A program made the translations under genes and the position numbers. A stretch of DNA of 63,449 nt, counting the filler, from Rhabdomonas costata (Eukaryota), in the NCBI GenBank assembly GCA_019059605.1. It is 32 parts of 32 records of this genome, joined end to end, with 100 filler letters (N's around TTAATTAATTAA, not from the genome) between each part and the next. Parts side by side here need not be neighbours in the genome. Positions count along the whole stretch, not along the records: positions 33,767 to 35,651 come from JAHMHO010007760.1; positions 35,752 to 37,635 come from JAHMHO010007761.1; 30 more parts are not named here. One strand, given 5' to 3'. Of this stretch, positions 1-63,449 are shown in pieces; the first letter of the stretch is position 1; each line of letters begins with the position of its first letter. The notes beneath the pieces were generated by a model. That model was not told the origin of the DNA. It ran no database searches and saw nothing but the letters and a program-made list of their open reading frames with translations.

Positions 1-1096
1 CCAGCTTCCACTCAAAATGACCCCTAAGTCATTCCCTCATTTTCGACTGTTCTTGCCCTATGTTTGGCCCATTTTGCCTGTTTTTGAGTTATTTTAGGGA
101 ATTTTACACAACAAATTCTGTTCCAGTGCCCCCATACAGTGAATAGTGAGTCTGAAACCTTGACGGCAGAATGTCCCATCGGGACTTGCGCCTTGTCGGC
201 CTACATATTGAGAAGGAAACGAAAGCACCGAGTTTCAGTATTATTGTTCATTTCAAGCCCCTTTTATTCCGTGTTGTCATTTTTCTTGAATAAAATGGGT
301 CACACTGCCGTGCAGGTTGGGGACACTATTAGTGTGAGGAGCGATGCCATGGGAAAATTCTGGTAGACATATGACAAGCTGTACGGTGTTACATATAGCA
401 TTGTGTGGGTTGAGCACAAATAGGCAATCTGTGAACCCTGCACCGGGTGAGTCCCGTCTTTGCACTCAACCGCCGCACGGACACCCGAGGCGTTGGGTGC
501 AACACACAATGTGGGATGATCGTTCTCACCAACGCCAAGTGGCCTGTCTCGTCACCGACGCGTGATACAGAGCTGTGGTGCACAGTCGGGGCTCTCTTCG
601 GCACCTCTCCCACTGCACTCCGCCCCAGGCCGTACACTGGGCGTGGCCTGCTTATTCATTGAGCCCGTCCGTCCACAACCCCCTCCGGTTATAACCGTTG
701 CCGTTCGCTTTCACCTACTTCATGGGAGGTGGTCAGGCCGTGCGGCCCACCTCCGTGTAAGGTGGTTGCACGGCCCGCTGGTCGGCCGTCAGCTTTCCCC
801 CTTCCAGCACTCCAGTCATATCTCCCTCCACCCCATCTGTCAACAGTCTTCACTCTTATATTTGGCGCTTTCCCCAGCATTTCTCCTGTAGCGTACTCTG
901 TTTCCCCTCCTTTGTCTCCCCGATTTCGTGGAAGCTGTTCATCTCACCATCTCCTCGAGATAGAGAAAGCCCAGACAAGAAGTACGGTGATACTTATCGT
1001 CGCATGCAGGTGCAGCTACTTGACTCAAGTTTCCCGAGACCCACCATTGGGAGGAGGAGGGGGGGGTGATTGGCAGGGATGCAGGGATGCGCAGTG

Positions 1097-1230
1097 ATCA
1101 CTTGCGCACTTGCGCACCTTGTTGAGGGGCTTCCCACAGGAGAGCTGGGAGTTGATCACCTTCCACTTGACCCACAGAGAGAGCTCAGCGTTCAGATGAT
1201 TCTTGTGAAATGAACTCAAAATGGTCCGGA
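1097..1230 (-). mobile_element. Possible degenerate non-LTR retrotransposon fragment (region after RT, zf-RVT-like)
   Basis: FHKNHLNAELSLWVKWKVINSQLSCGKPLNKVRKC resembles the W-K-x4-L-x-T...C pattern of zf-RVT. It is short and truncated. Confidence 0.25.
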
Positions 1231-1888
1231 AAGGTAAGCTTTCCCACCAATGTCCCCCTTGCTGAGAGTCTCCCCTCTTCGCTACGTTTATCGCCATAAC
1301 ACCTGAATTAAATGTGACGGGGTGTACAGCCAGGTCTTAATTCTTAGTGAAACGAGGCATGGCAGTCCCCCTTTTCCCTTCAGGCGTCTTTCCCCAAGTT
1401 TCTGCAGCGTACTGTGGTTACCATATTTATCGCTTACTTTTTGGGTGATCGTTGTTTCTTTTATTGTGCACTTTCCTATGTCCGGCGCATCTGCCCATGG
1501 ACACCTGAGATTTTGACCTAAAAGATAGTCTAACTTAACGTAACTCCGCCATTTTCGCAATACATCGTGTTTTCTGTATTCTCTTTTTCACCCGGATGCT
1601 GAAGTTGGCCAGTGACATTAAAGGACAGAAACTGGAACAAGCGTTGCTTCATGAATTTTCAGGGATGCCTGCTTTTGAAAACTCACCCAGGACTTTGGGC
1701 AGCGGCCGAAGGCGCGCCGTATTGTGTACATCCAAGAAGCTGAGGGAAGGACAGTACAACAACGGAATTCCGCCGAACTCTTTCGTACACAAAAACTAAA
1801 CGATGCAGCACACAGATTCTCCGGAGGGTTTCCAGGGCTTTCCATCAGGGCCTGAAAAATCATCAGCAACGCTTTTGTACACCAACAC

Positions 1889-1988
1889 NNNNNNNNNNNN
1901 NNNNNNNNNNNNNNNNNNNNNNNNNNNNNNNNTTAATTAATTAANNNNNNNNNNNNNNNNNNNNNNNNNNNNNNNNNNNNNNNNNNNN
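1889..1988. other. Artificial contig spacer N44-TTAATTAATTAA-N44 (first of 31, recurring about every 1.99 kb)
   Basis: An identical 100-nt linker with stops in all six frames recurs throughout, and the flanking sequences are unrelated. Confidence 0.99.
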
Positions 1989-4205
1989 CCGGTTTTCCAT
2001 GCAAGTGACTTGATTCCCTACGAAACGAGAGTGTTGGATCCAGTTGGGATGCTTCCGGAAGAGGATGACAGTGGTGGAGATGACGGAGGAGGAGGGGGGA
2101 CCCGAAGGAGGTGGTGATGAGCCATCTCCAGAAGGGCCCGTGCTAGCGGAGGAGGAAGAGTTTCCACGGGTGGACACAGAAGCTGCGGAGGGCAGAGAGT
2201 TCCTACCAAGAGAACCAGAAGTTGACCCCACAGAGCTTCAGTCTGCTTCCACTTCAGGGCAAAAAAGGTAAATACGGTTCTTGCCTTTGGGAACCGCGCA
2301 CCAGCGCACCACCCTTGCACCAGGCCGCGGTTCAGTTCAGCAAACAAAGAAGACCCCGATTATTTCGAACAAACGATTCATTCAAAAATGGACCGCTCCG
2401 AAACCCCGCCCCATCATACGCAATTCAAGATTACGAAAGGGAATGAAAACCAGTCCACAGGAAGGCCGCAGCACATCAATATCACTTGGGTGTATGCTCA
2501 ACAAAACAGTGACATCATGCGACATGTACGCGACATGCCCAACGGGCAGCAAAAAGCTCTCACAAGGGGGAGGAGGGGGGGTTCACGAGACAGGGCTCAG
2601 GTGGCAACGCCCTTCTGGTGCTTGCCCACCAGCCGCGCAACGTGGACATCGGTGGGAAAGTCAAACGGCCTCGCTGCAGAAAACTCTTCCCTGATTAAGA
2701 ATGAAGAATCGTTGGGTATCCTGCGGGAATATATGATGATGGAAATATGGAAATAGGACAGATGTGACAGGTTCACATGGGGCACTTACTACAGCAGTGT
2801 CCAAAAGTCAAATGGTTGTTCAACGAGAGAGAAGACAGAACCCAAGAACACCACATAAAAGTGAGGTTGAATGCGCCCTATCACAAGCATTTCTTATTGT
2901 ATTTAACGTAGCACAGGCATCGTTTTTTCGACTGCTCAGCTGAAGAAAGCCACTCGACATGGCGAAAGCTGCTCACTCCCACACTCGAGCTTCTACAATT
3001 TCCGGTTCTTGAATGCACAATTAAAATCGAAGGAATGACATTCCACGCGGATCCGTTTGTCGTGGAGCATCACTTAACAAAATTACCATAGAGACGGTGC
3101 CCATTCCGCGCCATTCTTATGGAATGAGAGGCAAAGTTGTATCCGCCATAAATCTGCCATAAATCTAAATGGTGTTTCATGACCACCTAGTTTACGATCC
3201 TGCGAGACGGTCAACAGGGCGCAACCGAAAGGGGTGGGGGTCATTTGGGGGTGTACCTCAGCTTGCCTTGGAGTTGGGCCTGGCGGTCACGTTGCAGCAT
3301 GTCCAGGATCTCCGCACGGCGCCCAGAGCCTTTCCCACCACGAGAACGGTCTGCGCAGGGAATAGAGCACCGTAAACCAGAGATCCAAAAGTCCCCATAA
3401 GAGACGCTTCCAACAAAAATTTTGGTTATCGAGGAATTCTCCCGGTTCAAAACAACCCTGAGAATTCAAAATTTACCGCCAACGGAGTGTTTTCTAAATA
3501 GTCGTGGGAAAGTGGTTGCTGCCCATCTCAAAAAGAACTGATTCAATGTTCACGTCCACCCGCCAGGTACATCAAAACTGCTTCCGAATTGAAGAAGGTT
3601 TGGCACCTCCTGAAGAGTCGTGGTCACACACACAGCACATGGGCACGGCACATTAAACAACCAGAGCCACCCGACCAGGGCCGGAATCCCCCCGTGCGGC
3701 CTGGGGCCGGAGCGGGCGGAGGAAGCCCGCTGGGGAAATCCGCATAGGCTCCGGGATCTTCACTGGAAAATAAAGTGAACAGCATGAGAAAGAAGCCTGA
3801 GGGACTGGGAAAAGTGTACTAGAAGGGGGGACGCAAAAGGACCAGATATTTGCTTCGTGCCATCGCCCACAAAAACNNNNNNNNNNNNNNNNNNNNNNNN
3901 NNNNNNNNNNNNNNNNNNNNTTAATTAATTAANNNNNNNNNNNNNNNNNNNNNNNNNNNNNNNNNNNNNNNNNNNNGGTTGTGGGGATCTGACTGGAAGA
4001 CTCATCGTTTTTTGGTGTTGCCTTCGTCATTTTTCTTTTTGTTTGTAGGTTTTCGTTCGTAGAAACCTTCGTTGGCCATTGTATTTCGAGGAACGAGGCT
4101 GTGGTGCAGGCGAGCAGCCTTCAGTATGATTTTTGCACACATTGGCCTTTTCATTTCTCTCTGTCAAACGTAATCGTAACGCTTCTTAAATTCATTTCGT
4201 TGCAG

Positions 4206-4887
4206 AGCAAATCGAACTGTTGCTGTGATCTCAAACAATGTTCTCTATGCGGGGGACTTTGCCGTGTGCTACTGGAGCAACTCCTCAGCTACTCCTGTTT
4301 ACACGCAGCTGGGAGTTATTTCGATAGGAGGTTTGCCTTGCCTTTTTAGAGGTGATCAAGTAATGTCCAGATGTGTCCGGCGTCATTTCCTTTGCTGACG
4401 GGAAAACGTCAGCAGTGGAAGTCTGAAAACGTGAAAGAAGCGGCACGTTTACTTTTGCCACAGTAACCCTTCTTTTTCTGTTGCAGTCATACAGCGACCT
4501 TATGTTGGGAACATCTCCGGCTGCGGCCAAAGCCAAGTGAGTGCTCTACTGCTGTGCCCCACCAATGGAATGGCCCCCATCACTCTGATGGGAATGTTTT
4601 TTGGAGCATCAGGCGCGCAGGTGTGGTACTCTCAAGTTCGCGCTTTTCTTTTTTGTCTGCGCATTTTCTGCCTTCCGCAGCCCTCCCTCTATGTGAAACA
4701 GGTTCAGGTGGGGTCCGTCATGTGCACCAACGTCACTCACGTCCAGAGCTTTGAAGACGAGATGTTAGTCTGCACAGGGTACCCCGGCGCGGGTGCGAAC
4801 GCCAGCATTGTTGTGTTCGCCAGCAATGGGATGTTCAGCCTTCCCTCTGTGGCGGTGTCCTACCAGCCACGACCTGTGGTGACCCAG
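4206..4887 (+). CDS. IPT/TIG-repeat cell-surface protein, internal exons 4206-4330, 4487-4620, 4681-4887
   Basis: Phase-consistent GT-AG introns give ...AGDFAVCYWS...RPYVGNISGC...CPTNGMAPITLMGMFFG...VQVGSVMCTNV...LVCTGYPGAGAN...VSYQPRPVVTQ, a typical protist IPT/TIG pattern. Confidence 0.7.
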
Positions 4888-5751
4888 GTTTGCAACATGG
4901 GGAGGGAGCGACGAATTTAAAGAATGAGTACTGCAGCAAAAGTATAAATGTTGGTTTGGAACTACATCTTTTGAATGCTCTGCTACATTATTATATGTAA
5001 TAGATTAACTCTGGAGTTCTTCGTGAAGAAAAATCAGGGATCTTTGGACCAACATCACCTCCGTTCAAATGAAAGAACTTAGAGAAAGTGGAAGGGGGAG
5101 AACGCACCTAGCCGGAAGTACACCAAGAATGCAAGCCAAAGGAGCGCGAGTGGGGCACAGTTTGGTTAATCCGGTAAAACCGGTCAAATGTTAATTAGTT
5201 AACTAGCCTCCCAACAACGGCAGCAGGTTGACCACTACCGGAGCAAACTCAACCTCTTGTTTGGCGAACGGGCCCGGGACTACAGAACCAAAGGCTATTG
5301 ACCATGGATTGGCTGTTTGATTGCCATAAGCTTTTGTATTGTAATGAACGCGTGAAGGAAAGTTTTCTTGACAGAGGGATGGGGACAACAATATGAGCGT
5401 TTAACAGCAACCTAAAGGCAGTTGTTGAATGGAAAACATTCTCGGATTAACGTTACAACTGGTTCCAAACCCATTAAAAAGACTTCATCGAACTTTCCTT
5501 GTATTTCACGCGCAGATTTCTGGGTGCACAGACTTTCCTCCATCCACGGCGTACTGTCCAACGACGGGGCTGATTCCCGTCACGGTAACAGGACTTTTCT
5601 TTGGCAAGAGTCCACAGGTGGGTCCTTCCCCGCTGAGTTTTTTTTTTACATGATTCCGCAAACCAAAGGCCTCTGGTCAAGGGCTTGATCTGATCCCGTC
5701 TCTCACTGAGCTCACCGATTTTTGCAATTTCTGCAGATTTATGATTTGTGA

Positions 5752-5858
5752 GGGTAATAATAACAACAAGGCTGTCGAAGGGTTGAGCTTCTATCGTTTA
5801 TTGTGGAGAATTACGGAGGAAGCTCAACCCTTCGACAGCCTTGTTGTTATTATTACCC
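5752..5858. repeat. Terminal perfect inverted repeat (40-bp arms), probable amplification fold-back
   Basis: 5752-5791 is the reverse complement of 5819-5858, at the contig end. Confidence 0.85.
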
Positions 5859-6492
5859 ACACAANNNNNNNNNNNNNNNNNNNNNNNNNNNNNNNNNNNN
5901 NNNNNNNNTTAATTAATTAANNNNNNNNNNNNNNNNNNNNNNNNNNNNNNNNNNNNNNNNNNNNGGTTTGTTTGAGAATGGGTTGGGAAGCGGCCTTAAG
6001 GCGAGACGCGTGTAAGTTGAAGGGTGGGGCGACTTTCAGGGGGCAGTGCACGCTACCGCAGTGCTCAAGTAGCATTTGTAGTCGTTGCTGGGAGATGTCC
6101 GTCCTCCCGCTTTGGACGGGCGGGTTGACCTTGGGTAAGGCGGCTGAACACTTCTAGGAGTCTGTAGGTATCTGATTAGAGCTGAGAGCGGGACGAAGTT
6201 TACTGGTAATCCCTTGCCTTTAATTTGTGCTTTTTTCATCTTAGGGTATGGGAAAACATTTCATCTGGTGGGTTGTGTGGCTCGTTGCAATGAATTCTCC
6301 GAGTTGGTTTGTGTCGCTACCATGGGTGCGTAATGGGAAAGAATGGATAACCCTCATTACAACGGTGTACGTTATCTCGTGGAACATTACATTGATACAG
6401 GGAGGTTTTATCTGCTCCCAGATACCTTTCAGTCTGGGCTGTAACATTGGATTTTGGCCCTTCTTTGTGCTATGCTTTCAGGCGTCCAAACG

Positions 6493-7719
6493 ATGATTGT
6501 GATCCGCTCTTTCTTGATTTTTGCGCTTTCGGTGTTTCTTTGTTTTCTGGCATGGTATGCTTTGCGAGCTGACTTGAAGCGTTCAAAGGTCACTTCCTCA
6601 TCACGGCCAGCCTCACCTACTTCCAGACGCAACGTTGCGGCGCCCCAGTCGGGCAAGAAGCCACCGCTAAAGCACTTATTCCGACAAAAACTATGGAACA
6701 AAACACAGTCCACACCCATTTCCCCATTCTCTGCATCTCAAAAATCGCTGGCGCACTCGGGTAAGTCTTCCCTCGGGCAAAAGCTGGCTCAAGTGCAACC
6801 TGGGCATCCCACCTCTGCAGCTTCTCCTCCACGCCCGCCGCCTTTTATTGACGAGGAGTTTCTCCGCCGTCCTCCCCTGAATTCCAGTGTTGTGTGGTGC
6901 TCGCCTCACCTGTACGGAAACATCGACTTTGAGCGTCTGGATGAATGGCAGATATACTATCAAGCGCTTGGGCTCCAGCAGGCCTTTGTATACGTCAGCG
7001 AAGTTACTCCGCCGGAGGTCCTTGCACATGTGAAGCGGCGGGGGCCGTTCTTTTCTGCGGTAGAATTCGACGGGAAAGGCGAATACTATGGCCAGAGGAA
7101 AGCAATATCCTTGTGTTACCAATTGGTCAGGGAGCGGAAGTTTGATTGGGCGTTTTTCGGCGACCTGGATGAGTTCTTGTGGTGGAAGGGACCGCACAGG
7201 ACGATTAGAGAATGGCTGGACACGTTTGGTGATGCGCGGTGCATCACACTTGGAAAGCGGTTTCACTCTCGGAGTGTAATCCATCCCCGTTACTGTGGAG
7301 TTCTGGCCTTTCCATTCACCCCACCGGTGCCGTATTGTTACATGAAAGGTGTTGGTGGACGCGTTGAGCTCTGTGACGATTGGGCAGGCAGGCGGAAGTA
7401 CGTGATTCGCCCGAACTTAGTTGGAGGTGCCCTCACCGTTCATCAGTGCCCAGGGCCACATGTTGTGGTTAAGACCTCTGAAGCGCATTTCAAGGAATAT
7501 CGGGGGCATCTGCCCCGTGGTCTTTTTCATGTTCCGTGCACTGACGTGCGATCTTTTCCCCAACCTGGTAACGATGCGTCCATACCGTGGTACCGGGAGT
7601 CGCATGGCACTGACGTCCTCCTACAAGACAGGGACCTTCCTGAGTTTATGAAGGTTCGGTTGCCGCGTAAGCAATGGGCAAGCTACAATGCTTGTAGATG
7701 CTCGCACAAGCTGCTGTAG
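6493..7719 (+). CDS. Intronless type II membrane glycosyltransferase, GT92/DUF23-like (GT-A fold)
   Basis: N-terminal TM anchor, Pro/Ser stem, EWQIYYQALG, YYGQRKAISLC, WAFFGDLDEFL (DxD motif), GRRKY; stop TAG. The start could also be ATG 6472. Confidence 0.8.
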   Translation: MIVIRSFLIFALSVFLCFLAWYALRADLKRSKVTSSSRPASPTSRRNVAAPQSGKKPPLKHLFRQKLWNKTQSTPISPFSASQKSLAHSGKSSLGQKLAQVQPGHPTSAASPPRPPPFIDEEFLRRPPLNSSVVWCSPHLYGNIDFERLDEWQIYYQALGLQQAFVYVSEVTPPEVLAHVKRRGPFFSAVEFDGKGEYYGQRKAISLCYQLVRERKFDWAFFGDLDEFLWWKGPHRTIREWLDTFGDARCITLGKRFHSRSVIHPRYCGVLAFPFTPPVPYCYMKGVGGRVELCDDWAGRRKYVIRPNLVGGALTVHQCPGPHVVVKTSEAHFKEYRGHLPRGLFHVPCTDVRSFPQPGNDASIPWYRESHGTDVLLQDRDLPEFMKVRLPRKQWASYNACRCSHKLL

Positions 7720-10700
7720 TTCTCTGTTAGGTGCCCAAGATGATTCTCCTACGGAATATTTGATTTTGGATGTTTTCGGACGGGAAAGGAACTTTTGCAG
7801 TTCAGGTTGTAATTGTGACTAAAAAGCGTTCTTTCACTCCACCCCCCCACAANNNNNNNNNNNNNNNNNNNNNNNNNNNNNNNNNNNNNNNNNNNNTTAA
7901 TTAATTAANNNNNNNNNNNNNNNNNNNNNNNNNNNNNNNNNNNNNNNNNNNNGTTGGGTTTGACCCGCTTTTCGCCGTGCATTTGCGGGGACAGGGATAC
8001 TGAGGAAGCAGCAGAGGTCGAAGTGCAGAAGATAGAGGATTTTCCTTTCCTGGAGATGCGGGATGTGATAACAGTTTGCTATCGTGCTTCTGAATCATAT
8101 AGTAGGTGTAGTGCAAAGGCAAACCCGTCCTACCTCGCCCGATGTGCCGGAGAACCACAGGGAGCAGTGACGGCTCGCAGTGACCTGAGGGTTGCAAGTT
8201 GCCGCAGGCCAGCATTCCAGAACCGTGCATTTGGTGTTGTCGGGACGGAACCCATTTGGTTGATCGCTTACCGAAAGCGTGCCCATTTCATGAGAACTTT
8301 GCCTTCTGGAATCCGTTTTTATGCCCCTTCCTCTCCCTACTTTTCGAAGCTTTCTTATGTGATCCATGTGGTGACGTCTATTGGAACCAAATCCTTATGG
8401 AAATGCGAATCTCATCAACAAGGTCCCTTGTCGTTTTTTGTTCTGCTTTTCTTGAGGACTTGAGCGCCAGCTATAAGAAAGGACGGACTTTCGTGCACCT
8501 GTCGTTGAGCAGCGCGAGCTGCTGGAGTGAAAGTCGAGTGTGGAGGGTGGGGTTGTGTGGACATTACTGCATTACTACATTACGGCATTACTACGCATCA
8601 TTTTTTCAGTTTCGCTTCTGAACGAGACTCAGTTATTTTTGCGCGCTGACTTCTGTCCCCAATCTGAGGCACTTACTTGACACGAATTCTCGCAGGGGAA
8701 AATTGAGGAGCGAGACCAGCTTGTAAGACCGTTTTGCGAAAGGTCAAACCAACACAATACACAAAAGCGATAGCTCTGATAATGATCGTGTATATAAATT
8801 TGAGCCGATTTTGGTGCCTGGCAGTATACGTGCAACGCTAACCTCGCGTTTGTGGGATGGTGATACAGGTCTCACCCTGACTCGGGTTTGCGATCGGCTC
8901 GTTCCCAGATAACCACGGCTAGTTCCCAGGTAACTTCGTTTCTCTTTTCTTTCACTCCGTATCGCCCTTTCCCAGTTCATTGTGCAAGTGCCAGTGAACA
9001 GCCTGCTCCTTTTCTGTGATCACTGCTAAAACTCAGATGAGAGACTTGTTTACGCACTGCGGCTTCTTGCCTCCTTCTTTCTACCAGTGCTGGGTTTGTG
9101 TAGTGTATGGTGACCCAATACATGCTATTACCAATTTGTGAGCACGCGGGTTCAACAACGAAAGACTTTCTTTGATTTGCAAAGGTTGAAGCAATGTCCA
9201 AATGTGGCTCTGCCCGCGCCCCGGCGAACTCCAGAGGCCAGGCAGTGGGTGCCCACCATGTGGGCAGCTTTTCCGGGCTTCCGTCCTCGGTCTGTATTTC
9301 GCTCTCATGCACCGTTTTGGGCACTTCCCGTTACTCATTACTGCACATGACCGGTGAATACCAGAATGGACCATTTGCAATATGCTTATTGCTGCTGAAG
9401 GTGACCGCTGTGGCATCGCCCTCCTGTTTTGCTTTGTTCTCCCTGCCTCATTATCCATCACATAGCGGTATGCAATGGAGCGCCTGGAGCGTTGGCAGCT
9501 CTGCTGCGAGAGTGCCGAACTGGTGTGCTGCGCTCATTGCATTCCATTTTTGCTCAATGTATATCTGTTTCTTGTAGAGGAGATAGAAGCCTCTACCTGA
9601 AAGTGAAGGTAAGTGAATATCTCACATTTGTATCTGCCGGAAAATGCCGCCAGATGGCTGTGATGGGTTGCACGTATATCCACATGTGTAAAGTTGGAGC
9701 ACGCGCACGACGTTTCTCTCTCTCTCTCTCTCGCAGCGAATTGCAGAACAGGAGCTGATCCAGCAGACTGCAGCCGTCGATTCCGAAGGTTATCTGACCC
9801 CCACTCCACTCCAAAAACTCAGATAGCTACACCACAACNNNNNNNNNNNNNNNNNNNNNNNNNNNNNNNNNNNNNNNNNNNNTTAATTAATTAANNNNNN
9901 NNNNNNNNNNNNNNNNNNNNNNNNNNNNNNNNNNNNNNTTGTGGTGAGAGAATTGGAAGAACCGGGTGAATTTCAGGGGAGTAGGAAGCGGGCAGGAAAG
10001 GACAGGCCAACTCACAACCGACAACGCCAGGATTGGCCACCTGTACACCTCACCTGCGGATACTGTTCACGGTATTCGGGTGCGCAGCCCATAGGGCCGG
10101 AGTCTTCGCGTTTGCCATGTGTTGTGGTGTTCCTCCCGAACAAATGGAACCCTGCGATTGGCCTCTGTCCTGGGTCTCCCGGAAATCGAGCCGGGTGGTC
10201 CTTTACCATTTTTTTTTGCTCGAGCACTCTGGTTGCGCGCACCAGGGGGAGCTTTGACGAGAAACGCAAAGAAAACCAGCAATGAGATGGTGAGCAGACT
10301 AGAGGACAACTATATTTACTGCCCGGTGTCACCGACGAAATTTACAAGAAGGAATGCGAGAAGAAATATACGGACAGGATGCACTTGGGACACGTTTTTG
10401 GGTTTTGTATAAAGCATCCACGCTCCTTGGCGTCAGCGCTTTCCCGATCACCCGGAAAGGTGGGAAGTTTGGTCATTGTGCTTTTCCGTGGCCTGTATCC
10501 ATCCATCTCGAAAGGATCTGGGAAGTTATGGGAATGATATAATAGGGGCCGCGACCAGTCCTGATTGAAGGACACAGAGTTGAAGGAGGGACCGCCGAAA
10601 CGTCCACTGCAGTCGGAGATGTCCTCTTGAGAGCCGTGAGCTGAGTATAGCCTGTGGATCACGTGAGACCTTTCCTTTTATGTTTTTTGTGTATCTGTAT

Positions 10701-10762
10701 CTGCGTGGACGCAAATGCACGAGGTCGCAAACTGAGCCGCGGAAAACCTTTTTATGTTCCAG

Positions 10763-11290
10763 TTCTCCTCTGTAATGACCTCTTTTGCGGGTGAAGGCGA
10801 GCTTGTGGCCAATTATGGACCGCGCCAGGGACTTTCCACGCTTTACCTGTCATTGCTGGGGGTGTATTTCGTTGGTCTTTTTTGGTGGTGCTGCCGCTGG
10901 CTAAGGATGAGGTTTACGCAGGTGGACCCCCCCCCTTCCTTTTTTGTCCAACCACTGGTCTTCTTTTGCAAGCTTGCAGCTGTGCTTCTTTGCTCTTTAG
11001 TCTGTGATTTGCGCATGCTTAAGTGAGGTTTCCTGGAGACATTCCGCTGGATGAATTGTGCAATTCCGCTTTGCCGAGTTGTGACTTTTCCTGGAAACTC
11101 ATATGAATGTCGGCCGTAGTCAAGGCCAAGTGCCGTCTTTTTTTTATCTTTCGAGTTCTGCGCCGTGTGCTGGCAATAAGGTCAAATGTTCCCTCTTTGC
11201 TTTTGTTCAGGATACCCCCCTTCAGCGTCATCTGAGCATACTTCCTTGTTTGAAACTTCTCAGCGCTACATTTGCTTGGTATGAGTTCAT
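10763..11290 (+). CDS. Probable GOST/lung-7TM (GPR107/TMEM87-like) membrane protein exons (10763-10921, from 11211)
   Basis: GLSTLYLSLLGVYFVGLFWWCC...|DTPLQRHLSILPCLKLLSATFAWY resembles TM1-TM2 of this family; the exons are bounded by AG/GT. Confidence 0.4.
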
Positions 11291-11662
11291 TTTTCTTCTC
11301 AGCTGACTCGGTTGGCGTCAAGGGTGTTCATGATGGAATCGTCCTAAAAACGTGATTTTCACAATAGTAAATTTTTTCATGGCTCCATCGGGGCCAGGTA
11401 TCGAAAAACAAAAGATCAGAATTTTGGGTTTTCTTTCCCTGTCCCCCCCCCCTTCTCTCTCCCTCTCTCGTAGACTTTGCTCGTTCCCTGGGATGGGTTA
11501 CGTCCGCTTCTCTTTTGCGAACTTCCCTTACGTTGCGCTCACTGCCCGACGTTGTACTCTGTTGCTCTGGTATTTCACACGAATACTCTTTTCTACAACT
11601 GAGGTTGATTTTTCAGCCAATTTATTGCGTGATGTGTCGTGATGTGTCGTGCAGTGTCGTGA

Positions 11663-11823
11663 TGTTTGGCTATTGCTAAAAAAATCGAGAGAGAAATTTC
11701 GTCCAAATAATATTCAATCCACCCTGGTTTCTTTCAATAAATTAGTTATTGAAAGAAACCAGGGTGGATTGAATATTATTTGGACGAAATTTCTCTCTCG
11801 ATTTTTTTAGCAATAACCAAACA
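11663..11823. repeat. Terminal near-perfect palindrome (about 78-bp arms, 5-nt loop), probable fold-back artefact
   Basis: Arms 11663-11740 and 11746-11823 sit at the contig end. Confidence 0.85.
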
Positions 11824-11927
11824 CCNNNNNNNNNNNNNNNNNNNNNNNNNNNNNNNNNNNNNNNNNNNNTTAATTAATTAANNNNNNNNNNNNNNNNNNN
11901 NNNNNNNNNNNNNNNNNNNNNNNNNTG

Positions 11928-12004
11928 TGGTCCTTCAATTCAAACAAAATCAGCAGCCCCTGAACAGTTCAGGGGCTGCTGATTTTGTTTGAATTGAAGG
12001 ACCA
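11928..12004. repeat. Terminal perfect palindrome, probable fold-back artefact
   Basis: 38-bp arms around a single A at the contig start. Confidence 0.85.
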
Positions 12005-12248
12005 GACCAAGCTACACTTCACCGAGTGCATCTCCTCTCCTTTTCAAGGGCCCGCATCTCCTCCATTTCAAGGGCCCGCTTGCCATTCGTCCTTGGGGTC
12101 TGTGCCGACCGAAAGCGGATAAATGGTGTGCACTTGGGATCATTGCATTACTTGGATGCCAGTCGTGTGTCTGTGCATGCATGCACTCAAACATACACGC
12201 TGGCAAACAAACAATTCGGGAACCTCGTTGTATCGCTTCGCCACGCAG

Positions 12249-13806
12249 CGTGGGTGTTCCTGACGTCGATGACCGGGGGGCTGGTGGCGGGGCTGGACGC
12301 CGGGCTAATCTACAATGAGTGGCCCACCATGGCGGGCAAGCTGGTGCCCCTGCAGGAGCTCTACCTGCTTCACCCGTGGTTCCGCAACCTCTTCGACCAC
12401 GACGCCACTGTGCAGTTCCACCACCGAATGGCCGTACGCAGGGGAGGGGGGGGTCAGGGCGGAGAGGTTGGAGTTTGGACTGCATCAATCGTCCGCCCTG
12501 ACGTGTGTCGTGCAGAAATCCGGGGGCGGCTCATTGAAACAACCCCACGTTGGCCTGATCGTGACAAAGTTCTGCAATTGCATTTGCGGTTTCTGACGGA
12601 ACCAATTCCATCTGCACGCTTTCGTATGTGATGACACCTGCGTTGATACTGCCCTGCGTGCCCTGAGAGGATGTCTAGCACCTTTTCCTTTCCTTTCCTT
12701 TCCTTTCCCTTCCTTTCCTTTCCTTTGCTGTTGCTGCGCAGGCGTACGTCACGGTGCTGCTGGTGGGTGGCCTGTCGGTGCTCTCTCTGAGGACCCCGCT
12801 TCCTCCTAATGTACGTCGTCAAGGGGGCTGAGTGTGACGTTTGGTAGCGAATACGGATCCCACCAGCGTCGAGAGGAAAGGAAAGGAACAGGAAGCGAAG
12901 GGTGCACGGACTCGAATTGTTGATGGTTGTCACCGAATCAACCCGATCTATGAGTGCCGTGTTGCGAACAAAATACGTGCGAGGCAGGCAGCTCTGTTAC
13001 ACATATTCAGTTTTGGCTGGGAAGAGTCGTGCGTGATGGGCTTGGTCATCGGCTTGCGTTAGATTACTACTTTTGCGTCACTGAGAGCCCTGTGTATGTT
13101 TTTCTGCTGAACCGCCGTGCTTGGCACCCCGTTTGTGCCTGCATGCCCTTGAAGTTTGGTCACTTAGGTAAAAAAAAAAAGAAACATAATGCCGATGCTG
13201 AGGGGAAGTTGAACCAACAAACAGACATATTACGCTTTTTTCAGATTTTAGATTCCCTGCCTGCGGGCACCTCTTTCGCTTTCTATCAGTCATGAGCGGC
13301 TGGGGTTACAGACAGTGCCGTGCCCTGTGCTTTTCCTGTGTATTGGACTTGCCTTCACCATTTTTCTTGCACTGCAGATTACCCTGGCCCTCCGTGCGGT
13401 GCAGTTGGCAGTGGTTCTTCAGGTCCGTGTGTGTCACCGTGATTCCCGATGAGGGGCTTTCTGCGGCTTTCCCGCCCTCACTGTCTTTCGCATCATCGTC
13501 AAATGGTGGAGTAGTTTTCGGAACCACGACATACTTTATACCCGAAAATACATTGCAGACCGTTGCTCCGTGCAACGGTCTGCAAACTGGCAGGGCTCGG
13601 CACGCGTGGTTTGATTCATGGGATGCGTGTGGCTGTGCGTGCGTTGGGAGCTGAGGAACGACCCGTTCGGCTCCGATGATTTCTCTCAGCTCACCCTGGG
13701 CATCACCACTCTGCTGTACGGCGCTCCCACTCACCTCGCCGCGACGCACCAGGCCGGCGCGCTGACCCTGTACACCACCCTGCTGATCCTGGCGTTCACC
13801 CACCCC
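12249..13806 (+). CDS. COX15: Heme A synthase COX15, C-terminal exons 12249-12433, 12742-12810, 13378-13422, 13690-13806 (partial)
   Basis: Spliced product GGLVAGLDAGLIYNEWPTM...NLFDHDATVQFHHRMA|AYVTV...PLPPN|ITLALRAVQLAVVLQ|LTLGITTLLYGAPTHLAATHQAGAL. All introns are GT-AG and in phase. Confidence 0.95.
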
Positions 13807-13979
13807 NNNNNNNNNNNNNNNNNNNNNNNNNNNNNNNNNNNNNNNNNNNNTTAATTAATTAANNNNNNNNNNNNNNNNNNNNNNNNNNNNNNNNNNNNNN
13901 NNNNNNTGGTGGGGTGGGAAAAGGAGCAGGGATAAAGCCAGTTTAGAAAAAACAGGAGCAAACAGAACAATACACATAC

Positions 13980-14032
13980 TTGTCGTTTAAGTTGCTGACG
14001 TATAGCGTCTGCTGGGGAGGAATACCAGCCAT
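13980..14032 (-). CDS. First exon of U1A/U2B'' snRNP RRM protein
   Basis: MAGIPPQQTLYVSNLNDK matches the family N-terminus (PNxTxYxNNLNxK) and is followed by a GTATGT donor. Confidence 0.75.
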
Positions 14033-15893
14033 TTGTTCAACAAAAACAAAGAAAAAACACCCAGTGTAAAGTGGACAAGAGGGAAGGAGGAAGCTGCAAC
14101 AAAAAGTATGCCAACTGCAAATCAAACGAGCTCTCTGAATCCCTAGCGCACACGGCGACCGAAGACCTTCAATGTCGACATTTGTGCGTTGCTTGCCATA
14201 TCGTCGTCTTTGGAAATACATTGGTGTTCATTATCGCCCTTTTCTGCCATCACAAATAGAATCATCGCCAAGCAGTTTTTTCTTTTTAAAAGGATGACTA
14301 CAACGTACGGCATGAAAATGGTTTTGTGTGGTTTAATGTCACAAAACAACGCCAAAAATTGGCCTAAATTAACCACAGGTTGGGTGTTGCTTTTAGTTCA
14401 TTTTCTTCAAGGTAAGAAAACAATTCCTTCCTTTTACTGTGTGGGGCTGTATCAGAGACGGGGAAGGCAGATTCCGAACGGCGTCGGCTGCCAAAATGAA
14501 TGGTCAGCCAGAGGTCGAAGATGACCCTATTCTTGTGGGTGTGGTATTTTCAATTTATTTTATATTTCTTACACATGATTTTTGTTCGGTTTTCGTCACA
14601 CTAACAAATTCTGTCTGTGCCGTTGCAGAACCGACCGACTATCATTTAAATAATAATTTTTTATTGCATCACACTGGAGGTGCTGAATTAAGAAGAAAAA
14701 CTTTTTCAAAGAGTGGGTTTTTCTCTGGGCAGACCTAAAGTAGGACACGAGTTGACAATCACGTGCGAAGGGATCCTAGGGACGTTCTACCGACATTGGA
14801 GACGAAGGCTGTCCTTCCTGGATCCTCCCATTCGGTTCCGTCTGTTGGTGTCTGTTGGTGGTTGGCGGAGGTCGTGCGCTTCGCTGAGCTTCTGGGCCCC
14901 AGGCATCCGTGGTCTCCACTGCCACTGCCGTACATCCACCAGTGCTTCGCGCACTCCCGCGCTGCCTCGGAGTGAAGCTTGGCCGACTCCCGTTGGGCTG
15001 CCATTTGACATCCCCTGTCGCTGTTGCAGAGGAAGGACGCAGAGAATGCACCGCAGACACATCGCCCACCAGTGATTTCGTTAGACTCCGTGAGGAGCAC
15101 GTCCAGACGAAAGGTCCTACTCTACTCTTTGGCCAAAGCGTCATGGAGCAGGTTGTGCCTTTGGTGGCTTTCCGGTCAGGACTTCGTTTTTTTTTCTGTT
15201 GTTGCAAGGTTTCACAAGGTTCCACAACCCGCGCAGGCGAGATGACAGATTCGGCTCCCGCGTGGGAGCCGTCTGGATACCAGGCGTCCGGACGTTTCCG
15301 GAACTTAAAAAGTTCCGGAACTGCCTCCACTATGAGGGATTGTACGGTCACCGAGAAGGAAAAGGGGGGCCACAGGTGCGTACATTTGCGTGACTTCAGT
15401 GCCCCACTAGCACCTTGGAGGCGTCGCGGCTGCGTAACAAACCAGCGATCAGCGATAGCGGTCTAGTGGAAGAGCGGTCTAGGCTGTTAAATGCGATGCT
15501 TAAGTCCAGAAGAAGGTCCGCGACACCCCGGAGTACAACCAGTCCTGACCTTGACCTTGTGGATGATGGACTCTGTGGCATCTGAAATTCCTGAGCAGTG
15601 CCAGGTGCGCAACAATCGACGCCAGCCGGAGCCACGTCTCACCTCACCCACGGACACAACCCGTTGTTTTGGCTCCCTTCTTTGACCTTGATGGTGGAAT
15701 TTTCCTCTGGTGAGGTAGGTAGGCAGATGTAATTCCCCTCTCGCTCACCAAGCACGCCTCGTCCCCGCCGTACCAGTGCTTTTGCCTGATCTTNNNNNNN
15801 NNNNNNNNNNNNNNNNNNNNNNNNNNNNNNNNNNNNNTTAATTAATTAANNNNNNNNNNNNNNNNNNNNNNNNNNNNNNNNNNNNNNNNNNNN

Positions 15894-17204
15894 GTTGGTG
15901 GTGATTGTCTCCTGCTGCGGGGACACCTTTTGCGAACAATGTATCAGAGCATGTCTTTCTTTGGGTGGGCCTCTCAAACAAGTAAACCTAAGACATTCAC
16001 GGAAGTTATCCAAGCACGCTGCTGTTCGGGAGAACACCATTCTCACGAGGGTCGAAGTGAAAATCGACTCTTTGATTTTCAAAGGTCCTGCATCTGTTTA
16101 TTTTGGGGAAATGATACTTGAGGTGGATGGCCTCATTGCTGTTGTATCGACATCTGCCCTCAGTAGGGCTGGAAATCAAACAAAAGGGTTATAACATGTG
16201 TTGGGGTTGACATGGGCCCAGGCCTGCGCCAGGCCATATCCCGGAACAAGAACCGCTGCCCTTCCTGCAAGGAGCCCCTGGACGAGTCCACCCAGATGCT
16301 CCCAAACAGCAGAATACGAGACCTGGTGGCCGACTTCCGCAGGCGTGCTGAACAGTTTTGCATGGCCTTTCTGCGTGACCTCTTTATCTGAGTTTGAGAT
16401 CTTGCAGCAGCAGCAGCAGGAGCACGTTTACGCACTTTTAGCACTTTTAGCATCTTTCACGGGAAATCAGAACGAGTATTCAGATTTTTTTTTGCCTTTT
16501 CAGTTCAGAAATATTCCTCTTCCGGGTGGGCGTTTGGTCGTATTCCTAGAAAAGGTTGGTCTCACAGGCTGGAGGGGTGGCCTTGTGTGTGTTGTGTGCA
16601 GACAAAACGACCTTCCTGACGGACCCATTTCCGACAGTGACCTGAGGCAGCTGGACAAGGCCTCTTCCGCAATGGAGGCTGTGGCAAAGGTTTTCCCAGA
16701 TATTCCTGGAGTGCAAGCGCGACCTGTAATCTTGCCGTTCTCATGCATAATCATCATAAGAAGACGGGCTTCTCCGCAAGCCTGGTCTCGTGCCCAAATC
16801 AATAAAACTTGCCTTCTCTGAGCTTCTTGTCTCCTTTGACTCCTTTGACTGAGAGTTCATTCATAATAGTTCCACTCCAGTGCATTAATATTTTCTTGTG
16901 ATACTGGTGTAGCACCTAGGATCGGGCGGTGTCCCATTGCGTGTGTACATCGCGCCCGTTTACAGAGTTCAGAGTTATCAATGCTTGTTGGTTGGTTTGT
17001 ATTCTTCGTTCCAAAAGCTATCAGATAAAAACCAACAAATCATCACCTACCGCCGCACGCTTCCCCACCGTCTGCGCGAGGTGATGTTGCTGTTGGGGGG
17101 GGGGGGGTAGGCAAACGCGCAACCTGAGTGTCCTCGAGCTGTATGGTGGCCTGCTGAAGGGCTGCCTGAAGGTCCACCCCGGGGCCAAGGAGTTCCTCCA
17201 GGAT
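15894..17204 (+). CDS. RING-finger protein (RBBP6/Mpe1-like RING), exons 15894-15940, 16222-16342, 16602-16689, about 17111-17204
   Basis: VVIVSCCGDTFCEQC|LRQAISRNKNRCPSCKEPL...MLPNSRIRDLV; the Cys codon is split in phase across a GT-AG intron. Confidence 0.65.
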
Positions 17205-17879
17205 GTAGTAGTGACCCTTACTCTCGGGATCCTCACCGATCCACTGTCAAGGCCAAAGCATACAAATCACAATTTAAAAAACCTGAAAGCGGCCTCCAAC
17301 GCACACAGCCCAGAAACAAAAGCCGTCGGGTGCACATGTGCGGTGGAAACCCGAGGCGTGCAGCCTCTATCGGACATGCACCAAAAAAATCCAGCCGCAA
17401 TGACAGGACAACGGAAAGAAACTCGGATGGGACTGGCAAAAACCCAATACCCTACATCGAATCGAAGATACGACAGGACACAACAAGACGGCCATGTGAC
17501 GTTGCTGTGAGCATGTACTCAGCGCATAGTGCGCTGGTTGATGCAGACCTGATATCTCGGTCCCCCGAATGTTTATTTCACGAAGTACAGACCGTCCGCG
17601 TGTGCGCATGTGTCCGTGGGGGATTGCATTTCGGGGCAACCTTTGCCCTGGAGAAGTTCTGGTTGGCCGCGATGGAGAGCGAGCGGCTGGCAGAGCGGAA
17701 GTCGTAGGTTGTCATCACGGCGCCCGTGGGGAAGTGGGCGTGAGGGTTGTGCCCCACAGGGCTGGGAAACAGCCAACAANNNNNNNNNNNNNNNNNNNNN
17801 NNNNNNNNNNNNNNNNNNNNNNNTTAATTAATTAANNNNNNNNNNNNNNNNNNNNNNNNNNNNNNNNNNNNNNNNNNNN

Positions 17880-18624
17880 TATTATCTTTCATTCCTTTTA
17901 AACATTTTTTAACAGTCTCTTTAATTTTGTCTAACGTGCATTCATAAAATTCTCTGTTGTTTCTGTATCTATATTTATACAATAGTGATTTAACGCATAA
18001 TTCTAATTGTATTGGACAATCAACATTGATATAATATAACACATCTACATTATCAACGATAGAAGTATTATATGTTCCTGTCCTCTCATTCATTCCTTCA
18101 GATATTCCTATTTTTAATATTCCATCTTTGTTTGTTTTAATAACATAAAATAATCCTCCTTTTGGATATTTCTCTTTTTTTAAATTATTCTTTATTTTTT
18201 CATATTCTTTTTGGATATAATTTAACATATTTTGAACATTTTTTATTTTACTGTCATATTTTTTCTTTAATTCGTAATATCCATATTTACGAATTGAAGG
18301 AATAACATCCCGAGTTATCCATGATTTAAAATCTTTACATACTTTTAAACGACAAGATAACAATAAAGAATATAACCCAGATTCATTAATATACACTGAT
18401 TGAGGATGTTTATCAATATTGTATTTGATTTTTATATTTTTTAATTGAATTTTATCTATTTTATCAACAAGTCTAATTATGGCATCTTTTGGATTTTTAT
18501 ATTTTAACACTTTACATAATTCTTTTGCATTAAACCAGATTACTTGTTTGTTGGCAATTATGATATCAATTTTACCATTGTTGAATACAATAAAGCCATT
18601 TTTTGTGTCAATAATATTGTTCAT
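17880..18624 (-). CDS. Bro-N + T5orf172/MUG113 (GIY-YIG-like) domain protein, giant-virus type, 3'-truncated
   Basis: WFNAKELCKVLKYKNPKDAI...YINESGLYSLLL...FKSWIT.DVIPSIRKYGYY (Bro-N), then FYVIK...LKIGIS...R..TYNT...LE.CVK..L..YR...NREFY. The gene is very AT-rich and intronless. Confidence 0.9.
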
Positions 18625-18668
18625 TATATAATACGAACATATTATTTTTGATGAAATATATATGTCAA

Positions 18669-18719
18669 ATAGCTATATATAAAGGGTATGGATAAGCCAT
18701 ACCCTTTATATATAGCTAT
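18669..18719. repeat. Perfect 23-bp internal hairpin upstream of the Bro-N gene
   Basis: ATAGCTATATATAAAGGGTATGG-ATAAG-CCATACCCTTTATATATAGCTAT. It is internal to the contig and has imperfect complementary flanks. Confidence 0.9.
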
Positions 18720-18789
18720 AATATTTTTATCAAAAAACATTAGAATCATATCTTAGACATACAGTAGGGGTTTTACCAGTAATTGATAA

Positions 18790-19350
18790 ATTGAGTATAT
18801 TCAAAAAATAAATTCAAAAAAGCCGAAATGTAATTGGGTTCACATTACCTTTGGTAATTACTTATGTGTCTAATAATGATTCTAATTATATTTTTAATAT
18901 AATCATCTTTACTCATGTTTCTTATTATGTTTTTGAGTATATTTTCTAAATATACATTACTAATGTACCTATTGTTTTGGGTCAGCATGGCCTTTGGCCA
19001 TGCTCAAATCCGGTCTTTACTTATGTGTCTAATTATGATTTGAGTATAATTATCTTTACTCATGTTTCTGATTATATTTTTGAGTATATTCAATAAATAT
19101 ATTCAAAATTAATCTTACTAATGTACCTAAATATGTCTTTGGATTGCATGGCCAAAGGCCATGCTCATTTCCGGCTTTTATTTATGTGTATAATTATGAT
19201 TCAAGTATAGTCATTAAATATGTATATATTAGTCTTTACTTGTATTTCTGATTATATTTTTGAGTATATTTAATTAATAAATTCAAAAATAACTTTACCT
19301 AAATATGTTTTGGGGTGAGCATTGCCAAAGGCAATGCTCCAAATGGTCTT
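18790..19350. repeat. Array of about 3.5 degenerate direct repeats (140-173 bp), each with a palindrome richer in GC than its flanks
   Basis: Shared blocks TTATGTGT.TAAT.ATGATT, TCTTTACT and TTGAGTATATT; palindromes at 18844-18858, 18984-19004, 19146-19164, 19317-19339. Confidence 0.9.
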
Positions 19351-19513
19351 ACAAATGTATATTCATTAATTTATATATGTATTTGAGTACATATATAAAA
19401 AGCCTGATAATATATGTTTGTAGACAAAATTATTGTAACATTATATGTATGATATATTATATTTAAAAAGAATCAAGATGATATAAAGATTAAAACATTA
19501 TAAAAAAATAAAA

Positions 19514-19762
19514 ATGAACGAACTAACGAAATTTCTAAAACAATATGAATGTGAGAAGGAGGCAACACATACAATGATGAAATGTAAAAAATGGATAAGC
19601 CCCGGAAAATGGCAAATACCCAAAGAAAGACAAAATGAATTTTATACATTATATTCAAAAGAAAAAGAATATGCATTTATTGAACGACATGATAAAGATA
19701 CATCACCAATAATAATAGATATTGATATAAATCAAGAAGATGATATAAGGAGAACAACCACA
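19514..19762 (+). CDS. N-terminus of NCLDV D5-like primase (AEP/primase-polymerase domain), truncated by the contig end
   Basis: FL..Y...THT.M...PGKW.IP...EFY.LY...Y.F.ER...SPIIIDID (AEP motif I hhDhD); clearly homologous to the ORF starting at 36829. Confidence 0.75.
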
Positions 19763-21898
19763 NNNNNNNNNNNNNNNNNNNNNNNNNNNNNNNNNNNNNN
19801 NNNNNNTTAATTAATTAANNNNNNNNNNNNNNNNNNNNNNNNNNNNNNNNNNNNNNNNNNNNGTTGGTGTGTTTGGTTTGGTGGGTCGCCAGTGGGGGTC
19901 CGCCAGAACCGCGGCAAGGGACGGGCACAGAGCGGCGCCACAGCTGCTGAGATAGATACAGAGATAACTTCAAGTGATCGACACAATAATCTACAAATGC
20001 TCCGACATGAGGAGTAAAAGAATTTTGGTGGCCAGGATCACAGCTTCGGCCCTTTGCACGCCATCATAAAAATGCAAATTGGCAGTCCTCATGGAGAAGG
20101 GAGCACTGCAGAGAATTAGGGGGACGGTGCAGGACTGGTTGGTGTTGGATTTCGTCCGATGATTTGCAGGGGAAAGTGACCATTGCGCACGAATGTCCGG
20201 CAGCAGACGAGCTCCCCCTTTCAAAAGAGTGACCTCCACCGTTAGCTCTGGAAAGGGTCCGAGTGCCTCCAGGGTCAGCGTATGCGATACAAGCAAACAA
20301 AGAAACCCACATTGAGAAGATACAACAACAGAACTTCATCAGAGGTTGTGGCTCGCGTTTGAAAAGTCAGAGATGGCCCAAAGAAGCCGGAGGCAGCTTG
20401 AAGAACACACAGGGTTGTGAGCAAGGCCACCTAAGCTCAGCACCTAACATCGGGGCGGTGTTCCGGTTCGTCAGTTCGTGTGCACATCGCCTGCTTATGC
20501 GTGTCCTAGTGCGTGCATGCTCCCTCTTGGTAGGTGGGTCCCAGTGTGTTGTGTCCATGCCGACTCTTCCTGCTCCGTCCCTCCCCTGATGGTGACAAAA
20601 CGCCATGTCACCAGTGGTAGAAGTGAGCCAGAAACTACATCCGATGGAATCATGCGAGCATATGTTCACTCAAACCGGAGGAAAGATGCTGCTGCCATAC
20701 TCCCGGTACCTGAACCGTTGGTAGTACTCAGAGACAACCACCATGGGAAGGAGAATGGAAGATCGCCCCGATGGTGAGTGTGAATGACACTAGGCACCGG
20801 AAGTGGCCACTGGGGGCAACACCGAATCCCGAGAAACAAATTCCATCCAGCCGAAGGCGCATCGAGTATGACCATAGCTAACGCTCAGCCGAGATATAGA
20901 AAAGAAAGATGTGCGGGAACAGCCCTCTAACGGCCCTCATGAGGTCTGTGGTTTATTATGTTCTGGTGCGTGGCCAATGACAGAAACCGACAGCGCAGGA
21001 AGCCCTTCGCAGTTGGAACCATGTGCAAGTCATGGTTTGCTGAAGAAGTAACCGTTTTGTTTTCTTGCCTTCACGTGCGCAGGCGTGAGGAACCTGAAAA
21101 TGAACCACCACGTTAGAAAACGGGAAGACAACTCGGCGCTGACCTGCGGCTCACCACTGCTCGGGAGGTGCCCTCCTCCTCTTTGGGATCCGTGGGCTCT
21201 GCGAAGTGCTGCGCCAGGAAGCTCCGCAGCACCAGCCCCAGAGGGGGGCTCATCGTCAGCCCCAGCACTGCCCCCACACCCACACCGAACGGCAGCCCAA
21301 GCCCCAAGGCCACCGCGGAGCACCGCACTGTGGAGACCAGGCCGGGCTGGTGCCGCACCTCTACCGCGGGGCACCGCGGCGCGGCTCCTTCTTCGGAGAG
21401 TGCTCCCACGGCAGTGGCTCACCCCTAACGGCTCAGAAATCTCCACGCAGGCATATGCAGGTACGCAGGCTGGTCTGTTTCATCCATTCGAGGCACTTCC
21501 TTTGTCCTTTCCACAATCATGTAGGCCACAGTGATTTTTTGGGTTCAGCATTTATACGTAAGAAAAAACCGAAAATGAGAATTCAGAATGTAACTTTTCG
21601 AGCAGAAGTTATTCTTAGCCAACATCTGTGCTTTCGTGGAATCCAGTAATACGCCGAGGTCTGCCCAGTTCACGGTGTAGCCTGCTACATCTTTCCGTTT
21701 CTTTGTTTGTGTACTCATTTCCTGCTGCACAGCACATTTCCAAAAAAACNNNNNNNNNNNNNNNNNNNNNNNNNNNNNNNNNNNNNNNNNNNNTTAATTA
21801 ATTAANNNNNNNNNNNNNNNNNNNNNNNNNNNNNNNNNNNNNNNNNNNNAACCTCTTTTTTGTTGTCTGTGATGCACATCGCTGGCTTTGGGTCTCAG

Positions 21899-22809
21899 AG
21901 CACGGCGGCTTCTGGGGATATTAAGCCATCGGAGGTGAAGATTTTGGTTGTGCCCGGGGGCCATTGCCCGGAGCAGCTGCGGAAGTGCTCGAAGTGCGTG
22001 GAGCTTCTGCGGGCGTGCTACAACGTGTGTGGCGTTGCCAGAAGGAGAAGGAGAGAAAGGGGTGGCCTTTTTTTAGTTTTTGTTCTGGGTTGGGATGCCC
22101 TTCGCTAGTGATCAGATGTTCGGGCTCTTCTCATTGCTCTGCTGAGAAAAGGTGCCCCGCAAAACGATTGCGGTCCGAACCTCTGAACCTCTGAGCAGAT
22201 CAGAGCGATTGGCTTTTTCCTTTGGGCGAGTATTTTCGTTTGGGTTTGTTTTCTAATTCATTTCTCAGGACGGAAAAGGCTCCGTGACGGGAATTATGTA
22301 TGCCACTTCTCTGCTGAGTTGGGTGATTTTCACATCACACTTGACAGATTTTTTCGCAGCCCTTTTTATTTGTGGGGGTGGCACGTTGGTGGGAAGGTCT
22401 GGTGTGTGCTGCACTTTTTTCTTTTTGTGCTCAGCTGCCATGGCGGCTTGTTGGCGGTGAACGCGGGCATCCTTCCTGGTCGCAAGGTCACAGGGTATCC
22501 CGAGATCATGGTCCGCGGATAATATTTTGGCCGTGCTCCTTCCATTTTCGTCTTCTTCTCATACCCTACTCTTGTCGTCTGTCTTTTCACACCCAGCCCC
22601 AATGTGCATTTTCATGTTTTGTTACTTTACTTTTTTTACCCCCACACTCGCAGAGCGATCTTGTGAACGCTGGGGCGAAGTTCACCGAAGAGGAGCGGTG
22701 CGTGACGGACGGCAGGCTTGTGACGGCGCAAATGCCTGATGACCTACCGGCCTTTATGTGCGCCATTCTGAAGGTGGCGAGCGGCACCTGCGGAACCTGC
22801 TGCCAATAA
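21899..22809 (+). CDS. DJ-1/PfpI (YhbO-like) family protein, exons 21899-22024, 22269-22297, 22435-22510, 22654-22809
   Basis: ILVVPGGHCPEQLR...|DGKGSVTGI|ICHGGLLAVNAGILPGRKVTGYPEIM|SDLVNAGAKF...CVTDGRLVTAQMPDDLPAFM...TAA. The catalytic ICHG is rebuilt across a 29-nt microexon. Confidence 0.93.
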
Positions 22810-24884
22810 AGGGGCGTGGAGTACATTCTTGTGGTGGGGCGGTCGGTATATTATTGAGCCGTCGTTGTTAATTTAAACGCTTTTCGGGGTGTGCTTGTAT
22901 CGGTCAATTTCGGGTATAACCTGAATGCTGCGACATTGGCATGTAGCCTTTTTCTTTCTCGAGTCCTCGGGTTTTGCATACTCTCTGCCCGAGCTTCTGT
23001 CGATGCTTTTTCGCTGTGGTAGATGTCTCCATTTCGCACCATGAGGTCTTTGCAACGCTGCAATGCGTGCGTGCGTTGTGAACTTCTGTGATGGCTCTGA
23101 ACGCAGATCGATGCGTGCTGGTGGACGCACATTATGGGCGCGGTATTGGTTATCTTTCTCGAAGCATTGGCTTTGAATTTGCCAGAGGAGGATTTGTTCA
23201 TTCATTTTGTTTTTTGAAAGCCGCTACGTTCACCCACCATCCCCATTTTTGAAGATGCTGGACCTACTAACGCTCTGTAGGGGTGTCTGAAGGCCCGGTG
23301 TACCGTGGTACGGGTGGTACTCTTGTGCGGGCACTCATCCGTCGGTTGCTGAGTGGTGGGCTGCGCTGGGGCTGGGGCACGTGCATGAGTGCCGCATGGT
23401 GGCTTCCGTGAGCTGGCGTCGTCGCCCATTCAGTCCTGGTTCCTCTGGGGACTCCCCGTCTTCTCCAGGATCCGTGACCACCGGATGGGTAGTGGTGTGA
23501 AGGGGAGGCGCTTCACGCATGCCTCGCTCCCTGACCAATGCGGGGCGCGCTTAGGTGGCGAACCCCGGCTGCCCGGTCCGGGGTGCTGACTGGCCACATC
23601 ATTCGGGGGAAAGAATAACGCAAAAGGCGAAGAGCGAGATCTTCTTGCCACACCAGCTAACTTCCTGGAGTTAGAGGGCGATCTGCAAGTCCACTCCAAA
23701 CGCGTCGATTTGTTGGACTGCAAGCCAGCAACCCACNNNNNNNNNNNNNNNNNNNNNNNNNNNNNNNNNNNNNNNNNNNNTTAATTAATTAANNNNNNNN
23801 NNNNNNNNNNNNNNNNNNNNNNNNNNNNNNNNNNNNTGGTTGGAGTGGAGATACTGCGACCACGGGCGAGGTGAGGAAACCGACCCCACAGTTGTCTCCG
23901 TGAATGCCCGCTCTGGTGGATGGCACCGGGTGGCCGTGGTGCAACGTCCAGCCCCGGCGACGTAGTGCGCCTCGAGCTGCCTACAGGGGAGTGTCGAGAG
24001 CTTGGTTTCATGGAGAGCGTCCAGTGGAATGAGTGGTGCCAAGTGATCCTGTACTCACCAGGACACATTCTAGGTGCCCACCAGCAACAAACGCGTGGAG
24101 GACCCATGTATCTCACAGGTAGAGACTGGTAAAGCCCACGTGGCCCCGATGATGGGACGTAGTGGCCAGAATATGTGGTTATTGTGACTGGGTGAGGTCC
24201 GCCCATGCTTGGATATGCGACGCTCGTTCACCTACGTGGCGCCAGGATGCTGGCCAGGGCGTCGGCGCCAGCGTCTTCTCTGTCCGATGAGCGTTCATGT
24301 TCCAGGCTGCGCGTGCCATTGATCCGTTGCCCCACTCAGGCGAGGTGCGCTCCTCCAGCAGTAGGTCGAGTCTGCCATTCCACTTGAGATCTGCCACATC
24401 TTCCGAAACCAGCTGCAAACGGAGCTCGATGGATTTGCGATGCTCCAGCTTCTCCGCTAGAGCCTGCTGAAGTGTGGCCACCAGGGCTTACAGCGTCGCC
24501 TGGAGAGCAGCAAACTGCGACTGCATGGACCCAAACAAGGCGCCGATATCCGGCGCTCAACCTGCGCCTACCGTACGTGGATGCAGTGAACCAGCAGGAG
24601 GTCTGGGTTGCCACATGAGTGGGGGAGTTGGCGTCGCATGTGCATGTAAAGCGCCTATCCCGGAGAGAAACGCGTCAATGGGCTGGGCGCGCCACTTGGT
24701 GCGTGGCTGACGTTCCCTCGGAGGAGGAGGAGTGGTATGATGAGGATGATGAGCGGCGGAGCAACTAGATGGCTGCGGGTGGAGCGGAGCGGAGGCTCCT
24801 GTGGAGGCAGACGTTGGCGAGGACGGGGCGGAGCGGATGTGGGAGCGTGCGGAAACCACCTGATCATCTACAAAGTCCGGGATT

Positions 24885-25723
24885 GCTGGAAGAGAAGCAC
24901 AACCCACGCACCACCAGAGCACCACCCACGCAACACACGCAGCAACAAAGACCAATAATGACAACATGGTACCCACACTGTATCTAATACAAACACACAT
25001 AATGAGGGCAGAGTTACAACCACACTTGTAGTTGCAAAACTCCAACAAAAACAACCAGATCACCCAAAACACCCTGCAATCACGGTTGACACCAGAACCC
25101 CCAAACATTGCAAGAATGCAAAAAGCAGAGACACTAATTATAATTTATATATACCATCACACGCTCCATTCGCTATCATCTAACCAGAAATTGAACACCG
25201 TGACACAACCTGTCTTATCTTCCCAGAACAACCGCTAAACTGTGTTTCTCAAACAAAGCACCAAAGAAACCACGAGAACTACGGATACCGCACTAACCCA
25301 CTTCAGCACCAACGAGGCAGTAACCAGAAACATAAAATACCGCGGCAAAGGAGGCAGGATTAAGACGGGGATATAAGGCCGATATCAAATGCAGAAACCT
25401 GAACCACAGACACGAAGACCCTATACAGAGAAGCAAAGTGGATGCCGTCTATGCCTAAAAACCAACACCCAAATACCCGAAGACAAGATCACACAACAGA
25501 ATCACGAACACCGAAACTCTCAAACCAACCCCAGTGAAGCGTAAAACCAACAGTCAATGATAATTGTAAACTTAACTCAGAGATGTCAGAAACCTCTTGA
25601 ATAATATTACATTACTGGAATTGAAGACTTCTGTTACCAAGAGCAAATATTCTCTAACAGCGAACAAAATGCTTCGCTATAACTACCAACAAATAATAAA
25701 ACCTAAATTATAAAACACCAACA
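24885..25723 (-). other. Strand-skewed segment, possibly mitochondrion-derived, with weak nad4L-like and nad1-like hydrophobic frames
   Basis: Abrupt switch to an A/C-rich + strand. LFLLEFC...GTMLSLLVFVAAC shows nad4L-like spacing and FLHLISALYPRL resembles nad1. Similarity is weak. Confidence 0.3.
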
Positions 25724-26473
25724 NNNNNNNNNNNNNNNNNNNNNNNNNNNNNNNNNNNNNNNNNNNNTTAATTAATTAANNNNNNNNNNNNNNNNNNNNN
25801 NNNNNNNNNNNNNNNNNNNNNNNGGTGTTGTGTAGTGCCCATGCTGTGGTGACCCTTCCCCCATCTAAGCCGGGTGCGGCGTGCAGAAGAGATGGGGAGA
25901 AGATATTTCGGGGTTTTGATTTTGGTTGCGCCGAATCGTTTCAGTACATGGTGTTACTTTGTTTGCTCGCAGCCTAATTGCTTCGCTGTTGTCATGTCAC
26001 ATGGAATGTCCTATTATTCGGCTTGAAACCGGGGTTGTTCCATCAAAAACCTTGCCTTTTTCTCGTTGTTTTATTCTTGTCATACATACACATGATTCGC
26101 TTTCATCATTTTTCCGTTGGCTGGGATATCAACCTTCTTGGGTCGATATGGTTCGTGTTTGACCACTCTGGTTCTCTGGTGGTCTTCTGGGATCGATGGA
26201 AAGTGAATTGAACTCCAAGTTGGCTTAAATGGTGATGCCGTGAAAAAATGAGTCGAACTAACGAAATTGAAGGTGGGTCTGCAATTGTTGGTGAGAAGAG
26301 AAACCATTTTCCCCCATGATCTGGAAGGATCTGGAGGTGCGATAGACGTGCGGTTTGGAGGGCGGTTAGGAAAATGTATGTGGAGGGTGAGGGGTCCTCA
26401 AAAGGCCTGACAACGAGACCTTACCTCCGGCACAAGAGCGTGACCGTTTGCGCCATCCTTTTGCTTGTCTCAG

Positions 26474-27244
26474 GAGCCTTTCGCCCCCGCAACAAGAGCA
26501 GCGCGCCGCCCCCACCCGAGGAGGACCCAGAGGTCACTCGGGTGGGGCGGTACCGGATCCGCGTCCCCGGCCCCAGCGATCACGTCGAGGCCCCTGGGCT
26601 GGCCGGGCCCTTCCTGGAACCCAGCCGAGGGCTCGTCGTGATGGCTCGAGTCCAAGACGTCGACGACATCGGGTAAGTGAATTGTGATAAGGCAGTTTTA
26701 CAGAAAGGTGGTGGCATTTTACCCCATGTGCGTTTGAGGCCTCGACCTACTCGCTGTGTTAATGTCGTGAGCCTGGTGGGAATGGTAGTTGGGAAGCGAG
26801 GATGGTTTTCCATGGACCGAGAGTGGGGATATTGGTCGCCAGTAGGGGGTGCTCCTCCGCTGCAATTTTAACTCGCCGCCATTTTTTCTTGGGCTCGCCA
26901 TTTATTCTCTTCGTTTTCCATTCCCGCTCATCTTGACAGGTTGCTTCTCTCCTTGGTTTGCTCTTTGGTGCTTCGGGACAATTTGTCATTGGCTGGGATT
27001 GTTATGCAGTTACAGAAGCGTAAAGGAACGGAGGGCTTTTGGATCTGAAACCCACCGCAGAGGCTGCTCCGACCCGGGGCGTTTTGGAGTCGCACGGGGT
27101 GGTTTGTGTTGCCTTAGGGTGACAGTGGTCATCCCTGCCTTTGGGGAGCTCCTCGGGTACATGGCCGCGGATGAAGCCTCCAGGAACGCCCGACGGCCCA
27201 CCAGAGCGCGGGGATCGAAGCGAAACGTCTATGTCGGTGAGGAG
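26474..27244 (+). CDS. Divergent eIF2alpha-like S1-domain protein, exons 26474-26672 and 27118-27244
   Basis: Spliced FLEPSRGLVVMARVQDVDDIG|VTVVIPAFGELLGYMAADEASRNARRPTRARGSKRNVYVGEE parallels eIF2alpha P..DVVMV.V..I.EMGAYV.L.EY...EGMI..SELSRRRIRS..K...VG..E. Confidence 0.6.
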
Positions 27245-28097
27245 GTTTGACTGCTGAGTGGTGTCTGGCTGGGGGTGATGATGTGAGGTAGCCTGGTACG
27301 ATCCTATCCTTTCCTGGGCCGGTACCATGGCTTTTTTTTTGGCTTTCGTTTCTGGCTTCATTGCGTGGGTGAAAGGATTTTTATCTCCGACGAAACACCA
27401 AACATTGGAGTTCAGGTGTTCACCGGTCAGGGAGCATCACAATGCAAAGGAAAGAAGGAACAGAATGCGCAAGCACACAAACAAGAACAACCGCTAAAAC
27501 TCCAGAAGTTCTGCAGTGAAAAACACATAGTAGGGAGCAGCATCAAGCGGCATTCGGCCTTCCTCATATCTTCCAAACTCTCCCACTCCCGATCCCTCGC
27601 CCCCAAGCTGTGCAAAATCCCGCAGTGAAGGAAAACAGCAAACCAGAATCGCATCCCCCCCCCAAAAAAAAATACAGTGAGCCGTACTTAGATGGAAGTA
27701 GAAAACACCNNNNNNNNNNNNNNNNNNNNNNNNNNNNNNNNNNNNNNNNNNNNTTAATTAATTAANNNNNNNNNNNNNNNNNNNNNNNNNNNNNNNNNNN
27801 NNNNNNNNNTGTGTTTTTGCCCTATTTTTGGAACCCACCATGCAATCGTCTTCTTTGTGGTGAGTAGCAGACGAAAACAAGGACAGTTCAGGGCCAAAGT
27901 TAACTTTGGAGGCTTTGCCTGGTCAGGTCAGGGTTTTTTGAAAAGCTCATTGCCCCAGCGCCACACCCATAAGCAAAAGAGACTGCAGTGCGTACCGCAC
28001 TTATATTTTTCCTTCCATGGTATTCATGGCGTGGTATCATCTTCTAGTTTTGCCTGCGCATTGTCTTCCTCATCTTCTGCGGGCTTTTCTTTTGTAG

Positions 28098-28167
28098 TCA
28101 ACACTGCCGCTGGCGCTGACAATGGCGGCGCTTGCACCCCCGCAAACAGCACCACCAACAGCACCAC

Positions 28168-28199
<32 letters not shown>

Positions 28200-28337
28200 A
28201 TACCGTGGTCATTGTTGTCCCGATTGTGGTGGTTGTGGTCGTGGTCGCGCTGCTGGTGGTGTTCGCGACGTGTGTTTGGATGTGGTGGCAGCGGGAGCGC
28301 CACCAAGGAGTGGGAGGAATGCTCCGGCCGGGCGCAG
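28098..28337 (+). CDS. Exon of a single-pass membrane protein (Asn/Ser/Thr linker + TM helix) containing an (AGC)n repeat
   Basis: AG...GTATGC-bounded exon encoding NSTTNSTTNSSSSSSSSSNTVVIVVPIVVVVVVVALLVVFATCVWMWWQRER. Confidence 0.6.
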
Positions 28338-31300
28338 GTATGCGGCCACCAATCCATCCAACCCACGCGGAAAGAAGCGGCGCAAAAAAAAATGCCGCAT
28401 AGCTTTTAGAGAGGCCTTTGTTTCTAATACACCCCCTCAGGCCTGCTTCGCCCTGGAAGAATTAAATATGTTTGGATATTTGCATACGGATTTTCACTGC
28501 GGGACAGTTCCCCCGGAATCTCTGAATAGATTGCAGTGAAAAGCAACCAATGCTGTTGCGGATCCTGTAATGATTGTGGTAGAGCTTTGGGGTCACAAGG
28601 GCAGCTCTGACCACGCAAACCACGCAAACCAAGTGGTGGTCGCCAGTGAATGGCATTTCGGCTCCCGCTGCATTGCGGTATGGTGACATGTTGAGCTCGG
28701 GCGCTTCTTTATGTTCCCTTCCAGATCGAAGGCAGTCCACGGTTATAGTGCCACTCATCGCCGACGAAAACCTCCGCCGAGCCGGTTTGACGTGTGACGT
28801 GGGCGGAACGAGAGCAGTGAAAATCGGGTTTCTGTGGTGTCGCGCAACCTCGGCTTGTCCATGATAGCAAATCCCTCTCGCTGCCAAAAAAAAAAGCAAC
28901 GAAAGCTGAAGCGGAATGCACAATGCATCTTGGTGAAGAACGTTGTTACCCAAGCTGGCTGCATGGTATGGTGCGCAGGAGTCTGTAATGGTGAACTCCT
29001 TCGTAACTCGAATAGCCGCGGTTTTTGATTGACATTGACAGGCTGTATCTTCACCTCGGTCCTCTTTGGCCACCCTCCTGCTGGTTGTCGTTTCCCTCTC
29101 ACATCCATGCTTCCTTCTTGTTCCGTGCAGGGTCCATTGTGCCGTTTCCGTCAGCCCCTTTCGAGGTATTCTGTGTGTGTTGGTGGCTGGGCACTGACGA
29201 GCGAAATGTGCTATGATCGCGTTGTGTTATGATCGCGTTGGTGTGGGGCGCCCCAGATACGAAGCAGACGGATCCCCACAAGCAAACCAGGGCAAATCGA
29301 ATTGAGGAAAAGGGTTCCTAACTCGCGATTCCAGCTGCTCTCAAAAGTGAGGGTGAGTGGCTAATGCACTTTCCAGTTGTGTTGTGGCTTTTCAGGCCCC
29401 TGCTCAGGAAAAAGCTGGTGACGCGAAGGGTTAGTGCCTTGCCCATCTGCCTCTCTTTTATTTCACCGCGCGTTTTCTCCTGTGCCATATATGCCCGTAT
29501 CTCGCATCTTGTAGTTTGTCAAAGTCTTGCGGAAGCCTGTCCCGTTGGTTTTTATCCCTTTCCGTTGGGGTCCACGGGATCACAAGGCGGTGTAACCGTG
29601 AGCTGCACGACGACGATTCTAGCGGTTCGGGGATTCCTCTAACCCCAGTCACGCTTACCGCTTACCGATGCTGTGCACCTACGTTTTCAGCCCATCNNNN
29701 NNNNNNNNNNNNNNNNNNNNNNNNNNNNNNNNNNNNNNNNTTAATTAATTAANNNNNNNNNNNNNNNNNNNNNNNNNNNNNNNNNNNNNNNNNNNNTATA
29801 TATATATATATATCTATATGTCTCTATACTACTATCTCTTCCGTTATGATCTCCACAAATACCTCGTATATAGAAAACCCTTTCCTCTCCTTAGACACTT
29901 TGAAATTTTCGATAACTACAAACACCAACTTCATTCACTCACAGACTCTCCTTAAGAACATTTTCTTGCGGTTTTCATTCACATTGCTAACTGGACGGCT
30001 CAGCTGACTTAGTTTCAATCAGCATCGGCTTGCGATACATTACGAAACTTGTCCAATATGCTGCTTGGTGAATTTTCATGCAGAGAGAGACCAGCCTAGT
30101 GTCACCCAACCTCCCCACAAATGACACTAAAGAGTCCCCAATTTTCAGCTCGTGGTCGCATATCAGCAGTATGGCTTATTATCAGACAGGCTACCTCCTG
30201 CTTTTTTGTGGAAACTGAAATTTCAGTCCTCCCTTTTCGTTCTCATTAGCAGCGGCGTACACAGAACCTGCTGCCTGGTCACCAAACTGCCACTCCAAAA
30301 ATGACGTCGGGCAGCCTCCTCTGGAGAAGGGTGCGCTTCGACACCGTCTACAAGAAAAAACTCTTTGTCAATGTCAAGTTAGTTGGCCACAAAAAATAGC
30401 GGAAAGCGGTCCAATGCCCTCTCCATACACAGCTTACTGCACGTAAATACTGTGATCGAGCCTGAGATAAACCGCTGTAAATGCCCACGGGTGCTTCCAA
30501 CTGCTTTTCAGTGGGTATTTCGTGCTTCATGAGTTGCCAATGACGCATGCATCTTTCTGGAGACAGCACAATATATCACGCGCACATTTGAAACAGCGGC
30601 TTCAAATGCCTAGCAAATGTGCAAACTAGAATAGAGACCGCGGTTCCTCACTTTTTTTTTGCGAGAGAGAACGTGAAGAGATAGACCCTCTGCCGTTACC
30701 AACTTTTCTGGGGAACGGTTGTGCACCATAGCTGTCGTAAATCCTCCGGAGTCTGGAGGCGTTATGTCCTGCATGCTTTTGGTGTGCGTATAGTACACAT
30801 CGGAAACTATTTTGAAAAAGCGGATGAGCTGGTCACTGTGAAGGTTCTTTGTCATAGATAGCTTATTTGCCGGCAGAGATGCTTTTAAAATCGCTTTAGT
30901 TCCTCACCCAGTTCACCAGCTACTCATCCAAATCACCGGGGCATGGCATTCACACCGTTGGGCCAAAGCAGTGTCAACCATTCCACCCAGATCGATTTTC
31001 CATCAGCCTTTAACGCGACAAACCGTAAAAAAAAGAAAGCGGCGCATTCCCACTTTGCATAAATTAAAAAAAAACTCGGGGAAAAAGTCCTTAACAAGTT
31101 TTTTGAAGCCAAAAAAACGGGATTAAACCGAATAAGCCTAATACACTTGCAAAGAAAATAAGTCGATTTGTTTTTGTTCCTCTCGATCTCATTTTTTTTT
31201 GGCCATGACAACCACGATTTACACATGATGTTGCACGTTTTGGAAACCAGTACTTGAAATAGGTTCATCATTTTCCTTAAAGTAATGCATATCAAGTGCC

Positions 31301-31592
31301 AAAAACCCATGAATGTAAAGGATGGGTATGTACCGGGCGTGCCGTGGATATTCCTCTAACGTGCTTTTCGGGCGGGAAAGGGGTTCTTCGGACTAAAAAT
31401 CGACCATCCGAGGTGTCCCTGCATAGGTTTTATGCCAAAATAATAGATTTGCACGCGGAGCCATGCGACGCCCGCAGGCAAAACTCCAAAACGCGCCCAA
31501 AGTACACCACAAGCCCCCTTAAAAACGGCCTATTCCAGCCTTCCACTCAAATACAACGCTTCGCAAAACTGGATTAAACACGTGGGATTTGA

Positions 31593-31671
31593 GGCCATAA
31601 AAAAATCCAGACCAGTCGGACATAAGACCGGCCAGGTCTTATGTCCGACTGGTCTGGATTTTTTTATGGCC
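31593..31671. repeat. Terminal perfect palindrome, probable fold-back artefact
   Basis: 37-bp arms with a 5-nt loop at the contig end. Confidence 0.85.
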
Positions 31672-31785
31672 ACAAACCCCNNNNNNNNNNNNNNNNNNNN
31701 NNNNNNNNNNNNNNNNNNNNNNNNTTAATTAATTAANNNNNNNNNNNNNNNNNNNNNNNNNNNNNNNNNNNNNNNNNNNNGTGGG

Positions 31786-31861
31786 TTTGTATTACTTTAG
31801 TATGCAAATCTGGTATGAAAGTCACATTTCATACCAGATTTGCATACTAAAGTAATACAAA
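31786..31861. repeat. Terminal perfect palindrome, probable fold-back artefact
   Basis: 35-bp arms with a 6-nt loop at the contig start. Confidence 0.85.
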
Positions 31862-32182
31862 CATTCCTCCGAGCATTGCTATCTTCATTTCGTTGCTTTC
31901 GAAGAGAATCTAAACCAAACCAACAAAAAACCCAACATTATAAGTGGTCTACATAATTATGAAGCAAAAGGATGTTTGTTTGTCGTTTCCGTCGAGACTC
32001 TTCTCGCAGCGTGTTGTGCTCCGAACGAGGCGAATGTCCAATTCTTTCTTCGTCCACGGCAAACGTTTTCCATCGCAGTCCCATCGCAGTGGTAATCGAT
32101 CTCGCTTTGAATGGGTCGAGAAAGGTGGGAACCCCGTTTCCTTGCTTTTTTAATCACTTATTTTGACTGCAAATTGCTCCAG

Positions 32183-33666
32183 CGGTGCCAGTGACGAAGT
32201 CCCTGACCATCATCGGGGAGTGCGTGGAGGGCGGCACGCTGACCGTGGAGGGCGAATTCGAGTGGACCTCTCCAGAGGCCTGCTTGTTCACGTGGTACCG
32301 CAGGGAGCCAGACGGAACACTGACCAAAGTTAGCGGTAGCTCCTGCCTGTAATTCACACCAACACCCTCCTTTCTGAATCTGTATGGACCTTGTAACCCC
32401 AAAGCGTGCTGGGGAGAACTGTATCTTCATACCACGATTTTTTTAACGGTTTTGCACACAAACCAGTGGGAGCTTTGCATGTTCCCCTCGCACAGCATTT
32501 TTTCTTCTTTGACTTAGCGACGCCCGGTTTCTTTCCATTCCATTCCATATTCCTTATTTCCAAGTCCGGACGTGTTTGCTGTTTCCATACAGACGGCTCG
32601 GCCACCTACGCCGTGGGTGCGGCGGATTGTGACCGCCCCTTGGTGGCCGAGGTCACCCCTGTGGGCCCGACTGGCGCAAAGGGAGAGCCCGCGCAGTGCA
32701 CCACGCCCCCCGTGACATGCGGTGCGTTTCATGGTCAGCTTGGTGTCCTTCCTATAACCTTCGCATTCGCTTTCGTCCTTCAATGCTGCTAGACCGTCAA
32801 GTTTTCCTCTGTTTTCCGGCAGGGGCTGGTCCTGCTGTTGCTATTGACAGTGTACCTTTTTCTGTGAGTATGCTATATCCTTACTGTTCCCCTACTGTGC
32901 CTCTTTTCTCACACATGCTGAGCTCATTCGAAGTTCGGATCCTATATTGCGTTGAGAACGGAGCGGACGCTTCTTTCCCGCACATTAGCAGCCAGGACGT
33001 TCTGGGCTTAAGTAATGGTGGATGGTTCAGAGTGCCTTGGGCGTTTCTTCTCTGCCAAGGTCTTTGGTGCTGGGTGTTGTGATGGATGGCGTTGGCGTCC
33101 CCATCGAAGAGGATGTTGGGCTCGCAGGAGGAGAGTGGAGGGCGATGCACATAAAAAGGCGAGACAAGCACGAGGGGGGGTGACGAGCCCCTCACACAGG
33201 CTTGAGTAAAAATAGGACATGTCGAGGACATGTCATGGACAGGTCGAGTTTTATTGTTGCCGATTGATTTCTTTTTTGTTGAGGTTAATATGCTGCCTAT
33301 AGGCTTCGAACTTGCATTACAATTAGCTCGTGTGAAATAAGAAATTGGCTGTCACACGTGACATTCTAGTGACGGTTTCTCATTCCCGATGTGTTCGTAT
33401 GTGCGGACTGCCTCCGACGGTTGCAATGGATGCCGCACCTACCAGAGGTTTTCCGCCGCCCCTGCTCTTCATGCCGCCTCTCGCGCAGGCCCCCCGGCGT
33501 TCCACTCCGTTTCCCTGTCGGGGTCTCCCGTGGAGGGCAAGGCCCTCACCCTCAGCCTGATCTACTCCGGGGGCCGGCCTGGGCCTCACCTCCTGCAGTG
33601 GCTGCGCAAGCCCCTGACCTCCGCGGCTGCCCCTGTGGTAGTGTTCTCGGAGACCTCCACACAACC
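32183..33666 (+). CDS. AIR9-like protein with tandem A9 Ig-like repeats, exons 32183-32335, 32593-32721, 33489-33666
   Basis: PVTKSLTIIGECVEGGTLTV...FTWYR...|ATYAVGAADCDRPLVAEVTPVGPTGAKGEP...|PPAFHSVSLSGSPVEGKALTLSLIYSGGRPG...QWLR; the phase-1 GT-AG introns are consistent. Confidence 0.75.
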
Positions 33667-35752
33667 NNNNNNNNNNNNNNNNNNNNNNNNNNNNNNNNNN
33701 NNNNNNNNNNTTAATTAATTAANNNNNNNNNNNNNNNNNNNNNNNNNNNNNNNNNNNNNNNNNNNNAGCCAGCCACTTCAAAAGTGTAGCGGTATTTGTC
33801 CCACTGACCATCTGAAATGGTGGAGCCAAGAAACTTACAGAGTCATCGCGTACAAATGACAAACGTGTGCGCAAAACTGATTCAAGAATGGCTAAATGGA
33901 TGTGTTGTGCAGAGTAATACAATTTGCAAGCAAACGTACAGGGGCTCAGTAAACTCAAAGCAGTATGTGGAACTACAGCAACCAGACGGTCCAACAAACC
34001 ATGAGTCCCGCCAACGTTTTAAGCTGTAATCCTAAAAAGGCCCTACGTAGTATCAAAGAGCCTGAGATACTGGAACTAGAGAAGCTATGCCAAGAGAACC
34101 CTAATCATGAACCAAAACGATCTAATTAGCCCAATTGAGTGTGATGCCCTGATGCTCAAAAAGTGTAAAGAGCTCGGAAAGTGCTTGAGAAAGTATCGCA
34201 GGTGTGCCAATCAGATGGCCGTAAGGGGAAAGAGAGCCCAGAGATAAGAAAGCTGGCCAAGTGGGTCACCTTGCTGCACCTTTGCGTGAAGGAATCACTC
34301 CAGACATTGTATACAAGGGGGTGTGTACAGTAACACCAGTCATCCAAATGGACTATAGCGGAGCGCGCTTGCAAATCTCTAAGAGAAACAAATCTCTGTG
34401 AAGTGAGTTGAAGAATTCTATCTAAACTAAGCAAAGACTCCCTGAGTTGTTTGAACGTCAATCGCGCACCACGTGCACTATCATATTAAAGACGTTGGTA
34501 TACAAACACCTACATAACATTGTGCCAGGATGGAGGTGAGTAACTGTGACTGTTCTACAAGCAAGGCTTTTCACACACACATCCTGAGCGTTTCGTCCAC
34601 ATAATTTAGTTTGTTTGTTAGGTAAACTATGTCAGCCTAACCACTTTACAACATCCAGATAAACCTGCAACGTTTTTGTCACAGATAGTGTCTTTTTACA
34701 ACAAATGAAGCAAACTCAGAGTGCAAGTCATAAGATAACTCAAGAATTACTGCACAGTGTGACTTCAGGATTGCCTAAACCACCGGAGACAACTTGACAG
34801 AAAGACCAAATTGAATACTTGACAAAATTTAGTAAAAGAGTTTACTCTTAGTTGACTCTTAGTTGACATAATACGACGGGGACAACAGCCAAATTGTTGC
34901 CTTATGTGATTAAATTTTAACAGTTAAAAGATGAATGAATGTTTAGAGATCTATTATCTATAGTGTACGCCGCAGGAGAATTGGCTTTTTTCAAGTGGTA
35001 TAATGTAGCTGGTCAATACGCAAAGAAGAAGATACTTTGCCATCAGACTTGGGATTATAATGTAGTGTCGAGGCTTGAAGACCCAAAATTTCCAATTCTA
35101 CCACAAGCATTTTTTCACGAGAGTTAAACTTCCACAAGGCACGATGTTTTAAAACGAGACGCTACAGCGGTATTTGTACGTTAGAAGCTATTAGATATAC
35201 AAAGTGATGTCCAAGAACACGCGGACGCCAAAAAGGCCATGAACAAAATAGCGTCGGATCGTGTTTTGCCGAGACCCACTTGGAAGTTTGAGAAGCCAAT
35301 ACACTCTTCCATGCAGTTGGATATGATAAGTTAAGAATATGCCACGTTTTCTGGAATCACAGATTTCTGAACTTGCAAGATACAGATGACTAGTTAAATG
35401 CGCCCAAAGGACATGCTTTTGGGTTCCAAGTGCAACTGCGGTCAGTTGTGCTTGCTCGATTGTTTGCCGTGTCATCCACACCTTCTTGGGCAGCCAATGT
35501 CCAAGCAAGAGCGGTAATGTTTACCTCAGCACATCACATGCTAATAAAATCAGCTGTATACAGATCACAATAAAATGCATTGGGAGATGTAAATGATATA
35601 GGCCCTATTCTCCAGCGAAAATTGGAGATATGCTAATGCACACCACACCCANNNNNNNNNNNNNNNNNNNNNNNNNNNNNNNNNNNNNNNNNNNNTTAAT
35701 TAATTAANNNNNNNNNNNNNNNNNNNNNNNNNNNNNNNNNNNNNNNNNNNNT

Positions 35753-36584
35753 TCATTTGAAAGAGTATATATAACACATCAAACATTTAAACCTATAGAC
35801 TTTATACTACAATATAAACAAAATGAAACCTATAACATTATACAAAACTATTCTAATATCAATGTTTTTAACGTGACAGAAAAAACCAATTTTGTAACCA
35901 ACACTACAATGACTACAATAACTGGAATGACACATTTTACAAACCTAATAAATCTTCCACAAGGACACACATTTGTTGTTAGCCCCACAAGCAGAAGTGG
36001 CACCAAAGGAGGATATATTGATCTACCAGTAAATTGTAACACAGACAAATATTATAATAATATATGAAATACAAACAAAAATATATTGATTATAAAAACC
36101 AACGTGGAGGTACTAATTTAATTACATATGATAATAAAGTATTTAATGGCTTTCTACCCTCATCATGGAATGTAATACAACCTTTACATAGACAACAAAT
36201 AGAAGAAAACAATGAAATTTTTGTTGAAATACATGAACACGGAATTCTTTTTTACATAGCAAAATATCTTATCAAAAACAGAACTGTTCCAATATATTTA
36301 ATGTATAGACAAGATGGAACCTACAATATTATTATGGATCTTACAGATAGTAAAGGTAACCCGTAAATTTAACAAATTGTGTAAATCCAACTTCATCCAA
36401 GCTGCTTTCAAGTAACACAGAATTTATAGATCATTATGCACATGATGATGGGTACTATGATGCAAAATCTGGTCATTATAAGGATCATAGCGTGGAAAAC
36501 CAAATCCGAGATCATCCTAGCAAAACATGTTTTCAGACTCATGGACTTTTTAGTCATGGAATATGGTACAGACTGACCCGTTAG
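35753..36584 (+). pseudogene. Frameshifted giant-virus-type gene carrying the YxxKYxKYKxKY...GG motif
   Basis: Restoring one base at 36059-36060 gives DKYYN[K]YMKYKQKYIDYKNQRGG. Restoring one base at about 36362 extends the frame by 73 codons to TAG 36582-36584. Confidence 0.75.
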
Positions 36585-36738
36585 TAAATCGTCAATACAA
36601 TTAGAATTTATATTTAGCATATATAAAAGTTTCGAAAGATCCATTATATTCTTATATACACCTACATATATATTTTGTGTTAGTAACTCTTGTAAATCAA
36701 TTTGTTGTTATCTACCACTTAAAATTTATTTTTATAAA

Positions 36739-36774
36739 TTTTTATCAGAAACATAACAATGTTTCTGATAAAAA
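36739..36774 (+). terminator. Mimivirus-type 3' hairpin (hairpin rule)
   Basis: Perfect 16-bp stem TTTTTATCAGAAACAT-AACA-ATGTTTCTGATAAAAA downstream of the + strand gene. Confidence 0.65.
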
Positions 36775-36779
36775 ATTGA
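36772..36779 (+). promoter_or_regulatory. Mimiviridae early promoter octamer AAAATTGA
   Basis: Exact motif about 50 nt upstream of the primase ATG at 36829. Confidence 0.7.
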
Positions 36780-36828
36780 ATTTTTAAAGTAATATATTTT
36801 AAATTATTCTTATTATTCTTATTATATT

Positions 36829-37635
36829 ATGACAAAAATGAATCCTCTACTTGGTTTTTTGTGTCATTATGAAAGTTCTGATTCTTTTAGTCATACTTTA
36901 ATGAAATGTAAATATTGGATTTCTCCTGGTAAATGGAGCATACCTCTTGACAAATTACATGATTTTTATTCTTTATATGCTATTTATAACAACAATTATT
37001 CATTTGTTGAACGACATTTGGATTACATTTCTCCTATTGTTATTGATCTTGATATTATTCAAGATGAAAATTATAGAAAAATCGATCATCTTTTTATTTC
37101 AAAAATTATTGACTTGTTTTATGGTGAAATTTTATAGTTCGTTACTTTAAATGAAACTAATAGTTTGTGCTATGTTTTACAAAGAACAAATATGCATATA
37201 ACTGAAAAAATAAATATAAAGATGGTATACATATTCATTTTCCATATATTGTAACTAAATTTAATTAATCAAATTCTGTTACGTAAAAATTTATTACATA
37301 AAATAGAAGGAATAAAAAATGAATATAATATAAGTAATATATAATTCTATAAGTAATATATAATTCAAGTAAGATTTGTAATGATATATTAAGTATAAGT
37401 GAACAAATTGAAAAAATGTATGATATATATAATAATATAGAAAACAAAAAACAAGATATATGTGATGATATAGAAAATAAAAACAAGATTTATATGGATG
37501 AAAACAAATTTAAAGAACTATTAGAATTATTGCCAGAAAAATATTATGATGATGAAATTTTGTGGTGGAAAATAGGAGCCATTTCTTATAATTTATCTGT
37601 AAATGATCACTTATATGATGCATATAAAAATTTTA
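36829..37635 (+). pseudogene. Disrupted NCLDV D5-like primase (AEP + PriCT-2)
   Basis: Motif I SPIVIDLD; in-frame TAG 37135-37137; motif II KDGIHIHFP (from 37218) in another frame; a further shift before QILLRKNLL; no recognisable motif III region; PriCT-2-like LLELLPEKYYDDEILWWKIG. Confidence 0.8.
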
Positions 37636-40200
37636 NNNNNNNNNNNNNNNNNNNNNNNNNNNNNNNNNNNNNNNNNNNNTTAATTAATTAANNNNNNNNN
37701 NNNNNNNNNNNNNNNNNNNNNNNNNNNNNNNNNNNGGTTGGGGGGGGGTAACGGTTACCAGTGGTAACAGAAACGGGCTTAATTTCTTTTCTAAATTAAC
37801 TTAAAACGGTCACGTAGAGTGTGCCAGCGCTCTTGAAATGACTGTATTTTTGTGTAACGGAGATAGGTAAGCTTTGCCAGTGCCCCTGGATGACTGTTTT
37901 TGCTCAGCAACTACTGCTGGCTAAGGGGTCGCCAATGGCTGCGATATAGGCGGACGAGTGGGACAGCATTAAATTAGGGGCAACTTTTTAATATACGCTC
38001 CCATAGAAAAAATTGTTACCACTACTCCCCTACCCCCAACTTTCGTTGCACCTGCAGAGGGGTGCACGGTCAAAGTTTCTGGGCGTGCGTGCGGACTCGT
38101 TTCACACAATCAAAAAATTGAATTCATTATGAGATAGATGGTAAAACAGCATTTGATTAATGTGAGTCCATATGAACGGCCCGAGGGAGCATCGACACAA
38201 TGCTTCATCATGGGATGTAAGGCAGTCGGCGTGGATGTGCTACTCTCAAGGGATAACCTCGGGTTTGGGGGGTTTCTCCACTCAGAGCTTCGCCTTCCCG
38301 TCCTTCCCAAGTGGATTGAGTCTCGTCGGCCACAGCGGCCTTCCTTGTAGGACGAGGTGGTCGCCTCATATTGTGTATTTTCTTGTGTCAGCCTTCTCTT
38401 TCTCCATTGTACAGTGTAGTGTACCCTTTGGGGCGCCTACGTTTGTGTCCGTGTGTGTGTGGATGGGTAGCTGTGCGTTTGCGTGTGTCCAGCGCAGTCT
38501 TTTGCTTTCGCTGTATTTACCTGCTCTTCTTTTACATTTCCTTGCCCCAATTCCTCGTTCGACACCCCCGCATTTTTTTTCATGCTCGCGAGCAGCCCCG
38601 CTGTTTTGGCCGGGTTGCGCGTTAGTAGTTTTTCCGAGCTCCTTCGTCCCTGCATTGGTCGGGGAGAGAAGCTTCTCCTCCTGGAAGCGCTCAGAGTGTA
38701 AAAAGGCGCAATCCGGTCGAAATGCAGTGTGAGCGTGGTTATGGTGGCGGTAATCCCCCCCTCCCCCTCTTTCTGCTGTTTTGCTTTGCTTCTGAGCGAC
38801 AGCATCGTTGGGTTCCGATTGGTTTTTCGCGGTGTTGAACTTCAAGTCTTTCGTGGTTTCTTTTGGCAGATGCGGAATTCCTCTTCAGGTCCTCGGGACT
38901 CTTTGGATCCGCATTTAATTCATCATGGTAGCTATCTCGTTTGGATTTGCCCGTCTTCTCCTGTGCCCTTAGGCACGTACCTTCGGACCCAGATATCACC
39001 TAATCACCTGTTTTGCATCCTTCGTGCAGCGTATGGAGCTTCTTAGCTACCACGTTTCAACCCAAAAGCTACCGTATCCCCCCCAAACACACACACACAC
39101 ACACACATTTTGGTCCGTCCATATCTGCACCCAATAGGCCGCGAAGGCGTCCGAGAAGTTACCAAAACACACCCGCGGTTTTTTCTTCGCAAAGATTACT
39201 TTTTGGCCGCTTGCAAAGACAAAGATTTTTACCAAAACCAGTTGGGGTGTGCGTAGCGAAAGAAAGCTCCGCTGGGGGAACGTGAGTGCACAGCATATCA
39301 CAGGAACCGCACTTGATTAGGCTTTGCCGGCACGATCGGGCGATTTTGACCCCGCCATTCCCGGGCTGCGGGGGTTTCATAGGGTCATCATTCGCGACTG
39401 AAACGGAGTCAGCTTCAGAACCTGCCTCCAGGAGAGAAGAGAAACAACCCTATCTGTCGCCGGGGCAGTCCTTCTTCCAAACGTTCGTTTCAAAAAGGAT
39501 GGCTTTCTGACCAACGTACGAGTACCTTTCTCCGCCTCCTACGGACATATAGCAAGAATGAAGGCCTTCCGAGGCAAACGGGAACTCCTCCGCGACCGGC
39601 TTCTCAGGAAGTTGGACAAACNNNNNNNNNNNNNNNNNNNNNNNNNNNNNNNNNNNNNNNNNNNNTTAATTAATTAANNNNNNNNNNNNNNNNNNNNNNN
39701 NNNNNNNNNNNNNNNNNNNNNGTGTGGGGTTTTCAATCAACGTCTTGGTAGAGCCAACCCACGGGTATTTGAATGGGTATTGAAGGAAGAATGACGAGCG
39801 TAGCTAGTCATGACGACGTAAGAGTGGAGCTTCTGAGCGTATGCGAAGATGCGACTATCATTATCTATCACCACGTCCATATTATCGGTCACTCGAATAA
39901 TTACTCTCTTCTTCTGTTCTTTCCGCCAGCATAAATTGCCTTCACTCACCGTTGCATACACGTTACGAGTGAGATGGCATTGTACACGCGGGGCATTTAC
40001 GCTCTTACCTTTACGTTATCAACGTGATCGACAGAAAGCGTATCGGAGGGCATGTCGACGTCAGGGGGCATGCCCGTAGAAGGAATAAATGGCATCGCAG
40101 ATAGAAGGCCTTTCACTACATACCTGGTAGGAATGCTAACATCACCATACACTATCTCATCTCAACATCCATTTCACTCTAAACCCACCTCAACACACCA

Positions 40201-41255
40201 TTACAGAAGCGTAAGACGCAGTAGAGACAGGAACACATCAAGCACAAGATACGCACTAACAACATCAGCCTTTCCACACCGTAACACCAACACACCAGAA
40301 GCGCTAAACTATCACTACCACTACACCACAACTAACACGCCAACACACACTTCTACACTAGCAGCAATGACACACAACACTACCAGACACACGCATACAC
40401 TACAGAAGAATAAAAAGAAGAGGAAGAGACACAAACACAGCACAATCACAGCACTACCAGCAACAGCCACGCTACAAGGACACCACAGCACGAGCCCCTC
40501 CACTACAACCCCACACCACCCGATTAGCCCAACCAACAACAGCACGAACCACACACTACCACACTAGCCCACTACAACGACTCCAACACAAACACACACC
40601 ATGCACTGACCCTCCAACACCTACACACAACTACGCCCTAAACCAGCATCCTGACACACTAAGCACGATACTACCACAGAAACAGCGACAGCAACAAACA
40701 CACCCAATGCATGACCCTGACGCTCACCCACCGACCTACCCTATCTACAAGCCCCCCCCAATCAACACCTCCAGCACAGACGAAGTAGACGCAGCACCTT
40801 CCATGGACCACACTAACGTACCCGCAAACTAGAAACAAGGACCCACTACAGAGACTCGGCATGGTTGACCTCCAGACAGATGACCGACAAGCATCACATA
40901 TCCAACACCCAAAGCCACAGGCTACGCACCACCAACAGCCCCATAATCTCCAACACTAGCCACCCTACGCACACTAGCACCACCAAGACCCATCGTAACC
41001 AGACCCAACGTACGACCCACACATCCTCCAACAACACCTTCCTCAACACAACCACCAACACCTATGCTACCAGCGTACCATACTCCTCCACACAACATAC
41101 AGACAAAGACATAGAAACAGACACAGCCATAGAAACAGAATAAGAAGAAGAACACACGCGCGAGGAACCCATAGCACCAGCACCGCCCATAGTACTTATC
41201 TCAACACCTGCCCATGGAGCCACCGTAAACCCACACCAAACAAGCACACAATCGA
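40201..41255 (-). other. Additional hydrophobic coding pieces, possibly complex I (nad2- or nad4L-like) fragments
   Basis: GFTVAPWAGVEISTMGGA (about 41180-41235), WSMEGAASTSSVLEVL...IG (about 40735-40812) and LWCPCS...VIAASVEVCVGVL (about 40320-40490) loosely follow nad2 motif order. They are very divergent. Confidence 0.25.
40820..40930 (-). CDS. cob: Probable C-terminal piece of cytochrome b
   Basis: LWLWVLDM[TGA]CLSVICLEVNHAESL[TAG]WVLVSSL resembles my recollection of the divergent diplonemid cob C-terminus; not verified by alignment. Confidence 0.4.
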
Positions 41256-41259
41256 CACT

Positions 41260-41480
41260 GCCGTAGAAAGGCAAGAACTACCACTCAGGATCAATCAACG
41301 CAGGAGTGACCATAGGGTTAGCAGGCACATAGTTATCCGGATGTACGAAGCAATCTTGGTCCCAGAAGGCACACATACCCAGAATCAGCGCAGGAGTACA
41401 CACGATAGCAGCATCACAACCCAACAACAGTGGCTAGAAGTTCACCCGATCAGACCTACCGACGACCAACCCTGCACCAA
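41260..41480 (-). CDS. cob: Mitochondrial cytochrome b, piece containing the ef loop and PEWY
   Basis: RSDRVNF[TAG]PLLL..D...HPDNYVPANPMVTPALIDPEW[TAG]FLPFYG corresponds to DKIPFxP...HPDNYIPANPLVTPxxIxPEWYFLPFYA. Confidence 0.93.
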
Positions 41481-41489
41481 ACACCCCCC

Positions 41490-41596
41490 ACATGACCCGT
41501 AGAATTCACCAAATGCAACACCAACAGATGGACAAGCACGAGCACCGTAAGCACCATGGGTAAGAGGAAATGCACGCAGAAACACCGATTCACAGT
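41490..41596 (-). CDS. cob: Mitochondrial cytochrome b, helix D piece (different frame from the next piece)
   Basis: TVNRCFCVHFLLPMVLTVLVLVHLLVLH corresponds to TLNRFFSLHFLLPF..AL..IHL..LH, with both heme-ligand His residues. Confidence 0.92.
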
Positions 41597-42403
41597 AACC
41601 ACAACCCNNNNNNNNNNNNNNNNNNNNNNNNNNNNNNNNNNNNNNNNNNNNTTAATTAATTAANNNNNNNNNNNNNNNNNNNNNNNNNNNNNNNNNNNNN
41701 NNNNNNNGGGGTGTTGGTAGGGAGGAGTAGAGGTCAATATGCGGTGACGGGGTAGGGTGAAGAAATTACTGACTGGGAAAGATTCACAGAGCCCGGATGC
41801 ACGTTTTAAATGGGTCTGATCTGTTGTTGTGATCGGAGAAGGTTAGCGAGGCGATATGTTCGGGGGGTGGGGGTTGGGGGTATTTGCAACGACTACGGGT
41901 TGCTGGTTTTGCAGCCAAGTGTTCTTTTCGTTATGATATGCAGCAGGGATGGTTACCTTCCAGTGACTTTGTATTTGATTTTGTCTGCTTCCATTTTGCC
42001 TGTTAGATTTACATTTGTCCATTGATACTTAGGCACGCTTATGACCGAGGGATGTTTATTGAAGAAACGAATATTGGGGAAACGTTTTGCATCATCCCTA
42101 AGAAGAGAACAGATACTGGCCTTTCCATGCCCTTGTTTTCTTCGCACTTGTATACGTCTGGATGAGACCGGTGGTGGACCCGCCCTGGCCAGAACAGAGT
42201 GGTGGATCGGAAAATGACGAGACGGTCCCCCCCCCGCCCCGTTTCCCGGAGATTCCGATTCGACTGTGTAGGGTGATAATCAGTGATGACTCGCCTGACC
42301 ACCTGACCCCTTGAGAGACCAAGATCCTCTCAGTAGGTACCTGTTTCGTAAGACCTAACATTGGCCCTTCAGGAACTCGAGCTGGAGTCACGAGCTGGAG
42401 CTC

Positions 42404-42690
42404 ATCGTTTGGTGGAAGACGGAAGTTCTCCGACGAGAGAAGTTGGCGGCCATCCGCTTCTCGCTTGCCGGCAGATGACCCTCTTCAGATCGTATGGGTT
42501 ATATGCTTGTGAGGACCCAGAAAGCATCCAGTAGATCTCAGTGATTTCCACTTTATCACTGCCAATCATGATTCGTACCCCACCCAAACCCAACCCCCTC
42601 TTAGCTCTGGTGTCGAGCATCGGGGCTGATCGTTTGGTGGGAGATGGCAGTCCTCCGGAGAGATAAGTTGGCCGCCGGCTTCTCGCTTCT
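42404..42690. repeat. Degenerate direct repeat pair (about 60 bp, spacing about 226 bp)
   Basis: ATCGTTTGGTGG.AGA.GG.AGT.CTCCG...GA.AAGTTGGC.GCC...GCTTCTCGCTT at about 42404 and about 42629. Confidence 0.75.
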
Positions 42691-42796
42691 CGGGTTCTGA
42701 ATCCATTGCTGCGAGACACATTACCTCTTCGAGTCTAGGTGCACCAAGAGAGATTACCTACTTGATGTTTGTGTTGGGTGGGATTTCTTTTTCCAG

Positions 42797-42947
42797 GACG
42801 TGCCTGGTGATGGCGGTGGTGGTGAAGCTGGCGACGCGACCGCTGAGCCGGCTGGTGGTGGAGGTGGAGCGGCTGCAGGAGATGGACGTGGACAAGGTCA
42901 AGCCCTTTTCCCGCTCCGTGCTGGGCGAAGTCGACACCCTAATGCAG
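42797..42947 (+). CDS. Exon encoding a TM end + HAMP domain, typical of receptor-type adenylate/guanylate cyclases
   Basis: VVKLATRPLSRLVVEVERLQEMDVDKVKPFSRSVLGEVDTLMQ, bounded by TTCCAG and GT. Confidence 0.6.
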
Positions 42948-45900
42948 GTCTCCGGCTGTGTTTGTGCGTTCAGCGCGATGACTGAAGAATGCCCTGTGGG
43001 TGACCTTTCTCAGCCTGAACCTCAAGTAATCTCGTCACTGAGCGAGATTCCAGATTCGTATGTCCCCCAGCAGGCACCTGCTGGCCTTCCAGGTGGCTCG
43101 GGGGTGGTTATCCCTTGCGCTTGGAGTGAGACCAACATGGCAAAAGTAAAATATTTTGCGTGCCATCTTTAAAAAGGGTTTTCCAAAAATGTTTTAGAAA
43201 ACCTTGTGGACTTACAGGTGGTTTTGGGACTGTAATTATTCTCACTTTGTAAACCATGTGCATTCGATGCTCAGGTTACTTTTTGTCTGCCGACGTTTTC
43301 CACATGTGCCGGTTAGATTGGCTGTAATTTAGGGGCCGTTCCACTGTGTTCTGTGGCCCAAAGATATCCTGGATAAAAGTACAGGAAACGCCTTGTGTGC
43401 CTTCCATCTGACCGGACCCATGTATTTTTCCCCTTCGGTTTGATGTGTCCACACGGATGAGGGGAGAGTGATCTCACCAATGCTTGGGGAAGGAGACTCA
43501 CTTCGCGGCGGGGGAAGGGGTTAACGAGCTACAGAATCATTGTCCATTTAAAGCCCCTTTTTATTTCGAGTTTTGTCTTTTTCTTTTTTTTTTNNNNNNN
43601 NNNNNNNNNNNNNNNNNNNNNNNNNNNNNNNNNNNNNTTAATTAATTAANNNNNNNNNNNNNNNNNNNNNNNNNNNNNNNNNNNNNNNNNNNNGTTGAAA
43701 CATCCCTTCCCTCGACGTTCCCCGTCTCTCCTTTAGGTCGCCGTGGTGGTGGCTGAGGTTAATTTCGTCCAGATGGACTCGTCTTGAGCCCTCTGGACAC
43801 GCTTGTTTGGTGTTCTGCTTGTTCTGGGGTCACAGTTGGAGTGGCGCTGAAGCTGATTCGTTTTCCAGCCATTAAGGAAAATTGAAAAGGGCAAGTCTTT
43901 CATTAAGGAGTGAGGAAAACTCGTTTTTCATTCTTCCCCCAAATAAGTTCGGGTTGCCTTAAATTTGACACTGGACTAGCAGGGTCAGAAATCTTGGTTT
44001 TGGGGTTTCCAGAATAATGCTTTTCGTGGAAAAGTGTGTCTGTTGGTGGAAGCTCTGCCCTATGGTATGGCTTGAGTGGTCTGGCTGATGTGCTTTACCT
44101 TGAGCAGCACGCATGCTCCTTGAGGAAAGCAAATGACGCCAAAAAGAGTGGAGTGTGAAATCGGACCCACGGAGCAGGGGAGTTGGCACGAAAAGGGCCA
44201 AACTTGTGTTCAGTGACTGTAATTTGTAAATTTCCACCTTTTCATCGCTGCTTCACCTGTGGGGAAGTGTACAATAATATCGCAACTCACATCCACCTCC
44301 CAACTTGTCCACCTCCCCCGGGCGAAGGACGGGCGTGGGTCTGCTATGAAAAAGGGTGGCTCAAGCCCATATTTCAGGGCTGCCACTTTTTGGAACTCGC
44401 ACACCCTGTCCTCTTTGCTTGCGCGGTGGCTCTTTTTGCTTTATATAGTTTTTTTTTGGCTGACCCGATAGTGTGCTGCTCGGAGCGATTTGTGTCGTCG
44501 TCGTTCACATTCCGGATGAATATGAAGGGAGTGAGGTGCATGCCACTCTGGAAGGACTTGCGGGGCTGCTCGCGCTTGCCCCGATTTTGGTCCTGAACTC
44601 TTGTACCATAGGCCACCCTGTGCGGGGAGCGCCTTCCTGGGATGCTGCTTCAGCTTCCTGCCCTCTCTTACGCGCCCTCCCCAGCAACATCCGTTCTTTG
44701 GCACCTTCGTCCTTTGTGTCTCATGGGGCACAGTTCGTCAGGCATTCGCCAAGCTTTGCCTTGAACATGCAGTGTACGGGTGACTGTCCCTCGATTTTCC
44801 CTGATAGGTTTAAATACAAAGGACTTTCCCTGAGATCGCAACCCGATCTTGTTCAGACTTTTCAGTTGTTCCAGGGTTTCATGCTCAGGATACCTTATAT
44901 TTGATTGATTATGCTTCAGAAGGCAAGCACGGAGTTCCTCTTGCTTGGGTGGGTTGCGTTTCACCCTCTTACCGAAGATAGAAGACACCATAGTAATGCT
45001 TTTTTTTTGGCCGACTTGGGGCTTGCGACTTTGAAGAGAAGATTTGTGAGGATAAGTGAGGATATGCGACGTGATATTGAGTTTCCAGCACCAGGCCGGT
45101 CAGGAGCATCACTTTCTTTTCGTGTTTCGCAGAAGCTTTTTATAATGAGCGCTGCAAAGTGTTGCGCCGCTGCCAAGGCGGAGGCATTCCTTGCTTGCTG
45201 GGTGCTGAGCGCTGAGTAACAGTGGAAACACAAAGAACAGGCCAAAAAACACCCTGGTAAAACTGGTTTTTTCACCACCAAACGTGCGCTTTTTCGGTTG
45301 TGACTTTTTGAGTTTGCCCCAAGCTGAAGATTTCTTTTTTTATCATTTCAGGTTTGCGCAGGATGCGGCAAGTTGATTGGTTTGGGTACAGTGATGACGG
45401 CTCTCAACAAGGTTTGCTTGTGAATCCTCCGCTCTTTTCCTCTTTGAGGGGTTAACCATAACGTTTACTCTTTCAGCAGTGCAGGATTCGGCAGCTGCAA
45501 AGCAGCCGCAAAGCATTTCGAGCACGGCCAACTATCCTTTTTTTTCGGCACCTTCCCCTTTCTCCCGACAACCAAAANNNNNNNNNNNNNNNNNNNNNNN
45601 NNNNNNNNNNNNNNNNNNNNNTTAATTAATTAANNNNNNNNNNNNNNNNNNNNNNNNNNNNNNNNNNNNNNNNNNNNGTGTTGGGTGAGCTATCCAGCGA
45701 GTGACTGAGTGAAGGAGTGTGTTTGTGGGGGTGAATGCGACCCCGTGCATGTGGGTTAGTGAGCTGTCACGGGGTTGGGGCCCGCCCTGGACGTGCTGCC
45801 CATGGGAAGAACAGGACAAGACCAAAACAAGACCAATCCTCCTCGATTTCGCAGCGCTTTGATGACCATTCTGAAAGAAAAGTTGTGCAGACGACTTTTC

Positions 45901-47769
45901 TTCCACACCCACAGCTAGTCCCAGAACTTTGTGTTCTTGCCACACACACATTCGCAGATCGTGCGCTATTACGGCGGGAACAAGGCTCCCGATTAGCCCT
46001 TCTTTCCTCCCTCCCTTCCTTCCCTCCTTCCCTGCACATGTAGACAGTTGCCATGCTGCCCTTTCAACCCTCGCACCTACCGAAGCACCCGCTGGTACAA
46101 CCAGTCCGCCACCAAGTTGCACGCCAGAATCCCATAGTACTCCTCCTCCAGCAGCGCTTTCAGCGGGAGAACCGTGGCTGCAGCTGCCAGGCTACGTCCC
46201 ACCTGCACCTCCCCCCTCGCCCAGGTTCTCCTCCCCACGGCGTGAGCGTGTGAGTGCCCCGAAATATGGCAAGATGCTCAGAAAAACACTATCACACGGA
46301 AAGCCAGCAGTACAAGCAACATTCAGCAAAGAAGTAACCTTTCCCTGTGCTCCATCCTTCACTTTGCGCCCGCTTGCCTCCCCCTGACACCGTCAAATAA
46401 CATGGGAGAGAAGGAGGGATGATTGATAACCTGCAGAACCACCGCCGGGGGCACACCGCTGGAAATCGTAGCCCCCTCCCGCGCTTGTGCCCCAGGGCAC
46501 TCTTCGAAGGCTCCAGTGATGCTGTGGTACAGCAAAGGGGCTGCGCACGCTGCCAGACTACTGCGCACTGAAGGCGCAAGTCCCGCAGGCCTAGCACAGA
46601 GGCCGGTGAGCGTGAGTGCGTGTGTGTGGTGGAGAGAGAGGTGGCAATGAGGAAATGAACCATGCAAATTAACAGCAGTGGCGTGACTTGCGGATAGCCA
46701 ATACTCTTGGTGTAATTCATATTCGTCCGCGTCACTTACCGTACCGCTTGGCTTCGTTTCCAAAAGAAAAACGAGATCTTAAATCACTAGCGAGATCTTA
46801 AAATGAGGTGTCAACCTTATCTGCACAGGAATTGCGTGCCTTTCTGTCCGCCCCTCGGAAGAGTCTGAAAGCAGAACAAATTGCAGGACAGCCATTCCTG
46901 CGTGTAGAAAACCAATTAATTCGTGCCGATGAACGTTGAAATGACGTGGCGGTCACCCACACCTTCTTTTCTTGACTTGCAAAAGCTTCACTCTATCCGA
47001 ATTGCTGTTCTACGCAGAAGCTCGTTTGCAGGTGCGAGGGAAGCAGCAGTCATTTTTGCAAGCCACGTCTGAGCTTGAAATTCACTGATAAGTCCGCACA
47101 CCAGGTTTTTGTGTAAATCCCTTGCAGGACCTTCGGAAACCCAACAAAGGCCAAAACAGCGGAAAAGTTGCGCAGCGCCTGCTGATGCAAAACATCCGCA
47201 GCCTTCTCCGGCTGCGAGACAACCCCCATCTTCGTACAGCAACTGGGGTGTGGGTGGAGACATAAAACAGAGCGGGCAGGAGGACATGGGAAGATGTAAC
47301 AAATGAAACAGACTTCAGTTCTCTCAGAGTCCGGCAAAGTCCAAGCTTGCGAGCGCCACACTGCGTTCAACCCGAAACAAGAACACGACAGAGTAAAAGG
47401 GTTCAGGTGGAATTCATGCCAACCCGAAAGCTAGCGTCTGTTGGTTGAGACATCTGTATCAGCACTTGCCGAGCAGTGCCCCCTCAAACGTGGGGCACTG
47501 CGAGCGTGACTTTAAAACTTTCACTTTAAACCGCAAAAGGATTCTTGAGCCACACAAACAACCNNNNNNNNNNNNNNNNNNNNNNNNNNNNNNNNNNNNN
47601 NNNNNNNTTAATTAATTAANNNNNNNNNNNNNNNNNNNNNNNNNNNNNNNNNNNNNNNNNNNNTGTGTTGGGTGTTTGGAGACGTTCTGGGGAAGGGGCG
47701 AGCACAAGCTTGAAATGGCCAAGAAGGATTGAAGGTATTGAAGGTATTGTAGGGTCGCGGAGGAAGGCA

Positions 47770-47920
47770 TTGTGGGGTCGCCGGAGAAGGCTCCAGGGCA
47801 GCTATAAACGCCTCAGCGCAAGCAACCCGGGCGGCTTTGGGAATGTGGCGGAGGTTGGAAGCCGGCGTTGCAAGGAGGTGCTCGAGAACGGGCAGAGGCC
47901 CCGAGAGTGGGCAGCAGAAA
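47770..47920 (-). mobile_element. Fragment of a CRE/SLACS-like non-LTR retrotransposon ORF (pre-RT region)
   Basis: LPVLEHLLATPASNLRHIPKAARVACAEAFIAAL matches the LP.L.....T.RHIPK.AR...A..L motif upstream of RT in protist RLE-type elements. Confidence 0.5.
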
Positions 47921-49410
47921 AGTGGAGGCGGTGCCGCATCCCGTGGCAAGCGGCTGCAGCGGGACCATATTCCCCGCCATTTGGTGACGGGGTGTCTGCT
48001 TAGGAACAGAGGAACAGGACAACAAAGCACAACAAAAAAACAAAAGAGAAGAGGGCAAAAAATGATTACACACAGTATGACTTGCTTTTTGATGGGAATC
48101 CAGCTTCCATAATGTGGCTGTTTTTTTTTCTTTTCTTCCACTTTTCTTCAGAGTTTTTTGCTGTGTGTTTGTTGTTGAGCTTCCGAGACCTCTTCATTTT
48201 CTGCTCTCTCTCTCCCCCAAAAATCTCGAACTAGATGGCTTCTCAGGCTCTGGCTCCGGCGTCAGCAGCGTCTCCCGCTCCCGCTGCTCCCTCCCCGGCA
48301 CCGTCTCCAGGGCAGGCCCAGGCCGCGCAGCCCACTCAAGTTACGCGGACGTTGAGCGCCATTGAAGGGGCGCGGCTGTTTGGAGCTCCTGTGTCGGAGG
48401 CAAGGCCCGCTTCCCGGAGTATGTGTGCCTGTTTCCTTTTCTTTTCTGCCAAATTTGGGTCCCACATGCCAAATGGAGGGAAGTTTTTGTTGAGTTAGGG
48501 ACAGGTATGTCTGTTTGACCAGTTTATCTTGGTCAGTTAAGACACCCCAGAAGTAATTTTTAGCTTCCTCGTTGGGCATCCGCCGGAACGCCGCTCAGAT
48601 TTTGGTGATGGAGCTGTTGTTGTTTCGGCAGATTCCCTGTATGTTTCCCTCCAGAACTCAACCGATTTCGTGTTCCTTCAGACATCTGTTTGCTCCCATA
48701 TGGAGCAGAATAAATCGACGTTCTGGGAAATAGCGTAAGGGGGTGGGGTGGCGTTGGCTGGCCTGAGTTGAAGGAGCTGACGATGCGAAATAAGGTGGAG
48801 TGATGCAGAGCCGAGGATGGCTATGACAATGACAGAGAAGTGAAGGTCGTTCCAGGAGAGCTCATTTGTCTGCATGCAAATCTTTCAGGGTTCACCTCCT
48901 GATGCTATTTCGGTGCTATTGTTGGTGTTCGGTGAGGTCGCTGATACTTTCCGAATCTACTGCTGTTTTGTCTTTCTGGCAGTTTCTGCCCGGGCCCTGG
49001 AACTTTGAAAAACTCCTTCTTCAGTTTGAAGTTGAAGTTTGAAGTGGGAAGGAGAACTTGAAATTGTCTTGAGAGGCTAGAGGGGAATTTATATTGATGA
49101 GCTCACCAGGAAAAGCCGGTCACTTGCCCTTGCCAGTCGTTCGCGGTCGGAGACATGGAACACTTTGGGTTTGGTGTTTTTTCACTTTCGCTTTCAGTTT
49201 GGCGCTCGGGAACGACTACCGCCTCGACGACGGGGGGCGCTCTCAGGGTGTGCTTCGTATTGTACCATCAGACGATTTTCTTACGAATTCGCTTTCACTC
49301 AACGTGAGTGTCTACGATTTTATGCTTTGCATCAACCCTTGGAACCGAGCTGTGGAAACCTCAGATACCGGAGGGCGCTCTTGTTTCGGCACTCATTGAG
49401 CTGTTTCTGT

Positions 49411-49549
49411 GGTTATGACCAATTTGATTGGCGTAGATGGGCGCTGATTGGACTCTCGACGGACCCAGGTGATGGATAGACCTAAGTGGCTCTGGTTGGG
49501 TGGAAAGTCCAATCAGAGCCCATCTACGCCAATCAAATTGGTCACAACC
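49411..49549. repeat. Terminal imperfect inverted repeat (about 47-bp arms)
   Basis: TGACCAATTTGATTGGCGTAGATGGGC.CTGATTGGACT.TC and its reverse complement, with two internal mismatches. Confidence 0.75.
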
Positions 49550-50032
49550 NNNNNNNNNNNNNNNNNNNNNNNNNNNNNNNNNNNNNNNNNNNNTTAATTA
49601 ATTAANNNNNNNNNNNNNNNNNNNNNNNNNNNNNNNNNNNNNNNNNNNNGTGGTGTGGGGTTTTTGAGTGATAGGAGTTGTGACTCTGTTCTGGCTGCTG
49701 CCTTGCAACTGAGACGGCGGTGCATGAAAGGACATGCCCTTCAAAGCTCAAAACACGACCCAATCGCGGCTTCTTTCTGCACACGTCACTGTAGCCCAAA
49801 GACGTGCCGAACGACAGTCGGTGAGCCCCTCCACAAACTCACAAGAAATGGAAAGACATGCGCCTACCCCTCTGGATCGTGTTCAACGAACAGGATCCTC
49901 ACATGCGTGCATCCACACCGTACAAACTTCCTCCACCTTCTCATAGGCGTTGCTTGATACCACCCGTCACACTGGGAGCCGCCTTCTGCGAGTCCCAGTG
50001 TGTGAGCGCCTATCTGTGTGTCACTATATATC

Positions 50033-50755
50033 CTACCGTTCTGCCGGTAGGGTTGGGACGACCTCCCAGTTCCCTCGCCTCTTGGACCCGCAGCAAAGCC
50101 GCGCCACAGCCGCGCAGAAGTGGCCCACCACGGCCACCGCGGCAAGCCCCAGCACACAGTGGAGCTGGGGGTACCCCACCCCCATGAAGGGTGCCGCACT
50201 GCTTACAGACCAAGCCGCGTTGACGACATTGACGGACACCGGAATGGCGGCGAGCAGCACGCAGCACCAAAAGCTCCCTGAAATCAGGAAAGACAGCACA
50301 GTCTTCTTCCCTTCCCTTCCCTGCGAAGGCAGTGTACATATGTTTGAGTCTTTGAGTCTTTTCAGTGTATTTTTTGATGCCAAGCTTGTTTGTAAAAGCA
50401 CCCGCAACTGTGCTGACAACTCCTGTTGCCGCAGTGCCATGTTTTTTCTTCTTAACCGTAAGACAGCATAAAGGACAAAACTTTCGGCCAAAAGAGTATC
50501 CGCACAAGCGGAAAGCTCTCACTGTTTGCAAGTTCGAGCATGTTCATTCACTATGAGTCTTGATCCTCACACAGAACGAGACGCTATCCTGAGAGCGAAG
50601 GCAAAACCCGTGGGCAAAGAACCTGGGACCCGAAACGGGCGCAGGGCATCGGGCTGGGTCCACCGCAGCTTCAGGAAGCAGAAGAAAACCAGCACAAGGA
50701 TCGGCACCGTGAGAAGCACAGTTAGCTCGACAATCAGCTGGTAGGGCAGCCACAC
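50033..50755 (-). CDS. APC-family amino acid/polyamine permease, last exons 50755-50623 and 50277-50033
   Basis: LPYQLIVEL...LVFFCFLKLRWTQPDALRPFRVPG|GSFWCCVLLAAIP...; LR...P...RPF.VPG signature; the intron is in phase. Confidence 0.8.
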
Positions 50756-51779
50756 CTAAAGGTGCAGAATGCAGAATGAATATGGCAGCCCCCCTCACTT
50801 GGTTTCAACCACAGCCAGTGACAAATCTTCAAACTTGCTCTGGTCAGCGTGCAGCGCTGGCTCGGCATGCGATCGCACCGTCTTTTGGGGAGGCATTGGT
50901 ACTTGGCTGCGCGGTGTTCTGCCACCATGATGATCCTTGGTCCTTAAGAGCCCCGAGCCCGTTCCAGCGTTCGCGATTTTTCTGGTACTGGGTTTCTAAC
51001 TGGGGCACAGCACATAAAGCTAACCACTACTCGTTTCTGTCTCATCGAGCCAGTGACGTGTACCTCTTCATAAAAAAACAAGAGACCACTGGAGGGGGGG
51101 GGAGCGATTTGTCGGAGGAATGCCACGCCCTCCCGGTTTTGCATAAACTGATGCAAAGGCACTCAGCCCGGACGTCTAACACTGTTGGAAGAAGAATCTT
51201 AGAGATTCTATCCTCCCGCCTGCTGCTGTAGCGGGTGACTGTGAGCCCGCTTGCTGGGGCACGAAGCGACGCTTTTCTTGTGCGCCGTGCGTGCTCCGTG
51301 CGTTGCCTGTCAACTTCATGGTTCACTTGCCCTGTCTATTGTACACAGTCATACGCAGACACAACACCTTAACTTCCGTCACTGCTGAACAATTGCCCTC
51401 CTGCCCCCCCTGGCAACCGTCAATTCTGTTGTTGTAGACTCCTAGCTGCTGGCGCAGCGCGTGATCGACCACTTTTCGGGAGGAGGATAGAAGCATAAAT
51501 GTGCCTGTCAAAAAAGGGCATCCCGCCCACAAAAANNNNNNNNNNNNNNNNNNNNNNNNNNNNNNNNNNNNNNNNNNNNTTAATTAATTAANNNNNNNNN
51601 NNNNNNNNNNNNNNNNNNNNNNNNNNNNNNNNNNNGGGCTGGAGCAGCCGCACCCCGAGGGGTATCGAGGGTTCTGGCGCCGAGCAATGGAACGCCGCGT
51701 TTGAGGAGTTTGGGGGGCTGACGGGCTCCACTCTAGTCACAGCTAGCTCGCCCCTTATACAGGCGGGGGGCCGCCTGTG

Positions 51780-51900
51780 CCTTGGCAGCAGCGTTTCCCC
51801 GCCGTGGTCCTCTTTGACGGCGGTAGAAGTGGAGGAGGGCAGCGGCTCGTCCGGGTTGGCGCGGCGTGGGTTCAGCCGCGAGACGGAGGACTCATGGCGG
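51780..51900 (+). mobile_element. Possible degenerate RNase H of a retroelement
   Basis: VVLFDGGRSGG...VGAAWV resembles the first RNase H motif (FDGGSRG..G..GAG.V); there are stops nearby. Confidence 0.25.
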
Positions 51901-54900
51901 GGGGACCTCAAACAGGCCTGCGTGTGGGGCTGTACCCTTTGCCCGCTGGAGCTGGCCGTGGTGACACACCGCGTGGGCTGGTTCAGGTAGAAGAGAAAGA
52001 GGGCAGCTGGAGGGGAGAAGTGGGGAGCTTTGGATAGGGCGAGCAGATGGAGTTGGCGCGGGTTTCGGGAGCGTCTCTCGGGCACCCGAATCATGGGTGG
52101 TGTGTGAATGCAAGAAAGATCGCCACAAACGTTTTATTTCCTTTAATAAATAAGATCTGATTGGGCACATCATGACAAACATACCGCAGGAGTTGGCCAG
52201 AAAATACCACAACACTTCCGCCAATGTGTTGTCTTGTGGTCTGTTCTGTCGGTATGCATCGTAATTTTTCCAAAACTGAATCGAGGCCGGACGCATGGCC
52301 AATAATGTGTTCAAAATTCTCAGAATTCTGAACACCCCAAAAGGAACAAGTGGGAAAGGGTTCGCGGTTTTAACACTGCCAGAGTTAAATTACATTGTTC
52401 ATGAGAAAAGTGTCCAGGTCCAGGGTGATATTTCTTATTTTAGACGAAACAAAGCAGTTCTGCCTCGCACCCGCCCAGTACCGTTTTTCTACTACCCCAT
52501 TTTTCGAATGAAAAACTTACATGAAAATGTCCTGTCTCGAATTATGGTCAAAATCCGACTTGTCGTCTTGGAGAAATCCAAGGCCAAAAATGCGCTCGGG
52601 AGTCAGGTGCGTCCGTTGGCACCCATGAACAATTCAAGAGAGGACTTGCTGTGTTACCCTATTCTTTTCGCAGACACCACAGGCGCGAGAGCGTGGGCTC
52701 CTTTTTAGCCACTGAAGAAGCCACACCGGGGGACGCCGGTGAGGAGGAACAGTGGGTTGTTGGTCTGCTGAAGGAAGTTCGGGCCACAAAGCTGTCCAGC
52801 GCGGGCTCCTCACTGCTGGGTGCTTCAGCGCTGCCCCGCGGCAGGGTGAGCGCCAAGCCCTCCCCCGCTGTTGTTGGGGCCGCACCGCGGCCTCTGACGA
52901 TCAGTCTGTTGGGCTCCGATGTTGGATAAGCTAAGGGTGGAAATTGGAGTGGCGACAACAAAAAGCAGAGGACGCTCAGTGGCAAATGTCAGCACTGTCA
53001 GCGTACGGGAGGTCAAAGGGTGAGGTGCACCGGAACACGCGCGGCATGTTTGGCCCTTGCTTGCAGCAGGTTGCTCCGTGCTAGGTTACAAGCAGACCCC
53101 CTTTCGTGAGTGGTCAGGTCCACCTGTGAATCGTGCATCTATGTGGCACCAGAGCACGTGTGCCCCGTCCGAAGTTGAATGCATCTTCTCTCAAGGCATC
53201 TTCACTGCGACACCGCAGAGCCTAAAGGTTTGGCGTGGAGCTGCCCGCTGAGCCCACACCAGAAATGGAAAAGCCCAAATTCAACCCAAGCAGTAGTACC
53301 CACTCTTGCAGCTGCCCGATCGTAACAGTACAATGGTTCACTTAAATTTATATCACTTAAATTAAGCGCCAACGCAGTCGCTGCGGAACTTTTCGTGGTC
53401 CCCAGGGGTATATGTGTGTCGTTTCACTTTCTTTTTTTTTGGAGGGGGGCGCTTTTCGGTCGACGTACAGGGCTTCTTCTTTGCTTTTCTTACTCCCCTA
53501 CGGCCTTCCTTCTTCGCGCNNNNNNNNNNNNNNNNNNNNNNNNNNNNNNNNNNNNNNNNNNNNTTAATTAATTAANNNNNNNNNNNNNNNNNNNNNNNNN
53601 NNNNNNNNNNNNNNNNNNNCGCCGGAGGGACAGAAGCGTAGCGACCCCCCTGTGGAACAAAGACCGTTGTTGTTGTAGGGAAGAGGGAGCCTCATTCTGT
53701 GCCACTCCCCCCACGGCATGGGGTGGGGTGTAGTGGTGAGCTCCTTTTTTGGCCGATGCTATGGCATCCCCTAACGGCAGGGGCTCTTTGTTGCTCAGAA
53801 ACTGTGCAGCTGTGAAACTGTGAAGAACTTCGGTGGAACCCTTCCCCTGTCTCTGGCGGTCTCTCTCCCTCTCTGGCTTCTGACAATATCAAGTTTTGAA
53901 CCGTTGCTTGGTTTCTGGACCTTGCAAAGTTTTTCTCGGGCGCTTTCATGGCCTTGACACGACATGGCATGACATGACATGATAAAAACTATATCCATCC
54001 TCTTTTGTTACAACAGCACTGTTTTTTTAGTGTTGGGTTTTGGGGAGCCACCTCATGTCCGTTCGTCTTTTGCCGCGTATCGCGCACCCTCCTGTTTTTG
54101 GCTCAGGCTTGACGCCCGTCTCCCCACCCCAGGGGGGTCCCAGCTGACCCCTCTCGGCAGCTGAGCATCCACCATGGAGTATGCTCACCAGAGTTACTGC
54201 TTCGGACGGCCCCTTTCCCCCTCTCTTCCATTCACCATGGAACTGCGAGCCCACGAACAACCCACGAGCAACCAATGGAACACGTTTGGCTAGGAAACAT
54301 TGCTGAAGCAAAGAAAAAAGTAAGACCACTCCAGCACTCCAGCACTCCTGGGCATTGCGTATGAAGTGGGTTTTGGTGGTGAATACGACAGCTCGGTGGT
54401 CATTGCTTCGAAGTTACATATAATCTCTTTTCATTTACCAAAACGCTGGCAGTGTGACGGTGTTTTTCTTGGATTTACCAAAAGTTGTGACTGTTTACTT
54501 TGGTTGTCGTTGTCTGCAAGCAACAAACAGAGGCCGAGAGAGCGAGTTTTGGAATCAGACGACATTTTGTTCGCATCAGGGAAAAGCAGAAAGACACGAC
54601 AACAGCAAGTACCTGGCAGTAGGGAGCGGGAGTGTGAGGGGTTGAGCAGGGTGTCAGAAGTCCTGCTGATTCCGTGAATGTGTTTGCAATTCCCATCAGG
54701 CCCTCAGGCTGGTCGAAAGATTTCGCTGGACTTTCTACGGGGTGCACCTTCCTTTTAGAGAGAGCGGGTTGGAAGGGTTCGTGTCCTGCAAGTCGGAGGA
54801 CCTTCACCGAGCACGACTGACGAGTCGAGAGGTACAGTCTGCACGTCAGGAGCCTTGGCGCCGGAGAGCATCGCAGCTATGAGGGACCGCGACCACGGCC

Positions 54901-55606
54901 AGTGCCGTTTGTTTTGGATATAGGGGGCGTCTTTTTTTCCTACGAGGGTCGTGGATGTGTAACGGATTGTATGAGAGTTTGGCTGGCATTTATTGAGTGG
55001 CACGCCTCGTCATCATTGCAGCAGTGTGGAAATTCAAAACCACACACCACAAAGAAAACTGTATTCACTCTCAAATCCTTCTTTTTCTGAGCGAGCTCAT
55101 TTTTTCTGCAACGAGGCAGCTGGAACAGAGCACCAATACCACGAAATATTGAACTAGTAGTAGAAAATTAGTAGCCAGAAGACCGTTGACCCGTTGACCC
55201 GTTGACCTTCTGACCTTTGAACACAACATTTGCTGCAACGGATCACTCATTTGCGTGGAGACACTCATTTGCGTGGAGAAGAAGTTGTCAGGGTTTCCAA
55301 TACTCTTTTCGGGGAGTTCTCTGCACCTGTGCAGCGCCAGTGCAAAGATGGACTCGATGGAGCCGGGGCTGGATCGCTGTCATGATTCTCTTAATCTGCT
55401 AGCAACTTCTCCATCGACACCCGCACTTTCCCTGAGGTTCCTCTGCTCTTCAGAGTCAAAAGGAGCCAGGATGCGTCTCGCTAAAAAAAGGATACACACA
55501 CACCCNNNNNNNNNNNNNNNNNNNNNNNNNNNNNNNNNNNNNNNNNNNNTTAATTAATTAANNNNNNNNNNNNNNNNNNNNNNNNNNNNNNNNNNNNNNN
55601 NNNNNG

Positions 55607-56095
55607 CAGCACGACACGTACTGCGTGGTTGTGGTCGCGGAGGGTTTTGGGTAGGTGTCCTGGGCCCCATTGGGGAAGGAGGGTGGATGGTAGGGTGCGT
55701 CTGGAAAATAGGAACTGCCTTCACGCTAATGTAAGGGTTTTCAAGAGTTGTGGCGGCTCCGATATGCAGCCTTTGAAAAGAGATTTGCGGGATACATCAT
55801 CCTGATTCCGCAAGTCGGTAAACCCTCTATCAATGTTGAAGCGGATTTTAAACCACCCACCCGACTATGACGCCATTCAGGTGGCAGAAAGCACGTGAGA
55901 GAAAGACAAAGTCTTTCCCACCCGGGACTGGTCATTTTTCCTCTTCGACTTTTTCCAGGACTATTTCCCAGACTTGGGCACAGACGCCTCTGGGAACAAG
56001 AAGCTGGGCGACATTGGGGTCTTCCTCAAAGAGAAGATCGACGAGCACATGAAGAAGAAGTACTCTGACTACACCGTGAAATACATCGACCCGAG
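55607..56095 (+). CDS. PFK: Phosphofructokinase of the PPi-PFK-related, kinetoplastid-like ATP-PFK group, exons 55607-55654 and 55959-56095
   Basis: YCVVVVAEGFG[TAG]|DYFPDLGTDASGNKKLGDIGVFLKEKI...TVKYIDP(S); hallmark motifs AEGFGQD, DASGNKKL.DIG and VKYIDPSY. Confidence 0.9.
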
Positions 56096-57076
56096 GTGCC
56101 CTCTTTCTTCCTCGCTGTGTGGATATGGCATTGGTTTGACGTCCCAAATGCATACCCAGCTGACAGACGTGATCGTGGGATTCTGTGAACACCCAGAACC
56201 AAGGAGGCCCTCTTTTTTTTTGTTTTGTTTGCGTGGAAAAAAACTTGAAACACGCCCTTTCCAAGAATCATGGAAAACCGTGAAAAAGGAGGAAGCGCCA
56301 CCAAGCTTTCAGAACGAGCAAAAAAAAAGTTGAACCGAAAAAAATATGATAAAATTGAACGAAAAAAAGCGTGGAAACTTGTGCAGCCCTGGCAGTGCAA
56401 GGTTTCTCAAGCGCTCCGCTTGTACGCGTCATCCAGCCTCCCGGCGAATTAAAATGGCAGGTTTCAATTGATCCTGGAGTTCAAACCCCTTCACCACTGA
56501 AAAGATTGTCCTTTGGTGGGGGAAACATGAAACATCATACTTTACCCTCAATGGCAGGCACAGCAGTTCTCGATGCAGCACCCGAAAACAAACAGTTTAC
56601 AAGAAGGAACGCGAGAGAGATCAGAGGGGGGTTAACAAGAAGCCAAAAAGAAACAGAACGGCAAACCAGTGCAAGCCAGTGGGCACTATGGGATGAATCA
56701 AAGCAATGGGCACTATGTACAGTGCTAAATTGAAAAATGTATTTGTCGGGAAAACCGACCAACAGTGAAGCACAGGGATGGATGAAGGGGCGAAAGTCAG
56801 GGGGAAACAAGGGATAGCTGGGACAAGAATCTAGTTGCACAGGAAGGACGGAGTGGTGAGCGGAGTGAAGGCTAAAATCGGACGATTCGAAAAAGAGGAA
56901 GGAGGATAGAAGGACGACGGCCTGATTGAGCCGAAGGCGGCAGAAAAACCTCCGTAAGTCCGACTTCGAGGATTGCTTCCACTCTTTCTCGCCAGCAACG
57001 ACTAGGTGTCTGGAGGGTTATTCTTCATTGCCAGTTTTAAGTATTCCGCAAAATAATGCTTCTCTTGGTTTAGTTC

Positions 57077-57484
57077 CGTTGTGTACTGTGTGCATGTGGG
57101 GTTCGCAGCTACATGATCCGGTCTTGTGTGGCCACGGGTGCAGACGCCTGCTTCTGCTTGCAGCTGGCAAATTTTGCGGTGCACGAGGCGATGTTTGGAA
57201 GCACAGGTGAGTGAGGGATCGGTGAGGACCTTTTTTCCTCTTAGCTTCTTTTTTCGCTTCGCTCACTCGGGATTTTTTTTTTTGGATGTGGACGTGCTTT
57301 GAAGTATTTGTTTGATGTCCTTTGGGTTGCCAGAAGGACAGCGTAGTGAGGGATTGAGATATGGGTTTGGGTGTCCACGGGTGCAGACGCCTGCTTCTGC
57401 TTGCAGCTGGCAAATTTTGCGGTGCACGAGGCCACACAAGACCGGATCATGTAGCTGCGAACCCCACATGCACACAGTACACAA
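57077..57484. repeat. Local direct duplication plus inverted copy at the contig end (probable amplification chimera)
   Basis: 57132-57189 is repeated at about 57375-57432; 57429-57484 is the reverse complement of about 57077-57133. Confidence 0.75.
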
Positions 57485-57679
57485 CCCACANNNNNNNNNN
57501 NNNNNNNNNNNNNNNNNNNNNNNNNNNNNNNNNNTTAATTAATTAANNNNNNNNNNNNNNNNNNNNNNNNNNNNNNNNNNNNNNNNNNNNGGTTTTTTTT
57601 TTCACAGCTTCTGCGCACGTCATCTCTATTTTCCACACTTTGATTTTGTCGCCTGCTGGAAAAGGGTCAGCAGACGCAC

Positions 57680-58109
57680 CATTGCAGCAGTCATCCTCGT
57701 TGCAGGGCAGGTGCGAGCAAGTGGTGGACTTTGGCTTGGCGAGGTACCCACTCGGGCAGGTGAAGTTGCTCATGCCGCACGTTGCTGCCAAGGGAGTGCA
57801 TAAAGGGATCAAAAAATGGCACAAAGTCCAGGTGGTTAGTGAACACCGGATATCTCCGACGTAAAAATCTCTTTCCAGCGAATGTCTGATCGAAGATGTT
57901 GTACAAAGTCCGTCCGACGTAAGAGTTTGAAAGCCTGGGACCGCACTTATGCTACTCTCCGCGCTCATTCCAGACCTGTCAACTTCTCGCACGTGCATCG
58001 AATTCTCCACTGTGCCACGCCGCCTCACCCCCTCACCACCCAATACTTGTTTCTAACAACCGTCTGAGAGTACCCAAACACACTTTGTGCACTTGGCCGG
58101 GACGACTTT

Positions 58110-58147
<38 letters not shown>

Positions 58148-59349
58148 CTTCACATCCCCCCACAGACGAGCGACAGAGAACGAATGATTATGCGGTTACG
58201 CTATTCACCAAGTAAACATTGCCAAACGAAAAGCGTTTGTAGCTCAGCTGCGAAAAAAAAAACGCCGAGAGAAGCGGCGAGCAGAAGGAATCTGGGATCT
58301 TAGCTCAGTGGTACAGAGTTTCGGGGCAAAAAATGCAAGGAGGACAAAAACCGAGACCACAATGACAAATTCCGCGGTACTGAGAAGTGACCAGGTGAGA
58401 AAAGGTGTGAATGAGATCCCAGTTATCCGCGATGTGTCATTAATTGCTTTAAAATGGGCTTAAAAAAATGGTGGTGGGCTAAGCCCAACCTTTGAAATGG
58501 TGTCAAATATAAAAACCTCGGGTTTAAAACAGGTTTAAGGCTGCTAACCCTGATTCCGCCCGACCCATCAATCCAATAGGCCGAAAAGCATCTTGCACCA
58601 GAGGGCCGACGTCGCTGAGCAGCCCCAGCTCGTTCAGCCAGTCCGGAGCCCGGGCGGGACGAGGGCCCAGCGCCTGTCCCAGAGCGACCTGTACTGTTTG
58701 CTCCCGGGCTGGGTTCTGCCGCAGCCACAGCAACAGCTGCTGCAGCCGCCCCTGAGTGGGAGAGCAGTGGAGGCCATGAAACAGTGTGCCCTCACCCGCG
58801 GAAGAAAGGAAGGCACAAGTGGCGAGCGGCTGGGTGGGCGGGGAGGAGGGTGCACCAGTGCAACAGTCTGCTTCGCTGCAGGGCAGGTGGGAGCAAGCGG
58901 TAGACTTCGGCAAGGTTGTGTAGTTACCGGGGCAGGTAAAGTTGCTTGTGCCGCATGTCGCTGCGAAGTGAGAGAGAAAGGGATTTCTTCCTCTCTCTAT
59001 AACCAGCCAATAGACCTGTAATTACACCAGATACCGCAGGACGAGTGTGTATGCAGTGTGCACGTGAACCAGAATAAACAACAAAATAACTGAAGAGGCA
59101 TTCTGCGGCAAATTCAACCCTTTCTTTCCATTCGGACCATTCCATCTGGATTCTACTCCACTTCTTCCATCTGGAGAAGTTCATTTCAGATTTCCGCAGA
59201 CACCCACAGTGGGAGTAGGGTGGCGACGATGGTGTGGGGCGCACCAGTGCAGCAGTCATCCTCGTTGCACGGCAGGTGGGAGCAAGCGGTGGACTTTGGC
59301 CTGGAAGTGTAGTCGCCAAGGCAGGTGAAGTTGCTGGTGCCGCACGTCG
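57680..59349 (-). CDS. Cys-rich repeat surface protein built from three homologous 105-nt exons (59349-59245, 58960-58856, 57784-57680)
   Basis: Each exon encodes (A)TCG.SNFTC...Y...PKST.CSHLPC.E.DCC., is bounded by CAG and GTGC, and is phase 1-1. Confidence 0.88.
58114..58144. repeat. (CA)n microsatellite (others: (TA)n 29797-29813, (CA)n about 39087-39107, (CCTTT)n 12685-12726)
   Basis: Directly visible in the sequence. Confidence 0.95.
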
Positions 59350-59701
59350 CTGTATGTGGAAGAACAGGGTTGATTTCGGTGTGATGCATTTTGGAGGAGG
59401 GCCACCAATTCAGCGTTGTTCAAAGCCTCTTTGAACATGGGGCTTGGGGCTTGCGTTAGATGTTAGCAAACCCCAAACCCNNNNNNNNNNNNNNNNNNNN
59501 NNNNNNNNNNNNNNNNNNNNNNNNTTAATTAATTAANNNNNNNNNNNNNNNNNNNNNNNNNNNNNNNNNNNNNNNNNNNNGGGGGGGGGGTGGGGTCGAG
59601 TTTCAGCCTCGCACCGATAGGGCTGGACCACACACATCTTACCTCATTACTTGTTCTCGTCATTGCCGAAGTTCACACGCTGACCTTTTGCGCGCCCACA
59701 G

Positions 59702-61464
59702 GAAGTGCGGCGCTACCGCGATCATCCCCACCAGCTGTCTTTTATTACCCCCCGGGGCTTGCCTTATAACTGTGACCTCTGCCGGGCGTCCTATCGCAGC
59801 ACAGACCCGAGCTGGTGTTGCAAGCCCTGTAACTTCGACATGTGCGAGAAGTGCATGGATAAAGAGGTATTTGTTTGTATTCCAGTAACAGCACTGACTG
59901 CACTCACCCAGCTTGGGCCGCGGAACTTTGGCCGCGTCCTATTTCTTCTCCTGCCTCGGCGCCATTCGGTTGGAAAGGTTAGGAAGATGATGCTTAAAAA
60001 TGGGCCCCTGCGTGGCTCTTGCGCTTGCCCCGACCTTAGACAAGCCATTGAATGCAAGGGCCAAAATGCCATGGCTACTGCGAACTTTTTTCAACTCTAT
60101 AAAAAACGAGTTTTCCGGCGCCTGAGCAAAAGGTTGTGTGCAAAGAAATAACTTCTTCCTTGCAATACTGGTGTTAGCTGGTCGAAGGGGTCCACCCTTT
60201 CCGAGGTCAAGTGGTTCGCGACGATGAGAGATGTAGGGAAGATCAAACCACAAATGGATTGAGGTGCTAAGGAGAATCTTGTGATGGACGGGTCCGGCTG
60301 CAAAGTAAGCCCATCCTCCCCCCTCGTGGTGAGATAGCTGTTCTGGGTTCTCTTGTTTCTCTTGTTCGGGTTGTCTTGCATCCTTAGAGATTCTCGCGGA
60401 GTAACTGCACCATCACCTAATCACGGTGGCTTTTTGCACCCCGGTCATTCCATGCGTTTGGTCAGCTCCTTTGCACTCGCTCAGGGTTTGGATTGGATGC
60501 CCTTTGCGGTGGCCCTGCGGAAGGGCAATGACAAGGCCGCGGTGCTTCTGCTGGTTCCCAGCCTGGCCACTGGGGTGGTGCGGCCTAGCGCCGTGGTGGA
60601 CGTGCAGGCGGGCTCCACGTGGGCGCACCTGGCCGTCGCCGTGGCCGCCGCAGAGACTCTGGAGATACTGCTGTCCTCTGGTGCGAACCCCAACGTCAAG
60701 GTGACCACCCTCCCTCATCCCTTTATCCAAATCCCGTGTTTCGCTCCTCAGTTTTCGTGCCCGTGTTTGCTTTTCTGCCTTTCTGGAGATCCAACCCCAA
60801 CTTTAAGACGATGCGGGATCTTTAGGGTAGGCACCCGCCGGTACTTGTAGAAAAGACTAACGGCGCCCAACATGTGGCGCCTTCTTTAGATGGAGCCGTT
60901 ACATTTGCGAGGCTGTGCTGCTCTGGGCGAGCCGTGCAAAAGACCCCTCTGGCGTCTCTGGTATTTTTGGCTGCGGATGTCTGGAGAAGTTAAAGAGGGA
61001 TGGCGTGAATGCAGGGGACGGTGCTTTGGGAGGGCCCTGATCTATAGCAGAGCTACACTGAGGGTCCTGGGTCCTTTCCCGATGAACACTCAATGGGAGC
61101 ACTGGGAATGTGCCACACTGTCACTGCCGGATTGAATGGCAGCAGTTGCTGTTTGCCGCTCTCTTTTTTCTTGTAGGGCTATCCGCGTTCTTTTCCATTT
61201 TTTTCTGCAACTCCTTCGTCACGCTCAGCCTCCCTTTCGCTGCACTCTGCAGGACGCCCATGGCCGCAGCCCAGCGCTGTGTGCCGCCGTGGACGGCAAG
61301 TGGGATCTCCTGCGGCTGTTCGTGAGGATCTGCGGCCACGCCCGCCCACCGCTCACACCGGCCCCCTGCACCTCCACTACCTTCACTGCCTCCACCGACA
61401 CCTCCGCTCCTTCCCCACTTCCCACAGCCCCTGCTCCACTCCCTATGGCCAGTGCCCCCACCCC
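59702..61464 (+). CDS. ZZ/DC1-like zinc finger + ankyrin-repeat protein, exons 59702-59866, 60485-60700, 61253-61464
   Basis: HPHQL...YNCDLC...WCCKPCNFDMCEKC; GSTWAHLAVAVAAAETLEILLSSGANPNVK|DAHGRSPALCAAVDGKWDLLRLF; phase-0 GT-AG introns. Confidence 0.8.
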
Positions 61465-63449
61465 NNNNNNNNNNNNNNNNNNNNNNNNNNNNNNNNNNNN
61501 NNNNNNNNTTAATTAATTAANNNNNNNNNNNNNNNNNNNNNNNNNNNNNNNNNNNNNNNNNNNNAAGCAGTGGATGATGGGCTACGTGTGTGACCGTCCG
61601 AGAGGAGACCCTGTTCATGGTGTTGCACAGCAGCGTTAAAAGTGCCCAAAAAAAAAAGCCAACGCGCTGCAAGAATGGTACTTTACCTCCATTTCTTTTT
61701 AAACAGCGGAATCAACTTTACAACTGTATCATTTGTTGTCTTTTCCTTCACCATTCCTTCACCATCCGGTATTCTGGTCCGCAGTTCCGTGTTTGGTTAA
61801 TTTCCACGCCAGCACATGCTTCGCCGGCTGTGGAACTTTCTGTGCTGCGGGGACGACTCCGCTCCTTTGCCCTCGGCCACTCCTCCTCCAAGGGTGTGTG
61901 GCAGCTGCGTTTTCGCACGAGCAGAGACGAATATAGCCAGGGTGGTCATGAATTATTATTGAAATCATGTAATCGTCCTCAAAAACATGGAGTTTCTGAT
62001 TAAATGATTCACTGATCAATGATTTTAACTCTCTGTACTATGGTCTTCTGCGAGTACCCTGCTCACTGGCCTTTTTGTCTTCTTTGATGACCGTTTATCC
62101 CCCTCAGATCTCGCGTTCCTTCGCGCAAATTGTTAGTTTGGTGCTGCATCCCAGACGCTTCACCAACGCTTGTGCCTGCGCCGCAGTGCCGTGAGTCTCA
62201 GAATCTTTGTCAACGCCTTTTTCAATCTTTGAGGCACAGATGTGGCAGGCAGAGGCCCAAGCAAAAGTGTTTGGGAGAGTTAGTAATTCTGTCACACCGG
62301 CCCATTCGCATTTCCACGTTCTCTTGCACAGGAGGCGGTGGACCCGGAGCTTCTCCGCGCGTATGCGATCTTCGAGAGCGCCTTTTTGACCCCAGCGGGC
62401 AAGGCGCGTGCCAAAAGCTGTGTGCGTGTGTTTTGGGTTCGCGTTCGTATTTTTCAGTGTGGCCTCTTTGTTCTTGGACAGCGAGGTTCAACATCATCCT
62501 TAAATGGGCTCGAAGTGACCGTTAGATGTGCTCTGTGCCAACTGCAAACCGAGTCTTTCCTGCCCACTCCAGTATGGGTCAAACCCCCAAGTCCAGCTCA
62601 AGTCACGTGCCAGGTTCCCCTGCTATGGCTCCAGCTCCGGCTCCCGCGCGCGCGGAGAACGGGTGAAGATTTGAACTGAAGAAAGTGGTGTTCCTCGTCC
62701 CCCAAAGCCCCCTATTCCCCGATTTCCACAACCGCCGAAGTTGGATGGATGGGTACTACCCCCTTCACCCACACACACACACACAACACAAAAAGAAGCA
62801 ATTGTAAACACCCGTATCTTTACTTACAGCAGACAAATCGGGGCTGTGTGGGGACTAAGTTTCATGATATGTTTTCAGGGAAAGATTTGTCTGGTTTATA
62901 TTATTATTATTGGAAGATTTCAGGACATGCAACTCAAAGTGAACTCGTGTTCAGATGGGTTCATAATTTTTTCATTGCTTTTCGCCTTCTCACGTGTGGG
63001 CCGAAGCAGCACCGGCTTCTCCCTGAATAGAGCAAGAGGATCTAGTGGCTTTGCAATCCAGGGTTCTTTTCACCGCTCGCCAGTGCGTTGAAGGGTCTGG
63101 ACCTGCACGGCTTCCTTGGAATGAAAGCTTCAATGAAAGGTTCGCCGTGGGGCGGGGTGGCATGTGTCTGGTTGTTTCTCCCAAACAGCCGACGTTGGAC
63201 CTGATCCGAAGAGGGGAGCTCTGCCTGGACCTCAAGCACCTCCGGGTGGGACACCTCACTCCACTTTCCTTTTCGTTTCCACCGAGAGGTTTTTTCTAAC
63301 TTTTTTGGATTCTTTTTTCGGTAATAATCTCGGCTCTGCAGCAGAGGCAGGAGTTTTCGCAGCGGCTGCAGTTTAGCAAGATCGGTGGGGAGATGCAGAA
63401 GACAAATACTGAGTGAAACTGGAAAAGCGGAGGTTGCGACAACAACAAC

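Follow-up and report, generated by a model that had tools for sequence, protein, structure and literature searches.

A decaying Mimiviridae-like DNA segment in the Rhabdomonas costata assembly, probably an endogenous element

A short contig in the assembly of Rhabdomonas costata (G000:C7761) probably belongs to a Mimiviridae-like endogenous element that is eroding in the nuclear genome of the main organism, which is euglenid-like. Its viral genes are broken, and related viral pieces are joined to host repeats or interrupted by them; we therefore read it as a probable decaying insertion. Integration is supported by two other contigs (C2487 and C7272), and the support for C7761 itself is indirect. 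The window, which is the whole stretch of 63,449 nucleotides that was analysed, consists of 32 unrelated contigs of ~1.9 kb, 30 of them at 42–57% GC, from a fragmented, amplified, euglenid-like assembly of 104,289 contigs (the longest among its first 17 contigs is ~8 kb). C7761 is a complete contig of 1,884 bp bounded by artificial N-spacers:

35752..37635, no strand assigned: whole contig G000:C7761, eroded giant-virus-like DNA, 24.5% GC

The earlier note described a very AT-rich contig with both genes broken, and this description holds for the primase and probably for gene 1. No stop-to-stop frame is longer than 114 aa. In the controls, 200 fragments of AT-rich IMG/VR loci that surround D5 genes and therefore lean gene-rich, the minimum is 162 aa; equally AT-rich contigs retain frames of 460–500 codons. 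C34814 overlaps C7761 upstream (127 nt, 100%) and C72683 overlaps it downstream (77 nt, 99%). Both are AT-rich and fragmented too, and the contiguous eroded stretch amounts to 3.3 kb or more. No host DNA was found on C7761 or these overlapping neighbours. The breaks differ in kind, and viral genes nearby are readable with the standard code, so we rejected an alternative genetic code as their cause. An Rfam search of the window gave no match.

Gene 1 is interrupted as follows, X1, X2 and X3 being runs of one sample that may be the source of the assembly.

35753..36064, + strand: upstream open frame of 104 codons whose start lies outside the contig; neither family nor homologue found
36059..36061, + strand: break 1, inside the Y-x-x-K-Y-x-K-Y-K-x-K-Y motif; in X1 and X3 read contigs, a probable frameshift judged by the motif
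36061..36366, + strand: middle frame, opening with YMKYKQKY...GG; homologue searches gave none
36359..36361, + strand: break 2, in the assembly only; the contigs of all three runs differ by one base in length
36360..36584, + strand: last frame, 74 codons and a stop

Two single-base deletions had been claimed for this gene. The one at ~36060 stands as a probable frameshift: the spanning read contigs of X1 and X3 have no indel there and agree with the assembly, and the frameshift reading is suggested because the last residue of the upstream frame is a Y at motif position -4, and Y also stands there in eight of 12 other motif copies (several of them near-identical paralogs). The one at ~36360 is absent from the contigs of all three runs, which indicates that some lesions are library-specific. 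All 12 distinct matches to the KY motif come from the assembly itself, none from IMG/VR or metagenome loci. The motif is a putative klosneuvirus marker; our literature search for it in that role found no paper. Gene 1 has no homologue by word-index search among longer proteins and no family in Pfam, and in the ESM Atlas the middle frame had no usable match, while those of the upstream frame were weak and of low recognition.

The second gene encodes a D5-like primase-helicase, the hallmark Nucleocytoviricota gene on C7761, and it is truly broken.

36829..37137, + strand: accessory AEP-D5-type primase, N-terminal part (AEP_C962R) with motif I (DLD), ending at a premature TAG
37138..37332, + strand: primase continuation, with frameshifts near 37210 and 37265 and motif II in a shifted frame
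37329..37366, + strand: perfect 19-nt tandem duplication, approximately at the site of the missing motif III region; also in an X3 read contig (record 21)
37353..37635, + strand: primase remnant running into the PriCT_2 domain, which continues, frameshifted again, in C72683

The frame opens with an ATG at 36829, matches Pfam AEP_C962R (E=1e-10) and is stopped by the TAG at 37135–37137. Motif II (KDGIH, 37218–37232) lies in a different frame from the upstream part, and PriCT_2 is detected on the overlapping C72683. In the intact relative P0005 the DESVI..NG motif III block falls within residues ~183–307, a stretch for which C7761 offers no significant match, the sole overlap being spurious (E=0.049); the paralog L005 retains these residues, and ~70 codons are lost around motif III. 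The TAG, at least two frameshifts and the loss of motif III are thus as the earlier note had them, and so is the tandem duplication except for its size, which is 19 nt (units 37329–37347 and 37348–37366) and not 18.

The N-terminal architecture is that of D5-like primase-helicases (AEP_C962R, PF23162; PriCT_2, PF08707; D5_N, PF08706), from which the C7761 gene differs in its accessory clade, its multiple copies and its breakage. The assembly holds five other pieces of this primase, four of them damaged (L003, L004, L005 and L006). The fifth, a paralog of the same clade, lies in the window on a second AT-rich contig:

19514..19762, + strand: primase paralog on C7752, with 83 codons before the contig ends

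The nearest relatives are the metagenomic proteins P0003–P0007 (46–54% identity). A quick tree, a step that the earlier note had proposed, groups the C7761 primase with these and with its own paralogs (SH-aLRT 99), inside a larger clade (98) that takes in two copies from one GVMAG, and away from the D5 of the two ~1.0–1.26-Mb IMG/VR genomes L048 and L056, presumably megamimiviruses judged by their size. Judged by sequence, the gene is an accessory AEP-D5 paralog rather than a core gene. The broken primase as a single query found no match in IMG/VR; a narrow alignment against IMG/VR and metagenomes found distant relatives only (23–39% identity), and 58 IMG/VR loci encode primase relatives. The primase may also have been carried by a small mobile element of transpoviron or Polinton type; by eye, the neighbours of the nearest IMG/VR copies resemble ordinary giant-virus accessory genes.

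Two candidate cis-signals lie between the genes.

36736..36777, + strand: hairpin with a 16-bp perfect stem and a 4-nt loop, a putative Mimiviridae-type 3' end signal
36772..36779, + strand: AAAATTGA early-promoter-like motif, ~50 nt ahead of the primase start codon; by itself not significant

This motif in promoter regions and a hairpin at gene 3' ends are features of Mimiviridae (PMC6163669). Both had been called perfect. That suits the hairpin, whose stem extends to 19 bp at 95% (z=-3.8; one of 200 shuffles is as stable) and has a 23-bp perfect counterpart on the second AT-rich contig, but is overstated for the motif, since a single AAAATTGA is expected in C7761 by chance (mean 0.64; present in 92 of 200 shuffles). 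Its weight comes only from its position, abutting the hairpin and ~50 nt 5' of the ATG. Genome-wide, AAAATTGA occurs at seven sites in AT-rich context, compared with none for the reversed control.

The Mimiviridae-like giant-virus origin put forward in the earlier note is supported, but Klosneuvirinae membership is unproven, the KY-motif matches being confined to the assembly itself. Klosneuvirinae are defined by a marker-gene clade with Klosneuvirus, Bodo saltans virus (BsV) and Fadolivirus and by expanded translation genes. Double-jelly-roll major capsid protein has five matches on four contigs of the assembly, whose link to C7761 is conjectural. Capsid L014 is 53–71% identical to environmental capsids; with its poor model (pLDDT 46), the capsid fold search ranked an uncultured phycodnavirus fragment first, followed by Harvfovirus, mimivirus and Terrestrivirus capsids. 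The primase fold search had no match at E<=0.001, and neither fold search classified the virus.

Integration had earlier been argued from lesion density. The density does not support it, as free BsV has pseudogenes, one lesion is not in the read contigs and core genes are intact. Integration finds indirect support on other contigs; C7761 has no host junction. C2487 carries an AT-rich patch of ~530 bp with a primase remnant 80% identical to window positions 36810–37018. Its left flank is a repeat present on 39 other contigs (88–100%) and ending at the same place there; within ~9 nt of the right side of the patch lies a second repeat, with the same start point in two other GC-rich contigs, and then ~2 kb of DNA at 40–60% GC in which a third repeat lies. 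Random chimeras would not be expected to join at the natural ends of repeats. Substitutions of the C2487 copy also occur in X1 and X2 read contigs. The joins themselves, from amplified short-read data, do not appear in the read tables, which give only 30 loose letters that stop at the junction.

C7272, a virus-like contig with a KY-motif gene and AAAATTGA, contains a MITE-like island of 339 bp at 46% GC, which has terminal inverted repeats and is flanked left and right by ATAT. The end of this island recurs in the GC-rich contig C11991 (38 nt, 92%), a single match at a contig start on which the host side of the element depends; the same end has no exact match in IMG/VR. Capsid and aminotransferase remnants form a mosaic on C6302, which also has a short run of TTAGGG, and near-identical viral regions exist in several versions (80–94% identical). 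Pseudogenes, duplications and host transposon invasion, all features of the erosion of giant endogenous viral elements (GEVEs), are found across C7761 and other viral contigs. A GEVE locus measures tens to hundreds of kb. Host-derived selfish elements are described as common inside GEVEs (PMC12455990). Against integration, none of 75 longer contigs taken by number was AT-rich or had a long AT–GC join, and MITEs are described as moving from hosts into free giant viruses, e.g. pandoraviruses (PMC6004678).

We rank the endogenous element ahead of a reading that is possible but rather unlikely, in which C7761 comes from a Mimiviridae-like virus, free or infecting, that was sampled along with the cell and whose accessory region had become pseudogenised naturally. 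The primase would then be dispensable and repeatedly duplicated, as its place outside the core D5 clade allows, and would decay within the viral genome itself, and C2487 would be an unrelated small host capture or a chimera. The lack of host DNA on C7761 favors this reading; so do a D5_N-bearing gene that is intact and the stop-free matches to capsid (three) and Bro-N (four) in the assembly. NAD-ligase, capsid and D5 genes are intact in the assembly and 11 of 28 scored virus-like contigs are at least 70% covered by long frames; much of the viral DNA is therefore undecayed. BsV, as described, has pseudogenes, recombination-broken ORFs and several primases (PMC5871332). A co-sampled virus alone, however, leaves unexplained the host-repeat-bounded primase remnant, the MITE-like insert and the decayed capsid mosaic, and has to accommodate at least 3.3 kb of contiguous erosion. 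Against it also stand, in an incomplete and fragmentary assembly, the absence of any AT-rich family-B polymerase (all 13 PolB matches are on 46–56% GC loci) and of any A32 ATPase match.

The main 18S of the assembly is divergent and expanded, with signatures that we take to be euglenid. A second, plant-like 18S, presumably from a streptophyte, indicates that the sample is mixed. Viral DNA, free or integrated, from another organism or from environmental carry-over would suit this second 18S and the low-input, amplified library; we consider it improbable, as the dominant 45–55% GC sequence contains, in high copy number, the repeats that flank the remnant on C2487, and C7761 is partly covered in all three runs.

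Positions 37453–37515 have no cover in any run, and the runs are uninformative there. In the read contigs, where the earlier note had wanted the indels checked, the ~36060 break, the TAG and the duplication are present but the ~36360 break is not; other indels are run-specific (36248 and 37137 in X1, 37240 in X3). GC-richer loose ends occur in X2 before 36060 and in X1 before 37398, each in a single short contig. The amplified data show fold-back ends and primer-like tails, presumably from a GenomePlex-type kit. For the suspected amplification type, the available part of PMC4527218 gives no indel rate. That the genes are intact in nature and every break is an amplification or assembly error is very improbable: the ~36360 break, the run-specific indels and the C2487 assembly copy (22 nt missing where X1 misses only 4) agree with it, but the three breaks found again in read contigs and the long frames of equally AT-rich contigs do not, and the ~70-codon loss at motif III together with four damaged sister pieces is hard to get by errors alone.

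For the endogenous element, viral DNA would have entered the nucleus and been integrated. Freed from selection, it may have acquired point stops, homopolymer slips, short-repeat deletions and the tandem duplication, and AT-seeking host elements would have inserted into it. Breaks common to the assembly and the runs (~36060, TAG) may be older, and those private to one data set (~36360, 36248) either errors of amplification or recent polymorphisms that distinguish cells or copies. As small targets, the promoter word and the hairpin could persist without selection.

A decaying giant-virus insertion is a known kind of find, and C7761 itself is a dead 1.9-kb scrap that implies no new mechanism. Euglena is already known to carry endogenous giant viruses, which are Asfuvirales; those of Euglena gracilis span 86–311 kb at 25–37% GC in a ~51%-GC genome (PMC12455990). 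They share with the present case AT-rich giant-virus DNA in a euglenid genome, duplicated regions and transposon invasion, but are described with >90% coding density and marker genes that are not pseudogenised, in a chromosome-level assembly (PMC12455990), whereas the present case combines Mimiviridae-like signals with pseudogenised genes, and its integration is deduced only from 1–3-kb contigs. BsV (Klosneuvirinae, Mimiviridae), with 25.3% GC, 85% coding density, pseudogenes, ORF-disrupting rearrangements and several primases, is alike by description: 25% GC against a ~50%-GC euglenozoan host, the AAAATTGA promoter (putative in the present case), 3' hairpins, several primases, an NAD-dependent ligase and pseudogenes (PMC5871332). 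It differs as a free lytic virus of a kinetoplastid (PMC5871332), and according to the available part of PMC12455990 (2025) no other virus is known to infect Discoba.

A more speculative extension is an undescribed, two-layer Mimiviridae-like virus in the chromosomes of a heterotrophic euglenid-like protist, with a largely intact, possibly latent copy (capsids, ligase, D5) beside older relics riddled by host repeats, and a multi-copy accessory primase marking repeated integrations. If true, it would be an Imitervirales GEVE in Euglenida, where our literature search for GEVEs found Asfuvirales only. If integration itself is true, a Mimiviridae-like virus would be tied to a euglenid host, a host record would be added for a group known mostly from metagenomes, and the intact and decayed copies would make possible reactivation testable.

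Contig C7761 (window 35752-37635) carries a gene of viral type, a primase, and this gene is decayed. Its features are as follows.

36829: start of the primase (Pfam AEP_C962R, E=1e-10)
37135-37137: premature TAG
near 37210 and near 37265: two frameshifts, with motif II between them in a different frame
37329-37366: perfect 19-nt tandem duplication
on the overlapping contig C72683: PriCT_2 domain of the primase (Pfam)

The TAG and at least two frameshifts that the earlier note had claimed were thus located, and its tandem duplication is present but is 19-nt, not 18-nt. Its claimed loss of motif III is in agreement with a comparison to an intact metagenomic relative (P0005), of which only residues 23-182 and 308-347 have a match in C7761; the block with motif III, gone from C7761, is retained in the own-assembly paralog L005. 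The longest stop-to-stop frame of C7761 is 114 aa, against a minimum of 162 aa in 200 equal-length control fragments, and one of the 200 has long-frame coverage as low; these controls, from 32 of 58 IMG/VR loci with ≤30% GC, are surroundings of D5 genes and lean gene-rich.

The lesions were compared with Logan contigs of three sequencing runs (X1, X2 and X3), which represent one sample, cover C7761 in part, are not independent and may be the source of the assembly. X1 and X3 span ~36060 with no indel relative to the assembly. Across the TAG, X3 agrees with the assembly throughout and X1 shows no substitution; the duplication is spanned by a single shallow X3 contig. The lesion at ~36360 is unconfirmed, since each of the three runs departs there from the assembly by one base. 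Hence, of the two deletions proposed for gene 1 (35753-36584), the break at ~36060 stands with the TAG and the duplication in the read contigs, but that at ~36360 is absent from them. Single-run indels occur at 36248, 37137 and 37240, and two substitutions common to X2 and X3 are absent in X1 and the assembly. The lesion list is therefore partly fixed and partly library-specific, and the library-specific part is amplification error or real polymorphism, which these reads do not tell apart.

Pfam, a word-index protein search and the ESM Atlas returned no homologue of gene 1, so its unity is something we infer. The upstream frame gives Y at position -4 of its KY motif (Y-x-x-K-Y-x-K-Y-K-x-K-Y), a residue shared by 8 of the 12 other copies; K at -1 in the 12-copy set was fixed by the search pattern and carries no evidential weight. 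Our literature search found no paper on this motif. The hairpin is real (z=-3.8). The putative promoter word AAAATTGA is present, but a single site on C7761 is the chance expectation; in AT-rich context across the whole assembly it occurs at 7 sites vs 0 for the control. As PMC6163669 includes AAAATTGA and hairpins among Mimiviridae features, a Mimiviridae-like label for the C7761 virus appears reasonable, but the narrower Klosneuvirinae assignment finds no support from capsid relatives or folds. Fold searches with capsid and primase gave no informative classification.

The nearest relatives of the primase are metagenomic proteins (46-54% identity). A quick IQ-TREE tree (102 rows, our own filling less than half of the columns) groups it with the metagenomic relatives P0003-P0007 and two own-assembly paralogs (SH-aLRT 99), nested in a clade (98) that also contains two copies of one GVMAG; the D5 genes of L048 and L056, both megabase genomes, fall elsewhere in the tree. 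The primase is an accessory paralog. A D5_N-bearing gene, core in appearance, is open across its full contig. Five other pieces of the primase were found in the assembly.

L003: internal deletion and fusion to other sequence
L004: frameshifted
L005: stops
L006: homology ends after ~115 codons
C7752: paralog cut off by the contig end

The viral DNA of the assembly is mixed, intact beside decayed. The capsid family has five matches on four contigs (three stop-free, the other two with 1 and 16 stops), Bro-N is stop-free in 4/4 matches, and an NAD-dependent ligase has an open frame of 500 codons. The assembly search gave zero matches to A32, and none of its 13 PolB matches is AT-rich. Long-frame coverage in 28 contigs, all search-derived and one host-like at 40% GC, is ≥70% in 11, ≤35% in 9 and between in 8. 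Several viral regions are represented by two or three versions, 80-94% identical to one another; the sets are L026/L031/L032 and L030/L033, and L030 is apparently frameshifted upstream of its own KY-motif gene. A set of 75 longer contigs chosen by their numbers (325 kb) includes no AT-rich one, and viral DNA therefore makes up little of the assembly.

Individual loci show further detail. L012 (G000:C6785) has two tandem capsid-family genes, one open over 169 codons and the other over at least 463. L013 (G000:C6302) is at 380-2026 a remnant mosaic in which pieces of a capsid C terminus and of a class V aminotransferase stand beside what is left of a KY motif; it also has a trinucleotide run within an ORF and a short TTAGGG run, which may be chance since two-unit runs occur in three host-like loci too. 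Bro-N and T5orf172 share one open frame of at least 248 codons in C7752 (window 17880-19762, 24% GC), which also has a hairpin with a perfect 23-bp stem at 18669-18719, a set of three repeats of ~150-180 bp (18866-19340) with a GC-rich palindrome in each, and the start of a C7761-type primase paralog.

The source assembly (97-Mb, 104,289 contigs) contributes 32 unrelated ~1.88 kb contigs to the window, with spacers N44-TTAATTAATTAA-N44. Because C7761 is one whole contig of this fragmented assembly, its window neighbours are uninformative on integration. Two contigs (17880-19762 and 35752-37635) have 24% GC and the other 30 have 42-57%; one at 52% encodes a glycosyltransferase family 92 domain in an unbroken frame of 424 codons (6445-7716, +). 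Amplified DNA is indicated by contig ends that fold back and by GT-rich tails resembling primers, and both signs of whole-genome amplification are seen at the ends of L002, L005, L012 and L115. The main 18S, long and divergent, bears signatures that we take to be of euglenid type. A plant-like second 18S, a fragment on L009 (G000:C25815, with a fold-back end), presumably of plant or streptophyte type, makes the sample mixed.

Neither C7761 nor its two overlapping neighbours contain host DNA. Host repeats do lie at or in related viral DNA. In C2487 (L094) a ~530-bp AT patch (155-693) contains a primase remnant 80% identical to window 36810-37018, fused with another AT-rich ORF remnant and bounded by two different host repeats, each at its natural end. 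The repeat that ends on its left has copies on 39 other contigs (40 candidates scored); they stop at the same position and diverge beyond. A second repeat begins within ~9 nt on its right, close to the expected site of the promoter word; two other GC-rich contigs have this repeat starting at the same point, and in C2487 ~2 kb of host-like DNA follows it. X1 and X2 read contigs carry the C2487-copy substitutions, and the 30 displayed loose letters of X1 match C2487 by eye up to the join, which itself lies beyond the display. A link to the host independent of C2487 is a 339-bp MITE-like element (46% GC) in the virus-like DNA of C7272 (L095, 1260-1598), with imperfect terminal inverted repeats of ~28-35-bp and flanked by ATAT on either side. 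The end of this element is found again in host-like C11991; in IMG/VR it has no exact 21-mer match. L140 (G000:C24281, 465-590) joins a C2487-type high-copy host repeat to a ~120-bp AT patch, which contains AAAATTGA and recurs in part at the end of the contig; this could be chance.

These results argue that viral DNA was probably integrated and eroded afterwards: integration would come first, and erosion of the integrated DNA second. The endogenous, decayed virus of the earlier note is partly supported, through C2487 and C7272 but not on the grounds it gave; its observation is likewise confirmed in part. Nuclear residence of C7761 itself, the order of its lesions and the identity of its host we infer. 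The main rival, in which a free or infecting virus has an accessory region that decayed, is rather unlikely but has precedents: the free virus BsV has pseudogenes, disrupted ORFs and several primases (PMC5871332), and MITEs can enter genomes of free pandoraviruses (PMC6004678). That another organism carries the viral DNA is improbable and weaker than the free-virus reading, and a pure artefact, also weaker, is very improbable.

Under integration followed by erosion, C7761 would behave as do the GEVEs eroding in Euglena gracilis, although those are Asfuvirales with >90% coding density (PMC12455990). No Imitervirales GEVE in a euglenid was found in a literature search whose scope took in few subscription papers, and 'euglen' is absent from the main text of the 2026 catalogue PMC13524828. 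The boldest reading, which is rather unlikely, makes the viral DNA such an element: an Imitervirales GEVE of a euglenid, made up of one intact layer and relic layers.

Follow-up and report, generated by a model that had tools for sequence, protein, structure and literature searches.

We suggest, at a probability of roughly 0.7, that the cytochrome b gene (cob) on the contig described here is a damaged mitochondrial-type copy from a euglenid of the clade to which the environmental genes L001, L004, L005 and L006 also belong, a lineage in which UAG is a tyrosine codon. Comparison of the sequences makes it very probable that UAG means tyrosine in the lineage of this copy. The first-pass annotation had put the code forward from in-frame TAG codons and knew of no case of it in euglenozoan mitochondria. 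It is not new there: in Rhabdomonas costata, Soukal et al. (2021; Sci Rep 11:13070, PMC8219788) give UGA as tryptophan and UAG as tyrosine for four mitochondrial genes (cox1, cox2, cob and nad4), with 'many UAG' at tyrosine positions in the contigs of those genes and no sign of RNA editing. That paper is the sole report of UAG as tyrosine in a euglenid in the literature searched, which was that available without subscription. Because the euglenid code is already published, the window mainly re-finds a known code.

The window, by which we mean the whole 63,449-nucleotide stretch of DNA that was analysed, is made up of 32 contigs, each about 1.9 kb long, with 31 artificial linkers (N44-TTAATTAATTAA-N44) between them. 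The cob-bearing contig (Table 1) has a strong strand skew that is unique among the 32, with a GC skew of -0.34 and an AT skew of +0.40 on the plus strand; its minus strand is G+T rich (T 664, G 629, C 310, A 283), at a G+C content of 50%. The gene is truncated by the contig boundary at 41607. Beyond the gene, no Pfam family was found in four translated frame stretches of the G+T-rich tail or in two ORFs tested from the last 436 bases of the contig, these last bases had no match in the rest of the window, and Rfam gave no match at gathering scores over the entire window. The cob copy may belong to a mitochondrial chromosome or to the nucleus.

Table 1. Features of the cob-bearing contig, in coordinates of the whole window
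Feature	Position	Strand	Remarks
cob-bearing contig	39722..41607	.	1886 bases, flanked by artificial linkers
Contig end, ordinary base composition, no recognisable gene	39722..40157	.	skew stops near 40158
G+T-rich tail, no recognisable gene	40158..40809	-	skew continues to about rc 1450
cob segment C, SLWLWVLDM[TGA]CLSVICLEVNHAESL[TAG]WVLVSSLRVR[TAG]	40810..40923	-	79% nucleotide identity to L006
TAG ten codons past last conserved Tyr	40813..40815	-	column mostly gaps in references
TAG, ESL_W column (NHAESL_W)	40846..40848	-	Tyr 24/24
TGA, LDM_CLS	40894..40896	-	read as Trp; TGG in L006
Unalignable G+T-rich middle, 112 codons, one TAG (41064-41062)	40924..41259	-
Deletion scar after PEWYFLPFYG	41233..41259	-	+3, -50 and -7 bases vs L006, net -54
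cob segment B, GRSDRVNF[TAG]PLLLG...PDNYVPANPMVTPALIDPEW[TAG]FLPFYG	41260..41475	-	PF00032, 8iuf_QC, 79% nucleotide identity to L006
TAG, PEW_ column (PEW_FLPFY)	41278..41280	-	Tyr 24/24
TAG, NF_P column (VNF_P)	41434..41436	-	Tyr 9/24, commonest
Frameshift site, 2-base gap vs L006, adjoining run of six G	41478..41481	-	nucleotide alignment
cob segment A, helix-D region, VTVNRCFCVHFLLPMVLTVLVLVHLLVLHLVNSTGHVGG	41480..41605	-	cut by contig end

The minus-strand reading as cob, proposed in the first-pass annotation, is borne out by Pfam and by a solved structure. Read with TAG as tyrosine, the copy scores 33.8 bits against PF00032 (E 4.2e-8, cut-off 20.7), and its top match among solved structures is 8iuf_QC (E 1.8e-17), which has tyrosine at both window TAG columns within the query span; chains of the same PDB entry, the Euglena gracilis cob, cox1 and cox2 of 8iuf, were the best solved-structure matches. 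Segment A, on which about the last 30 model positions of PF00033 fall, reaches 20.4 bits (E 4.9e-4) against a cut-off of 27.2. It is 63% identical to residues 77-122 of the protein P0069 by tblastn and keeps all three conserved histidines in VHFLLPMVLTVLVLVHLLVLH (invariant columns H86, H100 and H105 of alignment A2), which we take to be haem ligands. The suspected C-terminal piece is likewise cob: segment C is 62% identical to residues 321-352 of P0002 (E 3e-10), and over WLWVLDMWCLSVICLEVNHAESLYWVLVS its protein is the same as that of L006, with no difference. The middle region is variable in the relatives as well and is shorter there; in the window it holds a tandem pair of 18 bases at 41099-41134. 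Another minus-strand frame (the 'GGQP' frame, 40700-41305) was considered as the cob C-terminus and rejected, with no PDB match at E up to 10. The break after PEWYFLPFYG also suggested a diplonemid-style gene module or a kinetoplastid cryptogene, but this contig also has the C-terminal part, in frame, and in the relatives the gene is contiguous, so that we discarded this reading.

Three TAG codons and a TGA lie, as the first-pass annotation had it, on the minus strand in one frame, and TAT (41331-41329, in DNY) and TAC (41265-41263, in PFY) are used too. Our reference set consisted of 24 stop-free euglenid-type cob sequences. Tyrosine is their commonest residue at all three TAG columns (in 9/24, 24/24 and 24/24). 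There are 8 such tyrosine-commonest columns among the 143 aligned, and all three window TAGs fall on them (hypergeometric P = 1.2e-4); as far as the sequence goes, the window copy has the PEWY motif only if TAG is read as tyrosine. Among the relatives, L005 and L006 carry TAG at the NF_P column, where L001 and L004 have TAT; the PEW_ column has TAG in L005 and TAC in L006, L001 and L004, and the ESL_W column has TAG in L006 and TAC or TAT in L001, L005 and L004. The window's single TGA is TGG, a tryptophan codon, in L006, the closest relative, and UGA is most likely tryptophan in the window copy; its column is variable in the 24 references (V 10, S 3, T 3, L 3, Y 2, I 2, C 1). Two more in-frame TAGs, at 41064-41062 and 40815-40813, lie beyond the alignable columns, and the second either encodes another tyrosine or closes the reading frame. 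It counts against the code that, with TAG as tyrosine and TGA as tryptophan, the frame runs on for 436 codons and has no TAA around the place where cob should end. L001 continues for 274 codons beyond its cob end without any stop-like codon, and in L006 the next stop-like codon past cob is a TAG, 33 codons on. We rejected the openness of the frame as evidence for the code, because the minus strand is poor in A and two of its three frames stay open for 433-484 codons.

The window copy alone is insufficient to tell reassignment from decay, because a change from TAY to TAG would also be favoured on a strand driven towards G and T. Under the standard euglenozoan code, with TGA as tryptophan and TAG as stop, the TAGs would have arisen by nonsense mutation as a NUMT or pseudogene decayed, and such mutations, one step away from TAY and helped by the G+T bias, would land on tyrosine codons. 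The copy is indeed damaged, its strand is strongly G+T rich, and TAG is the commonest of the stop-like triplets in the G+T-rich tract (TAG 37, TGA 21, TAA 5). The case for the code rests instead on the relatives and on PMC8219788, and in their light we regard nonsense decay as a very improbable source of these codons. We examined the 34 closest of 80 loci fetched, and five of the 34 have in-frame stop-like codons in an otherwise full-length, unshifted cob. These five are three distinct TAG-bearing intact genes, L001-L003 (one gene), L005 and L006, all of them on metagenome contigs. Their TAGs fall on tyrosine-commonest columns in 2/2 cases in L001-L003, 5/6 in L005 and 3/3 in L006, hence in 10 of the 11 in-frame TAGs of the intact relatives, and in 13 of 14 cob TAGs once those of the window are included. 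The single exception, in L005, is on a column where lysine is commonest and tyrosine is found in 7/24 references. There are 8 distinct TAG columns, four of which have tyrosine in 24/24 references, and at these 8 TAG interchanges with TAT or TAC among the relatives. Two of the three window TAG sites are shared with the intact gene L006, which also argues against decay. Codon reassignment fits far better than random decay, as had been proposed from the window, since the TAGs of intact relatives lie almost only at tyrosine columns.

The window copy, L006, L001, L005 and L004 form a single clade with SH-aLRT support of 100, within which L006 is closest to the window copy at 79% DNA and 87% protein identity. 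The two differ at 23, 7 and 62 bases in codon positions 1, 2 and 3, and their codon changes comprise 55 synonymous and 16 non-synonymous ones (with TAG as Y and TGA as W), so the TAG-containing frame was under selection. Similarly, L005 and L004 differ by 84/46/198 bases at the three codon positions; L005 is therefore a selected gene, contrary to what nonsense decay would lead one to expect, and the same code is in print for a euglenid, as far as the relevant part of PMC8219788 describes it. A point against the code is that L004, within the same clade, has a cob without in-frame TAG that terminates exactly at a TAG. A P0001 pattern scan of the genome contigs gave 134 pattern matches, none of which was confirmed. 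We envisage an ancestral working gene that would have used TAG and TAT/TAC as interchangeable tyrosine codons, from which the window TAGs would have been inherited and would not be products of decay.

A sense meaning other than tyrosine, or not tyrosine alone, has also to be considered, and leucine is an obvious example: TAG stands for leucine in some green-algal mitochondria. The L001-L003 gene, at 62-63% G+C, lies in a linked cox1-cob-cox2 array on one strand. Its cox1 part has no TAG in 375 codons, and the cox2 of L001 and L002 has a single TAG, which aligns with leucine in four solved COX2 chains among the matches listed and so speaks for leucine. At the NF_P column, moreover, the references have M 7 and L 5 beside Y 9 (n=24). 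Against this stand the 13 of 14 cob TAGs on tyrosine-commonest columns, the four of eight distinct columns with tyrosine throughout, and the fact that TAG swaps with TAT and TAC and never with leucine codons in the four clade members tabulated, and we consider a leucine meaning extremely unlikely.

The window copy itself is probably non-functional, to judge from its sequence. At the frameshift site it reads GTG--TTTGG where L006 has GCTTTCGG, and across this 2-base gap the frame of segment A differs from that of segment B; the window cob thus fails to form a single uninterrupted reading frame (frameshift near 41480). Further on, a net loss of 54 bases takes out VIRAIPHKALGIAIMAV, and the IRAIPHKALG stretch expected after PEWYFLPFY is absent. 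Five of the lost columns (R, I, P, K, G) show no variation in any of the 27 other cob rows. Since the three length changes add up to a multiple of three, the downstream frame is kept, and a block of 19 bases within the scar (41252-41234) is 19/19 identical to L006 yet out of frame. In addition, the invariant arginine of PLLLGRD is a cysteine in the window copy, and the end branch of the window copy is 0.16 long, compared with 0.022 for L006. When amino-acid changes are polarised by L001, 7 are window-only and 2 are L006-only, an excess that is not significant, and within the alignable segments 24 of 25 invariant columns are kept. Searches further along the contig for a degenerate second IRAIPHKALG or a cob 3' end gave chance-level matches (tblastn E 0.58-2.7), and a 16-base repeat of 88% identity found there is likewise at chance level. 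A search with the 71-residue stretch after PEW[TAG] for an intact fragment from the same organism gave no candidate at lengths of 39-125 residues in a set of 5.8 billion proteins.

A frameshift together with a lost invariant motif is why we think the copy is probably no working gene. The first-pass annotation had named a decayed copy among the cases that would refute the code; with the frameshift and the loss of the motif this case holds in part, and it leaves the inference of the code standing. In the sequence of events that we favour, disablement would have come later than the code, through a 2-base loss that shifted the frame and, then or besides, the net 54-base loss that removed the start of helix F (IRAIPHKALG). 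The two indels could instead be assembly or amplification errors. If they stem from an assembly that is thin and fragmentary, or if +1 ribosomal frameshifting bridges the gap, the copy would be a working cob gene, and the preserved invariant columns of the flanking segments (24/25), the third-position bias of substitutions relative to L006, and the intact frame downstream of large indels totalling -54 would all be expected, as would a 2-base gap that adjoins a G6 run within a variable loop, in a window built of contigs of about 1.9 kb. We nevertheless find this unlikely, given that R, I, P, K and G of the lost stretch are kept in 27/27 other cob rows and that the 19-base block identical to L006 sits out of frame, and no stall codon or known frameshift signal is apparent by eye.

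A damaged reading could also be mended at the level of RNA, by changing UAG to UAY or by inserting bases at the frameshift, in the manner of kinetoplastid and diplonemid mitochondria. Two inserted bases could mend the frameshift; the 54-base loss is beyond repair by editing. Editing of a purine to a pyrimidine at third codon positions is not a type known to us. Heavy editing of mitochondrial RNA is found in the sister groups of euglenids, as Dobakova et al. (2015, PMC4700960) recount in the part relevant here, whereas for the E. gracilis transcriptome the same passages give a total absence of editing and trans-splicing, and the portion of PMC8219788 on the four R. costata genes gives no indication of editing in any of them. 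Editing is therefore, in our view, a very improbable explanation, and a damaged copy from a lineage with UAG as tyrosine is the reading we retain.

R. costata as described in the pertinent text of PMC8219788 resembles the source of the window in being a euglenid with cob UAG at tyrosine positions of other euglenozoans, UGA as tryptophan and a fragmentary draft assembly; the cob described there is complete, whereas the window copy has a frameshift and is without IRAIPHKALG. The environmental genes L001-L003, L005 and L006 likewise are intact and full-length, in contrast to the damaged window copy. According to the sections of Dobakova et al. (2015, PMC4700960) bearing on the point, which cite Spencer and Gray (2011) for this DNA, the mitochondrial DNA of E. 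gracilis contains not only full-length genes but also pseudogenes and short pieces of genes, and it has no tRNA genes. By analogy, the damage in the window would match such euglenid pseudogenes and gene fragments, in so far as that part of PMC4700960 describes them. E. gracilis is said to read TGA as tryptophan and to be without TAG reassignment, unlike the window lineage with UAG as tyrosine, and Ile, Asn and Tyr abound in its cob protein, whereas the window strand is G+T rich at 50% G+C. Outside the euglenids, the cited part of PMC8219788 gives UAG as tyrosine for the mitochondria of Clathrina clathrus, a calcareous sponge (Lavrov 2013), and of some Labyrinthulea (Zihala et al. 2020). Clathrina, by the same account, combines it with UGA as tryptophan, like the window lineage, and unlike that lineage also reads CGN as glycine. 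Because Clathrina, Labyrinthulea and euglenids are unrelated lineages, the origins of UAG as tyrosine are independent. In the window lineage, decoding of UAG as tyrosine would call for an imported tRNA-Tyr that reads UAG and a release factor inactive on UAG.

The sister genes L005 and L004 hint at further drift of the code. L005 has a TAA on a column with tyrosine in 24/24 references and three TGA codons, all of which are TGT (Cys) in L004 and one of which is on a column with cysteine in 24/24 references. Its tryptophan codon is always TGG, and there is no stop-like codon between the gene and the contig end. We offer tentatively, as a possibility that we hold rather doubtful, that UAG is tyrosine clade-wide in environmental euglenids and that L005 may have gone on to UAR as tyrosine and UGA as cysteine with no dedicated stop, the window lineage representing an earlier stage. 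If this is true, termination in L005 would be set by the mRNA end, and the stage of the window lineage would be UAG as tyrosine and UGA as tryptophan with no TAA near the cob end. Among the papers listed in a literature search on mitochondrial codes with UGA, cysteine, UAG and tyrosine, none was on euglenids to judge by title.

To the published code our analysis adds intact environmental genes that independently support UAG as tyrosine and indicate a trait spread across a clade, the recognition that this contig is a damaged copy, unfit for defining the gene or the code, and in L005 a lead to a possibly stop-less mitochondrial code. There is a practical side as well, in that gene callers run on table 4 or 11 truncate such cob genes; the proteins P0001 and P0069, for example, begin at an internal methionine right after a TAG read as tyrosine. 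The change of UAG to tyrosine is among the rarer code changes, and the euglenid case is useful for asking by what route a codon can take on a new meaning in organelles whose tRNAs are all imported.

The 63,449-base window is not a single molecule but 32 contigs of ~1.9 kb each. Because these are chained by 31 artificial linkers (each 44 N, TTAATTAATTAA and another 44 N), any feature spanning a linker is an artefact. Only contig 39722-41607 shows a strong strand skew, with 664 T, 629 G, 310 C and 283 A on its minus strand, and no match was found between it and the rest of the window. Two contigs (17880-19762 and 35752-37635) have 24% G+C amid contigs of ~50% G+C and encode a Bro-N + T5orf172 protein and two AEP_C962R-type primase N-terminal domains; they appear to be of giant-virus (NCLDV) origin, whether by integration or by co-assembly. 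An open frame of 424 residues at 6445-7716 on the plus strand has a glycosyltransferase family 92 domain (PF01697, 37.5 bits) and exclusively eukaryotic nearest Atlas clusters, and looks like a piece of an ordinary nuclear gene.

The skewed contig carries parts of a cytochrome b gene, cob. It scores 33.8 bits with the Pfam C-terminal cytochrome b model (cut-off 20.7), and stays under the cut-off of the N-terminal model (20.4 against 27.2 bits) because it holds little of that domain. The best-matching solved structure, chain 8iuf_QC (E 1.8e-17), has Tyr at both segment B TAG columns; the code 8IUF appears in a paper about the Euglena gracilis respiratory chain. The in-frame stop-like codons lie on the minus strand at exactly the positions given in the first-pass annotation, and what it called a probable C-terminal piece of cob is genuine, with 62% identity to residues 321-352 of the protein relative P0002 (E 3e-10).

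Segments of the window cob copy
Feature	Position	Strand	Content
cob segment A	41605-41480	-	helix-D region, truncated at contig end
cob segment B	41475-41260	-	GRSDRVNF[TAG]PLLLG...PDNYVPANPMVTPALIDPEW[TAG]FLPFYG
cob segment C	40923-40810	-	SLWLWVLDM[TGA]CLSVICLEVNHAESL[TAG]WVLVSSLRVR[TAG]

On a G+T-driven strand, mutation from TAY to TAG is likewise easy, so that the window by itself is insufficient to separate reassignment from decay. It is the relatives, through their intact genes and codon-position differences, that decide for a code change. Among 68 cytochrome b sequences obtained by searching a large protein set for longer proteins, the seven closest (P0001-P0007) share Tyr at both TAG columns with an invariant Tyr, and six of them have it at the NF_P column (the underscore marking the codon), P0004 having Met. 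P0001 and P0069, the protein of metagenome loci L001-L003 as predicted by gene callers, begin with an internal Met immediately 3' of a TAG=Tyr codon. A scan of metagenome contigs with an alignment of the protein relatives gave 486 matching stretches, with 417 confirmed and 80 retained. We examined the closest 34 loci (L001-L034); the remaining 46 were set aside at identities of ≤39%, except for the short match L076 (62% over 71 residues). Cob lacks in-frame stop-like codons in 29 of the 34, and the other five loci, which amount to three distinct genes, have such codons in an otherwise full-length, unshifted cob. As references we used P0003-P0007 and 19 of the loci, all stop-free and 24 in number, omitting the near-duplicates L009, L010 and L012-L015 and the partial L026 and L032-L034. 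In a maximum-likelihood tree of 28 rows the window copy joins L006, then L001, then L004 + L005, and this clade has an SH-aLRT support of 100. TGA is absent from 17 counted stop-free euglenid-type cob genes (from L004 and L007-L031, the source of 19 of the 24 references), in which Trp is always TGG, though Euglenozoa are described as universally using TGA=Trp.

L001-L003 represent one gene with two TAG codons, on columns with Tyr in 24 and 19 of the 24 references. These overlapping contigs (62-63% G+C, 99.9-100% identical in overlap) merge into one cox1-cob-cox2 array on a single strand, in contrast to the mostly single-gene contigs reported for Euglena gracilis mitochondrial DNA. L006 has three TAG codons (Tyr in 19, 9 and 24 references) and one TGA; L005 has six (Tyr in 22, 19, 24, 9, 24 and 7), along with one TAA and three TGA. 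When we counted columns with Tyr as the most frequent residue in the 24 references (Tyr-commonest), TAG fell on them in 3/3 cases in the window copy (hypergeometric P 1.2e-4), 2/2 in L001 (2.6e-3), 5/6 in L005 (8.6e-7) and 3/3 in L006 (8.8e-5). Overall, these 14 TAG codons occupy eight distinct columns, seven of them Tyr-commonest, and TAG alternates with TAT or TAC at the eight columns among the four tabulated clade members. At the PEW_ column, the window and L005 have TAG, and L006, L001 and L004 have TAC; at NF_P, the window, L005 and L006 have TAG, and L001 and L004 have TAT.

Several observations speak against the Tyr reading. The cox2 gene of L001/L002 (L002:2455-3300) has one in-frame TAG, in ALQG_FSGYCAELCG, opposite which each of the four solved COX2 chains shown has Leu, the best match 8iuf_C2 among them. 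In L005, one TAG occupies a column where Lys is commonest (Tyr in 7/24). L004, a member of the clade, is free of in-frame TAG, and its cob terminates at a TAG in the expected place; the 375 codons of the cox1 part on L003 also include no TAG. Of the TAG codons we found, only the one in cox2 stands in a conserved motif and is clearly not on a Tyr column. On the other side stand the differences between sister genes, which between L005 and L004 number 84 bases at first, 46 at second and 198 at third codon positions, and between the window copy and L006 number 23, 7 and 62 over 141 codons. The latter correspond to 55 synonymous and 16 non-synonymous codon changes, with TAG read as Tyr and TGA as Trp. 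By these counts the TAG-containing frame has been under purifying selection. The comparisons strongly support UAG=Tyr over random decay, as the first-pass annotation had proposed, with TAG on Tyr columns of intact relatives and in a selected frame. Since the window's sole TGA aligns with TGG of L006 within an otherwise identical 29-residue stretch, Trp is its simplest reading.

The window copy itself looks damaged. Its DNA is 79% identical to that of L006 (268/341 + 81/102 bases), relative to which two bases are missing next to a six-G run near 41480, so that segments A and B are in different frames. Directly after FLPFYG, the alignment to L006 has changes of +3, -50 and -7 bases, with VIRAIPHKALGIAIMAV lost, and a block of 19 bases (41252-41234) matches L006 throughout, yet is read out of frame. 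The lost stretch holds five columns (R, I, P, K, G) invariant in 27/27 other rows, and in PLLLGRD the invariant Arg has become Cys. The window's end branch is 0.16 long, against 0.022 for L006; amino-acid changes polarised by L001 are seven window-only and two L006-only, a contrast that is not significant. Against damage, 24 of 25 invariant columns are kept in the alignable segments, and the frame downstream is preserved because the three larger indels total -54. Assembly error may also be the source of the indels. We consider it rather likely that this copy is non-functional, and it is probably a pseudogene-like remnant, a damaged cob copy being ordinary for this group. The first-pass annotation had named a decayed copy as grounds against reassignment; the decay, with its frameshift and lost invariant columns, was borne out in part, but the relatives still support the code change.

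Segments B and C are separated by 112 G+T-rich codons without any alignable counterpart, in a region also variable, and shorter, in relatives. The G+T skew 3' of cob runs to ~40158, with no gene recognised there, and the final 436 bases of the contig, of ordinary composition, could be a chimera, a nuclear DNA junction or non-coding sequence of a mitochondrial chromosome. Under TGA=Trp and TAG=Tyr the cob frame is open for 436 codons, which is no evidence of coding, since two of the three frames of this A-poor minus strand are open for 433-484 codons. No TAA is found near the expected cob end of the window copy, and no stop-like codon (TAA, TAG, TGA) over 274 codons 3' of L001 cob or over the 37 codons from L005 cob to the contig end; in L006 the next one is a TAG 33 codons on. 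A 16-base repeat of the ESL-TAG-W coding stretch (40568-40583 against 40842-40857, 88% identity) lies ~270 bases downstream of cob, with LESL[TAG]WASVVV in one frame. This repeat may be left over from a second cob 3' end, but the match is at chance level (tblastn E 0.58).

The first-pass annotation did not know this code from euglenozoan mitochondria; it is in fact already published for a euglenid. Soukal et al. 2021 (PMC8219788) describe Rhabdomonas costata mitochondrial contigs with cox1, cox2, cob and part of nad4, report finding neither RNA editing nor introns indicated in those contigs, and conclude that UGA=Trp and UAG=Tyr. The same paper points out that the sponge Clathrina clathrus combines these two reassignments and that some labyrinthulids have UAG=Tyr, and notes that the R. 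costata tyrosyl-tRNA synthetases are unrelated to those of euglenophytes. Our literature search found no second report of UAG=Tyr in euglenids. In selected genes TAG stands at Tyr columns, and TAG and TAY replace one another at the same columns. Decoding as Tyr would involve an imported tRNA-Tyr able to base-pair with this codon, a mitochondrial release factor that spares it, and termination other than by a nearby DNA-encoded stop codon.

The code may have drifted further in L005, a metagenome contig of 1314 bases with an intact cob (107-1201). Its TAA lies on a column with Tyr in 24/24 references and corresponds to TAC in the sister gene L004; each of its three TGA codons is TGT in L004, on columns with Cys in 24, 13 and 2 of the 24 references. 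This cob uses TGG 13 times and TAG six times. Judged by these alignments, the code of L005 may be UAR=Tyr with UGA=Cys and may have no dedicated stop codon, and we regard this candidate stop-less code as the most interesting by-product of the analysis.
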